The notes beneath the pieces were generated by a model. That model had not been told where the DNA came from and searched no databases. It saw only the letters and a list, made by a program, of their open reading frames with translations. A program made the translations under genes and the position numbers. Below, one piece after another: positions 1 to 64,000 of a DNA stretch of 64,000 bases. Source of the stretch: an uncultured virus (IMG/VR IMGVR_UViG_3300044796_000330) (Duplodnaviria > Heunggongvirae > Uroviricota > Caudoviricetes); the IMG/VR virus record IMGVR_UViG_3300044796_000330; one strand, written 5' to 3'. Each line of letters begins with the position of its first letter. Positions within the stretch are counted from its first letter, which is position 1.

Positions 1-2
1 AG

Positions 3-1880
<1,878 letters not shown>

Positions 1881-1914
1881 GGACAACAACTAAATCCCTC
1901 GAATAAAGGGTCGC

Positions 1915-1956
1915 GAGACGGGCAGACACACAATTAGAGTGTGTCGAGCCCGTTTC
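1915..1956 (+). terminator. Hairpin after prkA, probable terminator or stabiliser
   Basis: GAGACGGGC-A-GACACAC / GTGTGTC-GA-GCCCGTTTC inverted repeat. Confidence 0.55.
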
Positions 1957-1970
1957 GTCGCATTTGGGGC

Positions 1971-1999
1971 TTGCGCTTGGCAGAGCGAGTGATTACGTT
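1971..1999 (+). promoter_or_regulatory. sigma70-type promoter
   Basis: TTGCGC-17 nt-TACGTT; shares the TGAT pre -10 context with other copies. Confidence 0.55.
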
Positions 2000-2041
2000 A
2001 ATAGGGACGGACGGGGCTACGTGTGCCATCCGTATGAGACT

Positions 2042-2057
2042 TGGCACGAATGTTGCA
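2042..2057 (+). promoter_or_regulatory. sigma54 (-24/-12) promoter
   Basis: TGGCACG-AATG-TTGCA, exact consensus; predicted +1 is near the ATG at 2068. Confidence 0.65.
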
Positions 2058-2067
2058 AGGGACTTCG

Positions 2068-2541
2068 ATGAATCAGCACCTAATAACTTTGTGCCTCGGC
2101 GGAGGACTGTTTTCCATCCTTGTGTTCATCCACGCCTTTACGGACTTTGTTTGTCAGACTCATTATGAGGCAATGAACAAGCATAATAACGCTGGGATTA
2201 GAGCACAACATTGCCTTGTCTATACGATAGGGTTTGCGCCAATTCTTGGTTGGCTAACTTACATCGGAGCATTGAATGCTTTTGAAGTGTTTGCCTCTGT
2301 TAATATCCTGTATTGGAGTCATTTCTACTTGGACACTTATCATCTTGTGTATTTGTGGGCGCGATACGTTCGTCGTCCGCCCGAAGTATGTGCCAAGAAC
2401 GGAGATGGATATTATCCGAATCCAAAACAAGGATTCGTTCTATTCGTATCAACAACGCTTGGTAAGTTGCTGATGATTTCAATCGATCAAATCAGCCACT
2501 TCTCGTTTCTATTTCCCATCGTATGGATGGCTTTGAACTAA
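2068..2541 (+). CDS. DUF3307-like membrane protein
   Basis: HAFTDFVCQT, HCLVY, SHFYLD, DQISH His/Asp pattern with hydrophobic helices. Confidence 0.7.
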   Translation: MNQHLITLCLGGGLFSILVFIHAFTDFVCQTHYEAMNKHNNAGIRAQHCLVYTIGFAPILGWLTYIGALNAFEVFASVNILYWSHFYLDTYHLVYLWARYVRRPPEVCAKNGDGYYPNPKQGFVLFVSTTLGKLLMISIDQISHFSFLFPIVWMALN

Positions 2542-2555
2542 AAAGGAGTCAAAAG

Positions 2556-2747
2556 ATGAGCAAACAAATGAAGGTTAGCGACTACGAATTCTCGTTTGAG
2601 AATGGCGGATTCAATTGTTGTGCGGCGGACATTTACGACAACCACGATCCTTGCAAGGAAGGAGATGTCCTATCTTGCAGCGAGTGCGGCATTCGGATGA
2701 TTCTGAAAAGAGGCGCCAAGGGAACGCTTGTTTGGATGGCGGTGTGA
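2556..2747 (+). CDS. Small Cys-rich (zinc ribbon) protein
   Basis: CC...CSEC; AGGAG upstream. Confidence 0.5.
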   Translation: MSKQMKVSDYEFSFENGGFNCCAADIYDNHDPCKEGDVLSCSECGIRMILKRGAKGTLVWMAV

Positions 2748-2878
2748 GCTATGCTACAATCATTCTTCTACTCCTTCTGCACGCTACTTTTTGCTTGTGT
2801 TATCATTGCTGCGCTATGCGCATTGTCTTCTCTGTTGCTTAGATTCGTTTCGTTTGTTTGCCGAAAGCTCGGGGTAAA

Positions 2879-3097
2879 GTGATAGTAGTTGGCGACAAAG
2901 TCAGGTTCAGCTTGGCCGCCAAAAGAGCTTACTGTCAAGCATCCAGAGACTATGGTTGGTTCAGCTCACACCTGAGAACGTATATCTCAAGCAAAGGAGT
3001 AGTTGTGGAGGTAAACGTTTACGATTATATTCGAGTGCGTTGGCAAGACGGATATGTATTCACTTACAAGATTTGGGATATGGAACCCGTCAAATAA
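2879..3097 (+). CDS. SH3-like paralog family member
   Basis: GDKVRFS..KRAYC...GVV...VRW...DMEPV; start uncertain. Confidence 0.7.
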   Translation: MIVVGDKVRFSLAAKRAYCQASRDYGWFSSHLRTYISSKGVVVEVNVYDYIRVRWQDGYVFTYKIWDMEPVK

Positions 3098-3375
3098 TGA
3101 AACCAGGCGACAAAGTTAGATTCAGTCTAAAAGGCAAGCGTAAGTTTTGCGCTATGTCGCGATCCGCTGAAGAGGACTGGACTCAGAAAGAATGGGCTTC
3201 TCGGCAACTAAAACGTCACATCAACAATGTTGGTATCGTTATAAGTATGTGTCATAATCCTGATCCGAATAGTCCATATTCGGTATGTGTCCGCTGGCCA
3301 TCAATACGCTCAGAGACAATGTGGTATCTCGTAGAGGAGATCGAGCTTGCAGAATGCACAAACACAACGATATAA
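3097..3375 (+). CDS. SH3-like paralog family member
   Basis: MKPGDKVRFS..KRKFC...VRW...EIEL; TAATG coupling. Confidence 0.75.
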   Translation: MKPGDKVRFSLKGKRKFCAMSRSAEEDWTQKEWASRQLKRHINNVGIVISMCHNPDPNSPYSVCVRWPSIRSETMWYLVEEIELAECTNTTI

Positions 3376-3911
3376 ACCCATTCGCTTCTTCCCTCATATC
3401 GATGGACAAGCGCATATGTCTTTACGAGAAGATGGGAGACCTTACCAACGGCAAGGTGCAAGGATACATCCCCACCAAGTCCGCCATCCATATTCCTTGC
3501 AGGTTCCCGAGAATCAATCACGAGATTGCTCATATTGTGGAGGTTAAGGACTTTACTCGACTCACAAAAATCGATTGGGGGATGCGGATTTTCGGAAGAG
3601 CAAGACGCACCGATCCTCTTTATGTAGCATCGGACAATGGATTTTTCGCAGGAATGGCACGGGAAATTCGTGTGAAGGCTATTGAACGGCGTATGAATGA
3701 TTCTGATGCCTACTCAGCATTTCTCAGCGCAGGATGGCTTTACGATGCTGAGAGAAGATTGCCATTCGGAAAATTCGATACATTCAAAGACCTTTCGGTA
3801 TGGATGATGACGCTATCAGAGCGTGCGTTTAACGATTGGAACAAAGACAGAATTCGTTTCGAGTGGGAAAAGAGACTGCACTACCTTCAAGATTGGATGG
3901 AGACACCGTGA
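3354..3911 (+). CDS. Hypothetical protein with HExxH motif
   Basis: INHEIAH...E; possible zinc metallopeptidase. Confidence 0.5.
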   Translation: MHKHNDINPFASSLISMDKRICLYEKMGDLTNGKVQGYIPTKSAIHIPCRFPRINHEIAHIVEVKDFTRLTKIDWGMRIFGRARRTDPLYVASDNGFFAGMAREIRVKAIERRMNDSDAYSAFLSAGWLYDAERRLPFGKFDTFKDLSVWMMTLSERAFNDWNKDRIRFEWEKRLHYLQDWMETP

Positions 3912-4594
3912 AAAAGACCCCCAAAATTCTCGTAGCAAAGCCCAAAACCATTAAATGGAAGATCAAGCGTGGCGCCGCTGACCCAAATTATGGTAGCAAA
4001 ATCGATTCCAAGATTGGCAAGATGATTCCCCTTGAGCAAATCCCATTTATGGGTGTGGCCGAAATGAGAATGAGAAACGGCTACTATATAACAGAGCACG
4101 GTGCCACAAGCAACGATCAACGTGTCAATGTGATTATCTGTGGATTCAATCGTGGAGTTGTGTTGCTGGGTTTCGATCAGGCAACTGACACAGCATATAT
4201 GGATACTTATGGGTCTTATTTAAACGGTGCGACCAATCTTGTTGATTTAAGCATAAAAGATCTCATTGCCGAAAAATATGTATGGTTTGGGCATCCCGGC
4301 GTCTCTCTCCGTTATCTCGGTCAATATCCGAAGTTCGAGATCAAGCCATACGAAAGGTCTCCATTTATTTTAGCGAGCGAAGTTAGAGCTGGCGATACGA
4401 TTTGTCTGATTCATAAAGGAAAGCAGTCATACATCAATGTCGCCGAAATTGAGGAAGGCGAAGTTGGAGATGATGCTGCCATCTGCCTTCGTGGAGAAGG
4501 GCATTCTCCTTGTTCTTCCGGCATTATAGTGTTCGATAAATTCAATGTGAAGGCTGACACACGAGTTGTTCTCGTTGATAGAACAGGAGAATAA
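3908..4594 (+). CDS. Hypothetical protein (paralog family 2 C-terminal domain)
   Basis: Ends EIEEGE..ICLRG...VVLVDR, similar to 4600 and 23002 ORFs. Confidence 0.65.
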   Translation: MKKTPKILVAKPKTIKWKIKRGAADPNYGSKIDSKIGKMIPLEQIPFMGVAEMRMRNGYYITEHGATSNDQRVNVIICGFNRGVVLLGFDQATDTAYMDTYGSYLNGATNLVDLSIKDLIAEKYVWFGHPGVSLRYLGQYPKFEIKPYERSPFILASEVRAGDTICLIHKGKQSYINVAEIEEGEVGDDAAICLRGEGHSPCSSGIIVFDKFNVKADTRVVLVDRTGE

Positions 4595-4599
4595 TCACA

Positions 4600-4857
4600 A
4601 TGAGCCTGTCTGAATTGTTTGCGGCTGCGAGGGAAGTTGATTGTCATAATCCCATTGATCGATCTCGCTCGAAAGATCCGGTGTATGATAAGCCAGATCT
4701 TGTAGAAGAGAGCGAATCGGCGGGAGAAGGGTCTATTTGTTTGCGTGGAAGTATTCATATCCATTTTGGCAACGAGTTCGCAACCCTCGAAAGCATTGAT
4801 GTGAAGTCGAATGCGCCGGTTATCCTGATTGACAGACACGAAGAAGGAGAAAGCTGA
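4600..4857 (+). CDS. Hypothetical protein (paralog family 2)
   Basis: EESES..ICLRG...VILIDR. Confidence 0.6.
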   Translation: MSLSELFAAAREVDCHNPIDRSRSKDPVYDKPDLVEESESAGEGSICLRGSIHIHFGNEFATLESIDVKSNAPVILIDRHEEGES

Positions 4858-5368
4858 CAATGGATAAGGATGAAACAATCTCTATCACAATCAAGGACGA
4901 TGAGTGGGACGCCACTACACAAAGCGGCTCCCTAAAAGAACTTGCCTACCGAGGCAGCCTAACCTGTAAGTATAACCCAGATGTTCGCCGTGTTCAGCTT
5001 GTGCGGAAAAGCGACGGGAAGGCAGTTGTCGTATGGCAACAAGTGTAAAGGATAAGGTTGAAGTTGTTGTAATGGTTGTCTTTATGGTGGCCGTTGTTGT
5101 TGTGGCGGGAACTTGGTTTACTCGAGATCATAACGGTCCTGAAGTGGATTCGGTCTATTACCTACTGTTGGGGAACTGAAAGCTATGGCATCGAACAAAT
5201 CGTTCAATAACCGCTCTGTCTTCTCTGCTAATATGAGGAAGAAAGAACTACCCATATTCGCTAACATTGTTCATTGTCATATTACTAAGCACGGCTGTGG
5301 CAACACTTGCTGTTGTTTGTGCTTCTCGTGTTCTTTCATCAAAGCATCAAAGTTAGGGAGAGTGTAGT

Positions 5369-5569
5369 ATGCAGACCTACAAAGTCAAAGTCGTCCGCAC
5401 CATCATCCAAGAGCGCGAGGTCGAGGTATTGGCAGATAGCCCACTGAGCGCCCAATACAAGGCCGTGGATGCGTCCGAGCACGAGAAGCTGGATTGGCGC
5501 CTGCGCGAAGCAACTATCGGTGTCGAGGCGTTTGAACCCGTGGGCGCTAATCTAAGGCTTGTGTCGTGA
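5369..5569 (+). CDS. Small hypothetical phage protein
   Basis: YKVKVVRT...VEVLADS..SA..KA; GGAG upstream. Confidence 0.6.
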   Translation: MQTYKVKVVRTIIQEREVEVLADSPLSAQYKAVDASEHEKLDWRLREATIGVEAFEPVGANLRLVS

Positions 5570-6456
5570 TTGACACATCGATACAGACACCTAACCGAAG
5601 AGTTAGAATGGCTCTCTCATATAGAAGATTGCTTTGCAACAATGGTAATCCATCCGAGAACTCAGTTCGCTGGATGCGTGTTCTGAAGGCTAATGGTTTT
5701 AGAGGAACTGTTGTGTCCTATAAGTATTTGAGACTTGTCTGTGTCGAGTGGGATGGTATCGTTCCAAATTGGGGCAGTGGATGGGTTCACTATGACTATG
5801 AGCTTTTTGACCTATGAAACCCGGCGATAAAGTCAAGATGTCAGTGAAGTGTTTGCGGTTTTGTTGCAGGCATAGGCTCTACGGTTTCTTGCAGGAACAT
5901 AAATCACTCGTTGGTGAAGTCGTCTGTTTGCTCCCAGAAAATCAAGCACTTGTTAGATGGGGCGATAGAACGCCAGGCGCATGGCATCAATATGAGCTAA
6001 CGGTAGTAGAATGAAGTTAAACGATAAAGTAAGACTGAACTTTGTAGGAAGACAAGCATATTGCAGGTTTTCTCGCGAACACTCTATTCAATATTACCGA
6101 ACCTATTTTGCCGCATACATCGAGTATTTCTTTCTTGAAGGCTATGTTGATAGCATTCGTGGAAATCTCGCGTTTGTGCGATACCCACACTGCAAACACT
6201 ATCCATTGATACCACAAAAATACTTGGAGCTTGTGTCGCAATGAAAATCGGTGATGAGGTCAAACTCACAATTGACGCTCAGAAGAAACTCTGCAATGGT
6301 AAGGCTTGGGAGAGGGAATACTTGCAGAGAGTAAAGAATTGCACGGGCGTTGTTGTGGGCTTTGGAATTGCGTCCTCGCTCCATAAAGTTCTTTGGTTTG
6401 GAGCATCGTTCGATGTTTTGCATCACGAGAGAGAACTTCGGAAAGTATCATCGTGA
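5566..6456 (+). CDS. Four tandem SH3-like paralogs (5566-5817, 5814-6014, 6011-6244, 6241-6456)
   Basis: Each has (G)DxVx(L/M)....(R/K)..C...G.V....V.W/Y......EL; ATGA/GTGA overlaps. Confidence 0.75.
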
Positions 6457-6514
6457 AGGTTGTAGTGATAATCGATACCACGAATGGCCACGAATGGGAG
6501 CCAACAGTCATTAA

Positions 6515-6781
6515 ATGAGCATCTTTCACACCAAAGAGTGGCGCTTTGTTATCCAAGGCTTTGTCCTTGAACCAAAGGAACTCAATAGCCTTCGTTCGGC
6601 AATCGATAAGCTCGAAGCCGAAGTCTATCGCAAAAAGATTAGGCCAATCAAGTCGGACAACGATTACATTGCGGTTCAGGTCGAGCTTGAAAGTCTTTGG
6701 GGAAAAGATATGACCGAAGAGCAAGCCGATAGATTCTTTGTTCTTAACACGCTAGCGAATGAATATAGGAGAGCACATTGA
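6515..6781 (+). CDS. Hypothetical protein
   Basis: ORF coupled to the next gene. Confidence 0.55.
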   Translation: MSIFHTKEWRFVIQGFVLEPKELNSLRSAIDKLEAEVYRKKIRPIKSDNDYIAVQVELESLWGKDMTEEQADRFFVLNTLANEYRRAH

Positions 6782-7224
6782 AGAACGCATACACAACATT
6801 AGACAATTGCGATGTCGATGACACTGTGGCGATTTTTGTCAATGCAAATGGACAGATCCGCAGTGCAGCAGAGATCGGTAAAAACGAACAAGGATATACG
6901 GCATATCGAGCAACAGTTGTTGCAAAACCAACAACAAATTATGGGGATAACATTTTGGCTGGCATTACCTGGGATATCCCTCACGGGTGGTTCTGGGGCA
7001 GATCAGAAACCATTGACAGGAGTTTTGAGTCATATGGAATTGTTGCTAAGAGGGGAGAATACAACATCTCCAAGCGAAACAACGCCTTCAGATCATACTT
7101 TTGGTTTTGGCATTCGACAAGCGTTATGTTAATCAAGAACCCTCCGCTCACAAGACGCATTAAAGATAGCCAATATATCCTGGCCACTGACATACTCCGC
7201 AAGCTAAAGCATTGCGGGTTCTAA
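6778..7224 (+). pseudogene. Hypothetical gene interrupted by the IS605-type element
   Basis: Last codons lie inside the IS right end; a family-2-like tail (..LNLFG...FLLINREE) resumes at about 8764-8892. Confidence 0.5.
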
Positions 7225-8253
7225 AGTTTCAAAGAGAGTCTTACGAGCCTTTTCCTTGAATTGCTTTATAGGCGTATCAGTGCTGCCATTCTCGACGATC
7301 TTTTTCTCGTCTCGATAGATATTCGATGATCGTGCGATATTGAATGCCGCATTTACATCTGCGTGGTCGAGATGACCACAACTTTCACAATGAAACTTCT
7401 TCCCGTTTCTTTTTCCTCTCTCGTGGCACCTGGAACAATCTTGAGAAGTATATTCTGGTGAGATGTAGATAACCTGAATGCCGAGCAGCTTGGCTTTATA
7501 CTCAATCAGTTGTTGTAGCTGATAGAATGACCAACTGTGCAAAGCGCGTCTAAAAGACCTCTTCTGTTTTCTATTCTCTCTTATTCCAGTAAGCTTCTCT
7601 AACTTGATTCCTGTGCCAGTTTCTTTTGCAAGATTGACTATAAACCTGCTAATCCTATGGTTTAGGTTTCTGACTTTCCTGCTTTCCGAATCTCTTACCT
7701 CCTTGAGTTTTCTGTAGCGTTTTTGTTCCTGAAATATTGCTCGTAATCGTGCGTATTTGGTGTGTATCTTCTCGGCTTCTGCGCCGAGCTTGTATACCTT
7801 TCCTGTGGCTGGATTAGCGACAACCGCGCAGTGCCCGGTAGTATTTAGATCGACGCCTATGAACGATGTTGCTACGGTCTCTGGTTGTTCCAACACGGTG
7901 AACGATACATATGCGTAGGTGTCATCGAGTTCGATCTGATTCACCTCGGTGATATTGTAATGGCTCTCATTTAGCAGATCGAGTTTTATAGGTGTCAAAT
8001 GCAAGTTGTTTCCAACTACTTTGATGCACCTTCCCGGTAGGATCAAATTTACCGAATGAACCTCTTTGATTGTCTTGTTTCTGCCATATTTGCGCAAGAT
8101 CTGGTTTGATATCTCGGATTTGAGCCCAATGTGTTTTACATACTTGGTGGACAATTTGTCCTTGTTGCGTATCGCGTATTCTGCTATATGTTTCGCTTTG
8201 ACAAGATCGTGCGAAAAATCTCGATTGTGCTTGATTTTGATGGTGAGGATCAT
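7204..8253 (-). CDS. tnpB: TnpB RNA-guided endonuclease
   Basis: RuvC I GVDLN, RuvC II LEKL, YTSQDCSRC..CESC zinc finger, RuvC III HADVNAAFNI. Confidence 0.95.
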   Translation of the reverse strand: MILTIKIKHNRDFSHDLVKAKHIAEYAIRNKDKLSTKYVKHIGLKSEISNQILRKYGRNKTIKEVHSVNLILPGRCIKVVGNNLHLTPIKLDLLNESHYNITEVNQIELDDTYAYVSFTVLEQPETVATSFIGVDLNTTGHCAVVANPATGKVYKLGAEAEKIHTKYARLRAIFQEQKRYRKLKEVRDSESRKVRNLNHRISRFIVNLAKETGTGIKLEKLTGIRENRKQKRSFRRALHSWSFYQLQQLIEYKAKLLGIQVIYISPEYTSQDCSRCHERGKRNGKKFHCESCGHLDHADVNAAFNIARSSNIYRDEKKIVENGSTDTPIKQFKEKARKTLFETLEPAML

Positions 8254-8663
8254 ATGTTTTTCTGATCCTCTATGTATCTTTTGACTGTTTCAAGGCTAAC
8301 AGACCCAACCGTTGAGATAAAATTCGAATGAGTCCATAAACACGGAAGTCTCTTTTTTAGAGAAGGAAATTCTTTTCGAAGCTGCGAGGAGAGAAAGCCC
8401 TTTATTTTGCTCACCACTGGATAGACGCCAACCTTTGGACTCACATCCAACAATAAATGGATATGGTCTGGCATAACTTCTTGCTCTATAACAGTGAATT
8501 TGTATTCATCTTGTTTTGACAGGATGAGTTCTTTGGCTCTTGTGTCTATACCATCGGTTAGAACCTTTCTGCGATATTTTGGACAGAATATGATGTGGTA
8601 TTGACAGCTATATATTAGCCTTGTATCTGACTTATATTGCTTCTGATAGTTTGCCACTTCCAT
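8250..8663 (-). CDS. tnpA: IS200/IS605 HUH (Y1) transposase
   Basis: YHIIFCPKYRR, MPDHIHLL, LWT, YIEDQ. Confidence 0.95.
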   Translation of the reverse strand: MEVANYQKQYKSDTRLIYSCQYHIIFCPKYRRKVLTDGIDTRAKELILSKQDEYKFTVIEQEVMPDHIHLLLDVSPKVGVYPVVSKIKGFLSSQLRKEFPSLKKRLPCLWTHSNFISTVGSVSLETVKRYIEDQKNI

Positions 8664-8891
8664 ACTACTATACCATAGTATGCCTTGCTAAACGAAAATT
8701 CATCCACAAGTTGAAACATTGTGGCTTCCTTTTCGGAGATCCGTGATGTAGAGGAAGGCGAACAAGGAGAAGAGACTACTTTGAATCTTTTCGGCGTAGT
8801 CTATCGAGATCGCACTCCGCCTAAGCACGATCCAAAAGGCATAAAGTTTCCGATTGGTAGAAGGTTTCTTCTGATCAACAGAGAAGAATGA

Positions 8892-9398
8892 ATGGAGCTT
8901 TGGATCATCACCGGCAAACGTGAAGACGGATCTGTCTCAGATCTGTTCTCCACAATTACTCGAACTCGGGCAAAAGAGTTCGTAAAGAACCTGCGTGCTC
9001 TCACCAAATTCAATTCAGTCTTTGAACGAAAGCTTATGGATGAGTTTGTGGTGGCTTACTACGCAAATAATCCTCACTCGTCCGCCCCATCGAAGCCGGA
9101 ACCTAACGAGGAGTTTGCGGCTCTGAGTAAGCTTATTTCCACAAAGCAAGCAACAACCGAGGATAAGAAACGGTTTCGTTGGGTTCAAGCCGCTCATATT
9201 CAGAATATCGAGGCTTGGAAAAAGAAGTTTGTGCTCTTCGCAAGACTATCAACAGAGTATGAAAGCGCTTATAAACAAGCCGAAAAGTGGTGGAGAGATA
9301 AGCATTACAGACTATCGGATGCTTTTATGGAGATGGTTCCATACTGGCGCAAAGAATTTGTTGAGTATGATTGCAAGAGGATTGGTGTGCTCGAATGA
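8892..9398 (+). CDS. Hypothetical protein
   Basis: 168 aa ORF coupled to the downstream array. Confidence 0.6.
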   Translation: MELWIITGKREDGSVSDLFSTITRTRAKEFVKNLRALTKFNSVFERKLMDEFVVAYYANNPHSSAPSKPEPNEEFAALSKLISTKQATTEDKKRFRWVQAAHIQNIEAWKKKFVLFARLSTEYESAYKQAEKWWRDKHYRLSDAFMEMVPYWRKEFVEYDCKRIGVLE

Positions 9399-12023
9399 AA
9401 GTCGGAGACAGAGTAAGGTTCTCCATTCGATGGAGAAGGACATTGTGTTGGAATAGTAGGAGGAGTAAAACCTATCGTGATGAGCTTATGCAATACGGCA
9501 ATATGTGCGGAACAATTGTTAGCCAGAAAATGAATACCGACTCGTGGTTTGTCAAATGGGATAATGACTACGAAGAACAGGACTCATATCACGAGAGCAA
9601 GCTAACCAAGGTTGGCGTTGAACAATGCGAGTAGGAGATAGAGTCCGCTTCTCTTTGAAATACAAGAGGAATATATGTGGTGCAACAAGAGGAGTGTCTA
9701 ACTCAAATATTCGGTGGAGAGTAAGCACCCACGCTCCTTACGTGAATAGCGTTGGGGTGATAGAGATCGTCCATTATGACGCATCCATTACTGTTCGTTG
9801 GAATGATGGCAAAAGCACTGGACACGATAACGAGGAAGAGTTGGTGTTAGTATGAATGTAGGCGACAAAGTAAAACTCAGCAATCAATACAGAAGAATTC
9901 TTTGCAGGGGAGACGATTATTATCGCAACTATCTTCGTATATACGGCGGTTTGATCGGAGAGGTAGTGAAAATAAAACCATCGCCAATAAAGTCAAGATG
10001 ACTTCTTCTTGGAAGCGAGAGGTTTGTCGAAACAGAAAAGGTGATAGGGAATACAATGCAATTACCGTTTCGCAATACGGTAATTGCACTGGCAAGATTG
10101 TAAGTAGTAAAAAGGATTATACCCGTGATAGACAATCTATTTGCGTTATGTGGGATGTGCGGGATGAAACAAAGTCCAACAGTATAAGACTTCACTATGC
10201 GGAAGAACTGGAAGTAGTGGAATGACCGAAGACCAATTGAAAATAGGATTGAAAGTTAGAATGGCAATGTCGTGGAAACGAGATGTTTGTCGCTCAACCA
10301 ATAAGACCGGCAGCAATTGGGATATGAAATACAAAAAAGAGACTGTTAGACATTACGCAAATCGAGAGGGACAGGTTATCGCATACTCTACAACAACCAC
10401 AGGTATCAAATTGATCAAAGTTATGTGGGGAGAGGGAGGATATGCCAATCCAACATATCACTATGCGCAAGAATTGGATGTGGTGCCGGAATGAAGATTG
10501 AGGAAGTAAAGACTGGTCTAAAAGTTAGGATGACCAAAGAGTGGAAAAAGAAGATATGCCGTAGTAATGGTTTGTCTGATCGTGATGTGGCATACAATAG
10601 ATATACGATTCAAAATTACGGCAACTGCATTGGAACTATTCGAGAATACGACGGTAAATCGATTATGATCGATGTGAGATGGGGCGAGGGGATGACTTAC
10701 TCTATGAGAATACATTATGCCGAAGAGTTGGAGATCGTGTCGAAATGTTAAAGCCAGAGGACATAAAGATCGGCGCCAAGGTAAAGATGTCATTCTCTTT
10801 TAAGAAGGGAACATGCCAACAAAAATACCACGGATACAATCATCAGGCCGTTGAGAAGTATGGATTCTGTGTTGGACACATAAAACGAATCGTTGGTGAA
10901 GGTGTAAGAGGTGAAGGTGTAAGAACACTTATGTATATTGCATGGGATAGCAATGAGATGTGGGGAGATACTAACCTCACTGAAACAAAGCACTTCGAGA
11001 ATGAGCTGGATTTGGTAGAATAGAGATGATCGATACAGACAGCATAAATACCGACGCTCGTGTAAAGATGAGCACCGAGTTTAAGAAACGAGTATGCCGT
11101 GGCAGGCACATAGACAATAATTATGAAGCTGACAAGAGAGCCGTACAGCTTTTCGGAGAATGCATAGGGACTATTATTAGAAGCAGTCTAAGAGACTTAA
11201 TCACTGTTGCGTGGGATGTTGTCGGTAGGAATATATCTACTCACTATCCGGATGAACTGGACTTGGTGGAACAATGATCACGATAGAAGACGTAAGGCGT
11301 AGGGCAAGAGTTAGGTTCAGCTTATCTTTTAGGAGGGAACTGTGTCGTAGTGGCCAGCATAAGTATCTTATTCAGTGTGGTGATAAGATTGGAGCTTCTT
11401 CTCTTTACAATGATAATGTTGCGCGGATTAGCTGGGGCGACGACGTATCACAAGCTACGAGCTACCACTATTTCAAAGACTTGGAGGCAGTAGATTGATA
11501 TGATTACTATGGAAGAGATATCAAGACAAGGCACCAGAGTAAGACTTAGTGCCGCATGCAAGAGAGAACTGTGTCGTGGTAATGACAATCAACGCAGGTT
11601 GCTTATTGATATCAAAGATAGAGTATCGGTTGAGGCGGGACTCTATGCCAACACCATAGGATGGGCCAAATGGGATGTTCTCGGTCCCAGGCTATATTTC
11701 TTGTTGGATGATTTGGAGATAGTGGAACCGTGATTGACATCAAAGATGCGTCTCTTGGCAGACTGGTGAAGATGAGTAATTCGTATAGGAGAGGTTTGTG
11801 TCAAGGAAGATATGGCGATTTCTCAAGAGAGAGGATTCTAAATGCGTTTGGGAATCAGGTTGGTGAAGTTATTGGCTTTGCAAGAGACGGAGAACAATAT
11901 GGTAATAGGTTATACGGAATTGCGGATGGAATTATGGTTGTAAGGTGGAGTAAGGTGGGGGTTGCTGGCGGTGGTTATTCAGAGTGGTATTCACATGTGG
12001 ATCATATGCTTGATTGGGCTTAA
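9395..12023 (+). CDS. Tandem array of 11 SH3-like paralogs (starts 9395, 9625, 9852 truncated, ~9998, 10222, 10491, 10745, 11026, 11274, 11500, 11730)
   Basis: Shared G.(K/R)V(R/K)(F/M/L)S..(W/F/Y)(K/R)R..C(R)...Y/FG...G.I.....V.W......H(Y)..EL..V pattern; overlapping or adjacent stop/start codons. Confidence 0.85.
10895..10924 (+). repeat. 15-nt in-frame tandem duplication (GEGVR x2)
   Basis: GGTGAAGGTGTAAGA twice. Confidence 0.9.
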
Positions 12024-12315
12024 AAAATGAACCATCCATATCGCACAATGTATATTACCAACGCTGCCACGCCTCCTAAAAGGAGGAGGTCTTTGGCGAA
12101 AACTATTGTGTGGAAATGGATGATTTTGTTTCGTGGGAAATGGCGAGATCGCTATGGTAGGTGTAGGTTCTGCGGTTATGTTTTCCCCGCACTTGAATAT
12201 AAGACTTGGATGGGCACAGGAACAAAGGGGCCTGGGCACTATGTCTTTCGTGGAACAAAAAGAATGAGGTATCGATGTATTGGTAAGGATCGTGCAGGCG
12301 ATTTTGGCGGTTGGT

Positions 12316-12331
12316 AGCAAGGATCGTGCCA
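12316..12331 (-). promoter_or_regulatory. sigma54 site on minus strand, back-to-back with the yeaH promoter
   Basis: Reverse complement reads TGGCACG-ATCC-TTGCT. Confidence 0.55.
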
Positions 12332-12333
12332 GC

Positions 12334-12362
12334 TTGACATTGAGAGATCGAATGCGTAGATT
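12334..12362 (+). promoter_or_regulatory. sigma70-type promoter for yeaH
   Basis: TTGACA-17 nt-TAGATT. Confidence 0.7.
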
Positions 12363-12411
12363 AGAAGGGTGAGCTTCTCGGAGGCGTTAGGCGCCAATAA
12401 GGAAAAGACCA

Positions 12412-13530
12412 ATGAGCAAGATTAATTCGGACGTTGATAGGTTTAAGAGATTGGTTCGTGGGAAAATCCGCGAAAATTTGAAAGACTTTATTGGGAGAGA
12501 GAAGATGATTACTCAGAACGGAGCTGGGAAGAAGATTTCCATTCCGCTCGATTACATTAACACTCCGCATTTTACCTTCGGGCAAAAGCAGAAGGGCGGA
12601 GTTGGTCAAGATGACGGTTCTGGAGAACCTGGAGATTCTGTTAATGGTAATGGAAACAAAAAGGGTAAGAACGGAAAGCAGGGTGGTAAAGATGGAGAAG
12701 GTGATGGATCTCTCGGTGTAGAATTTGATCCATCTGAGCTGGTTCAGATTCTCCGCGAAGCGCTGGAATTGCCAAGATTGGAAGACAAAGGGAAGGGCGA
12801 TTTTCAAAAGGAGAAACTGAAGTATAACAAGATCTCCAATATTGGAAACGAGAGTCTCAGACACAATAAACGGACGTTTCAACAAAGCTTACTCCGCTCG
12901 TTGAGTGAGAATCGTTATAACGCACTTGACCCTGGAAGATCCATTACGATCGAAAAGTGCGACAAAAGATACAAAACGAGTTCTACAATTGAAAAACCAG
13001 ACATCAATTCAGTTCTGATTTTTCAGAAGGACTGCTCTGGCTCAATGTCAGAGACGCATAATCATCTTGTTCAGGCATCTGCTTTTTGGATTGATCTTAT
13101 GCTGCGTGATACATACGGAGATAAGCTTCAGACTATTTGGATGGTGTTCGATACGGAAGCAAAGATTGTTCCGAAAAATGAGTTCTTTAGAATCTCATCC
13201 GGTGGAGGAACAAGGGTTTCAAGTTCATTGGCTCTTGCCTATGATTTGATTGAGAAGAAATATCCGTATTCCAATACGAATACCTTCATCTTTAATTTTA
13301 GCGACGGAGGAAATTATGACGCAGATAACAATCGATGTGTTGAGCTACTGAATGAAAAGATCTTACCAAACTGTAATCAATTTGCATATGGACAAGTGCA
13401 AGAGACAGATAATCTACTCGCTACACTTCAGTCGAATTTCGATAACCACGAGAAGGTTTCACTCGCTCATATCCCAGACGAGGCGGGTGTAATGGGGGCA
13501 ATTAAGTCCTTTTTCACGCCGAAGAAGTAG
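12412..13530 (+). CDS. yeaH: YeaH/YhbH (DUF444) vWA-domain protein
   Basis: DRFKRLVRGKIR, GGVGQDDG, LELPRL, DCSGSM MIDAS, SGGGTRVSS, FSDGGN. Confidence 0.92.
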   Translation: MSKINSDVDRFKRLVRGKIRENLKDFIGREKMITQNGAGKKISIPLDYINTPHFTFGQKQKGGVGQDDGSGEPGDSVNGNGNKKGKNGKQGGKDGEGDGSLGVEFDPSELVQILREALELPRLEDKGKGDFQKEKLKYNKISNIGNESLRHNKRTFQQSLLRSLSENRYNALDPGRSITIEKCDKRYKTSSTIEKPDINSVLIFQKDCSGSMSETHNHLVQASAFWIDLMLRDTYGDKLQTIWMVFDTEAKIVPKNEFFRISSGGGTRVSSSLALAYDLIEKKYPYSNTNTFIFNFSDGGNYDADNNRCVELLNEKILPNCNQFAYGQVQETDNLLATLQSNFDNHEKVSLAHIPDEAGVMGAIKSFFTPKK

Positions 13531-14578
13531 CCAATACTTTTTGGCCAGCTTCATATTCGTCTTTCATAATTAGGAAGTCTCGCTCCCACATAATAACGAG
13601 GTTGTAGCCTGACTTCCTAATCATCTCTTCTCGTTTCAATGTCTTTTTGTATAGCGAAGCAAATGTAATCGACGGATCGACAAAGAGTTTCTCGTCATCA
13701 TCGAATACTTCTGGGTTGCCGTGCCAATAGTCTCCATTGAATTCATATACAGTATTGGTGATTGGGTTGAAACCATCAACAGTGGATCTCATTCCGTTCT
13801 TAAGCATGATCTTAACTTGTCGGTGATCATTATCATCGGGCACGCCCATTAGATTGAGCCACTCTATCTCCATATTGGATACCGCATGAGAACACTTCTT
13901 GCATCCATTACCTTGGAGGTGATCGAATGGTTTCTGAGAAAACTCTCCATGTGTTGAGCATATGATGGTTATTGGTTCGCGAGAGCCAACATATACCGAT
14001 AACGAATAGTCGTATAGGTTATCGTGAATCTTGTTTGCCTTACTAATGAATTCTTCAGTAGTGTAAAGATGTGTCTCTAAGCATTTTACTTTTGCGCACG
14101 TGGGGCAACCACAACCTTTCAGGTGGTTCTTTGGCGGCTGCTCAAACCACTCATTATGTTCTATGCAACGAATGCTAACGTTTGTTTTCTGGTCAATATA
14201 ATTGACTTTAGAGTAATCATATCTGTTTCCGTGCTTCTTGGTGGCTTTCCCTACAAAAGCTTCCGTGTTGGAACGCAGGGATGTCTTCGATTTTATCTTG
14301 CCACATTCCGGGCATCCACGTTCTTTATGTATATGTTGCTTCATTGATTGCTCGAAAATACCGTGTTCTGGGCAACCTATTCGAACTTTCGTGCTCATAT
14401 TGATGAAGTCTTTTTTCGTCAAAGAATAGTCATATAGGTTGTTGTGTATCTTGGTTGCATTGGCAATAATGTTGGTTATGGTTATGGGTTCTCTTGGAGC
14501 TTGTCCGCCGCTACACTTCTCCCCGTGTATCTCTTTTGCCTTGACAATAAACCATTCCGTGTTTTTCCTACCGCCCAT
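13514..14578 (-). CDS. Free-standing homing-type endonuclease: DUF723-like zinc repeats plus Vsr-like PD-(D/E)XK domain
   Basis: Three H...YDYS...C..HG.F.Q....H..G.GC..C repeats; VDGF...VYEFNGDYWHG...MWE. Confidence 0.85.
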   Translation of the reverse strand: MGGRKNTEWFIVKAKEIHGEKCSGGQAPREPITITNIIANATKIHNNLYDYSLTKKDFINMSTKVRIGCPEHGIFEQSMKQHIHKERGCPECGKIKSKTSLRSNTEAFVGKATKKHGNRYDYSKVNYIDQKTNVSIRCIEHNEWFEQPPKNHLKGCGCPTCAKVKCLETHLYTTEEFISKANKIHDNLYDYSLSVYVGSREPITIICSTHGEFSQKPFDHLQGNGCKKCSHAVSNMEIEWLNLMGVPDDNDHRQVKIMLKNGMRSTVDGFNPITNTVYEFNGDYWHGNPEVFDDDEKLFVDPSITFASLYKKTLKREEMIRKSGYNLVIMWERDFLIMKDEYEAGQKVLATSSA

Positions 14579-14657
14579 AATAATACTCGCTCGATAACTA
14601 TGCCGCCCTACATCTTCCTCTCTCGTCAAAATAATCAACAACCCCACTAACAAAACA

Positions 14658-15107
14658 ATGTCCGACTTAAAACTCTTCTCCTTGGCATTCCTCTTCGGAT
14701 TTACTACCGCCTTTACTCTATCGCTCTATCTCATAGAAAACTGTGATACTATGCCTCACCGAAGAATTCACGATAAGGCCTATGACGAAGGCTTCGCTCA
14801 GTCGGAGTGCATTCACAAAGGCGGCAACAAGGTAATCAATGGCATATGTGTATTGAACACCATTGAGCCCAAGTAGAAGGAACAAACAATGAACGGTAAT
14901 AGCCTGATAGGTATCTTCTTTAGTCTCTTCATCGGCGTATTAGGTGGTCTTGTGCTGTCGAGTTGCCCCGCAACAACTCCATATATGGGAGCCTATGCTA
15001 AGGGATTCACCAATGGCATCGAAACTCAAAGATGCCTGGACAGAGGTGGCTCCACTCTCAATGCAGACGGTAAGTGTGTATTGATTACTACAGTCGGGTC
15101 CAAATGA
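14658..15107 (+). CDS. Two paralogous small membrane-anchored proteins (14658-14876, 14889-15107)
   Basis: N-terminal TM helix then AY..GF.....C...GG....G.CVL.T in both. Confidence 0.65.
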
Positions 15108-18100
15108 AATCCATTCTCCATCGTTTCGTCCTTTCCGATCTTTACATCATCTTCATAATCGTATTGGCCGCTGCGGTTATACTCAACTGCCCATTTGCAT
15201 CTAATCATTCTCTCACATCAAGACTATTACGAGCTTCTTGGTGTGCAGTTGGTTGCAGTGTCATAGTGTTCATTTCGTCATTAATTCGCAGTCGTTGCAA
15301 AAGGATTCCACTTAAATGAAAGCACCTGAATTCATCGCTTGTATTCGCGCTATCAACAAGGACAAAGCACGAAGCATTCGGCTTAAGAACCACATCCGGC
15401 AAACATACGCAGCTCACTTTAATCTTCCAATTGACACAATCTCCGTTGTTGAAAAGAATTGGGATATCAAAGTTGTCGCTCATTTAGCCTCTCTAAATAT
15501 CGACGACGTCATCAAAGCTTGGGTCGATCCAATGGAGCAAACTGAAGGCAAATGAAAGCACCAATTCAAGTAGTCCTCGCCACTGCCCTTCGTGATAGAG
15601 GCTGGAACCGTTTAGAGAACGTGCAAGAAAATCAATATGGAGAGATGTGCGAATGGACGCATCCAGATATTGATAGAGATCCAATGCCATTGATTGATGC
15701 TTATTGGTGTCAAGAGACTCTTGATAACAATAGTGCTGATGAGCTTTTGTGCGAGACGTTAGAAGATATTGTTAGGAAAGCAAACGAGTGATCTACTTCA
15801 ATAACATCTTCCGTATTCCTGGGCCGAAAGACCTTGGTATGAGCAAGTCTAATAACAGTATGGCTTGGGAGGAGATGCCGAACTTTCCAGGTGAATTAAC
15901 CTGGGCAGATTATTACGCTCGTGTAAAGATGGAGTATCCTGTGCGTTTCTTCTTTGCCTCTACTGTTCCTGGCTTTTTTCGAGGGTTGTGGCTTACTATT
16001 TCTCGCAGGCCGAAGGACGCAATCTATTGGCTAAAATGCCACCTTATACCTGCCCATCGTTATCATATGATTGATATTCGTCAGCCAGCAGATCCGCGGG
16101 ATCCGTGTAGCAAATATACTCACGGTTGGATGGACAGCGACCATCGAATGGTTCTCGCAATGATGTCTCTGCTTGTAGATTTCATCGAGAAGGAAGCGCC
16201 CGGAGGATATCACATTCCTTCCGAGGAAGACGCAGCCAACGATGATAACGGCACTAACCCGAATCAATTTACAGGTTGTCGCGTTCAGCGCAACAATTGG
16301 CTTGAACTGAAGGCCATCTATGATTACTGGAAGAACGAGCGTTTTACATTGGAACAGAAGTATCTTGACGCCCTCACCAAGTGGTGCGAGGCAAGGAAAA
16401 AACTTGGTTGTAATGATGCCGAAGTGATGCGCCTTAATACAGAAGTGAATGCGGCCGAAGAGGCCTCAAGTAAGCGTCTTGAAGAGATGTTGCACAGGTT
16501 GTTGGTGATTAGACATTGCCTGTGGACGTAAAGATAAGCCATGCATCTCAGTAAGTTCGTAATGACGGAGCGCAACCAATGAAGTTCTATCGCCTCTACC
16601 CAATCAACGCCTCGTTCTTCGACAAGTATCCGAGCTTTAAGCAGTCTCAGACTTGGTCTGCGATCGTTGTGGCTGATACCGAGAGAACCGCTCGCGTTGT
16701 TGCGGCCGAGGCGGGCGGAGAAGCTTGGCTCGATAACAGAGAAACCAACTGCGAAGAGATTGATCCTTACGACTATGAGGCTCCGTGTTTGATTATGGAT
16801 GAACCTGCGTGGGGTAAGCCTGTGCGGAGCAAGCCAAGTCGGTGGGAAGGGGCGAAGGATTCTCTGCTCAACTTCATCGGTAATGTGATAGTGTTGTTGC
16901 CTTTCACTATTGGTTTGCTGGTTTGTGGATTCTTCATCTATGCATTGGCGAAGGGTGCTGCGATTAGTTTTGCTGAGAGCAAGATGAAGCTTGGTGTCTT
17001 CTGTTCTTTGTTGGTTGCCGTACTTGGTTATGGTGCGTATTGGTTGGCAACGAACGCAGTAGAGGAACTAAAAACAGAACTGCGGGCTCATAAGTGAAGA
17101 TCGAACGCTGGAAGTGGCATTGCGTTAACCTCATTCCACACATTGACGTGTGCAGCATATGTGATGAGACTGAACACAATATCATCATCGGTAGGTCTTT
17201 GTGGCTAACGATCTTTGGGGTTATAGTCTACTTCGAGTGGCGGTCTTCCCAAGCTAAAAGAGCGTGGAGCACTCCATTTTTCGGTCCTTATTGGAGTCGA
17301 AGAAGAAAGAGGTTGGGTTGGGCATGGTAAAGCAGCAACAAATGCTTTGTAGATGGATGGCGAAAAACCCAGGTAAGGTTCAGAGAATACTGAACAATTA
17401 TCTCCATGCTGCCGCCAAAACATATCGCACATCGACGCTCATTAGCGATATTATTCTCTGCAATCAACCTAGCTTCTCTCTTACCGAAGAAGAGATGACG
17501 AGCTTCGGCGAAGAATTCACAAGGCAAAAAGGATGCTTCGAGCATTTCCTTCGACCACAACATAACGGAGTTTGGTAATGGATCTCATCTGTGCAAAGCT
17601 CGGCGAAAAATACCTCATCGGATACGATGAGCACGGTGTGCTGTATTATACAGATGCTATTATCAACGGCAAGAAACGAAAACATCTTGAAGGAACCGTT
17701 GTTGGTATCTATGCCACTGCATCTGCATCTCGTAGAGAGCTTCTTCTTGCGTGGACGAGTTCTTCATATCCTGATATGACACAAGGTATGTCGTTCGGTA
17801 GTTCATTGATGAACAGACATTCGCCCCAACACACGACATTCATCAGTACCAATTACGATCGTGGGCTGTGGCTTACGCAGTATTGGGTTGTGGGCAAACC
17901 AAACTATGCGGAGGTCGTTGCCACAATCACCGAATTACCCTGCGCAACCTGCAAGCGCAAGAACTACTCCACCGCAAAAGCTTGTTGGTGGTGCGCGAGG
18001 AAGCTATGAACAATAGGCGAAGGCTCCCGAACGGAGACACAACAGAAGATTCGTCCGCTTATCTGAGCGCTTGGCACGAACTTGCCAACAAGGTGTTGCA

Positions 18101-18257
18101 TTTCTTCCCTGGATATGCCCTCGCCTCATTTGATTCTGGGTTGTGTTTTGAGAAGAGAGATATCACGCAACTTCTATCCGGTGAAAAGATCTACAAGGTT
18201 GTTGATAAGTTTGAACTGAGCACAGCGGCAGCCATGACATTGGCGGCAAACAAATAG
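15104..18257 (+). other. Run of coupled hypothetical ORFs (incl. 15316-15555, 15552-15791, 15788-16531, 16579-17097, 17572-18009)
   Basis: Contiguous + strand ORFs with ATGA overlaps; no recognisable domain except a C-terminal CxxC..CxxC in 17572. Confidence 0.55.
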
Positions 18258-18259
18258 AA

Positions 18260-18938
18260 ATGAAAGCTGACCATCAACGTTGCATCTATATTATCTGCGC
18301 TCGTCTTGGCAAAACGCCCGACGAAGTTGCGGGGAAGTTGCGCGAACTTGGTATTAAGGGCGCGAGAGGTTCTCACTACAATAATCCGCTGTCCCGTTAT
18401 ATTGATCGTTTTCACGAGTTTGGTTTTGGTAGTAGTAATATTAGTAGTAATACGGTCGTCATTGAGTATACTCATAAGTTTGGCGTTGCATACTTCGATT
18501 GGTTCCCTTACAAGAAGTATCCTGGTTTGCAGCCAGTTGGCGAATTCCTGAGAAGGTTCCACGAAGGAAGGTATCCCGAACTTGAAAGCTGATATCAAAC
18601 GCTGCACTGTCGAACTACTCTGCGCTCTCGGATCTTCATCCGAAGAAGTAGCGGAAAGTTTGCGAAAGCTCAACATCAAGGGAGATATTGGTTCATACTA
18701 CTATAACCCGTTGTCATTTTATCTGACGAGTAAAGGCGTGGATAGAATCGTCAGATCAGGCGAAAGATACTGTAATGTTGCTGTTGTGCATTCCGATAAC
18801 GACATCGCAATAAAGTTCGATGACAGCAAATCATATCATCATTACCGTTTGGATATCTATCCTCGCCTGATTCCAGTCAGACGCTTCCTCTCTGATTTCC
18901 ACCATCGAATATACATTAATCTAATTGGCGGCAGATAG
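18260..18938 (+). CDS. Tandem paralog pair (18260-18592, 18582-18938)
   Basis: Both KAD..RC....C..LG....EVA..LR.L.IKG..GS.Y.NPLS.Y...YP.L.PV..FL..FH...Y..L. Confidence 0.8.
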
Positions 18939-18951
18939 AACCTAAATCAAA

Positions 18952-19590
18952 ATGAACACCACAACTCAAAATCCAATCAAAGCTCTTTTCGTTCAGACCA
19001 TTGTATTCAAGGGTGGTGGCTCCTATACAACTACTGGAAAGACATTGCAAGAATGCAAAGAGAAGGCTCGCGCTGCATCAAACAGAATGTCGGGCGAGAT
19101 CTTCGCCATGACCATTCCTTATCTTGCCATCAGCAAAGGCAACACAAACAACGATTACATTGACGCAACATTGCCTTCGTCTTGGAGAAAACTGCTTGGC
19201 AAGCAATTCTGTGCCCTATATGGCTCAAGCGAGGATAACGCAAATCCACCGAGCAACGCTGCTATCGAGGACTTAAAAGCCACCGTGAAAGCTTTCCAAG
19301 CCAAAGAACGTTTGGCGATTGCAAAATTCAAGGCCAAGATGGAGCGCGATGGGTTCAATGTAAAGTCGGAGGAGCCCCCGACCATTGACAACGTGGCTAT
19401 CGATGGTTATACTAATTCACTGATGCTAATGATAGCGTCGATCGCCGTGCTGCTCTTCTCGATTGTTCTCTTTGCAATCTCGGTGGCCACCAGCAACCAA
19501 ACGCTTAATCTGTTTGCTGGTTGTGGTTTTATCTGCGTCGTTTGCGGTATTGCGACTGCTGGCGTTAGGTATGTCTTCGAAGACAGGTAA
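18952..19590 (+). CDS. Hypothetical protein with two C-terminal TM helices
   Basis: Hydrophobic C-terminus. Confidence 0.6.
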   Translation: MNTTTQNPIKALFVQTIVFKGGGSYTTTGKTLQECKEKARAASNRMSGEIFAMTIPYLAISKGNTNNDYIDATLPSSWRKLLGKQFCALYGSSEDNANPPSNAAIEDLKATVKAFQAKERLAIAKFKAKMERDGFNVKSEEPPTIDNVAIDGYTNSLMLMIASIAVLLFSIVLFAISVATSNQTLNLFAGCGFICVVCGIATAGVRYVFEDR

Positions 19591-20024
19591 TGCAATACAC
19601 TCGTCGCCATTACGAAAAACTCATTCATCTCATTAGAGGTGAGGGCGTATTGGTGTATGAGTGCGCGGCCACAACTGCCATTAATTCGAAAGCCAATCCG
19701 TTTTCTCCACTTCGCCAATCGATTCGTGTTGGGTTGAATAGCCCTTGGTGGTTTGTGGTAGCTGCACTATCGCACGAATTTGGACATTGCGTGAGTTTCA
19801 CAAAAGGCGGTGGTTGCAGCTCAGGTGATATGCTTGTGTATGGTTTTGGTGCCGTTGTCGATCGTGCTCACGCACTTCGATTGCTAAACGAAGAACGTAG
19901 AGCCTGGCGTTTTGGTTTCAAGTTTATGCGGGACAACGGTATGCAAGTTGGCGAAGAGCTACTATCCGCAAGACGATTCTGTATGAGGACGCACAAACAA
20001 CTTCACGAGGCAATCAAATGCTAA
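19590..20024 (+). CDS. ImmA/IrrE-like HExxH metallopeptidase
   Basis: LSHEFGH ... EERRAW..G. Confidence 0.65.
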   Translation: MQYTRRHYEKLIHLIRGEGVLVYECAATTAINSKANPFSPLRQSIRVGLNSPWWFVVAALSHEFGHCVSFTKGGGCSSGDMLVYGFGAVVDRAHALRLLNEERRAWRFGFKFMRDNGMQVGEELLSARRFCMRTHKQLHEAIKC

Positions 20025-20112
20025 CAGAGCTTGGAATGATGGTTTTGTGTGTGATGTCGTTCATAGTGTTCGTTGGGCTTTCTGGGTTTGTGTATAGACT
20101 TGTCAGAAGGGC

Positions 20113-20622
20113 GTGCCGCAAATGCTGAAACGACGCATTGACATTGAAGCTATGCACGCCTTTATCGATGGGGAAATCCTTTCGAGGGATTGGAACGAGC
20201 GCATCCTACCACTGTCGATTGAGTATGTTGGACTTTGGTTCAAAGATAATGACACCCCTGACAGTATCAAGGCAATGTCATCTGCCGCAGTTAAGCTTCG
20301 CCTTGCGCTATCCGCAGCAATAGTAAGCGCTAAGCGTTCTCTGGCAGAGATGGAGAACGATAAGCACCATCATACAGATTTTGAAGGGTGGCTTACAAGC
20401 AACGGTGAGGATTGGGGAACGCGAAGAGTCGGACATTACGAAGCCTATATCGCTGAATTCAAGAACGAACACTGGTTGAGTATCTATCACGGCAACAATC
20501 GAATTATGCACACAAGCTGCCCGAACTACTATAAGGCGACGGAGTTTGCTGACACGTTCCTGGCTGGCACGCTTCTTGACGGTAAGTGCTTCGATGTGTC
20601 TCACGCAAAGAGACGCGATTGA
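20113..20622 (+). CDS. Hypothetical protein
   Basis: 169 aa ORF. Confidence 0.55.
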   Translation: MPQMLKRRIDIEAMHAFIDGEILSRDWNERILPLSIEYVGLWFKDNDTPDSIKAMSSAAVKLRLALSAAIVSAKRSLAEMENDKHHHTDFEGWLTSNGEDWGTRRVGHYEAYIAEFKNEHWLSIYHGNNRIMHTSCPNYYKATEFADTFLAGTLLDGKCFDVSHAKRRD

Positions 20623-20636
20623 GATGCGGTGATCGG

Positions 20637-20665
20637 TTGCGCACCGCACGCCAGATGACTATGAT
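20637..20665 (+). promoter_or_regulatory. sigma70-type promoter
   Basis: TTGCGC-17 nt-TATGAT. Confidence 0.65.
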
Positions 20666-20779
20666 TGATAGTGCAATCGAGTGGGGCTGGTTGGCGGCAA
20701 TCGCTAATTCGGATTCACTCGCTGCATACACAAAAACAAACACTCAACAAAGTCGAAACAATAAGGTAGGGATACACAA

Positions 20780-21130
20780 ATGGTTGTTCGTGCAAATCAG
20801 ACGGTTGGTGATGGTGGCAGCGAGCGCACTCAGGATCCGCAGTTTGTCGTTCGCGCGCAGGTCAAGGCGTCGCGGCGACCGGGCTCTGATTCGGAAGTTG
20901 TGGCGTTCTCTCTTTGGTCTGGAAACGGACTCGTGGAGACGGTTTGCATCGTTCCGATTCCCGACGCGGATAAGGAAACGGTCAATGTCTTTTGCAAGGT
21001 GAAGGTGCATCAGCGCCCCCCGTCGCGCTACTTGGCGACTCTGCCTCGTCAGGATGGCGCTCGTGATGATCGAGATGAGAATCACGGCGGTCAGACGCCT
21101 GCTGATAAGCAGGACGCTCGCGAAGACTGA
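20780..21130 (+). CDS. Hypothetical protein, apparently monocistronic
   Basis: Lies between the 20637 promoter and the 21164 hairpin. Confidence 0.65.
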   Translation: MVVRANQTVGDGGSERTQDPQFVVRAQVKASRRPGSDSEVVAFSLWSGNGLVETVCIVPIPDADKETVNVFCKVKVHQRPPSRYLATLPRQDGARDDRDENHGGQTPADKQDARED

Positions 21131-21163
21131 GCGATAGTTAGCTACGAGAAGAGTTGAGGTATT

Positions 21164-21210
21164 GGCGAGCAGACTTGAAACAAACGAGTTTGCTCGCCGT
21201 TCCTCTTTTC
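21164..21210 (+). terminator. Intrinsic terminator
   Basis: GGCGAGCAGACT / AGTTTGCTCGCC stem then pyrimidine run. Confidence 0.6.
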
Positions 21211-21234
21211 CAAAACTAAAAAGAGAAGTGCGTA

Positions 21235-21783
21235 ATGAGACTATGGAGATGGATTTGCCACTTTTTCCGAAGTGGAAACGACGCCAATACCGCATTTCCT
21301 CCGCTCCAACTGCCATCGAAGGCGCATGTTTTGGATCCATTTAGTGAATCCCTTATCTCTTCCTATAGGAAAATGGAAAAGACAATGGCCGAAGAAGAGA
21401 GACGCCAGGCCGAACTCCGCGAACGCACAGAACTTCTGGCAAAAGAAAAAGAGGAGCGTGATCGCGCTGAAGCCGCAAAGCAAATCACCGATGAGCACTT
21501 TCGAAAAGCATTTGATTTCTTAGGCGAAGAAGTGGCTCGAAAGGGTGGAAAAGGCCACATCGACCTTTGCCCCAATTATATTGGTATTCAGCTTCAAGCC
21601 GAGTTCCATGTCTTTATGGATATGTTCATTAAGCTTTGTAATCGGATCGACGTGAAGGCCGAAAAAGATAATGGTATTGGTATCCTCTACGTTGATGCTC
21701 CCTCTCTCGCCAAGTATATCAAGCGGATGGAAGCACAAGCTGCGCCAGAGAACAAGACAATCACAACGAGCGTATACCGATGA
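21235..21783 (+). CDS. Hypothetical coiled-coil protein
   Basis: E/K/R-rich helix. Confidence 0.6.
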   Translation: MRLWRWICHFFRSGNDANTAFPPLQLPSKAHVLDPFSESLISSYRKMEKTMAEEERRQAELRERTELLAKEKEERDRAEAAKQITDEHFRKAFDFLGEEVARKGGKGHIDLCPNYIGIQLQAEFHVFMDMFIKLCNRIDVKAEKDNGIGILYVDAPSLAKYIKRMEAQAAPENKTITTSVYR

Positions 21784-22298
21784 CTTCCATTTGTTCCGAG
21801 TGCCACACAACCACAGCAAAGTTCCACAACTTTGATTGCGGGCACACAATGCATTTGTGTGATGGGTGCGAGCATAAGTCAGAACTTTTTGATTGCTACT
21901 CTTGCCGCAACACCTATATTAGCGATGTGTTTCCAACAAGCAAAGCACTCGACATAATGACTGAGGATTTGTATAGAGCAGCGGAAGCCGGTGAGGCGGA
22001 GTTCAAGTGAAGATATTCACCAACGAGCCTACCTGTTCATTTTCTGAAAGCTTGGAAAAGAAGAAGGTTCAAAATGAACGATGATCTGAAGTTTGTCGGT
22101 GCCCTTATCGTTCTTTTGTTTGTTGGAGTTTCCGCGCCTTTTGTGTATCTTTTTTGCTTCACATCATATAAGACCGATCTCGCACTATGCGAGAAAGCTG
22201 GCGGCAATAGGCTCGTGATTAAAGAGGTATATCCAGCGACATTCATTTGCGATAAGGAAGAGCACACGGTTGTCAAAATTGATGCGGGGTTCTGATAA

Positions 22299-22520
22299 AT
22301 GAAAGCCGGGGACAAAGTATCTCTTACACTAAAAACGAAGCGCTATATGTGCAAGGGTGCGGATTGGCAACGTAGGTATCTTTTGAGTAGACTTGGTATT
22401 GGCGTCATCACAGAAGTATATGTAAGCCCCGTCGGGCACCAATGTGTTTTCGTACGTTGGCTGGGTGGAACGCGACCCTCAACAGAATTTCAACATGATC
22501 TACAGGTGATCGAACAATGA
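22299..22520 (+). CDS. SH3-like paralog family member
   Basis: MKAGDKVSLT..KRYMCKG...GVI...VRW...DLQVI. Confidence 0.75.
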   Translation: MKAGDKVSLTLKTKRYMCKGADWQRRYLLSRLGIGVITEVYVSPVGHQCVFVRWLGGTRPSTEFQHDLQVIEQ

Positions 22521-23001
22521 AGACCAAAACAATTTGCCCTCACTGCGAACGAGACACGGCGGTCGTTCCATCGTATAGGGAGAATGCGGCGCCCATTGTT
22601 GTGAAGGCTGTTAATAGTCAGAAGTTGTCTGTCGCCGCCAAGGTAAAGAACATCATTGTAAAGCACGACAAGACCGCCACGGTCGTCATTGGTGTTGTTG
22701 GAACTTTTTTTGGGCTCACTACTGCGCATTTTATTGGCAAATGGGCTGCTCTTTACATATTCAGGGTGCCGCCAACGCGCGACATATGTTCTTTTCCTGG
22801 TACGATACTGATGTGCTTACTTGTGCTTCTTGGAGGTCTCGCTGCGGTTATTATTGGCAGTGAGATCAAAGACAAGTTGCTATCGATTGGTCAGCCAAAT
22901 AAGAGCAAAACAACTACAAGCGGGTAGTCATAATGAAAACAGAAGTATGCGCAACGTGTGGAAATGATCCTGGTGTCTTCACAAAGAAGAAGTCCTGAAG
23001 A

Positions 23002-23553
23002 ATGCGCAAAGCTCTAAAAGATTTCAAAGCTGGCGAGAAGTGTTGGCTACCAATTAATTCTGAATACAGCCTTGCTCATCTCAATTGGTACGATGATTTG
23101 GTTGAGGGAACGGTTCTTTCGGCACCTAAAGATGGTATTGCCCAAGTTGGTTTCCCGGCTAATACCAAATTCGCATACGCCAAAACGGGCGGCCATAAAA
23201 TTCTTGGATATGATCATTTGTTTGTCATGGTGCCAATTACAGAAAGTTCTGAAGCTTATGATTCCGCGAAAGACCACATAGCTAAAGCACCTGGCAATTG
23301 TAGAGTTCCGTTTGTATATGGGAGAGAACTAAAGCCAGGGGACACGTTCTGTTATGCAAGCGCTGGCAGGCAATGTTATGTCGAGGTTATCTCGATCGAG
23401 GAAACCGAAAGTGCTAATGAGCCAGCGATTGCCATTTACGGAAATGTGTTCAGGGTAGTCTCGGCCAAGAGTGAGATAGTAGAAACAGACAGATGTGTTC
23501 TTTTCCCCAACAACATCTATTTGTTGATTGATAGAAACAGCGAAGAGAAATAA
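23002..23553 (+). CDS. Hypothetical protein (paralog family 2)
   Basis: ELKPGDT...IEETES..IAIYG...YLLIDR. Confidence 0.65.
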   Translation: MRKALKDFKAGEKCWLPINSEYSLAHLNWYDDLVEGTVLSAPKDGIAQVGFPANTKFAYAKTGGHKILGYDHLFVMVPITESSEAYDSAKDHIAKAPGNCRVPFVYGRELKPGDTFCYASAGRQCYVEVISIEETESANEPAIAIYGNVFRVVSAKSEIVETDRCVLFPNNIYLLIDRNSEEK

Positions 23554-23954
23554 AATGACAACCTGTTTGAATTGCGGGCAAGACCCCAACAAGATTCTAT
23601 GGCTATAGAGAGAATGCTGCTCCTTCGGTGCCTGCGCCAACAGTTGCACCGAAGCCGAAGGTCAAGTTCGTTAAGACGATGCTCGGACAGCTTGTTGTTG
23701 GTTTATTGGTCATTGTTGGGGTGGTGTCGCTTATGGTTCTGGACATATCCATATTGATTATGGTTGGTGAGGTCGTGTCGAGACACGTGTTTCACGATCC
23801 TTGCGATGGCATTACGGCATTGGGTATTGGTATAATCAGTATGATTGTGCCTGTTGTATTGATCGGTTTGTCTGGTTCAATTGGTGAAGATCTCGTGAGG
23901 GATATGGAGTAGATCCAGATGTTCTATGATGTTCGTAAGGTAAGGTAGAAATAA

Positions 23955-25163
23955 ATGCAAGTCATAGCTGAAAAAGGTAGCGCGCCCATTAAGGCGTGGG
24001 TCGATGGGGTGGAATTTGAGGAGAGCGCGAAGGCTCAATTGCGGAATTTGGCAGCGATGCCGTTTGTAAAAGCAATTAGTGTGATGCCCGATGTTCACGC
24101 TGGTATTGGCTCCACTGTTGGAACGGTATTTGCAACCGAGGACGTTTTAATTCCCGCAGCCGTAGGTGGAGATATTGGCTGTGGTGTCAATGTTGTTAAA
24201 ACGTCTCTTATGGCGCGCGACCTACCAGACAATCTCAAAGAGCTTCGTTTTATTATGGAGGCCGCTGTTCCATTCGGAAGAACAAATAATGGGGGACCTA
24301 ATGATCGCGGAAGTTGGGGCGATCCTCCGCAGGCAGTATTGGACGCCTGGGTCGATCTCGAACCGACATATCGAAAGATTGTAGAAGGGCATGGGAGAGT
24401 ATCTCACCCTCGCGTCGTCCAACAATTGTCCAGTCTCGGAGGGGGCAATCACTTTCTGGAAAAATGTATCGATAAAGACGGTTGTGTATGGATAATGCTC
24501 CACTCTGGCTCTCGTGGGGTGGGTAATAGTATTGGTTCACATTTCGTTGAGCTTGCCAAAAAAGATATGCAACGATATCATATCAATTTGTCGGATGCTA
24601 ATTTGGCCTATATTCCCGAAGGGTCTCCTAACTTCAAACCTTACGTTGAAGCTATGTTGTGGGCGCAGAAATATGCCAAGGTCAATCGCGAACTAATGAT
24701 GCAGGCAGTTATAACGGCCGTTAATCGTAGCAAACTTGTGCCGAAGTTCACTGTTGACTTCTCTTTTGATTGTTTCCATAATTATTCAGTACAAGAAAGA
24801 CACTTCCATAAAAATCCGTGGATCACTCGAAAAGGGGCGTGTCAGGCGAGGAAAGGAACGTGGGTTGCAATTCCCACATCTATGGGGACAAGAAGCTTCA
24901 TTTGTCGTGGTAAAGGGGATATTGAAAGTTTGACATCGTGCTCACACGGCGGCGGAAGGCGTATGAGCAGAACGCAAGCCATGAACACTTTCTCTGTAAA
25001 AGATCACGAGAAGGCAACAGAGGGGGTTGAGTGCAGAAAAGATCGCGAGGTGATTGAAGAAACGCCCGGCGCATATAAAGATCCTGACGCGATCATTTCT
25101 GCACAAAATCCTCTTGTAGAAGTTGTATATGAATTGAAACAAGTCATCTGCATTAAGGGATAG
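23955..25163 (+). CDS. rtcB: RtcB RNA 3'-phosphate/5'-OH ligase
   Basis: MPDVHAG, DIGCG, LGGGNHF, LHSGSRG, HN, RKGA, SHGGGR, P.AYK, CIKG. Confidence 0.95.
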   Translation: MQVIAEKGSAPIKAWVDGVEFEESAKAQLRNLAAMPFVKAISVMPDVHAGIGSTVGTVFATEDVLIPAAVGGDIGCGVNVVKTSLMARDLPDNLKELRFIMEAAVPFGRTNNGGPNDRGSWGDPPQAVLDAWVDLEPTYRKIVEGHGRVSHPRVVQQLSSLGGGNHFLEKCIDKDGCVWIMLHSGSRGVGNSIGSHFVELAKKDMQRYHINLSDANLAYIPEGSPNFKPYVEAMLWAQKYAKVNRELMMQAVITAVNRSKLVPKFTVDFSFDCFHNYSVQERHFHKNPWITRKGACQARKGTWVAIPTSMGTRSFICRGKGDIESLTSCSHGGGRRMSRTQAMNTFSVKDHEKATEGVECRKDREVIEETPGAYKDPDAIISAQNPLVEVVYELKQVICIKG

Positions 25164-26292
25164 ATGTACTTACTGGCGCTCATTTGAACTACTCCATCGC
25201 TCATAAATGATTGACTATAGTGATCAGATACAATGTCATATGTTTCGTTGTTTGTGCCAATATCAATGGCTCGAACGTGTTCAACAAAAGTATTTTCTGG
25301 TAGATTGATGTAACCTATTTTCTTACCAACAAGTCCTGGTTCACTTATTCTTGCGTCTTCAAGATTTGATGCTTTCTTATCGTGCCAAAGATCAAGATGC
25401 ACCTTGAGTGCAAGGTGAGCATACCACATAAACACCGTACATTGCCCGAAATTTGTAAGTCGATTCGTTTTCTTTGGAGATGACACGCGATATCCTATTG
25501 ATATAGCCAATTCGCGTATATCTATGGCAAGTTGTTCATTGGCGCACGCAATTGTAATCTGCCCGCTTGTATTAGAAACACAACCATCGGAATCAATGTA
25601 TCCGGCGAATACGGCCTCTCTTTCAGCAAGTGGCGCCTCAAAAATATATCTTGGCATTCTTCTTTCTTTAGATGTTCCAAAGACCCCAACTCTTTAATGC
25701 TCTGGTATACAGATTTAGTATTACACGTTAGTCCAAATGCACCTTTCGCGTTATTGTTCCATCGTATGTTTGGAAACATTTCCTCTAACAATGCCAAATA
25801 GCGTACCGTCGCCGCATCCTCTTTACCTCCAATGGCTAACCCGCATGACCATACATTGGTTGTGTTTGCTCTAAACCAACCGTCTCCAAGCCAAGCACCT
25901 ATTAGTCTTGCTACATTAATTCCTCCTACACTTTTCTCGCCACCATAGTATCTATTAGCACATACTATCTTGTCATTAACACAAACGTCATGTGCCCGTT
26001 TCCATTTTAGTGTTCCGACAGATTTCACATCCCAGGATCGAGTTGGATGTGGCAGTCCGTGTTCAACATTTACCGTTGCAATCAATTGATCATGTGGTGT
26101 ATTGATTGACCTGCCTTCTGTTCGAATCATAACGAATCTTTTATTCCCTGTATGAATTTTATTCAGCACTTTCGACACTACAACATTCTTATCACCTAAC
26201 GCATATAAATTATCGCCAATATTGATATTGGCAATTGTGCTTGGTCCTTTTGTAGTTGCTAAAGTATCGCTTGAAATATATTCACTTGGCAT
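25004..26292 (-). pseudogene. Free-standing intein-derived Hint + LAGLIDADG endonuclease, split by a 1-nt frameshift near 25685
   Basis: Hint N-part SSDTLATTKG..IANINIGD; LIGAWLGDG and FAGYIDSDG motifs; C-part TYDI....SF.SDGVV; frames 25522-26292 and 25004-25657 join as ELG/VFGTSKERRMP. Confidence 0.85.
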
Positions 26293-26306
26293 AATTCACC
26301 CTAAAT

Positions 26307-26319
26307 CCTTATATATCAC
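26307..26319 (-). promoter_or_regulatory. GTGATATATAAGG motif upstream of the intein-like gene
   Basis: Identical 13-mer at 55123-55135 (+) upstream of the methyltransferase. Confidence 0.45.
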
Positions 26320-26353
26320 ACGTTTTCAGAATTCAATCGACTCGACGAAATAA

Positions 26354-26935
26354 TTGGACAAATCAATAGTCATGCGCCCCAGGTCATTCGACGTTCTCAT
26401 CGGTCATACAATCAAGTCTCTTGCCGTATCAGAGTGTGATAACTACTTGCGTTTTGATTTGGACGACAAGGTGAATGATCTATCTGGCAATCGTGTGTTC
26501 TGGTGTACGAACAGTGATTGCTGCAATGCCGTATACTTCTATCACATGCAGGGTGTAGATGCTTTGATTGGCGCAAAGATTATTAGTATTGAAGAGAACT
26601 TTGATCGTGGTTTAGATGATGTAGGTGATATGTATGGCACATATCACGGTGTTTCGTGCGATAGCGATGCTCGGAACACAGAAAACAATTGGTACGCAGA
26701 GAAGTTATCTTGGACTTTCATCACAAACAAAGGACGTTTTGTGATCGATGTCCGCAATGATAACAATGGATATTACGGCGGCAATATTGATATGTGCAAC
26801 GAAGAAACCTGCACGAAAACAATTACTTCCGAAGTAAGATTATCTTCAGCAGATTACTATGACGACTTCAGAGGTAGAAATCGCTATCTTCATCAAGTTC
26901 CAGTAAAATGGATCGAAATCACGGACGATAGATAA
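26354..26935 (+). CDS. Hypothetical phage protein
   Basis: SDCC...LIG..I...WTF.T.KG.......NGYYGG pattern resembles a widespread phage family. Confidence 0.65.
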   Translation: MDKSIVMRPRSFDVLIGHTIKSLAVSECDNYLRFDLDDKVNDLSGNRVFWCTNSDCCNAVYFYHMQGVDALIGAKIISIEENFDRGLDDVGDMYGTYHGVSCDSDARNTENNWYAEKLSWTFITNKGRFVIDVRNDNNGYYGGNIDMCNEETCTKTITSEVRLSSADYYDDFRGRNRYLHQVPVKWIEITDDR

Positions 26936-26949
26936 GGAAACAAATCACA

Positions 26950-29670
26950 ATGGCCACCTGTTCAACCTGTGGAAACGAAGACGAAAGCTCTGCCGCAAAG
27001 GGCATATATCACAAGTGCGGACACGACGCATTGCGTGTGATGAATATCAAGTTCCGAGAGATGCTCGATGCGATTGGTGATATCGCGTCCAATCAGAAAC
27101 TTCCTCACGATGAGCGCCTCAATCAGGTTCTCTCGATGATTGGGAAGAAACCACCGACAACCTCAGCGTAATAAACAGCTTGACTACAACGAACCACATG
27201 CGTGCTGTTTGCAGAATGCCATCGACCGCGGCGCGGATTAAAGTTATGACCGACTATATACGCGATTACGCACCTGCAAGGCGAGATCTGAACAGGGTAA
27301 GAGATTACTGTGGTGCATCAGTCGCCGCCATAGTGTATGACTATGCATTGTTTATGGATAATTATCCATACACCGCCAAGATCGATAAATACTTCTCAAA
27401 CAAAGACGTCAGACAACTAACCGACAACTACACCAACTACGTGTGCAAAACACTCGGAATATTCCAATGATCGTTTATATCTTGACTCGAAATGAAAACG
27501 GTGAAACATCCGTATATCCTCCGTTCGAAAGCCAGGATATGGCAAGCGCAGCAGCGGACACTCATATTCGTTGGAGAGTTGGCGAAGGCGACACGATTCA
27601 TCGTGAAACACGCTTCTCTCCGGAGAACACCAAAGTAAGAACCCCAAAGAACACTGAGACTTTGGATGTATCTTGTGTGGTGCGTGAGGTGGAGTTGTGT
27701 AGAACAGGTGGCGGAAGAACCATTTATCGCATCACTCAGCATCCCGTCATCGAGGATGAAGCTCCGTTCTTGCTGACGGTTCGAAAAATCTCACACCAAG
27801 ATTTCTTGGAGGCATAACCAAATGATCAGCTCAGCAGAATTCTTGGCAAGCGAACAAGCCCAAAAGCTTCCCAATTGGGTTAGAGAACATCCGGATTGGA
27901 ATCTCTATCCTACAATTGATAAGGCGTTTCCTGGTATTGGTTTGGTGAATTGTAGGGAGCCTTACACTACAGAGGTTATGGACTATGGGGATAGCGACAT
28001 TGGTGTATTGAAGAAGATGGACATCTGTTTCTCTTCCGACGGTATCGAAGGTATGTGGGACATTGCGACAATGAGTATGCGTGGGGCTATGTCTTGCAGG
28101 CATTGGGACAATCCGCGCGCAAAAGCCCGCTACAATATTGTTGCGGATATGACAAGCCCGATCTTGGGAATCATTTACTTGACTGATGGTAGTATGACCG
28201 AGTATGGGTTGTCGATGAATAAACGCGCTCTCATAAGACTCGAAAGATACTTGCCAAGGGTGCCAGGCACGGCGCCCGACGTTATTTATATGGACAGAAT
28301 CTATATGAAAACAACAAACAGAGATCCACTGGAGTATGTCAATAATGATCCAATTTCGTCAGTAACAAGGGAAGTCTTTAAGTACTTCCTGAGAAATAAG
28401 CTGAACAGCAAAGCAAGAGCACACACGGTCATTCGATAATGTATCTCTGCACTGGATTCATCACCATTCACGACAAGGGCACACTTGCGGTCTCTTGGCG
28501 TGAGCGAGACAAAGAAGACGCTTGGTCTCCGAAAGGACACCGAGGCTACGACGTAAAGTTCGGCTCAAAATCTCATCCTTCGAAGAGCTACCACTTCTAT
28601 GTCAAAACTCTTTGCGATGGTAGAAGAATGCTTGTTGTGTGGGAGATGTGTCAGTATCCAGCTATTGAGTATGAGATTTATGATGTGGAGGTTGTTGTTG
28701 ATCCGGAATATGTTATCGATCGTCAGTATCAAAGACTTGGCGTTCTGTCGGAGCTTAACAGGTCGAGTAGGAGCGCAGGATGAGATCGCAATACATCATC
28801 AGAGAGTATTCAAATGGTGCTCGTGAAGTTGTCGATACAATCAGGTTTCATCGCAAGATCATCTACAACAATCTCAACAAGAACAACCAGTTCGCCGATG
28901 GCGATACTGTTTGGTTTGTGAATGATAAGGTGGTTGCAGTGTGCCCGAATGGCGGGACGAAGAAGGTTTATGATGAGCTTTATGCTGTTTTGCCGCTGGA
29001 TCACGTTGTTTTTCCTGTGATTGGACGTGAGGCAAGCGAATACCATCACAAGCAAACTGTGATGGAAAACCTTCGACAAAACCCAAAGCATTACGATGAT
29101 CATCTTTCTGAGCTTATGAAATGCAACAAATGCGAAGGAGTAGGGTGCGACAAATGCAAAGGCGAGAAGCCAGTTATCAATGAGGCTGCTGTGAAGAATT
29201 TCTTCAAGCTGCCGAAGGACTTTAAGTTGGCGAGCAAAGCCGAAGATATTCAGGGAATGAAAAACGCTGTTAAAGATATGATGAAGGAAAGGGAGCAGTA
29301 GAAAATGGATGCGAAGATTATCTCGCTGGAGATTGTGAGGCAAAAACTTGAGACCAGAAAGAAGGTTGCTTTTTGTTATGAATTGGATCGTTTTATTGTG
29401 AGGCTCAATAACGGGCTTGAACGACGATTGAAGCCAGATAGTATTACTGGATTCTATTGCTATGAGTATCTACCTGACTCAGGTAAACAAGAATTGGAGC
29501 TATATTACGATGAGTTTTTGCAGGAGATCAATAAGCTTCTCTGCCAGTTTGGTTGGGAATTTTTGCCTAAGTCTTATTTCAGAGCATCAAGCTCTTACGC
29601 TGAAACAGCGGCTTCGCCCTTCGTCATATACTTCAAACCAAAAACCGTGCCATCTGACGCGACCACTTGA
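26950..29670 (+). other. Run of hypothetical ORFs (26950-27171, 27180-27470, 27467-27817, 27822-28439, 28439-28783, 28780-29301, 29305-29670)
   Basis: Contiguous + strand ORFs. Confidence 0.55.
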
Positions 29671-29695
29671 CAAGTGCCAACCGAGCGATTAGATT
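29667..29695 (+). promoter_or_regulatory. sigma70-type promoter
   Basis: TTGACA-17 nt-TAGATT. Confidence 0.7.
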
Positions 29696-29704
29696 GGTGG
29701 GGCG

Positions 29705-30094
29705 ATGACTCACCTCGTCCCCCGTCCGCTCTGCAAGGCCTGCCGCTTGTCCTTCACGCCGCTTGACGCTAACCTATGCGTCCAGTGCGCGAAGTCCGCT
29801 GAAGCCAAGGTGGAGCAGCTAACGCATATGATCCAAGATTTCGAGCGCCGATACGATCGAGCATTCGTAAGATCGGATGAAGTGTTTTATGCCGAGTGTG
29901 GTTGCGAAGTAGCGCATTGTGCAGGGCACACAAGCGAGATGAAGGTTGCCGATCCGCAAGTAGTTAGCGGAACATTTGTCGTAGAATACGATGTTGATCT
30001 AAGTGAATTGAGTAGCGAAGACGATGGCGTCGATTCGGTTCTGAACGATGTTGTTGGTGCTATTGAAGAGAGTAGCTTCTCAAAGAGTCGGTAA
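29705..30094 (+). CDS. Zinc-finger protein with acidic tail
   Basis: CKAC..CVQC; D/E-rich C-terminus. Confidence 0.6.
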   Translation: MTHLVPRPLCKACRLSFTPLDANLCVQCAKSAEAKVEQLTHMIQDFERRYDRAFVRSDEVFYAECGCEVAHCAGHTSEMKVADPQVVSGTFVVEYDVDLSELSSEDDGVDSVLNDVVGAIEESSFSKSR

Positions 30095-30121
30095 TCATAA
30101 ACCAGGGGAACGTAAAACACA

Positions 30122-30658
30122 ATGAAAAAACTACTTGGACTCGCATCGATCATCGCTCTTCTTTCCGCCACCAGCATTGCATCTGCCGATGAGCCTGCCG
30201 CCTTTAAGGTCGGTGGAGCTATTGATTTTTCCGTTCCGTCCGGCGCAGCCGTTGGTCTTGACGCAACGTCCCCGAAGTATGTTCCCTGGTTCAAGCTCGG
30301 CGCATCAGCGACTTACCTTCTCGCGCCGGGTTATAGGCTCAACCTACTCGCCGATCCTATTAACTTTCCCGTAGCACCCGTTGTCAATTTTGACGTTGGG
30401 CACCAAACCAGTTTCACAATCCCTCACGTCGATAATTCTCCTACGGTTAACTTCACCTATGAAGAAGTGCAAGGCGGATTTAGATTTGGCAGTCGTGAAG
30501 GTTTTGGATTCCTTCTTATGGGTGGAATGATGCATCTCGACGGAAATGTCTATAACCTTTCCCGCTCTATCTCTGTTGGCGATGGAGTGTCCTTGGGAAA
30601 TCCACATCTATCTTTGTGGGCGCCGGACGCAAAGATTGCATTCAACTGGCTCTTTTGA
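30122..30658 (+). CDS. Putative outer-membrane beta-barrel protein
   Basis: Signal peptide (ASA-D), alternating beta strands, C-terminal AFNWLF (BAM-type signal). Confidence 0.7.
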   Translation: MKKLLGLASIIALLSATSIASADEPAAFKVGGAIDFSVPSGAAVGLDATSPKYVPWFKLGASATYLLAPGYRLNLLADPINFPVAPVVNFDVGHQTSFTIPHVDNSPTVNFTYEEVQGGFRFGSREGFGFLLMGGMMHLDGNVYNLSRSISVGDGVSLGNPHLSLWAPDAKIAFNWLF

Positions 30659-30675
30659 TTAGGAACAATATCACA

Positions 30676-31173
30676 ATGAAACTCAGCAAACTCTTTCTCG
30701 CTTCGCTTCTCTTCGCCGTTGGTTGTGTGTCTGGCACTGCTACTGAGACCGTTAAGCTCGATAACACCGTCTCGTTCTCTGGCTCTCCGCTTCCAGTTGG
30801 CGTGCAAGGAACACTCGAACAAACCGCTCCGGTGGATGTTAGCAACGCCGTAAGCAAGCTCGAAAAATACGGGACACTCAACGTCTCGGTGGATCAGAAT
30901 ACAATCACGGGAGACATTAGCTTTCTCACCCACGTCAAGATTGCCCTCGAAAATCAAACCGCATCAGTCGTTGTATGCGACACCGACATCAATACTACGA
31001 ACACCGTGAATAACTTTCCAGTGAGCGCAAGCGGACAGCAGTTGCTATCTATTCTCAGCGATAGCAATGCCGATCTCCACTTTTGGATCACTGGCTCTGT
31101 GCCGAACAATGGCGCAACTCTCGAAAGCACAATCGTCATTAGCGTGAGCGATAGTGTGAGCAAAGATCTGTGA
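30676..31173 (+). CDS. Putative lipoprotein
   Basis: MKLSK..LFAVG-C lipobox. Confidence 0.7.
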   Translation: MKLSKLFLASLLFAVGCVSGTATETVKLDNTVSFSGSPLPVGVQGTLEQTAPVDVSNAVSKLEKYGTLNVSVDQNTITGDISFLTHVKIALENQTASVVVCDTDINTTNTVNNFPVSASGQQLLSILSDSNADLHFWITGSVPNNGATLESTIVISVSDSVSKDL

Positions 31174-34100
31174 TAGCGAAATGGAGAACCGAATGGGCAT
31201 CGAAAAGCGAATCTACTCTGAGAATGATGGATGAGCGCACTATTGAATTTCTTGAGCAAGAGATTGCAGAGGCGAAGGCTCAACCAGAACCCGATGAAGA
31301 GTGTATTGACTCGTTTGAGTCATACGTCAAACTCTTAAAGAAGAGGTTGGCAAATAGGCAATGAAACAAGTTCTCATCACGACCGCTGCTGGTGGAGAAG
31401 AGCGTATGTATGTGCGCTCGGTCGAGCCTTATTGCATTCTCGACACTCTACTTATGCGCGGTTCTCTCCCTCCCGATGGAGGACTGAAGAAGTTTGATAT
31501 CACTCACAACTCAACAAGTCTTCGCATTGAAGACCTCATCACAGGCGATCTCGTCCTGACCTGTTCGTTCGAAAAGGAATAACAATGTCTGTTCAGCAAA
31601 TCAAATCTGTCGTTGCGAAGCGTGAAAATGGTAGCACTTACTTGGAGCCCCGTTGGGCTGTCTTTTGCGATCAATGCAAGAACGTTTGCGATAAGGATGT
31701 GAATGAGGCGGGTCTTGCTGACTATCACGCTCGCCGAGCTGGATATAAGACCGTGAATCTCGGAACAGGAAAGTCAATGCGATGGGTGTGTCCGATTTGC
31801 GCAAGACGTCTCGCTCGAAAAGTCATCGCCTAATCAAAGCCTTCAAGTGGGTTCTCGTCGGGCAGGTTCTATACACATTCACCTATGGGTATATGACCAC
31901 GTTGGTAATTGGCGCTGCGTCCATTAGCATAGCTCTTCTCTTTCACCTATACATCAAGATCATCAACCGAATACTGGAGAGCTAAAAAGAATGACGACGA
32001 AGGCAATTACGGTTAGGGCACGCCCGCGCATCGCGCATCGGTTCATCGTCGATGCGCCAAATGCGAATGCGTCGCTATTGCATCAGCTCTGTTGCAAGAA
32101 GTGCAATGTATTCTGGGCTTTCGTTGATTTCAATCTGTGTAGGATGTGCCTCGGAAAAGAACGAGCAAACCCAACAACTCCATTTGGGATCACATAATGT
32201 GCCAACTTGACGAACACGAACGCACTCACTCGCAAGAGCGTAAGTATGTTCCGTATATGTCCGCTCCATATATTCCGGTAAAGAAAAAGAAGATGGGCAA
32301 GCTTAAGGCAATCGCAATCTCGATCGCTGAGGCCATCGGTTCTATTGTGCTCATTGCGCTTGTGCTGGCTGGATTGGGCGCTTTGGCTGATTCGGCAGCC
32401 GATAAAATCGGTAAGGCTCCCGTGATTCTGGTTATGGCGGGCTTGACATTAGCGTGGATGTTTGCTATGTTCTATTCGGTTAACAAGGAGAATGACTAAT
32501 GGCGAAGTATGAGATTTGGTTGAAGGAGAATCTTGGCGCTCGGGTGGCAAAGCCAGAGAGCACATATTTTACGCCCGATGTTGCAATGGACGAGGCGAAG
32601 AAACTCTCCAAGGGATATACAGAAGAGAATTGGCACGATTGGCTCAACAATACTTCTACACCGATCAAGGTGCCGAAGAGTGTTGCTGTCATTGTTCGCG
32701 ATACCGATACAACCACTCTTGGTTGGGGCATCGGTGGCAAGTGGTATACGGTGAGGGCTGATTGCAAGCGATGTAAGAATACTGGAATGGATCCCACAAC
32801 CTGGATTGACTTTTGCACTTCGTGCAAGGGTGCCTCGTTCAAACCAGCAGTTTGACCTATGGTGATCAAGAGCTTCAATCAAATCACGTGCGAGATAAGA
32901 GCTGAGGCGCGTCCTTTAAGCCTAACCAACATCAAAACAACAAGAGCTACTATACAATGAAAGTGTCATTCACTCGTGGAAGCTTCCACTATGTCTTCGA
33001 CAGAAGCGTTGATCATTCTCAATCGCGCGAAGACATTCAAGTCAAGAAAACCGATTGCATTACGCTCATTAGCGTTGTTGATACACGATACGGTAAAGAA
33101 GTAGAGCCGAGGGCACATAAAGCATCTCTCACAAGAGACGCTTGGGAACGTTTGCTCAAAGATGTGAAGGTCTATACGTGCTCCATCTGCGGGGACTATT
33201 GCCCGAAGGGTGAGTGCGTTAACAAACGCTACCATTTTCCGAATGGGAAACCAAAGTGATTAACGAACTAATCAAGGGCATCCTGTTTGTTGCTGTGAGC
33301 GACTTCCGTGAGAAGGTCGGTCGAACCATTGTAGCTACCCCAAACCAAAAGCTTGGCGCTCTGGTTGGTGGTGTGCATGATTACTATTGCCAGGGGATTT
33401 ACGCCACCAACAAATGGCTTGAAGTTGCTGATATGGCAACTGTCGAATTGAACAATGACAGCTCCTCTTCGTAGAGAAGTCGCCGAATATCTCGATGAGA
33501 CAAGCGCGTTCCTGAAAAAGGAACGTGATGATTTTGCTCAGCTTATGAGCGAGGGTATGGAACTATTCATGTTGGATGACAGGAAGCTCGCCGATGAGCT
33601 TGAGATATTGCCATTCACAATTGAGTCTTGGCGAAAACAACACTCTATTCCACTTACAACGATGCAGCACATTGCGATTAAGAAACTACGCGCCCATGCC
33701 CCGGAGTATGAGAACCACTACAACATTGTGTGGAGTAAATATACGGATAAGAGATACGAGACCCGCGAGAAGCCAATAAGGTATTATGCGAAGCGTATCT
33801 CTTATTGGCACGAACATTGGCTCATTACAAACGCAACAGATGGTTGTTGGAGTTATTCTGGGGACTTGTGTTGGGGTCTTTGGGATAGTCGAAATGGACT
33901 TGTTTTGGAGAGCGTGTCTCCTAATCTTCTCTTTGCCTGCGCGCGAGAAAAGATACTGGAGGAATCGGCACAATCTATGTCAGAGTTTGAATTTGAGGTG
34001 GTATGATGAATGGCGATGACATCGGTAAGATGATTATAGTTGCTGTCTTTATTTGTTTGGTTGTGTTTGGTTTTAAGTTTGCGGCGGCAGATGGGAAGTT

Positions 34101-34899
34101 CGACTACTGTTATATTGCTGCTGATAATAGAAGAGAACAGACTTTCTATCTGAGAGAACACGTTCCTTGGCGCGAGGACAGGTATCTAATGCCAGTCGCA
34201 TCGATCGATGAGGCAAAAGAACAAGCTGCGAAACTTGGTTGCGAAATCCACTGATGAAACTCTACCATACCATTCGAGTTGGTGTAAGCGGAGTAATCAA
34301 GGTTCCTTCTTCGTTGCCGGAGGAGTTGGCGGTCTATGTCTTGAAGGACAAAGCTTTTGGTTCTTTTAAGGCGTCCGTTAAAGAGATGATGGCGGAAAGC
34401 AAGTAATATGGCACGACGTAAATGCTATAGTGGTTCCGGCGCACTTACCAAAGAATACATTCGGACGGTTTGCGTAATACTACACGGCGAATGCCGCCAA
34501 CAACTTCTCGCCGCAAAACTATCCAAAGGATCTGACGGATTTCTTTCATTGTGTGCGTTAGCTATTGCTATTGCCACTGCCAAAATGGTTGATGACTACA
34601 ATTGGGAAGATCCTATCTACAATGATAGATACGCATTGGCTGCTCTACTAAGCACATCGCTATGAGACAAGAAGCGAAATATCAATACACAAACGATGAT
34701 CTCCGATAAGATAAGCCCAAACCTTCTCTTTGCGTTTCAGCAGTTTGATGGTCCGTTCGATATAGAGGTTAGGTTTTACAACGTTTGTCATTATGACTCC
34801 TTTACGAAGCAAGAGATTATTAACCTATCGCGCTGGGACAATGTGTCCTATTTGATGTTCGATCCGCGAATCAAGGATAGGCGTTGGCGTAAAAGATGA
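31170..34899 (+). other. Run of small hypothetical ORFs, several with zinc-finger motifs (incl. 31585-31833, 32499-32855, 32957-33259, 33455-34006)
   Basis: Coupled ORFs; 32499 ends in a DnaJ-type CxxCxxxG...CxxCxG motif. Confidence 0.55.
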
Positions 34900-35213
34900 A
34901 CGAGCGCAAAATTGTTATCGATACCTTCGTGGGTATCCCTCACGAGAGGGTGAAGGTTCGTGGGCGGATAATTAAGCGGATTTGCAGGGAAAAATGGGGC
35001 AAAGGAGCGAAATCGCTCTACGTGGTCTTGACTGACAATTCGAACGTGATTACATTCAATAGCCCAGGGAAATTTACCGTGGGCGCCGAATACGACATTA
35101 CCGGCATCGTAAAACGGCATAGAACTTTTGGCAACAAGAACCAAACGCATCTGAGCGATTGGACAATAACAAAACACTTCGAGAGAAAGAGAACAGATAA
35201 TGAATCCTTTTAA
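34896..35213 (+). CDS. Single OB-fold-like protein
   Basis: FVG...ERV.V.G.I......WG.......D...N..........VG....ITG.VK.H..F....QT.L. Confidence 0.55.
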   Translation: MNERKIVIDTFVGIPHERVKVRGRIIKRICREKWGKGAKSLYVVLTDNSNVITFNSPGKFTVGAEYDITGIVKRHRTFGNKNQTHLSDWTITKHFERKRTDNESF

Positions 35214-35721
35214 CGTTGGAGATATCGTAGCAACCACACCGGCAATGGCAACCCAGCGAGCAGGGGGTCGCGTGAAGTATATTGCCTGCTACGCGGCAAC
35301 AGGAAAAGGCGGAGCAACCTGCAATAAGAAGACCTGCTCGCACCTTTCCACAAACGATTATGTTTGGGTTGAGTGGCCGAATGGTGCTGGCACATTCTCC
35401 TATATCTATGGCGAGCTTATGCTTGATTCTACCTTCGCCAACTCCTCTACCTTCGCCAACTCCTCTACCTTCGCCAACTCCTCAGCGCAGCCCACTGCTA
35501 CTTCTCCTGCAAATGGAGGCGCCTCTGCGCTCGATACTGACGATCTTGCGGTGCCCGTTAAAGGCAAGTCTTCATCCACAGACGAGATCATCAAGTCCTT
35601 TAAGAAGGGGATTGAGGATCTGCACATCGACAAAGAGCGAATTCCCAAGGATGAGAAGTTCAATTGGGAGAAGTATAACGGCTTTGATAAGACGGGCCGC
35701 ACCGCCAAGCCGAAGTTCTAA
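35200..35721 (+). CDS. Hypothetical protein with distant SH3-like N-terminus and low-complexity linker
   Basis: VGDIV...VWVEW...Y..EL. Confidence 0.6.
   Translation: MNPFNVGDIVATTPAMATQRAGGRVKYIACYAATGKGGATCNKKTCSHLSTNDYVWVEWPNGAGTFSYIYGELMLDSTFANSSTFANSSTFANSSAQPTATSPANGGASALDTDDLAVPVKGKSSSTDEIIKSFKKGIEDLHIDKERIPKDEKFNWEKYNGFDKTGRTAKPKF
35428..35481 (+). repeat. 18-nt tandem repeat x3 (STFANS)
   Basis: TCTACCTTCGCCAACTCC three times, in frame. Confidence 0.95.
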
Positions 35722-35739
35722 ATCAATCTAAATCCCATT

Positions 35740-37672
35740 ATGACCAAGTATATCGCCAAGGTTTATCAGGACAAGGATACCATTACCGCTGTCTTCCATT
35801 CGCAGGGATATTGGATTGATTTCATCAAGCCGTATGTCTATGCATGTCAGGACGCCGGACTAAAGATCAACCTGTCTGATATCATCGAGAGCGGAAACAG
35901 AAGCGTTATCCTTGTGCTTCCAAGCAAGAATACAAGCGGAAAAATCTTGGTCAAGAAGCAGGTTTGGAAAACGAGATGCGTTGAGTTTGGCACTGCTCTT
36001 ATCTCGACCATCGTATATTTCGGCATTATTATGCTGGCTATAACAATTGGGAAACTACTTATCCGATGAATGATTCCAAAGGAAAAGAGTTGGCCGTTGG
36101 ACAAACGGTGAAGGAATGCTGGAATAAACGCGGCGGAAAGAGCAAGATTACAGCTCTTGAAGAGCCTTTCGTTTATGTTAGACGAGAGTATGGATATGAC
36201 GATTCACCGATTTTTCCAGAGGATCTCATCGTTGTTGATACACATGATGTGTGTATTACCATTACGATGAACTGCGAAACCGAAGCAGAGGCCGCGAAGA
36301 AGATCAAAGAGTGGGTGTCTGTCGTTGAAGGATCTCTTCCCGCTGATGCCGCAAGCTACAATATTGAAGTGAAACTCTGAACCAGAAGGAAATTCAAATG
36401 GAAACCACAAAGAAGAATCTCAACAACGGCGTTCTCAATATGCACCTCCGCGATGCGGCAGGTCAGCTCACTTGCTCTGAAAAGTTCAAGCCGCTCACTC
36501 AGCTAACAGTGCCGGAAGCAAAGAAGAAGAGCTTTCAAACTTCGCACGCGCCACACGCAATGTGTGGGTGTTTCAGTTGCATGGAGCTTGCAAAGACTTT
36601 CGTTCTCGACGACGAAGAGCTGAAGCAAGATGTGGAAGACGCATCGGCAAAGTATGTCGATAACGACCAGTAAGCTTCCGTCGTGATCTGCGGTGAAATT
36701 GTTGAGGTGTTGTCGAATCCTCTTGGCAACATCAAATCCACCGCTCACTATATTGGAGAACCTGCCGAGATTGTCGCCATCATAAATGATGGCGCTTCTC
36801 TTGTGCGGTTCTCTGATGGTCATCAAATGACTGTAGAGAACGACAAGATCAAATCATTCAAGGATAAGACTATGGCTATCAAGAGAGAGATTGGGGATCG
36901 TATCATTATTGCTGACGGTAGGGATTATGTCCCGCCCAGCGCTCGTGTTATTGCTTCTACATTCAAAGAAGCAGCAGAAGACGAGAAAAGCATTTACATC
37001 TCACAAGGGAAGCTCGGCATTTCGATTTCAATTGAATCTTTGCGGCGAATTCTCAAGTGGGCAGAAGACGGAGAATAGTTTATGGCGGCGTGTTTATTTC
37101 CAGCAAATACTCGTGTAGCGTTTAGAAGCAATACCAAAATTCGAGGTGCTGTCTCGACTTGGTTCGATGGCGATAGGGATATCCCACCGAGCAAAAGTAT
37201 GTATTGCATACATTGGGACGGAGTCAGCGGCGATTATTGGTATTACAGCGAAGAGCTAATCCTTGAGAAGGATGCGCCGAAAGAAGAACCACCAAAAGAT
37301 ACGCCAAAAAAGAGCGGCATACAAAATGACTTTGTATATATCGGATATGATGTGCTTGCGAAGGGTGGCTAAATAATGACCAACAATCAGAGAGTAAAAA
37401 TCGCATTGTGTCGTGCTCTATTCTCTTTGAAGAACAGGTCATCGGTTGTATCCCGTCTCAGTGATAATGATATGAGTCTGCTTGCCGATATCAGATACTG
37501 GAAAAACCTAACCATGAGAATGCCAAAGCCGTATGTATTCACAAGCAATGACTACTATGGTTGTATGATGAATGTCCTCAGTAGGTTTAAGATACCGTTG
37601 AATGGACTGACTGAGCGAGAGATAATTGAACTTGGCCGCGAATTCTTCACCAACAGACTCCATAAGTGTTGA
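35740..37672 (+). other. Run of hypothetical ORFs (35740-36069, 36066-36380, 36398-36673, 36683-37078, 37082-37372, 37376-37672)
   Basis: Contiguous + strand ORFs; 37082 is a distant SH3-like member. Confidence 0.55.
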
Positions 37673-37692
37673 ATCGCTGACGCCCGTGTGGT

Positions 37693-37707
37693 TGGCACGC
37701 TTGTTGC
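37693..37707 (+). promoter_or_regulatory. sigma54 promoter motif
   Basis: TGGCACG-CTTG-TTGC in an intergenic gap. Confidence 0.55.
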
Positions 37708-37715
37708 CCAACGAT

Positions 37716-37751
37716 GAAAAACGCCCCGCCACACTTGACAGTGGCGAGGCG
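37716..37751 (-). terminator. Terminator for the minus-strand protease gene, overlapping a -35 box
   Basis: CGCCCCGCCAC / GTGGCGAGGCG stem followed by a U-run on the minus strand. Confidence 0.6.
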
Positions 37752-37763
37752 AATCGTTAGGTT
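37735..37763 (+). promoter_or_regulatory. sigma70-type promoter, antisense to the protease gene
   Basis: TTGACA-17 nt-TAGGTT. Confidence 0.55.
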
Positions 37764-37783
37764 GTTAACTGAGGACAGTGAGA

Positions 37784-38638
37784 TCATTCCTTCGGGTTAG
37801 GGTTGATCTTCATCGCGATCAAATGCTGTCCAATAAGAAAACCCCGGATTGTTTCCAAATGAACGCAGAAACCCATATCAGGGGCTCGTGTAATGAAGTC
37901 CGCCATCCCGACAAGTTCTCCACTCGAATTGAACGCTCCGCCGCCTGAGTTTCCGTGCCAAACTGGCGCTTGAACTTGCATAAACGGAATATCTCGCTGA
38001 GAGTCATCTCCAAAGAGAGCGCTCTTATCATCACGGTAAGCCGATACCATACCCTTCATATAGCTCCAATAAAGTCCGTTCTGATGCCCCATAAAATACA
38101 CATCTTCCCCAACAGCAGGACTCGCCTCAGCTAACTGAGCCACTTCGTGTCGAAGTGAGCCTGGATTGACAACCTGCAATAGAGCAATATCATCTTGTTT
38201 GCTGAGCTTAAGAACATTGGCTATGTGATCTGCTGATGGTTCTTGACCAACATTCGTCACTTCGTTAGCCTGAATAAAATGCACGGTGACTGTCGCCGGA
38301 TCAACATAAGGAGGATCAATGGCGCCGAGAGCCAACATCATCTCCAACATTTCAGGATTTACGCCTTGCGCTACTGCTGACTCTAAAAGTTGTTCTTCTC
38401 CGAGTCTATGAGCCAAACCTTCGACACAATGGTTTGCTGTCAGAATAACCGATTTGCTAATCCAGGTTCCAGTGCACATAGACCGCGTATCACCCTTATA
38501 AGTATGAACCATAGCAATGGTCACATTCGTAAGGTGGTTAACCCTCGCAGTATTATCTGCACGAGTAAATGCACTTGTAGTGCACCCCGCCATTGTCAAA
38601 CAACTCAAAATCAAGGCAAGAAGCGCTACAAGTTTCAT
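37784..38638 (-). CDS. Trypsin-like serine protease, lipoprotein
   Basis: MAG-C lipobox; LTANHC, DDIALL, GNSGG catalytic triad motifs. Confidence 0.9.
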   Translation of the reverse strand: MKLVALLALILSCLTMAGCTTSAFTRADNTARVNHLTNVTIAMVHTYKGDTRSMCTGTWISKSVILTANHCVEGLAHRLGEEQLLESAVAQGVNPEMLEMMLALGAIDPPYVDPATVTVHFIQANEVTNVGQEPSADHIANVLKLSKQDDIALLQVVNPGSLRHEVAQLAEASPAVGEDVYFMGHQNGLYWSYMKGMVSAYRDDKSALFGDDSQRDIPFMQVQAPVWHGNSGGGAFNSSGELVGMADFITRAPDMGFCVHLETIRGFLIGQHLIAMKINPNPKE

Positions 38639-39005
38639 ATTACATCCTTTTGGGTAAAAGCCCGTAATAAATACGGGAATAGTCGTTAGTTTCATCTGAA
38701 ATCATCAAACCGAGGTAAATAAGAACAATGGGCGCTAAATTGGCAAAGCTTCGTAAATTGGGCTCTTGCGTGTGTCATAATACTGGTCTGCTGCAAGCAG
38801 AGCGTGTTATTCACGAGGATAACACTCGATCGATTAAGGCTGTCTTGTGCAATCAGCATCCTAATGGGTTTGCTGATAAGGCACTCGCCTCGTTGCGATC
38901 TACCGGATTGCACGTTGAGACAACTGTTGGGGTTGCTCGCGAACCCTCTGACGATTAACCAAAGTCTATCTCTCGAAACGTCTCTCTACCAAAGGTCAAA
39001 AGCAA

Positions 39006-39683
39006 ATGGTCAGGATGCGCACGGCAAAAGAAGTTGAGGCTGATCTGGTTGTTGCCCAGGCAAAGCTTGATGAAGCTCTTAACGGCTATCACCTGGCGCG
39101 CAAGTCAGTGATTGCGGCAGAGGATATTGCAATTGGGTGTAGGGAGACCCTTCGAATCTTGAAGGAAGAACTGGAAACTACGGCTTTCAATGAAGTCACA
39201 ATCGACGAAGTCTCGTCTCGTGATAAAGAAATCTCTGAGTTTCGAGAGAGAGTCGCAGGAGTGATGGAGCGGCTTGAGAAGAATGGAACCGCCGTTCTTG
39301 TCGAGCCCATCAGCGCTTGGATTTCCGCGAATAAGGATCTGGCTCGCCAGCACGCGGGATGCTACGTGGCTCTTGCATTCTACAAGGGAATCCTTGTATC
39401 TCATAAGGATAAGGATACGTTTTCTATTCGTCTTGCCAATCTTGATCCGAGTATGCGGCAGATTGCTCACGTCTTCGAAATGGATGTGTATCTGAAAATT
39501 GTCGATGGTGGTCTGAAGGATAAGATTGGTAATTGGATTTCCATCAATCGTAAGCAGCTTCTTGCCTCTCAATCGTTTAGAGAGGCGGCTCAGATTATCG
39601 CCAAGGGTCTCGGCAATAAAACACCGAGCGACGATGAATTGACATACATTGAGGGTGTGCTTGGCGCTTCGCGAGCCGCTTGA
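39006..39683 (+). CDS. Hypothetical coiled-coil protein
   Basis: 225 aa ORF. Confidence 0.6.
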   Translation: MVRMRTAKEVEADLVVAQAKLDEALNGYHLARKSVIAAEDIAIGCRETLRILKEELETTAFNEVTIDEVSSRDKEISEFRERVAGVMERLEKNGTAVLVEPISAWISANKDLARQHAGCYVALAFYKGILVSHKDKDTFSIRLANLDPSMRQIAHVFEMDVYLKIVDGGLKDKIGNWISINRKQLLASQSFREAAQIIAKGLGNKTPSDDELTYIEGVLGASRAA

Positions 39684-39708
39684 CAGGTTCGCTCCGAGTG
39701 ATTATGAT
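39680..39708 (+). promoter_or_regulatory. sigma70-type promoter
   Basis: TTGACA-17 nt-TATGAT. Confidence 0.7.
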
Positions 39709-40220
39709 TGGGGTTGATTTGTATGGATTGTGATGTATGTAAAAAAGCACTGACGGAAGACGATACTTACGAGCGAATAATCTGCCTGCCCTGTAAAAGA
39801 GTTGAGGAGAAAACGCATTGTATTCGATGCCGTTCAATCATTTGGCTTGCTAACAAGGGGACAAAGGTAAAGGCGCATTTTCGCAAACACATCAGCAGAT
39901 ATGCAAACATTGCATCAGTGATAGCCACGCTTTATACACTACATCATTTCTTCTCGGCGACAACAGAGAAGCTTGCGATCGGTGTTGGGTTTATATTGGC
40001 CGTTGCGATCGTCTTGTTCTCAATTATCCTCGGGCCGTTCCATCTCATTAAGTTTATCGATAGACATACAAGCGATAGTCCAAGCGATTTTAGTGATGGT
40101 CCAGACAAGTGCCTCGCGTGGTTGGTTGGTGTTATTTTGATCGTGATTGTCGGTCTTGTTGTTTGGTTTATCTACATACTCGGCAACTACGGATACATTC
40201 ACTGGCTCCACTCACAATGA
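39708..40220 (+). CDS. Zinc-finger membrane protein
   Basis: CxxC motifs then about 3 TM segments; start probably at 39724. Confidence 0.55.
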   Translation: MGLICMDCDVCKKALTEDDTYERIICLPCKRVEEKTHCIRCRSIIWLANKGTKVKAHFRKHISRYANIASVIATLYTLHHFFSATTEKLAIGVGFILAVAIVLFSIILGPFHLIKFIDRHTSDSPSDFSDGPDKCLAWLVGVILIVIVGLVVWFIYILGNYGYIHWLHSQ

Positions 40221-40472
40221 AGAGAACACCTCCTCAATCGATGGTCATTCTAACGCCGAAGAATGACAAAGGCAAAGCAAAGCTTGCTCATCACGGCGAA
40301 AAGTGGAAGTGCCTTGGTGTTCAGGATGGCCTGAAGTTCTCAATGGACAAGTCAAGGCATATGCGACTTATTAGTCGCGACGGATCGAAACTCATTTTCG
40401 TTAAGGAGTGCGACGATCCGGATTTTGAATCAAGGTTCGTGTAAGACAAAAACTCAGGAAGAGGAAAGAACA

Positions 40473-41561
40473 ATGAAGACGAAGCTCATCAATTTTGGAC
40501 TACTCACCGCAGCGTGCTTGGCTCTTGTGCCCGCGACTGCAAGTGCGCAAAGTCTCACGCTCAAGCTTGAGCCGGGCGTAGCTATTCCGCTTACGCAGCC
40601 GCAGGACAATCGTTTTAAGCCCGGTTTCGATGGTGAGGCAAAGTTGCTGCATAGTCTTTGCCCTTACTTCAGCCTTGGCCCGATGGCGGGAGCAATGTTT
40701 CTTCCTGGTAAGGATGGCAATCCTGACGGAAGTGTTTGGATGTTTGGTGGCGCGCTTGATCTTCATCGTCCGCACGATAGAGCAAACAATACTGGTAGCG
40801 GATGGAACGCGGCGAGTCCGTGGGCTGGCGTTGATGTGGCATTTGTTCGCACAGGAGATCTGAATCGATTCGGCCTTTCCGAAGCAGTTGGCGTTAGCTG
40901 GCCTACGGGAGATGACAGATTGGTTTGGGTTGGTCCGTTTCTTCGTTATCTCGAAGTCTTTCAGGATAATGATCCTGGTCGAGATAGCCGAAACGCCAAG
41001 ACGCTCATTGCTGGTTTGAGTTTTGAGTTTGACGATCGAATTGATCCGGCGTCTTCTGCGCCTGCCCCTCTTCCTCCGCCACCTGCGGATACTACGACGG
41101 TTATCACAACCGTTGTTCCTCCGCCAGAGACGCAGGTTGTTATTACTCAAACCGTGAAGCATATTCAGGCGAGAGTTCAGTTCGACTTCGATTCGCCCGT
41201 AATGGTTCTCGAAGATCCAGAAGGGTTCGAGGGGTTTGTGTCCGCTGTGGCTGCGAACTTCGGCAGAGAAGATGCAAAGCTTCTCAAGGTTGAAGTCAAG
41301 GGCTACGCCTCTGACGAAAATCATCCGTGGGCAAAGGAGCACAATCAAAAGTTGAGCGAAGCTCGCGCTCAGGCTGTTGCTAACTTCCTTGTGGCGCACG
41401 GTATCCCTGCGAGTCTTCTCACGGTTCATGGATTCGGCACCGCAAATCCGATCGCAGACAATTCGACCGAGGCCGGTCGTGAGCAAAATCGCAGAGTTGA
41501 TTTTGATGTCAGCATTGAAATCACCGTTCAATCGACAGTTTCCAAAGGAGAGACAAAGTGA
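40473..41561 (+). CDS. OmpA-family outer-membrane protein
   Basis: Signal peptide, beta-barrel, Pro-rich linker, VQFDFDS, NQKLSEARAQAV, GFG..NPIADN.T..GR..NRRV. Confidence 0.92.
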   Translation: MKTKLINFGLLTAACLALVPATASAQSLTLKLEPGVAIPLTQPQDNRFKPGFDGEAKLLHSLCPYFSLGPMAGAMFLPGKDGNPDGSVWMFGGALDLHRPHDRANNTGSGWNAASPWAGVDVAFVRTGDLNRFGLSEAVGVSWPTGDDRLVWVGPFLRYLEVFQDNDPGRDSRNAKTLIAGLSFEFDDRIDPASSAPAPLPPPPADTTTVITTVVPPPETQVVITQTVKHIQARVQFDFDSPVMVLEDPEGFEGFVSAVAANFGREDAKLLKVEVKGYASDENHPWAKEHNQKLSEARAQAVANFLVAHGIPASLLTVHGFGTANPIADNSTEAGREQNRRVDFDVSIEITVQSTVSKGETK

Positions 41562-42499
41562 AAAGACTACTCGCAATTCTACCCGCAGTTTTCCTCGCAA
41601 CAGCTTGCGGACCAAACTCGAACGTCGTAGATTTCCCTGATGATGCTTCGCCGCCGCTCGGCGTGGTTCATAACAGTAGCTCTTCTGGCTCTGGCTCTTC
41701 GAGCGGGAGTAGCAGCGGGAGTAGTTCTGGCTCTTCGAGCAGCGGAAGCGGAAGTTCAAGCTCCTCTGGATCTTCGTCGAGTGGTTCCGGTAGCTCTTCC
41801 TCTGGCTCTGGTTCTTCCAGCAGCGGAAGCGGCTCGGGCTCGTCTTCCTCTGGTAGCGGATCTTCTTCCTCTGGTAGCAGCAGCGGTGGAAGTGGCTCTG
41901 GTTCCTCTTCGAGTGGCTCTTCGTCGTCCGGTAGTGGAAGTAGCGGCAGTTCTGGCTCGTCCTCTGGTTCTGGCTCTTCGTCTGGCTCGTCGTCTTCTGG
42001 CGGTGGGAATGATGATGGTGGAAGCGTAAGTGATGATGCTGGATCTTCTTCTGAATCTGGCAGCGGGAGCGGCTCGTCGAGCAGTGGTTCCAGTAGCGGA
42101 GGAAGCGGAAGCAGCTCCGGCTCTTCCTCGGGTGGAAGCGGTTCTGGTTCTTCTTCTGGTGGAAGTAGTTCTGGCGGCGGAAGTAGCTCGGGCAGTTCCA
42201 GCGGCTCGGGCAGTAGCTCGGGAGGCGGTTCTGATGATGCCGGGCTCGCCGATGATGCTACGGTCGCGGACGACGCGGCAAATGGCAATGATGCGGGACA
42301 TTCCAGCGATGCGTCAAGCACCGTCGATGCTTCCTCGTGCAATAGTCAATGCTTGACCGCTGAGGTAGTATGCTTGATGTCGTGCAAAGAGTGCGCGGCA
42401 GACAGAGCTGGAAATTGTGTAGAGCAGTGCCGTTGCGCTTTTGACAAGTGCGAAGCTGCTTGTATGCCTTCATGCGATCCGACGCCCACCCAACAGTAA
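41558..42499 (+). CDS. Lipoprotein with long Ser/Gly linker and Cys-rich C-terminus
   Basis: FLATA-C lipobox; about 180 aa of S/G; DDAG/DAS motifs; 10 Cys at the end. Confidence 0.8.
   Translation: MKRLLAILPAVFLATACGPNSNVVDFPDDASPPLGVVHNSSSSGSGSSSGSSSGSSSGSSSSGSGSSSSSGSSSSGSGSSSSGSGSSSSGSGSGSSSSGSGSSSSGSSSGGSGSGSSSSGSSSSGSGSSGSSGSSSGSGSSSGSSSSGGGNDDGGSVSDDAGSSSESGSGSGSSSSGSSSGGSGSSSGSSSGGSGSGSSSGGSSSGGGSSSGSSSGSGSSSGGGSDDAGLADDATVADDAANGNDAGHSSDASSTVDASSCNSQCLTAEVVCLMSCKECAADRAGNCVEQCRCAFDKCEAACMPSCDPTPTQQ
41675..42232 (+). repeat. Ser/Gly low-complexity coding tract
   Basis: Degenerate TCT/AGC/GGC repeats. Confidence 0.9.
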
Positions 42500-42503
42500 G
42501 TAA

Positions 42504-44002
42504 ATGACGAAACGATCCTCAACCGACTTCTTCATCACCACTGACAAAAAGCTTGACGTCTCGGACGTTCTGCGTCAGTTGAGTGCTATCAATGAGTTCC
42601 CTTGCGTAATCCTAATGAACAATAGGACTCTGCCTATTGCAAGCAAGGATGAACTATGGGTTCTCAAGATGGGACTGGAAGTCGGTTGGGATCTTGTGCT
42701 GGACAAATGGGAAGGCGGAATGCTAAAACCAAACAAGTCTCCTCCGCCAAAGCCAGAGACAAAACCAACCATTGAGGGAACGCTTTGAATAAAGCAATCG
42801 TCTCTCGTGTTCTATTTTCACTGGCAAGTGGTGCCGTGTTAATGTTTGGTGCTTATCGTAGTGCCGAACGTTGGGCAGTCATCGCAAATGAGACTGTTCC
42901 TCACGCTCTCGTTTTTCAGTGTATTACAAGTTTGCTGTGGTGGGGATTCTGTTTGTATATCATCTGGGGTTTCTTCCCGATGAACGATGATTGAATTACT
43001 CTCTCGTATTCGTGTCTATTTGTATGCGCAAGACACTTTGACAATATGCGCAAACTCATTATGCTATGGAAAAACCTGAACTGAAGTTGTGGCGTGGAAG
43101 TGTTATCTATCTTGGCAAATTGGCGGGGGTGCATAATAGCATCTTCCTACAAGCCAGCACAAAAGAGAAGGCCGAGAAGTTTATCGGGCAACGCATTCGA
43201 AAATACTACAAGAGCAAAGGCATCGATAAGGTTGAGTTTAAGGCGATCATAAATCTATCGTGCGAGGACGAAGTATCGTTTTTCCAGCAGAATTCAGCCA
43301 ATAAGCAGTATAGTGGATTGATGAACTGAGACTATCAAAGAACCGATGCCTAACAACAAAATCAATCTATGGTCTGTCATTCCAAATGGGCAAACCATTT
43401 GTGAGTGTGGCGAGACTGAGCGCAGACACCGATGCGACTATTGGTCTCACAACTGCGCATACTATTGCGATGTGTGCGAGTTGCACGCTCCTCCGCTCGA
43501 TTTGAAGAACTTTGTGTGGCTCGTTGTTGTCTATGTGTTGAGTGTTATTCCTTTCACGAGAAATCTTCTTCGTGAGTATGAGAACGAGCTTAGTGAATTG
43601 CAGGATACGATTATTGATGGTAGTCAGGCGTTGTCCGTTGAGATTGCTGCCAAAAATAAGTTCCGATGCTTCTGGGAGAAATCAAGAACAGATCTTGGTG
43701 ATGCGGCAGATTATTGGACAAACTACGGTGAGAAACGAGCGTATGCAAAGGCTGTAAGATCCTTCCAAAGTGTAGAGTGGCTTGATAATCCATCCTTCTC
43801 AGAAGAGGATAAGCTACACGCAGAAGCATTGAAAGATGCGATACGACACTCTGCTGGATCAAAATTCCGTCTTGATATGCGTATGCGAAATTTGCAAGAC
43901 GCAAAAGCGCAGAAACATCGAGAGTGGCTCGGATCTGCGAATGGAAAGAAATACTTGGCTTCTATGAAGGAAGCTGAACGACTTATGACGAAGAGTCAAT
44001 AA
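42504..44002 (+). other. Hypothetical ORFs (42504-42788, 42785-42994, 43066-43329, 43346-44002)
   Basis: Contiguous + strand ORFs. Confidence 0.55.
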
Positions 44003-44027
44003 GAAAGAGAAAGAACAATTAGGCTGA

Positions 44028-44102
44028 TGGGGGATCGTTCAACAGGCAGGACGATACACTTTGGATGTATCTATGAGGGTTCAAATCCTTCTCCCCCAGC
44101 CA
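44028..44102 (+). tRNA. tRNA-Gln(UUG)
   Basis: TGGGGGA/TCCCCCA acceptor, ATACA-CTTTGGA-TGTAT anticodon arm, GGTTCAAATCC T arm, G-CCA end. Confidence 0.95.
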
Positions 44103-44138
44103 ATCGGCGAACAAACTGTCAGAAAAGGAACAATCACA

Positions 44139-44441
44139 ATGAGCAAGTATCATATTCCAGTTATTGTCGAGGTCGAATGCGACTCAATCGACGAAGCACG
44201 AAGAGCCACTCAACGAATGATCGAGAGCGTTTCGTTCAAAGAGTTCTCTGGCGGAGATGAGGGCAAGAAGCCAACTCCCGCCACAATGAGAATCGCCAAC
44301 GACGGAATGAAGGCGAAGACCGGACAACGGGTATTCCTAATTCATCCCGAAGATTCGAATGCTGATTACTCTCCAGAGGAGTATGAAGCTGAGCGAGCCG
44401 CGAAAACATCAGAAACAAATCAGAACGACGAGGAGAACTGA
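44139..44441 (+). CDS. Hypothetical protein
   Basis: AGGA upstream; follows the tRNA. Confidence 0.6.
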   Translation: MSKYHIPVIVEVECDSIDEARRATQRMIESVSFKEFSGGDEGKKPTPATMRIANDGMKAKTGQRVFLIHPEDSNADYSPEEYEAERAAKTSETNQNDEEN

Positions 44442-44446
44442 CACAA

Positions 44447-44764
44447 ATGTTGGTGATCGGATTTCAAGCTGACCTGAAAGCTCCGTTTCATTCCGAATTG
44501 GAAATCGATGTTGATGTCGATTCTCCCAGGAAGATCCACGATCTTCTGAGCAAGAAAGCCAACGGCGCGTCCTTTACACATGTCATTTGCATCGAAAATG
44601 ATGGAGTTGTGGCTGAATTTGAAGACGAGACGGACTATGATCTGTCCGATGCCCCATCCACCGATGATGATGCGGACGACGAAGACGATGAGCTTAACCC
44701 CGACTCATTGCATGAAGACGGAGACGATACCGATACTTCTCTCGACGATCTCGATGGCGATTAA
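44447..44764 (+). CDS. Highly acidic small protein
   Basis: C-terminal half dominated by D/E. Confidence 0.65.
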   Translation: MLVIGFQADLKAPFHSELEIDVDVDSPRKIHDLLSKKANGASFTHVICIENDGVVAEFEDETDYDLSDAPSTDDDADDEDDELNPDSLHEDGDDTDTSLDDLDGD

Positions 44765-46280
44765 CGAATAAGGTGGTAAAATTGAGCAAGCAATCTGACG
44801 GTGATCTCGCGGAAGTTCTTTCTAATGCCAACGCAGCCCTTGTGGCATTGGAACCCGCTCTCAAACGATACAATCGAATTCTTTCATCTGACAACTATAG
44901 CGTTGGTGCTTATCTTGTTTCGAGCAAGTCCTGTCTTCAAACACTAATTCACCAAGCACGCTCGGCACAATTGAAGGCGCAACTCGCCTCGCGGGTGCAA
45001 GAACCAGGCCAGCTTGACAACGCCAAGCCGGTGGTTATGGTATCTGAACCAGCCTCGGTCGCTCACCCCAAGTGATCAAATGAAAAGCATCTCTCTATTC
45101 CTCCAATCAGTTGGGCGATTGTTTATCATCCTGTCGGTCGGGGATATCCCAATTCGTTCTTGGTCTAAAACCAAGTGTGATTCTTGCAACAAATCAGCCT
45201 CTCCATCGAAGGCTTGTTTTGAAGATAAGCTATTGTGGCTAACGGTTCCTGCTTGCAAATACTGTGTAAGTAGCCACACGCATTACAATTGTTCCTCCTG
45301 CAACAAAGAATGGCTGGCAATTTCAAAGGAGTATGGGTCTTGAAAAAGCGAGGATACCAATCTGTCATCGATCAACTTAAGCGAGAGCTTGGGCAAGAGA
45401 AACTCCGAGCAATGGTCGCCGAGGGCAAGCATCGCATTGTAAGTGCGGAGTTCGAAGCTTACAAATCGCTTGTGGAACCTATTGCAAACAAACCTGTTGT
45501 AAATAACAATCCAACTACTGAAGCTCTCGATCCGACGCATCCGCGAAAGACTATTGCGCCACCTAAAAAGGTGTCGCTGAGCGTCAATTGACGCAAACAG
45601 AATAAGGATAGACAATGGCAAAGAAAGACAACTTCGACCAACTCATTGCTGAGATGGCAGCTAACGCAAAGGGTTATGAAGCGAAAACCATTCGCTTTCT
45701 CGACTATTCCGCAAAGAAGGACGCAATTCTTGAAGCTTACGGCTGGACGCATAAGGAGTTCTGCCTCGAAATTCTGAAGCGTGGTCAGAGCGGAGTCCCA
45801 GGCGTCCGAAGAGGATAAGTGGATTCCTACACAAAATCAAGAACAGACGCTCAAGCTCGTGTCTGCGAAACTAATGGACATTGGGTTTGGGCATCTATTT
45901 TGTGGCGCCGGATCGGTGAAACCCATCACGCCTTGCAGTGCGAGAACATAGCACAATACATCTCATTAAACCCACGCATTAAGCTTATCGAAGAAAAACC
46001 CGTAATCATCGAACCCGCAAAGATGTGCCTCTAAACCTCGGAGAAGTAAGACAATGGAGAAGTGTTCGTCTATTGAAATTCCTGGTTGGGCTCCTTCGTG
46101 GGCTTGTTGTGAGTGCCGAAACAAAACCGGATACTCCACAGCAAATGGAAATCAACGAGACGAGTGCAAAGAGTGCGGACACAAACGCTGTAATGCTCCT
46201 GCCGTAAAAAGCGTAGCATTTGAAACAGAGAATGGGATCACAATCGTTCAGACAAAGACGGACACAAGGCAGCACAACTA

Positions 46281-46523
46281 ATGTTGGCAATTGGCGATAA
46301 TGTTCGCTTTACGCTGAAATATAAGCGTAAGCTGTGTGAGCAGTATCGTCAGAATCTGAAAAGCCCAGATACAGATTTGCTCATCAATCATGCCAATTGT
46401 GTTGGTGTTGTTTTTACGGTATGTTCAGACGTTGCAAGGGAAAAAGATTACCTTGTATATGTTAGGTGGCCAGATCATCCATATCTTACTGGCTTCTGGT
46501 CTTCAACTTTATTGAAAGCATAA
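46281..46523 (+). CDS. SH3-like paralog family member
   Basis: IGDNVRFT..YKRKLC...CVGVV...VRW. Confidence 0.75.
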   Translation: MLAIGDNVRFTLKYKRKLCEQYRQNLKSPDTDLLINHANCVGVVFTVCSDVAREKDYLVYVRWPDHPYLTGFWSSTLLKA

Positions 46524-46718
46524 CATGCTACGATTTATACTCACAGTTCTTATTGATAGATACGGCACATATGCCGTTAATGATGCTCTTGCCCAAATCT
46601 TCGATGGTCGAATTAGATACGGCAGCGAAGAAGACTATCAGCAGAACAAATTCAACGATGATCTATCGGAAGCGTATGATGAAATCAATCGCAACTTCTT
46701 CCGACTCAGAGACATAGA

Positions 46719-47483
46719 ATGACGCCCTGGCAAGAAAGCTTAAGTCATCTCGATCGTGATTACGATCATCTCGATGATGAGGTAGCCCATTTTGATCATG
46801 GCGCGTCAGAAGTAGAACGACCGAAGGCTATGGCAATCAAAGCACCCGCAAAGACAAACAAACCGCGACCCGCGATCTCCAATAGGGATTTCCGCGTTCT
46901 GCTCTATTTGCACCAAGTTTTGCAATCTCAGAGAGAAGATGAGGAGGCGGAAAAGCGCAGCAAAACCATTACCAAACTTGAGCCTGCCAAGTTTGCGCCG
47001 AAAAACAACTCAATCTCTGTTCTTCTTAAGCAGATTCTCTTGCCTACCGGCAAAGAAGGTATGCATATCAACGATATCATCGTGCAGCTTGAGCGGCTTG
47101 GACACCACATGCACTCTCAATACCACAAGTATTCCCAGGTTCATTCTGCTCTTCGCCGTAATAGCTACATGGTTATCAAGATTGGTAAGGGAAAGTTCCG
47201 TCTCCGTGATGGGTTTTTGCCACAAAGTCCAATTCAAAAGGTCGTTGCTTCTTCCTCTACCACAAAGAAGAATAACGTTCCAAATCTAATTGACGTTGCC
47301 AAGTATGTTATTGCGGAATGCTCAGATGATCCAACACTTGATACACAAAAGGTGTGGTCAATTATGGACGGGATGGGCTATGATTGCAATTACAAGTATC
47401 TGCAAACCAAGATGCGCGAGCATAAGATTGTCTTAAAGCCGAAGTTCAAGCGACCACTTGCGCGCTGGGGCGCGAATGATTAG
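46719..47483 (+). CDS. Winged-helix (HARE-HTH-like) DNA-binding protein
   Basis: GMHINDII..L...VHSAL.R.....KIGKGKFRL. Confidence 0.6.
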   Translation: MTPWQESLSHLDRDYDHLDDEVAHFDHGASEVERPKAMAIKAPAKTNKPRPAISNRDFRVLLYLHQVLQSQREDEEAEKRSKTITKLEPAKFAPKNNSISVLLKQILLPTGKEGMHINDIIVQLERLGHHMHSQYHKYSQVHSALRRNSYMVIKIGKGKFRLRDGFLPQSPIQKVVASSSTTKKNNVPNLIDVAKYVIAECSDDPTLDTQKVWSIMDGMGYDCNYKYLQTKMREHKIVLKPKFKRPLARWGAND

Positions 47484-47486
47484 ACT
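47458..47486 (+). promoter_or_regulatory. sigma70-type promoter
   Basis: TTGCGC-17 nt-TAGACT. Confidence 0.6.
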
Positions 47487-47612
47487 ATGATTCGTGGCAC
47501 GACGATGCCCCACAATCGCTCGCGAGCGCCGTGGTGGGCTGACTTCGCTTCCCTGGCAGCCACGCCCTCGCCAAGCCTAAAACCAAAACAGCAAACAGAA
47601 AGAACGACGAAA

Positions 47613-48341
47613 ATGAAGTCCGATAAAGCAACGAAAGACATCACTGTGGAAGAGGCGCAAGCCAAAGGGATTAGGTTCCATTACGTCCGCAACCGTGATC
47701 CGAAGCTTCTTCGGACTCTTAAGGACGGTTCCGTCAGTCGAGGCGTTCCTATTGCTTGCATTGCAAGTCGCATCAATCGAGATAAGCGCTACATTGAATA
47801 TGGCATCTCGACCGTGCATATGAACCGCTCAAAGAGAGACGAGTCTATTCTTCTCTCAGCAAGAGATTTTGGCCTCGATCAACGAGATTTCGCTGACCTT
47901 GCCAATGAAGTTGCGACTGTCTGCAAACTTCGTGGAGTCAAGGTGTCTTACGACAAGCTCAATGTGAAGTCGCTCACCATTCACAAGAATGTGAAGCCCG
48001 GTGATTCGTTTAGCTATCCGGCAGGCCGAAGAATTGCTCTCGGTCGTCTTAAGGAATGCCCGATTACGATTGAGTATGATGTGGAGCCGAGCGGTAGTTT
48101 GGAGATTCTCCGTTTGATTATGTTGGATGTTGCTGCGGATACCGAGACCTCGACGCGCGTAAAGCATGAAGCCATGGGGTGGCTCGAATACAAAGCGAAC
48201 GCCGTGTCCCACTCGAATGAAAAGAAGAGCGCTACTTCCCGCGTTGGAAGTTCGCTACTAACGGCAATGGAAACCACTACCACCACTGACACGAGTGTTC
48301 GTCGCGTTCCTCGTTTCGATGGCGTGAATTTCGAGCGGTGA
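47613..48341 (+). CDS. Hypothetical phage protein
   Basis: D.FS...GR.IAL.RL motif; A-rich leader. Confidence 0.65.
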   Translation: MKSDKATKDITVEEAQAKGIRFHYVRNRDPKLLRTLKDGSVSRGVPIACIASRINRDKRYIEYGISTVHMNRSKRDESILLSARDFGLDQRDFADLANEVATVCKLRGVKVSYDKLNVKSLTIHKNVKPGDSFSYPAGRRIALGRLKECPITIEYDVEPSGSLEILRLIMLDVAADTETSTRVKHEAMGWLEYKANAVSHSNEKKSATSRVGSSLLTAMETTTTTDTSVRRVPRFDGVNFER

Positions 48342-48602
48342 AAAGATTCTGTCTTTCGCTGCTGGACATAATCCTGATGGTGGCTATATTGTTTGTAGCC
48401 ATACCGTTAGCGTTTATGACTGAAGCAAAGTATAGAGTCAAAAAGCTATCTCCGAATGGAGGCTCCCAAAGCGGGAGCTAAAAATCTCGCACGCCACTAA
48501 AAGCTTCTCGACAAATACACAAAACGATCGTGTCGTTGTAATGTGTGCCCGTCGATTGAAGTGCAATAAGCGAGAGCCCTGCGGGTGAGACAGGGGAGGG
48601 CG

Positions 48603-48618
48603 TGGCATCGTTTTTGCT
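48603..48618 (+). promoter_or_regulatory. sigma54 promoter motif
   Basis: TGGCATC-GTTT-TTGCT just upstream of small ORF 48633-48812. Confidence 0.5.
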
Positions 48619-48894
48619 TATGGAGAATGATTATGAAGGTCGATTACACAAAACTTGCTATCCTTGGTCTCGTTGGTTTTTTCAGTCCTGGCATCTTGTT
48701 GAAGATGTGCTATGACAAGCACTGCGAGATACAACAGCAAAAAAGACTTGCTGAAGATTTGAAGCGTGCCGCACCGAAAACCGCACGCAAATCTTTGTTC
48801 GCTAAAAAATGAGTTCCTCCAACTGACCTTAAGCTTGCTTCGAAAAACTGCGGCCGCAAAACCGCAAGACCACTAAACTGAATAGCCTTGAAAA

Positions 48895-49162
48895 AGCCCA
48901 CTCCGTTGGGCTCACAAGTGTCGGTTCTTTCTTCCGACACATAACCGTTGGCCTCCTGCTCGTCCAAAGCGGAATTTGAGCGGGTCGCCACGGTTCTCAT
49001 TTTGATCGAAGTCTCTCGGGTAGAGACGAGAACAAAAACTATTCGCCACCAACTTCGTGCTGTGGGTTAGGCGAACGTAGAAGGTAGCAGCACCCCCGCT
49101 TGGACGCCTAAAGTCCCGTGAGCAAAACGCTTACACCGTGAAGTGGCGATTTACGGAAGCGC
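48895..49162 (+). ncRNA. Candidate structured ncRNA with several hairpins and pseudoknots
   Basis: At least 7 stems plus loop-distal complementarities in a gap with no convincing ORF; strand assumed. Confidence 0.5.
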
Positions 49163-49174
49163 CTAATTCTTCTC

Positions 49175-49241
49175 TTGACAAAGATCTCACTCGTGATTAC
49201 ACTGGTGGTAAGAGCAGCTCGTGGCTCTATAAATACGAGAC
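49175..49241 (+). promoter_or_regulatory. sigma70 promoter plus 5' pseudoknot element (near-identical copy at 61140-61205)
   Basis: TTGACA-17 nt-TACACT-GGTGGTA-AGAGCAGCTCGTGGCTCTATAAATACGAGAC. Confidence 0.8.
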
Positions 49242-49650
49242 AATGATGAAACTCAACACAACAATAGCCTCAATCCTAATCATCTTCGTTTCTTTACTCG
49301 TTGCGTTTATAACGATTGATTTTGGGTTCCTACTCCGTGCAGGCGTTATTTGCCTTGCGGTATTCGGAGCCACAATGCTCGGGATGAAACTCGAACGCAA
49401 TCTCCTCAACGAAAAGCAATGACACAAATACTCTCCAAATACAAGTTGGCGTCTCAAATAGACAATGAGAGAAATCTCCGATTGTCTCACGAGGACTTTA
49501 CCAATCTGTGTCTTACATTGGAGGCAAGTGGTGGTGAGAAGAATGTCGCACGTGTGTGCGCGTTCTTGAAATCCATTCCGCGCGAAGAACTTATTTGGCG
49601 ATCTGCTGCGGTAGCTCGCTTGCACAAATTACTCTCTATTATCAAACACA

Positions 49651-50379
49651 ATGCTATACAGAATACACCTACCAGATAACGACCATTACCAATCAATAGG
49701 AAAACCAACAGGCTACGTTTGCATATGCAAGGATATGTCGTGGGACACGAAACATATTTCCGATAGGATTCGTGCGACCAATTTTGTATCAGGCAAGTGG
49801 CTTGATTCGAATCAGATCGATCTATATCACTTTGAGTCGGATGCTCCTGGCGAAAATACAATTCGTATATCCAAACGAGTCGCCGCCAGAACAGGAAGAC
49901 CACCATCGTCAGAGATAGCGCTTTATCTTTGCCCGGTTAATAGTGCCGCTGCACCAAAGGTGGTTGTCAAGGTTGCGGAACCATCCATATATGGTGGGCA
50001 TTCTTCTTGGACTGGTGGGTGGATAACTGGCAATACATCGTCAATAAGGTTTAATACCGATCCCATCAGATTTAGCGCCGGATCAGGTTATATTGGCAAT
50101 ACAGTATATAGTGGTAGCGTGTCTGCATTTGGCACAACGCGATCGACATTGCACACCGGAAACACAATACAAGCGCAGCCTGCGCAACAGGCTGTAGGTC
50201 AGAATAACTTGATTGCTCCAATTGTTCCACAAGAACAACAAGCACCTACACCAGTAGCAGTAGCGCCAGTAGCGCCAGTGGATCCAGATCCAGCCCCAGC
50301 GGGCATTACGGATGAAGTCTTAAGACGAGCAGAGCAAATCATTTCCAGGTGGAATAATAACTACCTGCGCAGACGCTAA
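49651..50379 (+). CDS. Hypothetical protein with low-complexity C-terminus
   Basis: 242 aa ORF. Confidence 0.6.
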   Translation: MLYRIHLPDNDHYQSIGKPTGYVCICKDMSWDTKHISDRIRATNFVSGKWLDSNQIDLYHFESDAPGENTIRISKRVAARTGRPPSSEIALYLCPVNSAAAPKVVVKVAEPSIYGGHSSWTGGWITGNTSSIRFNTDPIRFSAGSGYIGNTVYSGSVSAFGTTRSTLHTGNTIQAQPAQQAVGQNNLIAPIVPQEQQAPTPVAVAPVAPVDPDPAPAGITDEVLRRAEQIISRWNNNYLRRR

Positions 50380-50404
50380 CCCAAACAAAGAACCTATCAA
50401 ACAA

Positions 50405-51385
50405 ATGATCCATTGGGCAGATGACGTAATTGGCGTCGATAAGGAAGATCGTCCAAGGAAGAAAAAGGCGATTACCATTTTTGCCAAGCCAACCAAGGCA
50501 ATTTCTATGAAGCCGATGCACCAATCGATTGCATTAGAACCAGAAGTAGATACCAAATCCGTTATTGACATGGTTATGGATGACCTTGGGAAAAATGATG
50601 ATGGGTTCGTTCTTGAGCCTCAGTATGAGCACGAAGAGAAGCTATCGGAAGAAAAGCCGGTAGAGAGTAAGAAGATCGTCCTCAAAGAGTGGCCGAAGGA
50701 TCGGCTTGCCATTATTGATTACGAGGATCTCGTCCGCCCGATCAAGAAGATTATCGATCTTGGGTATAGCTTTAAGCGTAAGAAGGACATCAAGTCATTT
50801 GACTACGATGGTTATGAGATTGGTGAGTTAGAATTAGAGGTGTGTCCTTCTCCGAAGTATCGCTTTACCGAAGAGTTGCTTGCGATAGAGAAGGAGAAGT
50901 CATCTCGCAATCTCATTGATGTTGCTCTAAATGTTGTGTATCTGCTTGGGATTGAGAATGGGCGCAGAGTTGAGCGTCGTGAGGAGCAGCCAGTAAAGGC
51001 AATTACCGATACGATTAATTCGTATCGCGAAACGAATAAAGACCTGAGACTTAAGAACGACGCTCTCGAAGCCGAGTTAAGTATTCTCAAAGAGAACAGG
51101 AACGCCTCGAAAGAAGAAGTAAAGAGGCTGGTTGCCGAGAAGATGAAGGTCAGTCGTGATGCGCGCGTTAAAGCATTGCGCGATGACCTGGCAAAAGATC
51201 CACTGCGGAATGCTTTCTCACCAACAAAAACATCCCGCATACCATTTAACAACCTCGTAAATCTCGGAAAGAGGATATCCTGTTCGAGAGATCTGTGGGA
51301 CAAGGCGTTAGCTAGATACGGGTGGGCACCAAAAGAGTTTTGGGAACGAGTCGAAAAGAAGAAAGTCAAACTCAAGTTCCAGTAA
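50405..51385 (+). CDS. Hypothetical charged/coiled-coil protein
   Basis: 326 aa ORF. Confidence 0.7.
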   Translation: MIHWADDVIGVDKEDRPRKKKAITIFAKPTKAISMKPMHQSIALEPEVDTKSVIDMVMDDLGKNDDGFVLEPQYEHEEKLSEEKPVESKKIVLKEWPKDRLAIIDYEDLVRPIKKIIDLGYSFKRKKDIKSFDYDGYEIGELELEVCPSPKYRFTEELLAIEKEKSSRNLIDVALNVVYLLGIENGRRVERREEQPVKAITDTINSYRETNKDLRLKNDALEAELSILKENRNASKEEVKRLVAEKMKVSRDARVKALRDDLAKDPLRNAFSPTKTSRIPFNNLVNLGKRISCSRDLWDKALARYGWAPKEFWERVEKKKVKLKFQ

Positions 51386-51706
51386 AGTGCGTAAAATGGC
51401 GTGGTCGATATTTCAGTATCGCGCACACGCACGCACGCGAGCAACGATGTTCCAAACGAAAGTAGTCCAAAGCGGGGAAATCAGGAACAACCCAAAATTG
51501 TTGCAAGCGGCGTAATCGGGCTCCCTTAACTAATTGATTTGTCGCCAGCCAACTAACCAAATTCCGCTCACTCACTTTCATTAGGTGATTCGTGCGTGAA
51601 GGCTCAGTGATAGAACTCGATAAGTTGGGGTCGATAACCTTGATAGGTTAGAAGATCGTGAAGCCAGTGGTAAAATCTATCAGCTAATTTCAAGAAGCCA
51701 ACCAAT

Positions 51707-52090
51707 ATGCTAAACAAAGAAGACAGACTAAAATTATTCAAGGCGCGCGTTGAGTGCTCTCTACACCGAATAAAACTCCGTGGCAAGAGGCCAGCAACAT
51801 CCAGTTACCACATCGTCAGGAGAAGTGGTCAATGGGTGCTTGATAATGTCTTCAACAAAATCAACCCACTGTCATTGCTAATCGAGGGAAAGCCTTCTAA
51901 CATCCATATTACAAAGACATCCTCGTTGGTTAAGAGTCTAACTAAAACCATTGGCATTACAGAGGATGAATTGTATGCCTTTAACTATGGACTAAAAGGT
52001 TCGCCCAGGTATTACGATGGTAAGGACGAATTAGAGTTTTACAGGTTCGGGCAACAGACCCGAGACAAGATAGTAATGGAGAAACGGTAA
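51707..52090 (+). CDS. Hypothetical protein, probable paralog of 63240-63689
   Basis: Shared G.WV.....(N/H)P...(L/I)...K.(I/F)G......AF.Y...Y..G pattern. Confidence 0.6.
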   Translation: MLNKEDRLKLFKARVECSLHRIKLRGKRPATSSYHIVRRSGQWVLDNVFNKINPLSLLIEGKPSNIHITKTSSLVKSLTKTIGITEDELYAFNYGLKGSPRYYDGKDELEFYRFGQQTRDKIVMEKR

Positions 52091-52617
52091 TGTATATCTA
52101 CGCACATTGGCCACACAATAACCATAAGAACAACAATAGGCACATATTTACGGCATTCAAGTCAAAGAACCAGGCCGCAGAGTTCGCTATCAATCAGGTT
52201 TTAACTCTACTTGATGGTGGAGAGGGCAAGATTAAAGCGAGATCGACAGCTCAAACATTGTCATTTGACTATGCAGAAGCTTGGCAAGCACAACCGTTGA
52301 TTAACTTTGATCCTCTTCCTGAAGCTGCTGTTAACTTCCCTCCCGATGGTGAGGAAGTCATCAATATGGACAATGATCCCGCTCCGCAAGTTGTGCTGAA
52401 GGAAAAACTCCCGCCAAAAAAGAAGAAGGTCAGCGAGAATTCTGCCGAATTTCAGGCTCTCGTCAGAGAAGTCAATTCCGCAGCTTACAGCAAAACATTT
52501 GAGAGTGCGATCCGCATAATCAATCTCTATGAGACATTCCTTGCGAGCAAAGGGCAAAAATCTGTTTTGCACGCAATTCAACCACTGAAAGTAGTGCAGG
52601 AGGCACTGGCTCAATGA
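52090..52617 (+). CDS. Hypothetical protein
   Basis: TAATG coupling. Confidence 0.6.
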   Translation: MYIYAHWPHNNHKNNNRHIFTAFKSKNQAAEFAINQVLTLLDGGEGKIKARSTAQTLSFDYAEAWQAQPLINFDPLPEAAVNFPPDGEEVINMDNDPAPQVVLKEKLPPKKKKVSENSAEFQALVREVNSAAYSKTFESAIRIINLYETFLASKGQKSVLHAIQPLKVVQEALAQ

Positions 52618-53075
52618 AATACGCTATCGCACTCGCTATGTTGGCTGCTATCGGCTGCGCAACAACGGAAACCAATACCACAGACACACAAACCGCAACT
52701 GTGGGTAATTATTCACCTACGCATATCACTTCTGGTCAAAACGAGAACGTGATGTGGAAGTGCGCTAACAGTGCGGTAAGTGAAAACTCAGTATGGATTG
52801 ATTGCGGCTTTGCCAATGGATCAAAGACAACACAAAGCGTTTGTGTCGATGTGTATTACAACCGTAGCCACACATCCGTTGTTGCAGATAAGAGAGTGTG
52901 TTCTGGTGTGATTCTTCCTGGTGAGACAAATACATCTCACACGGTTATCATCGATGAGAAGAGAGCGAGACTGAGTGCCCTTTGCGGAATTGATCTGCGT
53001 GATTGTGAATTGAGAAGCGTTGAGTTTATCGAACAGACAAGTGAGCCGGTTGTAAAAATCCACCATCGCAAGTAG
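52614..53075 (+). CDS. Putative lipoprotein
   Basis: LAAIG-C lipobox, Thr-rich linker, Cys-containing beta domain. Confidence 0.7.
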   Translation: MKYAIALAMLAAIGCATTETNTTDTQTATVGNYSPTHITSGQNENVMWKCANSAVSENSVWIDCGFANGSKTTQSVCVDVYYNRSHTSVVADKRVCSGVILPGETNTSHTVIIDEKRARLSALCGIDLRDCELRSVEFIEQTSEPVVKIHHRK

Positions 53076-53251
53076 AATGCGCGTTCCTTACCAGATAGTT
53101 GCCGCAGCTGACGCAGCAATCTTCGGAATCAAAGCCATATCCATTGAGGATATGTGGGATGCGTATATCAGTATGCTTGTTGGCTTTAATTGGTCAAGGC
53201 TTGACTACGAGAGGCAAATGCTTTCGATTATCGATGGGGATTGGTGAGCTG

Positions 53252-53742
53252 ATGAAAATCGGGGACAAAGTAAGACTATCTCCAAAAACAAGACGCGCTC
53301 TTTGTAGAGGCAGTCTGATAGATAGAGATTTTCTCACCAACTATAAGGATGCTATATTTGAGGTGTCGGGAATAGATTTATCGCTATACGCAGATTGCGG
53401 TGGATGTGTCTTCGTTAAAGACGGTAGTATGGTTTTTTACTATACGAGTTTAGTTGTATGCTAAAAGTTGGAGACGTTGTCAAGTTTTCTTGGCGACAAA
53501 AAAGGCAATTGTGCAGTTATAACAAGGGCGCTCTTCATTCGCTTCTAAAACAACACGGCAATCATACTGCCGTTGTTGAGGCTGATGTTAGCAGATACCC
53601 ACCGGCTATTGAGCGTGGTGGTCTTTGGAGAATCAGATGGGAAGATGACCATGTTGAAAGCTATTACGCCAGATCACATCATAGTATGAGAGGGACACCA
53701 TTTGATATCTTCGTAGTCGTAAAGCAAGAGAATAGAGATTAA
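53252..53742 (+). CDS. Two SH3-like paralogs (53252-53464, 53458-53742)
   Basis: KIGDKVRLS..TRRALCRG; KVGDVVKFSW..KRQLC...IRW. Confidence 0.7.
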
Positions 53743-53743
53743 C

Positions 53744-54346
53744 ATGAGCTTCGAAATCAAGTATCAGACAAAAGCCGGGATTTTCAACATCAAGTTAGAA
53801 CGAGATGTATCTGCCGATGAAGCCATGCAGTTGGCTCAAATTGGCTCGAATGTTTTGGGTATGGGATTTAACCTTGTTAAGGCAGCCGAAGTCCATCCAC
53901 CAATGTCCATCAGTGGTATATCTGGAAGTGGTGTTGCTTCGTCGAGCAGCACCATTGCCACCTTTCAAACCAAGAAGCCAAACAACACGATTATAAGTTC
54001 AGGCAGACAGGAAAAGCTTGGAGAGCGTCCGGCAGATAGCATTAATCTTGGCGGGTATCAAGAGCCGATAAGCGGTGTTAGACTTAAGATGGTTTCCACG
54101 CCTACCTATCAGTATAGGGTAGATGCGGTGAAGTTTATTAGGTCGCTCACTCAGTTGAGTATGAAGGCTGGCTACGATGTCATTATGGGGAATCACAAGT
54201 GTCCGATCCTGCGTCCTGAAATTGCGGCTCAGATTATGAAGAGCTTTAAGGAGTGGGGCATCTATGCGGTTCTTGAGGGGGCGCAGCGAGACGAGGGCGT
54301 GTCGGTTGGGGGATTGACAAGGGGCGACCCGATGACTATGATGTAG
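53744..54346 (+). CDS. Protein with a C-terminal ribosomal bL12-CTD-like domain
   Basis: RVDAVKFIRSLTQLSMKAGYDVI....P......A......F...G resembles KI.VIK.VR..TGLGLKEAK..V. Confidence 0.5.
   Translation: MSFEIKYQTKAGIFNIKLERDVSADEAMQLAQIGSNVLGMGFNLVKAAEVHPPMSISGISGSGVASSSSTIATFQTKKPNNTIISSGRQEKLGERPADSINLGGYQEPISGVRLKMVSTPTYQYRVDAVKFIRSLTQLSMKAGYDVIMGNHKCPILRPEIAAQIMKSFKEWGIYAVLEGAQRDEGVSVGGLTRGDPMTMM
54314..54342 (+). promoter_or_regulatory. sigma70-type promoter
   Basis: TTGACA-17 nt-TATGAT. Confidence 0.7.
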
Positions 54347-54356
54347 GTGTGATGCA

Positions 54357-54384
54357 GATGATCGGCTACGTGTCGTAGCTTGAA
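54357..54384 (+). repeat. 28-nt hairpin motif, copy 1 (copy 2 at 56651-56678)
   Basis: GATGATCGGCTAC-(G/A)TG(T/C)C-GTAGCTTGAA; differences only in the loop. Confidence 0.85.
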
Positions 54385-54485
54385 TGTTATGGCTCCTGTT
54401 TGATTTGTGTCTTGGTGTGTATCGTTGCCATTGTGGTCGTGGTATTACGCTAGTTTTGTATAGAGAATAGGTATGGTTTCATATT

Positions 54486-55112
54486 ATGAGTATATTAGAG
54501 GTATATAATGAGCTTGTTGGCGATATATTGGTCAGAAGAGTGAATGCCGGAGAAATATCTCCGTACATTCAGAGACAATATAACCTGTATAGGAACAGGT
54601 TCCCAGGTATTGATCTTACCACGTTCGCCGCCAGAACATCCAATTTCAATGTCACTAAATCTTGCCCAGGACAAAAAGCACAACTACGTGTCTTATCTGC
54701 ATTCGATCCGGGCATTACGCAACTTCCTGGCAGAGGACAGAATTCGATAAAGCTGTCCAAATCAGAAGATGGCGTTACACATATAGTCGAATCAAGCTCG
54801 AAATCCACAATACCAGGCGTCAAGAGTTTTGACGCTATTCGAGAATACGATGATATGTTCTGCTTCTTCATTCTGAAGACGGTAGATTTGGGCGGGTGCT
54901 CTGATAATATCGGTGGTGGGCATCAGGATAATGTTGCTAGCGAGATCGACATTATGGCCGATAGTGTTAGAGGTAAGAGGCTTACTTTTAATGGTAAGCT
55001 CGCAAAGATCTTTATTGTGGTTGATGGTAGGAGCAATATCGTTGAGCGATACGCTGGCTACAATTCAGCGAATCTGATCGTAACAAACTGTGCTGGTTTT
55101 TGCGCTCAGTAG
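54486..55112 (+). CDS. Possible restriction-endonuclease-like protein
   Basis: KSFD...LK....GGHQDN...E; adjacent to a methyltransferase; weak motif support. Confidence 0.45.
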   Translation: MSILEVYNELVGDILVRRVNAGEISPYIQRQYNLYRNRFPGIDLTTFAARTSNFNVTKSCPGQKAQLRVLSAFDPGITQLPGRGQNSIKLSKSEDGVTHIVESSSKSTIPGVKSFDAIREYDDMFCFFILKTVDLGGCSDNIGGGHQDNVASEIDIMADSVRGKRLTFNGKLAKIFIVVDGRSNIVERYAGYNSANLIVTNCAGFCAQ

Positions 55113-55139
55113 GTAATATCACGTGATATATAAGGTTAT

Positions 55140-56372
55140 ATGAGCAAGAAATCTCTTGGTCAGTTCTTTACCACTAACGTGGACTACATACTTGATGGTA
55201 TGGACGGTTATGTTAGTGGTAAAGAGACAACCGATCCATTTGCTGGGAAGTGCGACCTGCTTCTGTGGGCGAAGAAGCACAGCGCAAAATCATATACTGG
55301 ATATGATATCGACAAAAAACTTGTCAATATGAAGATTGTCAATGACATTTCAATTATCGAAAATGATAGTCTTGCCTCGATTCCGCCATCGAAATTTATC
55401 ATCACCAATCCGCCTTACCTTGCAAAAAACAAGATGAGCGAAGCTCAGAAGAAGAAAGTTAGCAACGATTACGAAGATCTGTATCTATTGTCCTTAAAGA
55501 AGATCATTGATACCGATTGCGATGAAGGTATAGCTGTTGTTCCTGTTAATTTCTTCTCTGCCGAAAACTCAAACTCCCTTCGTAAGGAGTTTCTTAGCAG
55601 ATATGCAATAGACAAGATCAATTATTTCACTGAGCAAGTATTCGATGATACCACATACAATGTGGCATCTTTTCATTTCTATAAGAGTGTTGATTATTCT
55701 GATACACGCACATTGAATATCTGCGTTTATCCTGAAAAGAAGCACCTTTCATTCATTGCGAGCAAACAATTCGATTATAAGATAGGCGGCAAAGACCTTG
55801 CTGATATCTTCGCTGCTGATGATGTGTTGCACATTAAGCGTCTTACCGAGAAAACAGTAGAGGACAACCGAGGCGATCGTAGATTTGCCGAAGATAGATG
55901 CACTATTGATGCATTTCTTAATGACTTCAAGACAGAAACGAGATGCAAAATTAGCGCTTCTTTGCGTGATAGAATTGCACAAAACATTATCGTCATCAAC
56001 TGTATAGATGGCAAAAAGGATGACAACAAGATTTGCGCGGAAAATATCCGCAACTATGGCAAAAGTGCCCTTGTTGGAAAAGTCTCGTCTCGCAACATCG
56101 CGTATCTTCTTTTAGATGGGGCTACTATCGGAGATCAGTTGTCTCTTATTGAGATGTTCAACGCAAAGTTAAACGATTTGCGAGATAAGTACGCTTCCCT
56201 ATTTCTCACCAACTTCAGAGACAATAACCGTAAGCGCATTTCATTTGATTTTTGCTATGCGTTGCTTAACTATTGCTACGCTAACCTGACCGCCGCGAGC
56301 GCCAAGCCCTTGACAACCCTAGCCCCGATGACTATGATAGGTAGCACGAACGGAGCGGCAACGACAAAATGA
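55140..56372 (+). CDS. Amino (probably N6-adenine) DNA methyltransferase, gamma class
   Basis: LGQFFT (motif X), DPFAGKCD (I), YDID, ITNPPY (IV), FDDT. Confidence 0.9.
   Translation: MSKKSLGQFFTTNVDYILDGMDGYVSGKETTDPFAGKCDLLLWAKKHSAKSYTGYDIDKKLVNMKIVNDISIIENDSLASIPPSKFIITNPPYLAKNKMSEAQKKKVSNDYEDLYLLSLKKIIDTDCDEGIAVVPVNFFSAENSNSLRKEFLSRYAIDKINYFTEQVFDDTTYNVASFHFYKSVDYSDTRTLNICVYPEKKHLSFIASKQFDYKIGGKDLADIFAADDVLHIKRLTEKTVEDNRGDRRFAEDRCTIDAFLNDFKTETRCKISASLRDRIAQNIIVINCIDGKKDDNKICAENIRNYGKSALVGKVSSRNIAYLLLDGATIGDQLSLIEMFNAKLNDLRDKYASLFLTNFRDNNRKRISFDFCYALLNYCYANLTAASAKPLTTLAPMTMIGSTNGAATTK
56310..56338 (+). promoter_or_regulatory. sigma70-type promoter upstream of the ncRNA island
   Basis: TTGACA-17 nt-TATGAT; CCCGATGACTATGAT shared with the 54314 promoter. 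Confidence 0.7.
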
Positions 56373-56641
56373 GCAAATCGATCGAATCGATATCAGTTGA
56401 TCGCACAATGAAGTATATTACTCCTCTTCTCGAAGAGCTTGATAAGAGGGTAAAGGTAGCGCTGGCAGAAGGAAAGCGACTGTCAGTGACGCCTCTCGCT
56501 CGGGATCTCGCGCCGATCTATGGCATCGAGTGGAGTGAGGCATATCAACTCATCAATGTGTATGTAGCGGCGCACGCTGATACTCTTGAAGTAAAGAGAG
56601 GCGCGCACGGAGGGATCGACTGGAAGAGCGATCCACAATAA
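56369..56641 (+). CDS. Small winged-helix protein (Rrf2-like wing)
   Basis: LSV..LA..LA..YG......LEVKRGAHGGI. Confidence 0.6.
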   Translation: MSKSIESISVDRTMKYITPLLEELDKRVKVALAEGKRLSVTPLARDLAPIYGIEWSEAYQLINVYVAAHADTLEVKRGAHGGIDWKSDPQ

Positions 56642-56650
56642 GATTTGGGG

Positions 56651-56678
56651 GATGATCGGCTACATGCCGTAGCTTGAA
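56651..56678 (+). repeat. 28-nt hairpin motif, copy 2
   Basis: GATGATCGGCTACATGCCGTAGCTTGAA. Confidence 0.85.
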
Positions 56679-56690
56679 CTTGATGTATCA

Positions 56691-56719
56691 AGAGCAGCTC
56701 GTAGCTCTATAATACGAGA
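56691..56719 (+). ncRNA. H-type pseudoknot element (3 copies in window)
   Basis: S1 AGAGC/GCTCT, S2 CTCGT/ACGAG. Confidence 0.7.
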
Positions 56720-56799
56720 CGGGGTTTGGACTAAATGGAAACCAAAGGTCGCTGATACCTCGGTATCAGAAATGCAGCTCCACCCTGCAACCCTCACCA
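56720..56799 (+). ncRNA. tRNA-Glu-like RNA 1 (CUCG tetraloop)
   Basis: (C)GGGGTT TG GACT..GGTC G CTGATAC-CTCG-GTATCAG AAAT GCAG-CTCCACC-CTGC AACCCTC A CCA. Confidence 0.85.
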
Positions 56800-56807
56800 A
56801 AATTTCT

Positions 56808-56883
56808 GGGGAATTAGATTAAACGGATAAGATCACCGATACCTCGGTATCGGAGATGCAGCTCCAACCTGCATTCCTCACCA
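56808..56883 (+). ncRNA. tRNA-Glu-like RNA 2 (CUCG tetraloop)
   Basis: GGGGAAT TA GATT..GATC A CCGATAC-CTCG-GTATCGG AGAT GCAG-CTCCAAC-CTGC ATTCCTC A CCA. Confidence 0.9.
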
Positions 56884-56920
56884 AATAACGTAGCACATTT
56901 GAGAGCGAAAGCTCTCACGA

Positions 56921-56997
56921 GGCCCTATCCTCTAAGTTGGTCGGAGAGCTTATCTTCGGATAAGACAATGGAACGTCGATAATTCCTAGGGTCACTA
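56921..56997 (+). ncRNA. tRNA-Glu-like RNA 3 (UUCG tetraloop)
   Basis: GGCCCTA TC CTCT..GGAG A GCTTATC-TTCG-GATAAGA CAAT GGAA-CGTCGATAA-TTCC TAGGGTC A CTA. Confidence 0.9.
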
Positions 56998-57019
56998 ATT
57001 TTCTGCAACACAATCAAAC

Positions 57020-57096
57020 GGCCTGATCCTCTAAGTTGGCAGGAGACCTTATCTTCGGATAAGGCAATAGAGCGTCGATAACTCTTCAGGTCACCA
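57020..57096 (+). ncRNA. tRNA-Glu-like RNA 4 (UUCG tetraloop)
   Basis: GGCCTGA TC CTCT..GGAG A CCTTATC-TTCG-GATAAGG CAAT AGAG-CGTCGATAA-CTCT TCAGGTC A CCA. Confidence 0.9.
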
Positions 57097-57210
57097 AATT
57101 CTTCCTCGCGCCATCTATTGCATTCTGTTTAGCACTATATGGTCTGAGGTTCTCTTCTAGGTTAATCAATAAGGATCAATTCAGCAACGTCTCTAATCAG
57201 TTTCTCTTTC

Positions 57211-57283
57211 GGGCCACTGGAATATGAAGTTCGGTTTGTCTTCGGACAGACAGGTGATCGCTCAGACCGATCGTGGCTCACAA
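57211..57283 (+). ncRNA. tRNA-Glu-like RNA 5 (UUCG tetraloop)
   Basis: GGGCCAC TG GAAT-ATGAA-GTTC G GTTTGTC-TTCG-GACAGAC AGGT GATCG-CTCAGAC-CGATC GTGGCTC A CAA. Confidence 0.88.
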
Positions 57284-57309
57284 ATGAATCCGTAGCACAT
57301 TTTTCACGA

Positions 57310-57384
57310 GGGCTATTCTTCTAGGGGTAGGAATCCTTTACTTCGGTAAAGGCAACGGAGAGTCGAGACCTCCATAGCTCACTA
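57310..57384 (+). ncRNA. tRNA-Glu-like RNA 6 (UUCG tetraloop)
   Basis: GGGCTAT TC TTCT..GGAA T CCTTTAC-TTCG-GTAAAGG CAAC GGAG-AGTCGAGAC-CTCC ATAGCTC A CTA. Confidence 0.9.
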
Positions 57385-57534
57385 ATATAGCATCTACACT
57401 TATCCCACAGCAAGCAAGTTAATCTTGCAACTTCATCTCAAAGTAAGCACTGGGTTTTAACCCAGACCGTTAAAATGAGGAGCGGAGTTGCAAGCTTCGC
57501 GAGCATAAACTGTGGGACAGTGCGGATGCTATAT
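57385..57534 (+). ncRNA. About 150-nt rod-like RNA with a central bubble (6S-RNA-like)
   Basis: ATATAGCATCT/GGATGCTATAT, CACT/AGTG, TCCCACAG/CTGTGGGA, 13x15-nt bubble, CTTGCAACTTC/GGAGTTGCAAG, apical CTGGGTT/AACCCAG. Confidence 0.7.
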
Positions 57535-57563
57535 ATCCAACTAACACACAACAACGCCAAACA

Positions 57564-57887
57564 ATGACCACATTAGAAACATCAACAGGCGAGCCTAATC
57601 AAGAGCTTCGCCTTTATCTTGCGTTTCACTTCGGTGTAAAGTGTCGTCATTGTGAGAGTCTTGTGCTTGACCCAGATAAGAGTAAGGGGCACACCTATCT
57701 TCGCGGCAAGTGTCCTTCGTGCCACAAGAAATCAAGCGATCCTCCGTCGATGAATGTCGATACCACGAAGCTTACCAAGAAAGAGCGAAAGAAGCTTCGT
57801 CAAGAACTAAAGCGGCAGAAAAAGGCAGAAACGAGAGCAGCTCGTGGCAAATATGCCAATGAGACTGTCATCGAATCAGGAGATTAG
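57564..57887 (+). CDS. Zinc-finger protein with basic tail
   Basis: CRHC...CPSC; K/R-rich helix. Confidence 0.65.
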   Translation: MTTLETSTGEPNQELRLYLAFHFGVKCRHCESLVLDPDKSKGHTYLRGKCPSCHKKSSDPPSMNVDTTKLTKKERKKLRQELKRQKKAETRAARGKYANETVIESGD

Positions 57888-58183
57888 AGGAGCTTTACAT
57901 TTTGCTTTCATCTCACGAACTTACTGATTGGTTTTTCAACAGAGACATCGTTCCTGGTCAAGCGGACATCATATCCCATCAGGAATATGTGTCGCTAATG
58001 TTTGACTCCTATGCTAGCGGCAAAGTGTTCAATGACTTCGTCAAGGATGTCGTTGTTCCAACAGGACATCTCGAATATATCTTCGTCGAAGACTCGTGGG
58101 AAAATCTTCACAACACGTATATTGCATTTGTCTCGAACTACAACAAACCAAAGACAACTCAATAAAGAAAGCTACTGAAGAGA

Positions 58184-59374
58184 ATGTTTGACTTCCTACA
58201 AGCACTCTCTGGGTTCCTAATCGGATCAACAATGAAACACACAAGTAAATCTGGATTCCAAGAGATGTGCCCAGACTGTAAGCTGTATATGTGCCATCAT
58301 TTTCGTTCTCACGAGATGACTGGAATTCATGGAAGTTCAACGGAGATTTCTGTGGGAGAAGAGGTTGATAACTTGATTGCGAGCGATCTTGAAACACGTG
58401 TTAGAGTTGCCGATGATAAGCCCGCTGAGGTCGCACCTGTCAAGCGTGTCCTCATTACGCCGCCTCAGACTGTTGTGAAGTCGAATGTTGTTGAGACAAC
58501 TTCATCCACGTCTTCCACGGCTGTCTCTCTCAAAGAGAACACAACATCCACAACAATCAGATCAAACAAGTATGTTGAAGGCCACGAGCGCATTTTTGGT
58601 GATAAGAAGAGCACGGCAGATAAGCTTTGGCTCACTTGCAAGGTGTGTGATAAGCGCGCAAATATCGCCTACTTCGACGAGCATATCAAGATGCACACAT
58701 CGGAGTTCATTGATAACCTCACCTCTCGTGCTGTCTCCTCCTCAGCTTCTAACAAGAACGCAATTCCTCTTGCTAACTTGTCCAAACCGCTTGAGCCCCT
58801 GAAGCCCGCTGTTCCGCGAGTATCGAATGTTCCGAAGTATAGGTTCCGCAAGATCGAGAAGTGCGTGGCTATTGCATCCACCTCTGTCAATAAGCGCTAT
58901 TCTGACTTCGCCGTGGTCTTCGTTCTTGAGACGAAGCCGAGCTTGTATAATACCAGCTATGTGTCTGGCCCATCTACTTCGGTCTATAAGGACTTCGAGC
59001 GCATGAGCATTCACGTTGTATATGACTCTGTGGATGATTTCTACCTTGTATCTTCCAAGATTCTTAAGCGAAGCTCGCATAGTTCGTATGATGTTGAGGA
59101 TGACGCCAAGGTTCCCGAGCGCATCTGCTATCAGGAAGAGATCCTAACCGAAGTTCGCCGAGCAATGTTGTTCCTCGGAATTGATCCGAAGAACGCATAT
59201 AGACACTTCCGAAGAATGCTTCGGGACTCCATCATCGATGAGGTTGATGATAAGGATCGTGTTCTCGTTAGCAAGACAAGCGGATTTGCTGATTTCCAAG
59301 AAGCTCTTAAGAAGAACGCCGGAAGTTGGAACAACAATACCAACATGTCCGAAGCGTGGGGACACGGCTGTTAG
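58184..59374 (+). CDS. Hypothetical protein with a C2H2-like zinc finger
   Basis: CKVC.........EHIKMH; 396 aa. Confidence 0.7.
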   Translation: MFDFLQALSGFLIGSTMKHTSKSGFQEMCPDCKLYMCHHFRSHEMTGIHGSSTEISVGEEVDNLIASDLETRVRVADDKPAEVAPVKRVLITPPQTVVKSNVVETTSSTSSTAVSLKENTTSTTIRSNKYVEGHERIFGDKKSTADKLWLTCKVCDKRANIAYFDEHIKMHTSEFIDNLTSRAVSSSASNKNAIPLANLSKPLEPLKPAVPRVSNVPKYRFRKIEKCVAIASTSVNKRYSDFAVVFVLETKPSLYNTSYVSGPSTSVYKDFERMSIHVVYDSVDDFYLVSSKILKRSSHSSYDVEDDAKVPERICYQEEILTEVRRAMLFLGIDPKNAYRHFRRMLRDSIIDEVDDKDRVLVSKTSGFADFQEALKKNAGSWNNNTNMSEAWGHGC

Positions 59375-59390
59375 AGTATCAGAGAATAAC

Positions 59391-60316
59391 ATGCAGCCTT
59401 GGAACGTAAATATCTCGTCCGCAAAAGACGAAGATATCGAAATCGAACGAAGAATTCTTTGGTCTCAAATGGAGGCCAAGGATTTCTATTTCGCAATACT
59501 TGCAGGCTCGGAGAGAGAAGACTACTATACAACTGTGTTTATTGTTCCCGTCGAGTATTTCGATGAGCATCACAAAATGATACTGCATAGTATGCCGATC
59601 ATGCATCTTATCCCTGAGTATTTTGTCGAGACACATGAATGCACATTCTCTACCGCTTATAACCACATTATGGTGAATAACAACTTGGTTAGATGCGGAT
59701 TTAGATCGAGCAAGAGATTTCAGGATTACATCGAAGATATGTTTGTGATGATGGGCGCAAGCGAGAGGTAAAACAACAATGAAGACGAACAAGGCTCGAC
59801 GATTTAACGAAGGTGGGGCTCGACCGGATTTGACCGAGCTTCGTCGCAAGGAAGCTGTCGAGCGCCAGGCCGCGTGGGATTCTTTCACACCGGCTCAGAA
59901 GCTCGCCGAGTTGGACAGACGACTTGGGGCAGGTAAGGGCGCCGAGAAGCAACGGGCGCAGCTTGCGAAGCTGATGGAAGTCGCGACGCCGAACGAAACG
60001 GTCTCGGCACCGACGAAGAAAAAGCACAATGCAAAAGACAAGGGCTAAAAGCACCAAGGCAATCAAAACTGCCGAGATTACCGTTGTCAAACGTGGCAAC
60101 GTTTGCGGCATCTGTGGTCAAACGACTAATGAGTTTCAACTCTCGGAAGGCGCGCGTCCTTGGGATAAGCATAACTTCCGCATGGTAGAGCTTTATTCGA
60201 GCACTCCGCATCACGAACCGTCGTCATGTATCAAGCATCTTGCTGGAATGGCTGCAAAGGTGCCAGACCTCGAAAGCCGCATCGTAGAACTTGAAAGAAG
60301 GCTGAATTCGATATGA
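59391..60316 (+). other. Hypothetical ORFs (59391-59771, 59779-60048, 60029-60316)
   Basis: Contiguous + strand ORFs. Confidence 0.55.
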
Positions 60317-60696
60317 ACAAGCTATCGGCAGTAGCTCTTCTCGCCGCGCTCACACTGAGCGTTGGTTGCGTCGATGAATACAGTTATAGGGAAACAACGC
60401 CTTATTACGGCTGCGTTGTTATTTCCGACGAGATGGGCGAGAGGGAAGTTTGTGATACCGAATACTACTACACTGATGATGGTGTAGTTTATTGGGATTC
60501 CCACTTTGGAATTTGGGTAATGCCCAATGGCTACTGGTATGGTGGTAGATTTTGGCCTGGGGTTTATCCTGGGTTTCACGCTTACTATCATTCAGGCTTC
60601 TATCACCCTCGTGGCTATTTCCATAGCTATCGAGGTTTTAGTGTTCATCGTGGTGGATCTTACGGCGGCCATGGCGGCGGCGGTCATCATCGATGA
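60313..60696 (+). CDS. Lipoprotein with aromatic and Gly/His-rich tail
   Basis: LSVG-C lipobox; YWD..GYW.GG.FW; GGHGGGGHHR. Confidence 0.7.
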   Translation: MNKLSAVALLAALTLSVGCVDEYSYRETTPYYGCVVISDEMGEREVCDTEYYYTDDGVVYWDSHFGIWVMPNGYWYGGRFWPGVYPGFHAYYHSGFYHPRGYFHSYRGFSVHRGGSYGGHGGGGHHR

Positions 60697-61139
60697 GCGG
60701 CAAAGATGGTGCCAATAAATTCACCTGCGAGAGTTGCGGTGAAGGGCACATATGGATAAAGCTATCCATATGGGACAACAATACTCCGAGAGGTTGGGAA
60801 CTTGTCAAGGTTAAGAAAGCTTGGTATATGGCTGACGAATATAAAGCGTATTGTCCTGAGTGCAAACACACAATCACAATCGAAGAAGAAACCAACTAAT
60901 AGGAAGCCCATGAGAAGCGATAAGAAAAGACTGAACCATTCATTGTCCAACGGGCTACTCATTACACACGCACTTCGTCATCGGAGTGGCGTGTTTGTGC
61001 TTTTTGTGTCTGATTTGCAGAACACAGAGCGAGTTATCTTTGATGGTGAAAAGGTTGTGGGTGATTATGGGTTTTCCTTCACTGGAAGAGAGAATGGTGA
61101 GGTCGCGGCGAGATTGAAGAAGGTGTTCGAGGGTTGCAC

Positions 61140-61205
61140 TTGACAGCAATCTCACTCGTGATTACACTGGTGGTAAGAGCAGCTCGTGGCTCTATAATAC
61201 GAGAC
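61140..61205 (+). promoter_or_regulatory. sigma70 promoter plus pseudoknot element upstream of the tRNA
   Basis: Near-identical to 49175-49241. Confidence 0.8.
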
Positions 61206-61220
61206 GAGTATTAGATTTTA

Positions 61221-61301
61221 CGTGCTGTGCCCGAGTGGACGATGGGGCCACCCTTATACAGTGGTATACAAACGCCGTTGGTTCGAATCCAACCAGCACG
61301 A
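61221..61301 (+). tRNA. tRNA-Ile(UAU) with a 12-nt variable region, no encoded CCA
   Basis: CGTGCTG/CAGCACG acceptor; CCACC-CTTATAC-AGTGG anticodon arm with one C-A mismatch; GTTGG-TTCGAAT-CCAAC T arm. Confidence 0.8.
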
Positions 61302-62369
61302 CTATAACTTGTTTCTGATTGACTTAGGATCAATTCCGTTTCTTCGCAGAAACTTCCTAATAGCGTTATCACTTATTCCAAGTTTTCTTCCGACTTGCGT
61401 GAAGTTGTTTCCGTGATGCAAAATCATAGCAACAACTTGCTCAGGTTCGGGCCACTCGATTCTCTCCTCCCAGGACAATCTTGGCCTTTCATTGCCTTTT
61501 GAATCGACTCTTTTCAGATTGCACATCCTGCACCTAATAGACTCGATACCTATTTTGCTGTGGCAGTCCACACAGAAATTGTCCTTATACTGCCTTCCTG
61601 TTCCTGTCAATTTCTTACCAGCATATGTATCTGTTTGAGAATGACAGTTTGGACAGAGTAAGCGAAGATTCTCCAATCTATTGTCTTTGTTGTTGCCGTT
61701 AATGTGATCAAGATGCAATGATAATCTTGTGTCTCGCCAATTCACTATTCCACATATGGAACACTTATATGGCATCAAGTTATGTTTGTCGATGGCTCGC
61801 TTCAAAGCGTCTCTTCCGAAGCCACTATTCAACGCGAACATTTCGTCAATCGGACGATCAATGCGTATAGTCTTCTTCTGATCTGCTCTACTCAAAAAGT
61901 GCGATATACTAAGATTCAATCGCTTGATGTGTTTCTTGATTGTTTTTGTATTGGCGGCAAGAGAGGAATATCCAAGTGCATTACTTACATCAGTAAGAGA
62001 TTCGGATTTTCGAATGATGTCGGTAAATTCTTGATCGGTTATGATCTTGCTCGCAATTCTGAATTGACACGGCTTGTTGGAATCTATAAGGAGTTTCCTC
62101 TGATGAAATAGAGCCGAACAGGTGGCATTGCAGAAGTAATTCCCACTGGCATTTAATTCGCTTTTTGTCCGTTTTACAGGCGCAGCACAGTAGGAGCAAT
62201 TGATAATCTTCGATTCGCCTCTCTGTTTTTGCAGGGCACTGGCGCATTTTCGAGAACATACGGGCACGTAGCTTTCGCCACTAACTTTCTTTTGGCGAGT
62301 GAACTGCTTCAGTTCCCGTGAAAATTGCAAGCAACACATAGCACATACTAAATCGATCATAGTCGTCAT
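61302..62369 (-). CDS. HNH homing endonuclease with zinc fingers and C-terminal HTH
   Basis: CSICG...LHLDHINGNNKDNRLENLRLLCPNCHSQT. Confidence 0.92.
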   Translation of the reverse strand: MTTMIDLVCAMCCLQFSRELKQFTRQKKVSGESYVPVCSRKCASALQKQRGESKIINCSYCAAPVKRTKSELNASGNYFCNATCSALFHQRKLLIDSNKPCQFRIASKIITDQEFTDIIRKSESLTDVSNALGYSSLAANTKTIKKHIKRLNLSISHFLSRADQKKTIRIDRPIDEMFALNSGFGRDALKRAIDKHNLMPYKCSICGIVNWRDTRLSLHLDHINGNNKDNRLENLRLLCPNCHSQTDTYAGKKLTGTGRQYKDNFCVDCHSKIGIESIRCRMCNLKRVDSKGNERPRLSWEERIEWPEPEQVVAMILHHGNNFTQVGRKLGISDNAIRKFLRRNGIDPKSIRNKL

Positions 62370-62461
62370 AGATACTAACCTCTTTTAGAAAGTCATAACC
62401 CACACAACATAATATAATACTTATACCTCTTTTACACAACCACCGCAATTGAATTCTCTTT

Positions 62462-62815
62462 ATGAACAACAAGATATACAACTATTTCAGACTTGCCGGA
62501 AAAGCAGCAGAGAAGGACATGACGAATAAGAGCTTTCTCCTTGGTGCTGTTGGTATCCGTGGAGATGGCACCATCGTCTCTGCCACAAATTCTATCAGCC
62601 AAGTTCCAAATAGAATGCTTCACGCAGAGAAGCGTCTATGCAATAAACTCGACTATGGCGCCACTGTTTATGTGGCTCGTGTGAGACTTCTCAATGGTGA
62701 ATACGCATTGTCAAGGCCTTGTCCTGATTGCTACAAGGCTCTCAAATACAAAAACGTTAGCCGGTGCTATTACACTGTGTCCGAGACAGAGTGGGGCGTG
62801 ATCGATTTCGATTGA
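62462..62815 (+). CDS. Zinc-dependent cytidine/dCMP deaminase-fold protein
   Basis: HAE ... SRPCPDC. Confidence 0.8.
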   Translation: MNNKIYNYFRLAGKAAEKDMTNKSFLLGAVGIRGDGTIVSATNSISQVPNRMLHAEKRLCNKLDYGATVYVARVRLLNGEYALSRPCPDCYKALKYKNVSRCYYTVSETEWGVIDFD

Positions 62816-62827
62816 ACTGAATAGCAA

Positions 62828-63232
62828 ATGGCCAAATCATCCACAGCAGACTCACTTATTGCCTTCGGCAAGGTGAGTTTTTTGCTTATCAGACTCACAA
62901 GCAAGCTACTCGCAAAAGACGACAAATTGGTCATTGGTTCATCTTTTGTCGGAGATGATGACTGGATTGAGGATCTTTGCAATGCAGTGCTCAATGCGGC
63001 AAAGTTCGCCGAGCAATCTACACATTACACGACACAACCTATGAATTCAATTCACTCCTATTCTTGGGCATATGAAACGTTGAGCATACCGGATACATCG
63101 ACCGAGCAAGAGGTCAAATCTGCTTTCAAATCCCTCGTTAAACAATATCACCCTGATATCAACAAGTCCCCAGACGCAACCAAGAAGTATATTGATGTCG
63201 TGAAAGCGTATCAGATTCTATCAACTGCGTGA
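62828..63232 (+). CDS. J-domain (DnaJ-like) protein
   Basis: YETL......EVKSAFK.L...YHPD.N......Y.....AY..L. Confidence 0.88.
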   Translation: MAKSSTADSLIAFGKVSFLLIRLTSKLLAKDDKLVIGSSFVGDDDWIEDLCNAVLNAAKFAEQSTHYTTQPMNSIHSYSWAYETLSIPDTSTEQEVKSAFKSLVKQYHPDINKSPDATKKYIDVVKAYQILSTA

Positions 63233-63239
63233 ATTACCA

Positions 63240-63689
63240 ATGAACGATATTAAGAACATAGGGCGGTTTATAACCAAGTATCACTGTGCGGCCAATCAGA
63301 TAGTTGTGAGGGGATATCGATTGATACTTAGCGCTTGCACCTGCCAATTCCATACTATTAACGGTAGATGGGTTGCCACATACCCCAGATATGCTCATCC
63401 GTTTGAGTTTATTCTTGACAACAGAAGTGTGTATTCCCCACATTGGAAATTGGATTTGGCTAAAATGTTTGGCCTATCCTTCCCATCTATTCAGGCATTC
63501 TGCTATGAGGGTGATAAGCCGTTCGATCCACCTGGCCTGAGCTACGACGAAAAGCTTATGTATGATCTCGGAAGTATGATGCATTACATCTATTGCGAGG
63601 AGTACAATGATAGGCCGTTCGAAAGACGCTTCCCAGAAGCATCGATAGGACTCGACTATCTCTTCGCGAAACCAAAGCATCTCAAATGA
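63240..63689 (+). CDS. Hypothetical protein
   Basis: Similar to 51707-52090. Confidence 0.6.
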   Translation: MNDIKNIGRFITKYHCAANQIVVRGYRLILSACTCQFHTINGRWVATYPRYAHPFEFILDNRSVYSPHWKLDLAKMFGLSFPSIQAFCYEGDKPFDPPGLSYDEKLMYDLGSMMHYIYCEEYNDRPFERRFPEASIGLDYLFAKPKHLK

Positions 63690-64000
63690 GTTTTGATCTA
63701 ACCACAATCGACCTTTGCAAAGGTGAGCCAAGCATTATCAGGGAGAACCTTGTTGCGACATTTGGTTTAGAGAATACCTTCTTCACGACCTCACTCAATA
63801 AAGAGTCTTCCTCCTATCCGCCTATCACCGGACACTTACCACTCGTAAAATTTCTCGAAGATGTGTATGAGGCTCCCGTTATCATCACAACCGGAGCAAA
63901 ACAATCCCTTGCTGCTGTATTTTATGCCATGAAGAAAATGGGCAAAAAGAAGCTCGGCTATCGCAAACCATATTGGTGTCAGATCCCCGCTCTTGCCAAT
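63686..64000 (+). CDS. PLP-dependent class I/II aminotransferase, 3' end outside window
   Basis: Not in the ORF track; translates to IDLCKGEP...YPPITGH..L...VIITTGAKQSL...PYW. Confidence 0.75.
   Translation, partial: MSFDLTTIDLCKGEPSIIRENLVATFGLENTFFTTSLNKESSSYPPITGHLPLVKFLEDVYEAPVIITTGAKQSLAAVFYAMKKMGKKKLGYRKPYWCQIPALAN

What the first reader, a model, noticed from the sequence alone, without database searches (positions are those of the whole stretch)
56720..57384. Array of six tRNA-Glu mimics with the anticodon locked in a C(U/C)UCG-G tetraloop
Seen: six cloverleaves (starts 56720, 56808, 56921, 57020, 57211, 57310) that differ widely in sequence but keep the same architecture through compensatory changes. 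All have a G2-U71 wobble, A73, a U13-G22 D-stem pair and a 4-nt variable region. All have an 18-nt anticodon arm forming a 6-7 bp stem closed by C-UUCG-G (four copies) or C-CUCG-G (two copies). There is no U33 and no 7-nt loop, and T loops lack UUCG/UUCA (CUCC, GUCG, CUCA instead). Three copies encode CCA. Known: UUC and CUC are exactly the two Glu anticodons; U11-A24, U13-G22-A46 and a missing base 47 are tRNA-Glu identity features, all met by copies 3, 4 and 6; G2-U71 with A73 occurs in some bacterial tRNA-Glu (recalled from Bacillus, to be verified). Inference: these are selected non-decoding tRNA-Glu mimics rather than decaying tRNAs. Possible roles: decoys or inhibitors of tRNA-targeting defences (RloC-type anticodon nucleases, CCA-modifying toxins, HipA acting on GluRS), GluRS sponges, or Glu carriers for non-ribosomal chemistry. 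A +1 frameshift reader with an 8-nt loop is possible but less likely. I do not know of a described family like this.
Basis: partly seen in the sequence, partly recalled or inferred. Interest (0 to 1): 0.95.

Follow-up and report, generated by a model that had tools for sequence, protein, structure and literature searches.

The report
Six sealed-anticodon tRNA look-alikes in phage
A large soil or peat phage carries six side-by-side genes for RNAs that fold like tRNAs but have the codon-reading loop zipped shut, so they are selected tRNA look-alikes whose job is still unknown.

Summary
Six cloverleaves lie head to tail on the + strand at 56721-57384, in the largest gene-free gap of an ORFan-rich large-phage window. 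ARAGORN and Rfam call none of them. RNAalifold on a plain MAFFT alignment recovers the cloverleaf with a 7-bp anticodon stem capped by YUCG. 18 of 22 pairs show double compensatory changes, and 99.2% of pair cells are paired against 32-53% when partners are slid. The closest copies (c3/c4, c1/c2) differ in stems only by whole-pair swaps. The sealed arm beats an open 8-nt loop by 5.0-6.2 kcal/mol in 6 of 6. G1-C72, G2·U71, U13·G22, U8, A14, A73 and C74 are kept. So these are selected, non-decoding tRNA mimics, not decaying genes. The tRNA-Glu label is not established. The open loop of c3-c6 can equally be read as an Arg(UCG) loop plus one base, and the "Glu" body features occur in other isotypes of related phages. 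I found no homologue and no publication. Earlier notes of this scan report similar sealed-anticodon mimics on other phage DNA (unchecked). Function is inferred: decoy or ligand RNAs released by tRNA-processing enzymes, with a cut-signal role as the main rival.

The parts
56721..56799 (+). c1. tRNA-shaped RNA gene with a sealed CUCG arm, a 14-nt D loop and encoded CCA. It is the most deviant copy: U5·C68 mismatch or a one-base acceptor shift.
   Evidence: R1 70.1 bits; folds; alignment.
56808..56883 (+). c2. tRNA-shaped RNA gene with a sealed CUCG arm and encoded CCA. It is 81% identical to c1.
   Evidence: R1 79.3 bits.
56921..56997 (+). c3. tRNA-shaped RNA gene with a sealed UUCG arm (6 bp plus G·A) and a 3' CUA.
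   Evidence: R1 84.9 bits; the MFE is the cloverleaf.
57020..57096 (+). c4. tRNA-shaped RNA gene with a sealed UUCG arm and encoded CCA. It is 83% identical to c3.
   Evidence: R1 88.4 bits.
57211..57283 (+). c5. tRNA-shaped RNA gene with a sealed UUCG arm, a short D loop without GG, a 5-bp T stem and a 3' CAA.
   Evidence: R1 72.3 bits; the MFE is the cloverleaf.
57310..57384 (+). c6. tRNA-shaped RNA gene with a sealed UUCG arm, a G15-C48 Levitt pair and a 3' CUA.
   Evidence: R1 83.1 bits.
56690..56720 (+). 31-nt promoter or leader element (contains TATAAT) that ends at G1 of c1. The same element precedes the tRNA(UAU) gene at 61221. A third copy, which has TATAAAT in place of TATAAT, precedes a small ORF at 49243.
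   Evidence: Repeat families D10 and D7; exact 17-mer found twice against 0.09 expected; sequences.
56889..56920 (+). Leader before c3: CGTAGCAC...CACGA with an inserted GAAA-capped hairpin. A shorter copy lies before c6 at 57291-57309.
   Evidence: Read directly. The motif count alone is not significant: 7 matches against 3.96 expected.
57097..57210 (+). 114-nt spacer between c4 and c5 with no significant structure.
   Evidence: Fold of 57090-57215 gives z = +0.64.
57385..57534 (+). 150-nt imperfect long hairpin. It starts one base after c6 and ends 29 nt before the next start codon.
   Evidence: dG -66 kcal/mol, z = -8.0, 0 of 200 shuffles as stable.
56310..56338 (+). Sigma-70-like promoter (TTGACA-17-TATGAT, 11 of 12). 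It is the nearest upstream consensus promoter on the + strand.
   Evidence: No + strand terminator-like site in 56300-57900.
57564..57887 (+). Downstream gene for a CxxC...CxxC zinc-ribbon protein with a Lys/Arg-rich tail. It is a candidate RNA-binding neighbour, which is inference only.
   Evidence: Homologues at 60-67% identity, one named 'Com' by a source; alignment; no significant Pfam or PDB match.

Best explanation
The six units are paralogous genes for about 75-nt RNAs that take the tRNA L-shape but cannot decode, because the anticodon arm is a rigid 7-bp helix closed by a YUCG tetraloop.

Inferred steps:
1. They are transcribed as part of a long + strand phage transcript and from local promoter-like elements.
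2. The host's tRNA-processing enzymes cut them out: RNase P at G1, and 3' nucleases plus CCA-adding enzyme at A73.
3. As stable free RNAs they present one conserved acceptor end (G1-C72, G2·U71, A73) and a tRNA elbow on a body with no cleavable or readable anticodon loop.
4. They act in high dose as decoys or competitive ligands for a protein that reads the acceptor end or body of tRNA. Candidates are a tRNA-directed host defence nuclease or modifying toxin, a synthetase, or another tRNA enzyme.

Shown: the fold, its selection, and the inability to form a normal anticodon loop. Inferred: processing, accumulation, and the decoy or ligand role.
For: Fold and selection:
- RNAalifold on a plain MAFFT alignment returns the cloverleaf with the sealed arm, and 18 of 22 pairs have double changes.
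- 99.2% of 131 pair cells are paired, 0 of 500 shuffles reach this, and slid controls give 32-53%.
- c3/c4 differ at 13 positions, 10 of them in stems as 5 whole-pair swaps. c1/c2 differ at 14 positions, 8 of them in stems as 4 swaps, all still paired.

tRNA tertiary signature:
- U8 and A14 are present in 6 of 6.
- The Levitt pair 15-48 is A-U four times and G-C once.
- C56 is present in 6 of 6.
- GG is present in 5 of 6 D loops.

Non-decoding:
- The sealed arm is the MFE of the arm in 5 of 6 copies. In c3 the MFE arm drops only the outer G·A pair.
- It is 5.0-6.2 kcal/mol better than an open 8-nt loop in 6 of 6.
- G53-C61 is missing in 5 of 6 and U54 in 6 of 6.
- ARAGORN and Rfam of 6.

Product rather than a mere cut site:
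- Six copies lie within 664 nt with nothing coding between them.
- The acceptor end is invariant while the rest of the acceptor stem varies freely.
- The 3' trailers are AU-rich, as in tRNA precursors.

Expression context:
- A 31-nt element ends at c1's G1 and also precedes a real tRNA gene.
- Contigs of a metatranscriptome library cover 56824-57129 and 57144-57341. This is weak, because DNA carry-over is not excluded.
Against: - No partner protein was identified. The neighbours are an orphan DNA methylase, ORFans and a zinc-ribbon protein with no family.
- No homologue was found, so conservation beyond the six paralogues is untested.
- The bodies differ widely (40-83% identity), so only an end or shape reader would see them as alike.
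- No processed RNA ends were seen. Only contigs were available, and the RNA library covers flanking genes at similar depth.
- c1 and c5 deviate in the acceptor and the D loop.
- GG at the 5' end with a wobble in the acceptor stem could instead mark them for CCACCA tagging and decay (recalled from work on the CCA-adding enzyme, not tested).
Confidence: 0.35

Rival explanations
1. Cut signals only (t-element-like punctuation). The cloverleaves exist to recruit RNase P and 3' tRNA nucleases. These separate the upstream cistron from the downstream one. The downstream mRNA is left with the 150-nt hairpin at its 5' end as a stabiliser. The excised RNAs are by-products.
For: - No + strand terminator-like site lies between the promoter at 56310 and the downstream genes.
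- The long hairpin starts one base after c6.
- One RNA-library contig begins at 57379, near c6's 3' end, and has the highest depth of that run here. This is a weak hint, since contigs do not show ends.
- tRNA-like t-elements define mRNA ends in plant mitochondria (PMC1920247, listing and abstract start seen).
- Earlier notes of this scan favour this reading for single sealed mimics in other phages (unchecked).
Against: - One element would be enough, yet there are six in a row with 8-114-nt spacers and no gene between them.
- In the other 63 kb of the window, R1 scores ordinary tRNAs at 28-42 bits but finds only the tRNA-Gln (33.9 bits), the tRNA(UAU) (14.9 bits) and nothing else above 17.1 bits. 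Other gene junctions therefore lack such folds.
- An invariant G2·U71, A73 and C74 is more than RNase P is known to need (established knowledge, recalled).
Confidence: 0.25
2. RNA partners of a phage protein. The mimics and the adjacent hairpin form an RNP with, or are regulated by, the neighbouring zinc-ribbon protein with a basic tail (57564-57887).
For: - The gene lies directly downstream.
- The protein has a CxxC...CxxC ribbon and a Lys/Arg-rich tail.
- Its homologues share 60-67% identity, and a source names one of them after the RNA-binding Mu Com protein.
Against: - There is no significant Pfam or PDB match. The best are E 0.0016 to PRP3, below its cut-off, and E 0.51 to eL24.
- The DNA around the homologues could not be fetched, so co-occurrence is untested.
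- Adjacency alone is weak evidence.
Confidence: 0.1
3. Chargeable carriers. An anticodon-independent synthetase or transferase loads an amino acid on the conserved acceptor end for a non-ribosomal use.
For: - A73, G1-C72 and G2·U71 are invariant.
- G2·U71 is a charging determinant in two known systems: Borrelia LysRS-1 and Drosophila mt-AlaRS together with G3-C70 (PMC9976931, passages read). G3-C70 is present in c1, c2, c5 and c6.
- The weak T arm would disfavour use in translation.
Against: - LysRS-1 also needs U35 and U36.
- No synthetase or transferase gene was found in the window.
- Only 3 of 6 copies encode CCA.
Confidence: 0.1
4. Decaying or duplicated tRNA pseudogenes without function.
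For: Gene finders do not call them. c1 and c5 have defects.
Against: - Every stem difference between the closest pairs is a compensated double change.
- 18 of 22 pairs covary.
- All six keep the same sealed arm and the same acceptor end.
Confidence: 0.04
5. +1 frameshift or quadruplet-reading tRNAs with an open 8-nt loop.
For: The arm has 18 nt instead of 17. Related huge phages carry tRNAs with 6- or 8-nt loops.
Against: - The closed form is favoured by 5.0-6.2 kcal/mol in 6 of 6.
- c1 and c2 have no U33 in any register.
- U54 is lost in all six copies and G53-C61 in five of the six.
Confidence: 0.02

Closest known systems
Canonical bacterial and phage tRNA (Rfam RF00005)
   Same: Cloverleaf with a 7-bp acceptor stem; U8-A14; R15-Y48; GG in the D loop facing U55-C56; A73; CCA encoded in three copies. 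R1, built from the six, scores real tRNAs at 28-42 bits.
   Different: No 7-nt anticodon loop. The arm is 7 bp plus a tetraloop. U54 is absent in 6 of 6 and G53-C61 in 5 of 6. RF00005 does not match even at E <= 10, and ARAGORN does not call them.
Plant mitochondrial t-elements and tRNA punctuation (PMC1920247; listing and abstract start seen)
   Same: tRNA-like folds without a decoding role that tRNA-processing enzymes use to make RNA ends. Here one junction between two cistrons is occupied.
   Different: t-elements are single and flank mRNAs. Here six tandem copies share a conserved acceptor end. Cleavage has not been shown.
mascRNA and menRNA of MALAT1 and MEN-beta (PMC9976931 passage read; PMC11693755 listing)
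   Same: A small tRNA-like RNA excised by RNase P/Z that is not aminoacylated and acts through protein binding. mascRNA stabilises GlnRS according to the passage read.
   Different: These are eukaryotic, single-copy and sit at the 3' end of a lncRNA. They have a different anticodon-arm design.
Murine gammaherpesvirus 68 vtRNAs/TMERs (PMC4337559, passages read)
   Same: A clustered set of eight viral tRNA-like genes that are not aminoacylated. Each is followed by stem-loops released by RNase Z. A single vtRNA has a function of its own. Here c6 is directly followed by a long hairpin.
   Different: That is a eukaryotic Pol III system with miRNA hairpins. Here the host is bacterial and only the last copy is followed by a hairpin.
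Polycistrons of irregular tRNAs in forest and peat soil metatranscriptomes (PMC5389517, section 16 read)
   Same: Tandem non-standard tRNAs from the same kind of habitat, some charged but not used in translation.
   Different: Those keep open anticodon loops and have 8/4 or E-loop architectures. No sealed arm is described in the section read.
Sealed-anticodon tRNA mimics noted earlier by this scan in other phages (AI notes, unchecked)
   Same: A full cloverleaf with a GNRA or cUUCGg cap in place of the anticodon loop, in crAss-like, jumbo, freshwater and peat phages. One note reports a tandem pair.
   Different: No sequence similarity to them was found. According to those notes none is a six-copy array, and most sit singly beside genes or inside tRNA arrays.

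Membership tests
Elongator tRNA | Cloverleaf with tRNA tertiary pairs (U8-A14, R15-Y48, G18G19 with U55C56) | tested here: met
   The R15-Y48 pair holds in 5 of 6 and GG in the D loop in 5 of 6. c5 is the exception for both.
Elongator tRNA | 7-nt anticodon loop with U33 and an exposed anticodon | tested here: not met
   The 18-nt arm allows only 4-, 6- or 8-nt loops. The 4-nt form is favoured by 5.0-6.2 kcal/mol in 6 of 6.
Elongator tRNA | T arm with G53-C61 and a U54-U55-C56 loop | tested here: not met
   G53-C61 is present only in c5. Position 54 is C or G in all six.
Elongator tRNA | Recognised by ARAGORN or Rfam RF00005 | tested here: not met
   0 of 6.
tRNA-Glu (E. coli GluRS identity set, PMC9976931) | U34, U35, C36 and A37 exposed in the anticodon loop (strong determinants) | tested here: not met
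   UUC or CUC is locked in the tetraloop and the next base is G, not A.
tRNA-Glu (E. coli GluRS identity set, PMC9976931) | U11-A24, U13-G22::A46, and no residue 47 | tested here: inconclusive
   U13·G22 in 6 of 6, A46 in 5 of 6, a 4-nt variable region in 6 of 6, U11-A24 in 3 of 6. These features are not specific: U13·G22 occurs in 10 of 50 parsed tRNAs of related phages, 7 of them non-Glu, and in neither of the 2 ordinary Glu parsed (21 of 71 tRNAs were dropped as unparsable).
tRNA-Glu (E. coli GluRS identity set, PMC9976931) | G1-C72 and U2-A71 | tested here: not met
   G1-C72 is present, but pair 2-71 is G·U in 6 of 6. That Bacillus-type tRNA-Glu has G2·U71 and A73 is recalled and was not verified here.
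t-element / tRNA punctuation signal | Non-decoding tRNA-like fold at a junction between transcribed units | tested here: met
   The array lies between ORF 56369-56641 and ORF 57564-57887, with no terminator-like site on the + strand.
t-element / tRNA punctuation signal | Cleavage by RNase P and RNase Z at its ends | not testable with these tools
   Only contigs of public runs were available.
+1 frameshift suppressor tRNA | Open 8-nt anticodon loop on an otherwise canonical tRNA | tested here: not met
   for the energies. The T arm is non-canonical.
Any Rfam family (including Y RNA, tmRNA and other tRNA-like families held in release 15) | Covariance-model match | tested here: not met
   The only match at E <= 10 in 56500-57700 is a 15.4-bit snoRNA chance hit on the other strand.

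The most novel reading that the evidence does not exclude
These are members of an undescribed, phage-wide class of sealed-anticodon tRNA decoys. They are RNA-only counter-measures or hijackers that offer a tRNA acceptor end and elbow on a body with no open anticodon loop to cut. In this reading they neutralise a tRNA-directed immune effector, or capture a synthetase or tRNA enzyme, and six diversified copies supply the dose without creating recombining repeats.
Probability: 0.25. Interest if true: 0.9.

Novelty: new variant of a known kind. Interest (0 to 1): 0.7.

Why it matters
Phage tRNA genes are now read mostly as codon-supply or as replacements for tRNAs cut by host defences. An array of tRNA-shaped RNAs that cannot decode, yet is kept by strong compensatory evolution, points to a use of the tRNA shape itself.

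Gene finders and Rfam miss these genes, so such RNAs are invisible in current phage annotation. Together with the similar single cases this scan noted in other phages, a covariance model for the sealed-arm design could reveal how common they are.

If they bind a defence nuclease, a toxin or a synthetase, they would be a new kind of RNA-based phage counter-measure. They would also be handy, nuclease-resistant tRNA-body probes.

Tried and rejected
Homologue search (all negative)
- blastn of 56600-57600 against 50,697 phage records gave no match.
- R1 was run over the whole of LR756504.1 (636 kb) and LR756511.1 (595 kb; PrkA 54.6% identical). It found only ordinary or odd-looped tRNAs at 28-42.5 bits.
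- R1 was run over 14 IMG/VR records related by PrkA or RtcB. 3 of 14 had matches, all ARAGORN-called ordinary tRNAs. Most of these records are fragments.
- Four pattern scans built from the copies' tetraloop, T loop and 3' end returned 21 viral loci, 22 metagenome loci, 16 viral loci and 13 genome-contig loci. R1 matched 0 of these at E <= 0.01.
- Fixed patterns can only find copies that keep those letters, so this is a weak negative.
- R1 on 3 MAGs and on 151 genomes of one phylum gave 0 matches at E <= 1e-9, with only part of the candidates scored. This says little.

Synteny route
- The flanking proteins 58184-59374 and 55140-56372 have no relatives in IMG/VR.
- The downstream zinc-ribbon protein has 3 homologues of comparable length (60-67% identical) and a fourth, partial hit. 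Their DNA was not found in viral contigs or genome contigs.

Whole genome
- None is held for this window.

Isotype assignment
- Pairwise alignment of the bodies to 71 phage tRNAs gave low, mixed scores, with Val(UAC) and odd Glu-like genes on top.
- No isotype can be named.

Reads
- Parts of the array without RNA-library cover (56613-56823, 57130-57143, 57342-57378) are not evidence of anything.
- No sequence variants fall inside the six copies in the four runs laid, so there is no population-level covariation.

Other checks
- The CGTAGCNC motif count in the window is not above chance: 7 against 3.96 expected.
- Neighbouring proteins have no PADLOC or PHROG function beyond the methylase.
- The literature searches found no paper describing phage tRNA-like RNAs with a tetraloop in place of the anticodon loop.
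Full report
WHAT IS THERE

The window is an ORFan-rich stretch of a large phage. It holds PrkA, DUF444, RtcB, an IS200/IS605 pair, homing endonucleases and an orphan DNA methylase, and almost all genes are on the + strand. Its PrkA is 54.6% identical to that of a 595-kb uncultured phage, LR756511.1. Its methylase is 35% identical to one of a 636-kb phage, LR756504.1. One cluster record puts the window's own protein on a 137-kb contig.

The largest gene-free gap of the window is 56642-57563. It holds six units on the + strand at 56721-56799, 56808-56883, 56921-56997, 57020-57096, 57211-57283 and 57310-57384.

ARAGORN finds only a tRNA-Gln at 44028 and a tRNA(UAU) at 61221. Rfam at gathering score finds the same two. 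At E <= 10 over 56500-57700, Rfam finds only a 15.4-bit snoRNA chance hit on the other strand.

IS THE FOLD REAL

MAFFT alone aligns the six copies. RNAalifold on that alignment returns a cloverleaf with these parts:
- a 7-bp acceptor stem
- a 4-bp D stem
- a 7-bp anticodon stem closed by four bases
- a 4-nt variable region
- a 4-bp T stem

18 of the 22 pairs carry double changes.

On the model-fitted alignment, 99.2% of 131 pair cells are standard pairs. None of 500 column shuffles reaches the observed values. Sliding the 3' partners by 1-3 columns gives 32-53% pairing and at most 7 covarying pairs. That alignment leans towards the structure, but the MAFFT result does not.

Pairwise identity is 40-83%. 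The two young pairs are the most telling:
- c3 and c4 differ at 13 positions. Ten lie in stems and make up five pairs, each changed on both sides.
- c1 and c2 differ at 14 positions. Eight lie in stems and make up four pairs, each changed on both sides and all still paired.

Decay does not do this. It also suggests pressure to diversify the stems of neighbouring copies, either against recombination or against mispairing within one precursor. That last point is inference.

The tertiary signature of tRNA is kept:
- U8 and A14 in 6 of 6
- pair 15-48 as A-U four times and G-C once (c5 has U/U)
- GG in 5 of 6 D loops
- U55-C56 readable in all T loops

G·U pairs at 2-71 and 13-22 would be C·A on the other strand, and R1 matches only the + strand.

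WHY THEY CANNOT DECODE

The arm has 18 nt, so it can form loops of only 4, 6 or 8 nt. ViennaRNA gives the closed 7-bp form -5.1 to -10.2 kcal/mol and the 5-bp stem with an 8-nt loop +0.1 to -4.0 kcal/mol. The gap is 5.0-6.2 kcal/mol in all six. The whole-molecule MFE contains the sealed arm in 6 of 6 (in c3 without the outer G·A pair), and the cloverleaf lies within 0.8-3.2 kcal/mol of the MFE.

The T arm has lost U54 in all six and G53-C61 in five. Both are near-universal in translating tRNAs (established knowledge, recalled).

WHAT IS CONSERVED

The following are invariant while acceptor pairs 3-7 vary freely:
- G1-C72
- G2·U71
- U13·G22
- the C-G pair under the tetraloop
- A73, C74 and A76

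c1 needs either a U5·C68 mismatch or a one-base shift. The 3' trailers are AU-rich. CCA is encoded in c1, c2 and c4.

IS IT A tRNA-Glu MIMIC

By the identity set in PMC9976931 (passages read), the strong GluRS determinants are U34, U35, C36 and A37. Here these are locked, and position 37 is G. U2-A71 is absent.

The body features do fit: U13·G22 in 6 of 6, A46 in 5 of 6, no residue 47 in 6 of 6, and U11-A24 in 3 of 6. They are not specific, however. Of 71 distinct tRNAs from related phage loci, 50 could be parsed. Ten of these have U13·G22: three odd Glu-like genes and seven Arg, Asp, Gly, His, Lys or Pro tRNAs. Neither of the two ordinary tRNA-Glu parsed has it. G2·U71 occurs in a Val and a Lys tRNA.

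R1's best hits vary by genome:
- Val(UAC) at 42.5 bits in LR756511.1
- Ile at 42.0 bits, Pro at 41.0 bits and Arg at 36.8 bits in IMG/VR relatives
- Glu-like genes at 28-39 bits in LR756504.1

Read in another register, the opened loop of c3-c6 is one extra base followed by C-U-UCG-G-A/U. That is a canonical Arg(UCG) loop with U33 and a purine at 37, so a single inserted base would seal it.

cUUCGg and its CUCG variant are generic stable caps (recalled). Because the six are paralogues, 6 of 6 is one inheritance, not six choices. Glu ancestry stays possible: LR756504.1 has at least seven Glu-like genes with odd anticodon loops, several of them with 18-nt arms. It is not shown.

CONTEXT AND EXPRESSION

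A consensus promoter (TTGACA-17-TATGAT) lies at 56310-56338. No terminator-like site lies on the + strand up to 57900.

A 31-nt element with TATAAT ends exactly at G1 of c1. It recurs before the tRNA(UAU) gene at 61221. A variant with TATAAAT recurs before a small ORF at 49243. At those two sites it is preceded by TTGACA-17-TACACT. Degenerate copies (CGTAGCAC...CACGA) precede c3 and c6. That motif alone is not above chance.

One base after c6, a 150-nt hairpin begins (57385-57534; -66 kcal/mol, z = -8.0). It ends 29 nt before the start codon of a zinc-ribbon protein with a basic tail. That protein has no significant family.

The stretch is held by peat, soil and freshwater metagenomes of seven studies. 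Three runs hold half of its words or more, and one of those three is a metatranscriptome. Contigs of that RNA library cover 56824-57129, 57144-57341 and 57379-57566. They also cover patches of flanking genes at similar depth, and DNA carry-over is not excluded. This is weak support for transcription and none for processing. No variant falls inside the six copies in the four runs laid.

HOMOLOGUES AND LITERATURE

None were found. The searches and their limits are listed under Tried and rejected. The five literature searches found no description of phage tRNA-like RNAs with a sealed anticodon arm.

Earlier notes of this scan describe single or paired sealed-anticodon mimics in crAss-like, jumbo, freshwater, sediment and peat phages and in an archaeal virus. 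These are unchecked AI notes and share no sequence with this array. They lower the claim of uniqueness and raise the chance that this is a recurring phage device.

HOW IT MOST LIKELY WORKS

All readings share these inferred steps: transcription in a long + strand RNA, RNase P cleavage at each G1, and 3' trimming with CCA addition or repair.

I favour the free RNAs being the product (0.35). Six copies with nothing between them exceed what a cut site needs. The acceptor end is under selection beyond what processing is known to need. No other gene junction in the window has such a fold. A tRNA body with no readable or cleavable loop suits a decoy or competitive ligand for a protein that reads the acceptor end or elbow.

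The main rival is a pure cut-signal or insulator role that also gives the downstream mRNA a 5' hairpin (0.25). Next come an RNP with the neighbouring protein (0.1), chargeable carriers (0.1), pseudogenes (0.04) and quadruplet decoding (0.02).

VERDICT

The feature is real and strongly selected. It is a new variant of the known idea of non-decoding tRNA-like RNAs (t-elements, mascRNA, herpesvirus vtRNAs). It is unusual for being a six-copy diversified array in a phage with a conserved G2·U71/A73 end. The tRNA-Glu label and every functional role remain untested.

Noticed in passing
window 57385-57534 (+): A 150-nt imperfect long hairpin (dG -66 kcal/mol, z = -8.0) lies directly after c6 and 29 nt before the next start codon. 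It has no Rfam match. One soil run carries a variant with several changes at 57401-57413.
   Followed up: partly
window 56690-56720, 61175-61205, 49203-49240; also 49174-49232 and 61139-61197: A shared 31-nt element with TATAAT lies in front of c1 and the tRNA(UAU) gene. A variant with TATAAAT lies in front of a 59-aa ORF. At the last two sites it is part of a 59-nt repeat (95% identical) with TTGACA-17-TACACT. It is probably a promoter-plus-leader cassette.
   Followed up: partly
window 61221-61302 (+): tRNA with anticodon UAU and a 12-nt variable region (82 nt; Rfam 48.1 bits). It is unusual for an Ile tRNA and abuts an HNH endonuclease gene on the other strand. Long-armed UAU tRNAs of soil bacteria are discussed in PMC5389517.
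   Followed up: no
L002:1501-1577, L003:1501-1578, L004:1355-1432 and 1501-1577, L005:1501-1592, L006:1364-1441 and 1501-1578 (LR756504.1): Seven dispersed tRNA-Glu-like genes have a canonical Glu D arm and T loop but anticodon arms with 6- or 8-nt loops (UUUUCA or UAUUCA). ARAGORN calls three of them 'tRNA-???' and misses four.
   Followed up: partly
L012:1116-1191 (LR756511.1): ARAGORN calls a tRNA with a four-base anticodon (gaaa), that is, an 8-nt loop.
   Followed up: no
window 7204-8663 (-): An IS200/IS605-type pair sits inside the phage: TnpB (Cas12f1-like TNB domain, E 1.6e-24) and a Y1 transposase (E 3.4e-37).
   Followed up: no
window 23955-25163 (+) and 25004-25657 (-): An RtcB RNA ligase gene (E 3.9e-110) has a LAGLIDADG-like ORF overlapping its 3' end on the other strand.
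   Followed up: no
window 54357-54391 and 56651-56685; 54314-54342 and 56310-56338: Two repeated intergenic elements. One is a 35-nt hairpin-forming repeat just after two stop codons (86% identical). The other is a repeated sigma-70-like promoter (TTGACA...GATGACTATGAT).
   Followed up: no
window 2882, 3097, 5814, 9395, 9852, 22299, 53252 (+): At least seven small ORFs begin with the same ~29-45-nt stretch (ATGAAA..GGCGACAAAGT...). This suggests a family of small paralogous genes with a shared N-terminus.
   Followed up: no
window 96-1880 and 12412-13530 (+): The phage carries a PrkA-type kinase/AAA protein and a DUF444 (YeaH-like) protein. The nearest phage relatives of PrkA are uncultured huge phages and Thermus phages.
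   Followed up: no
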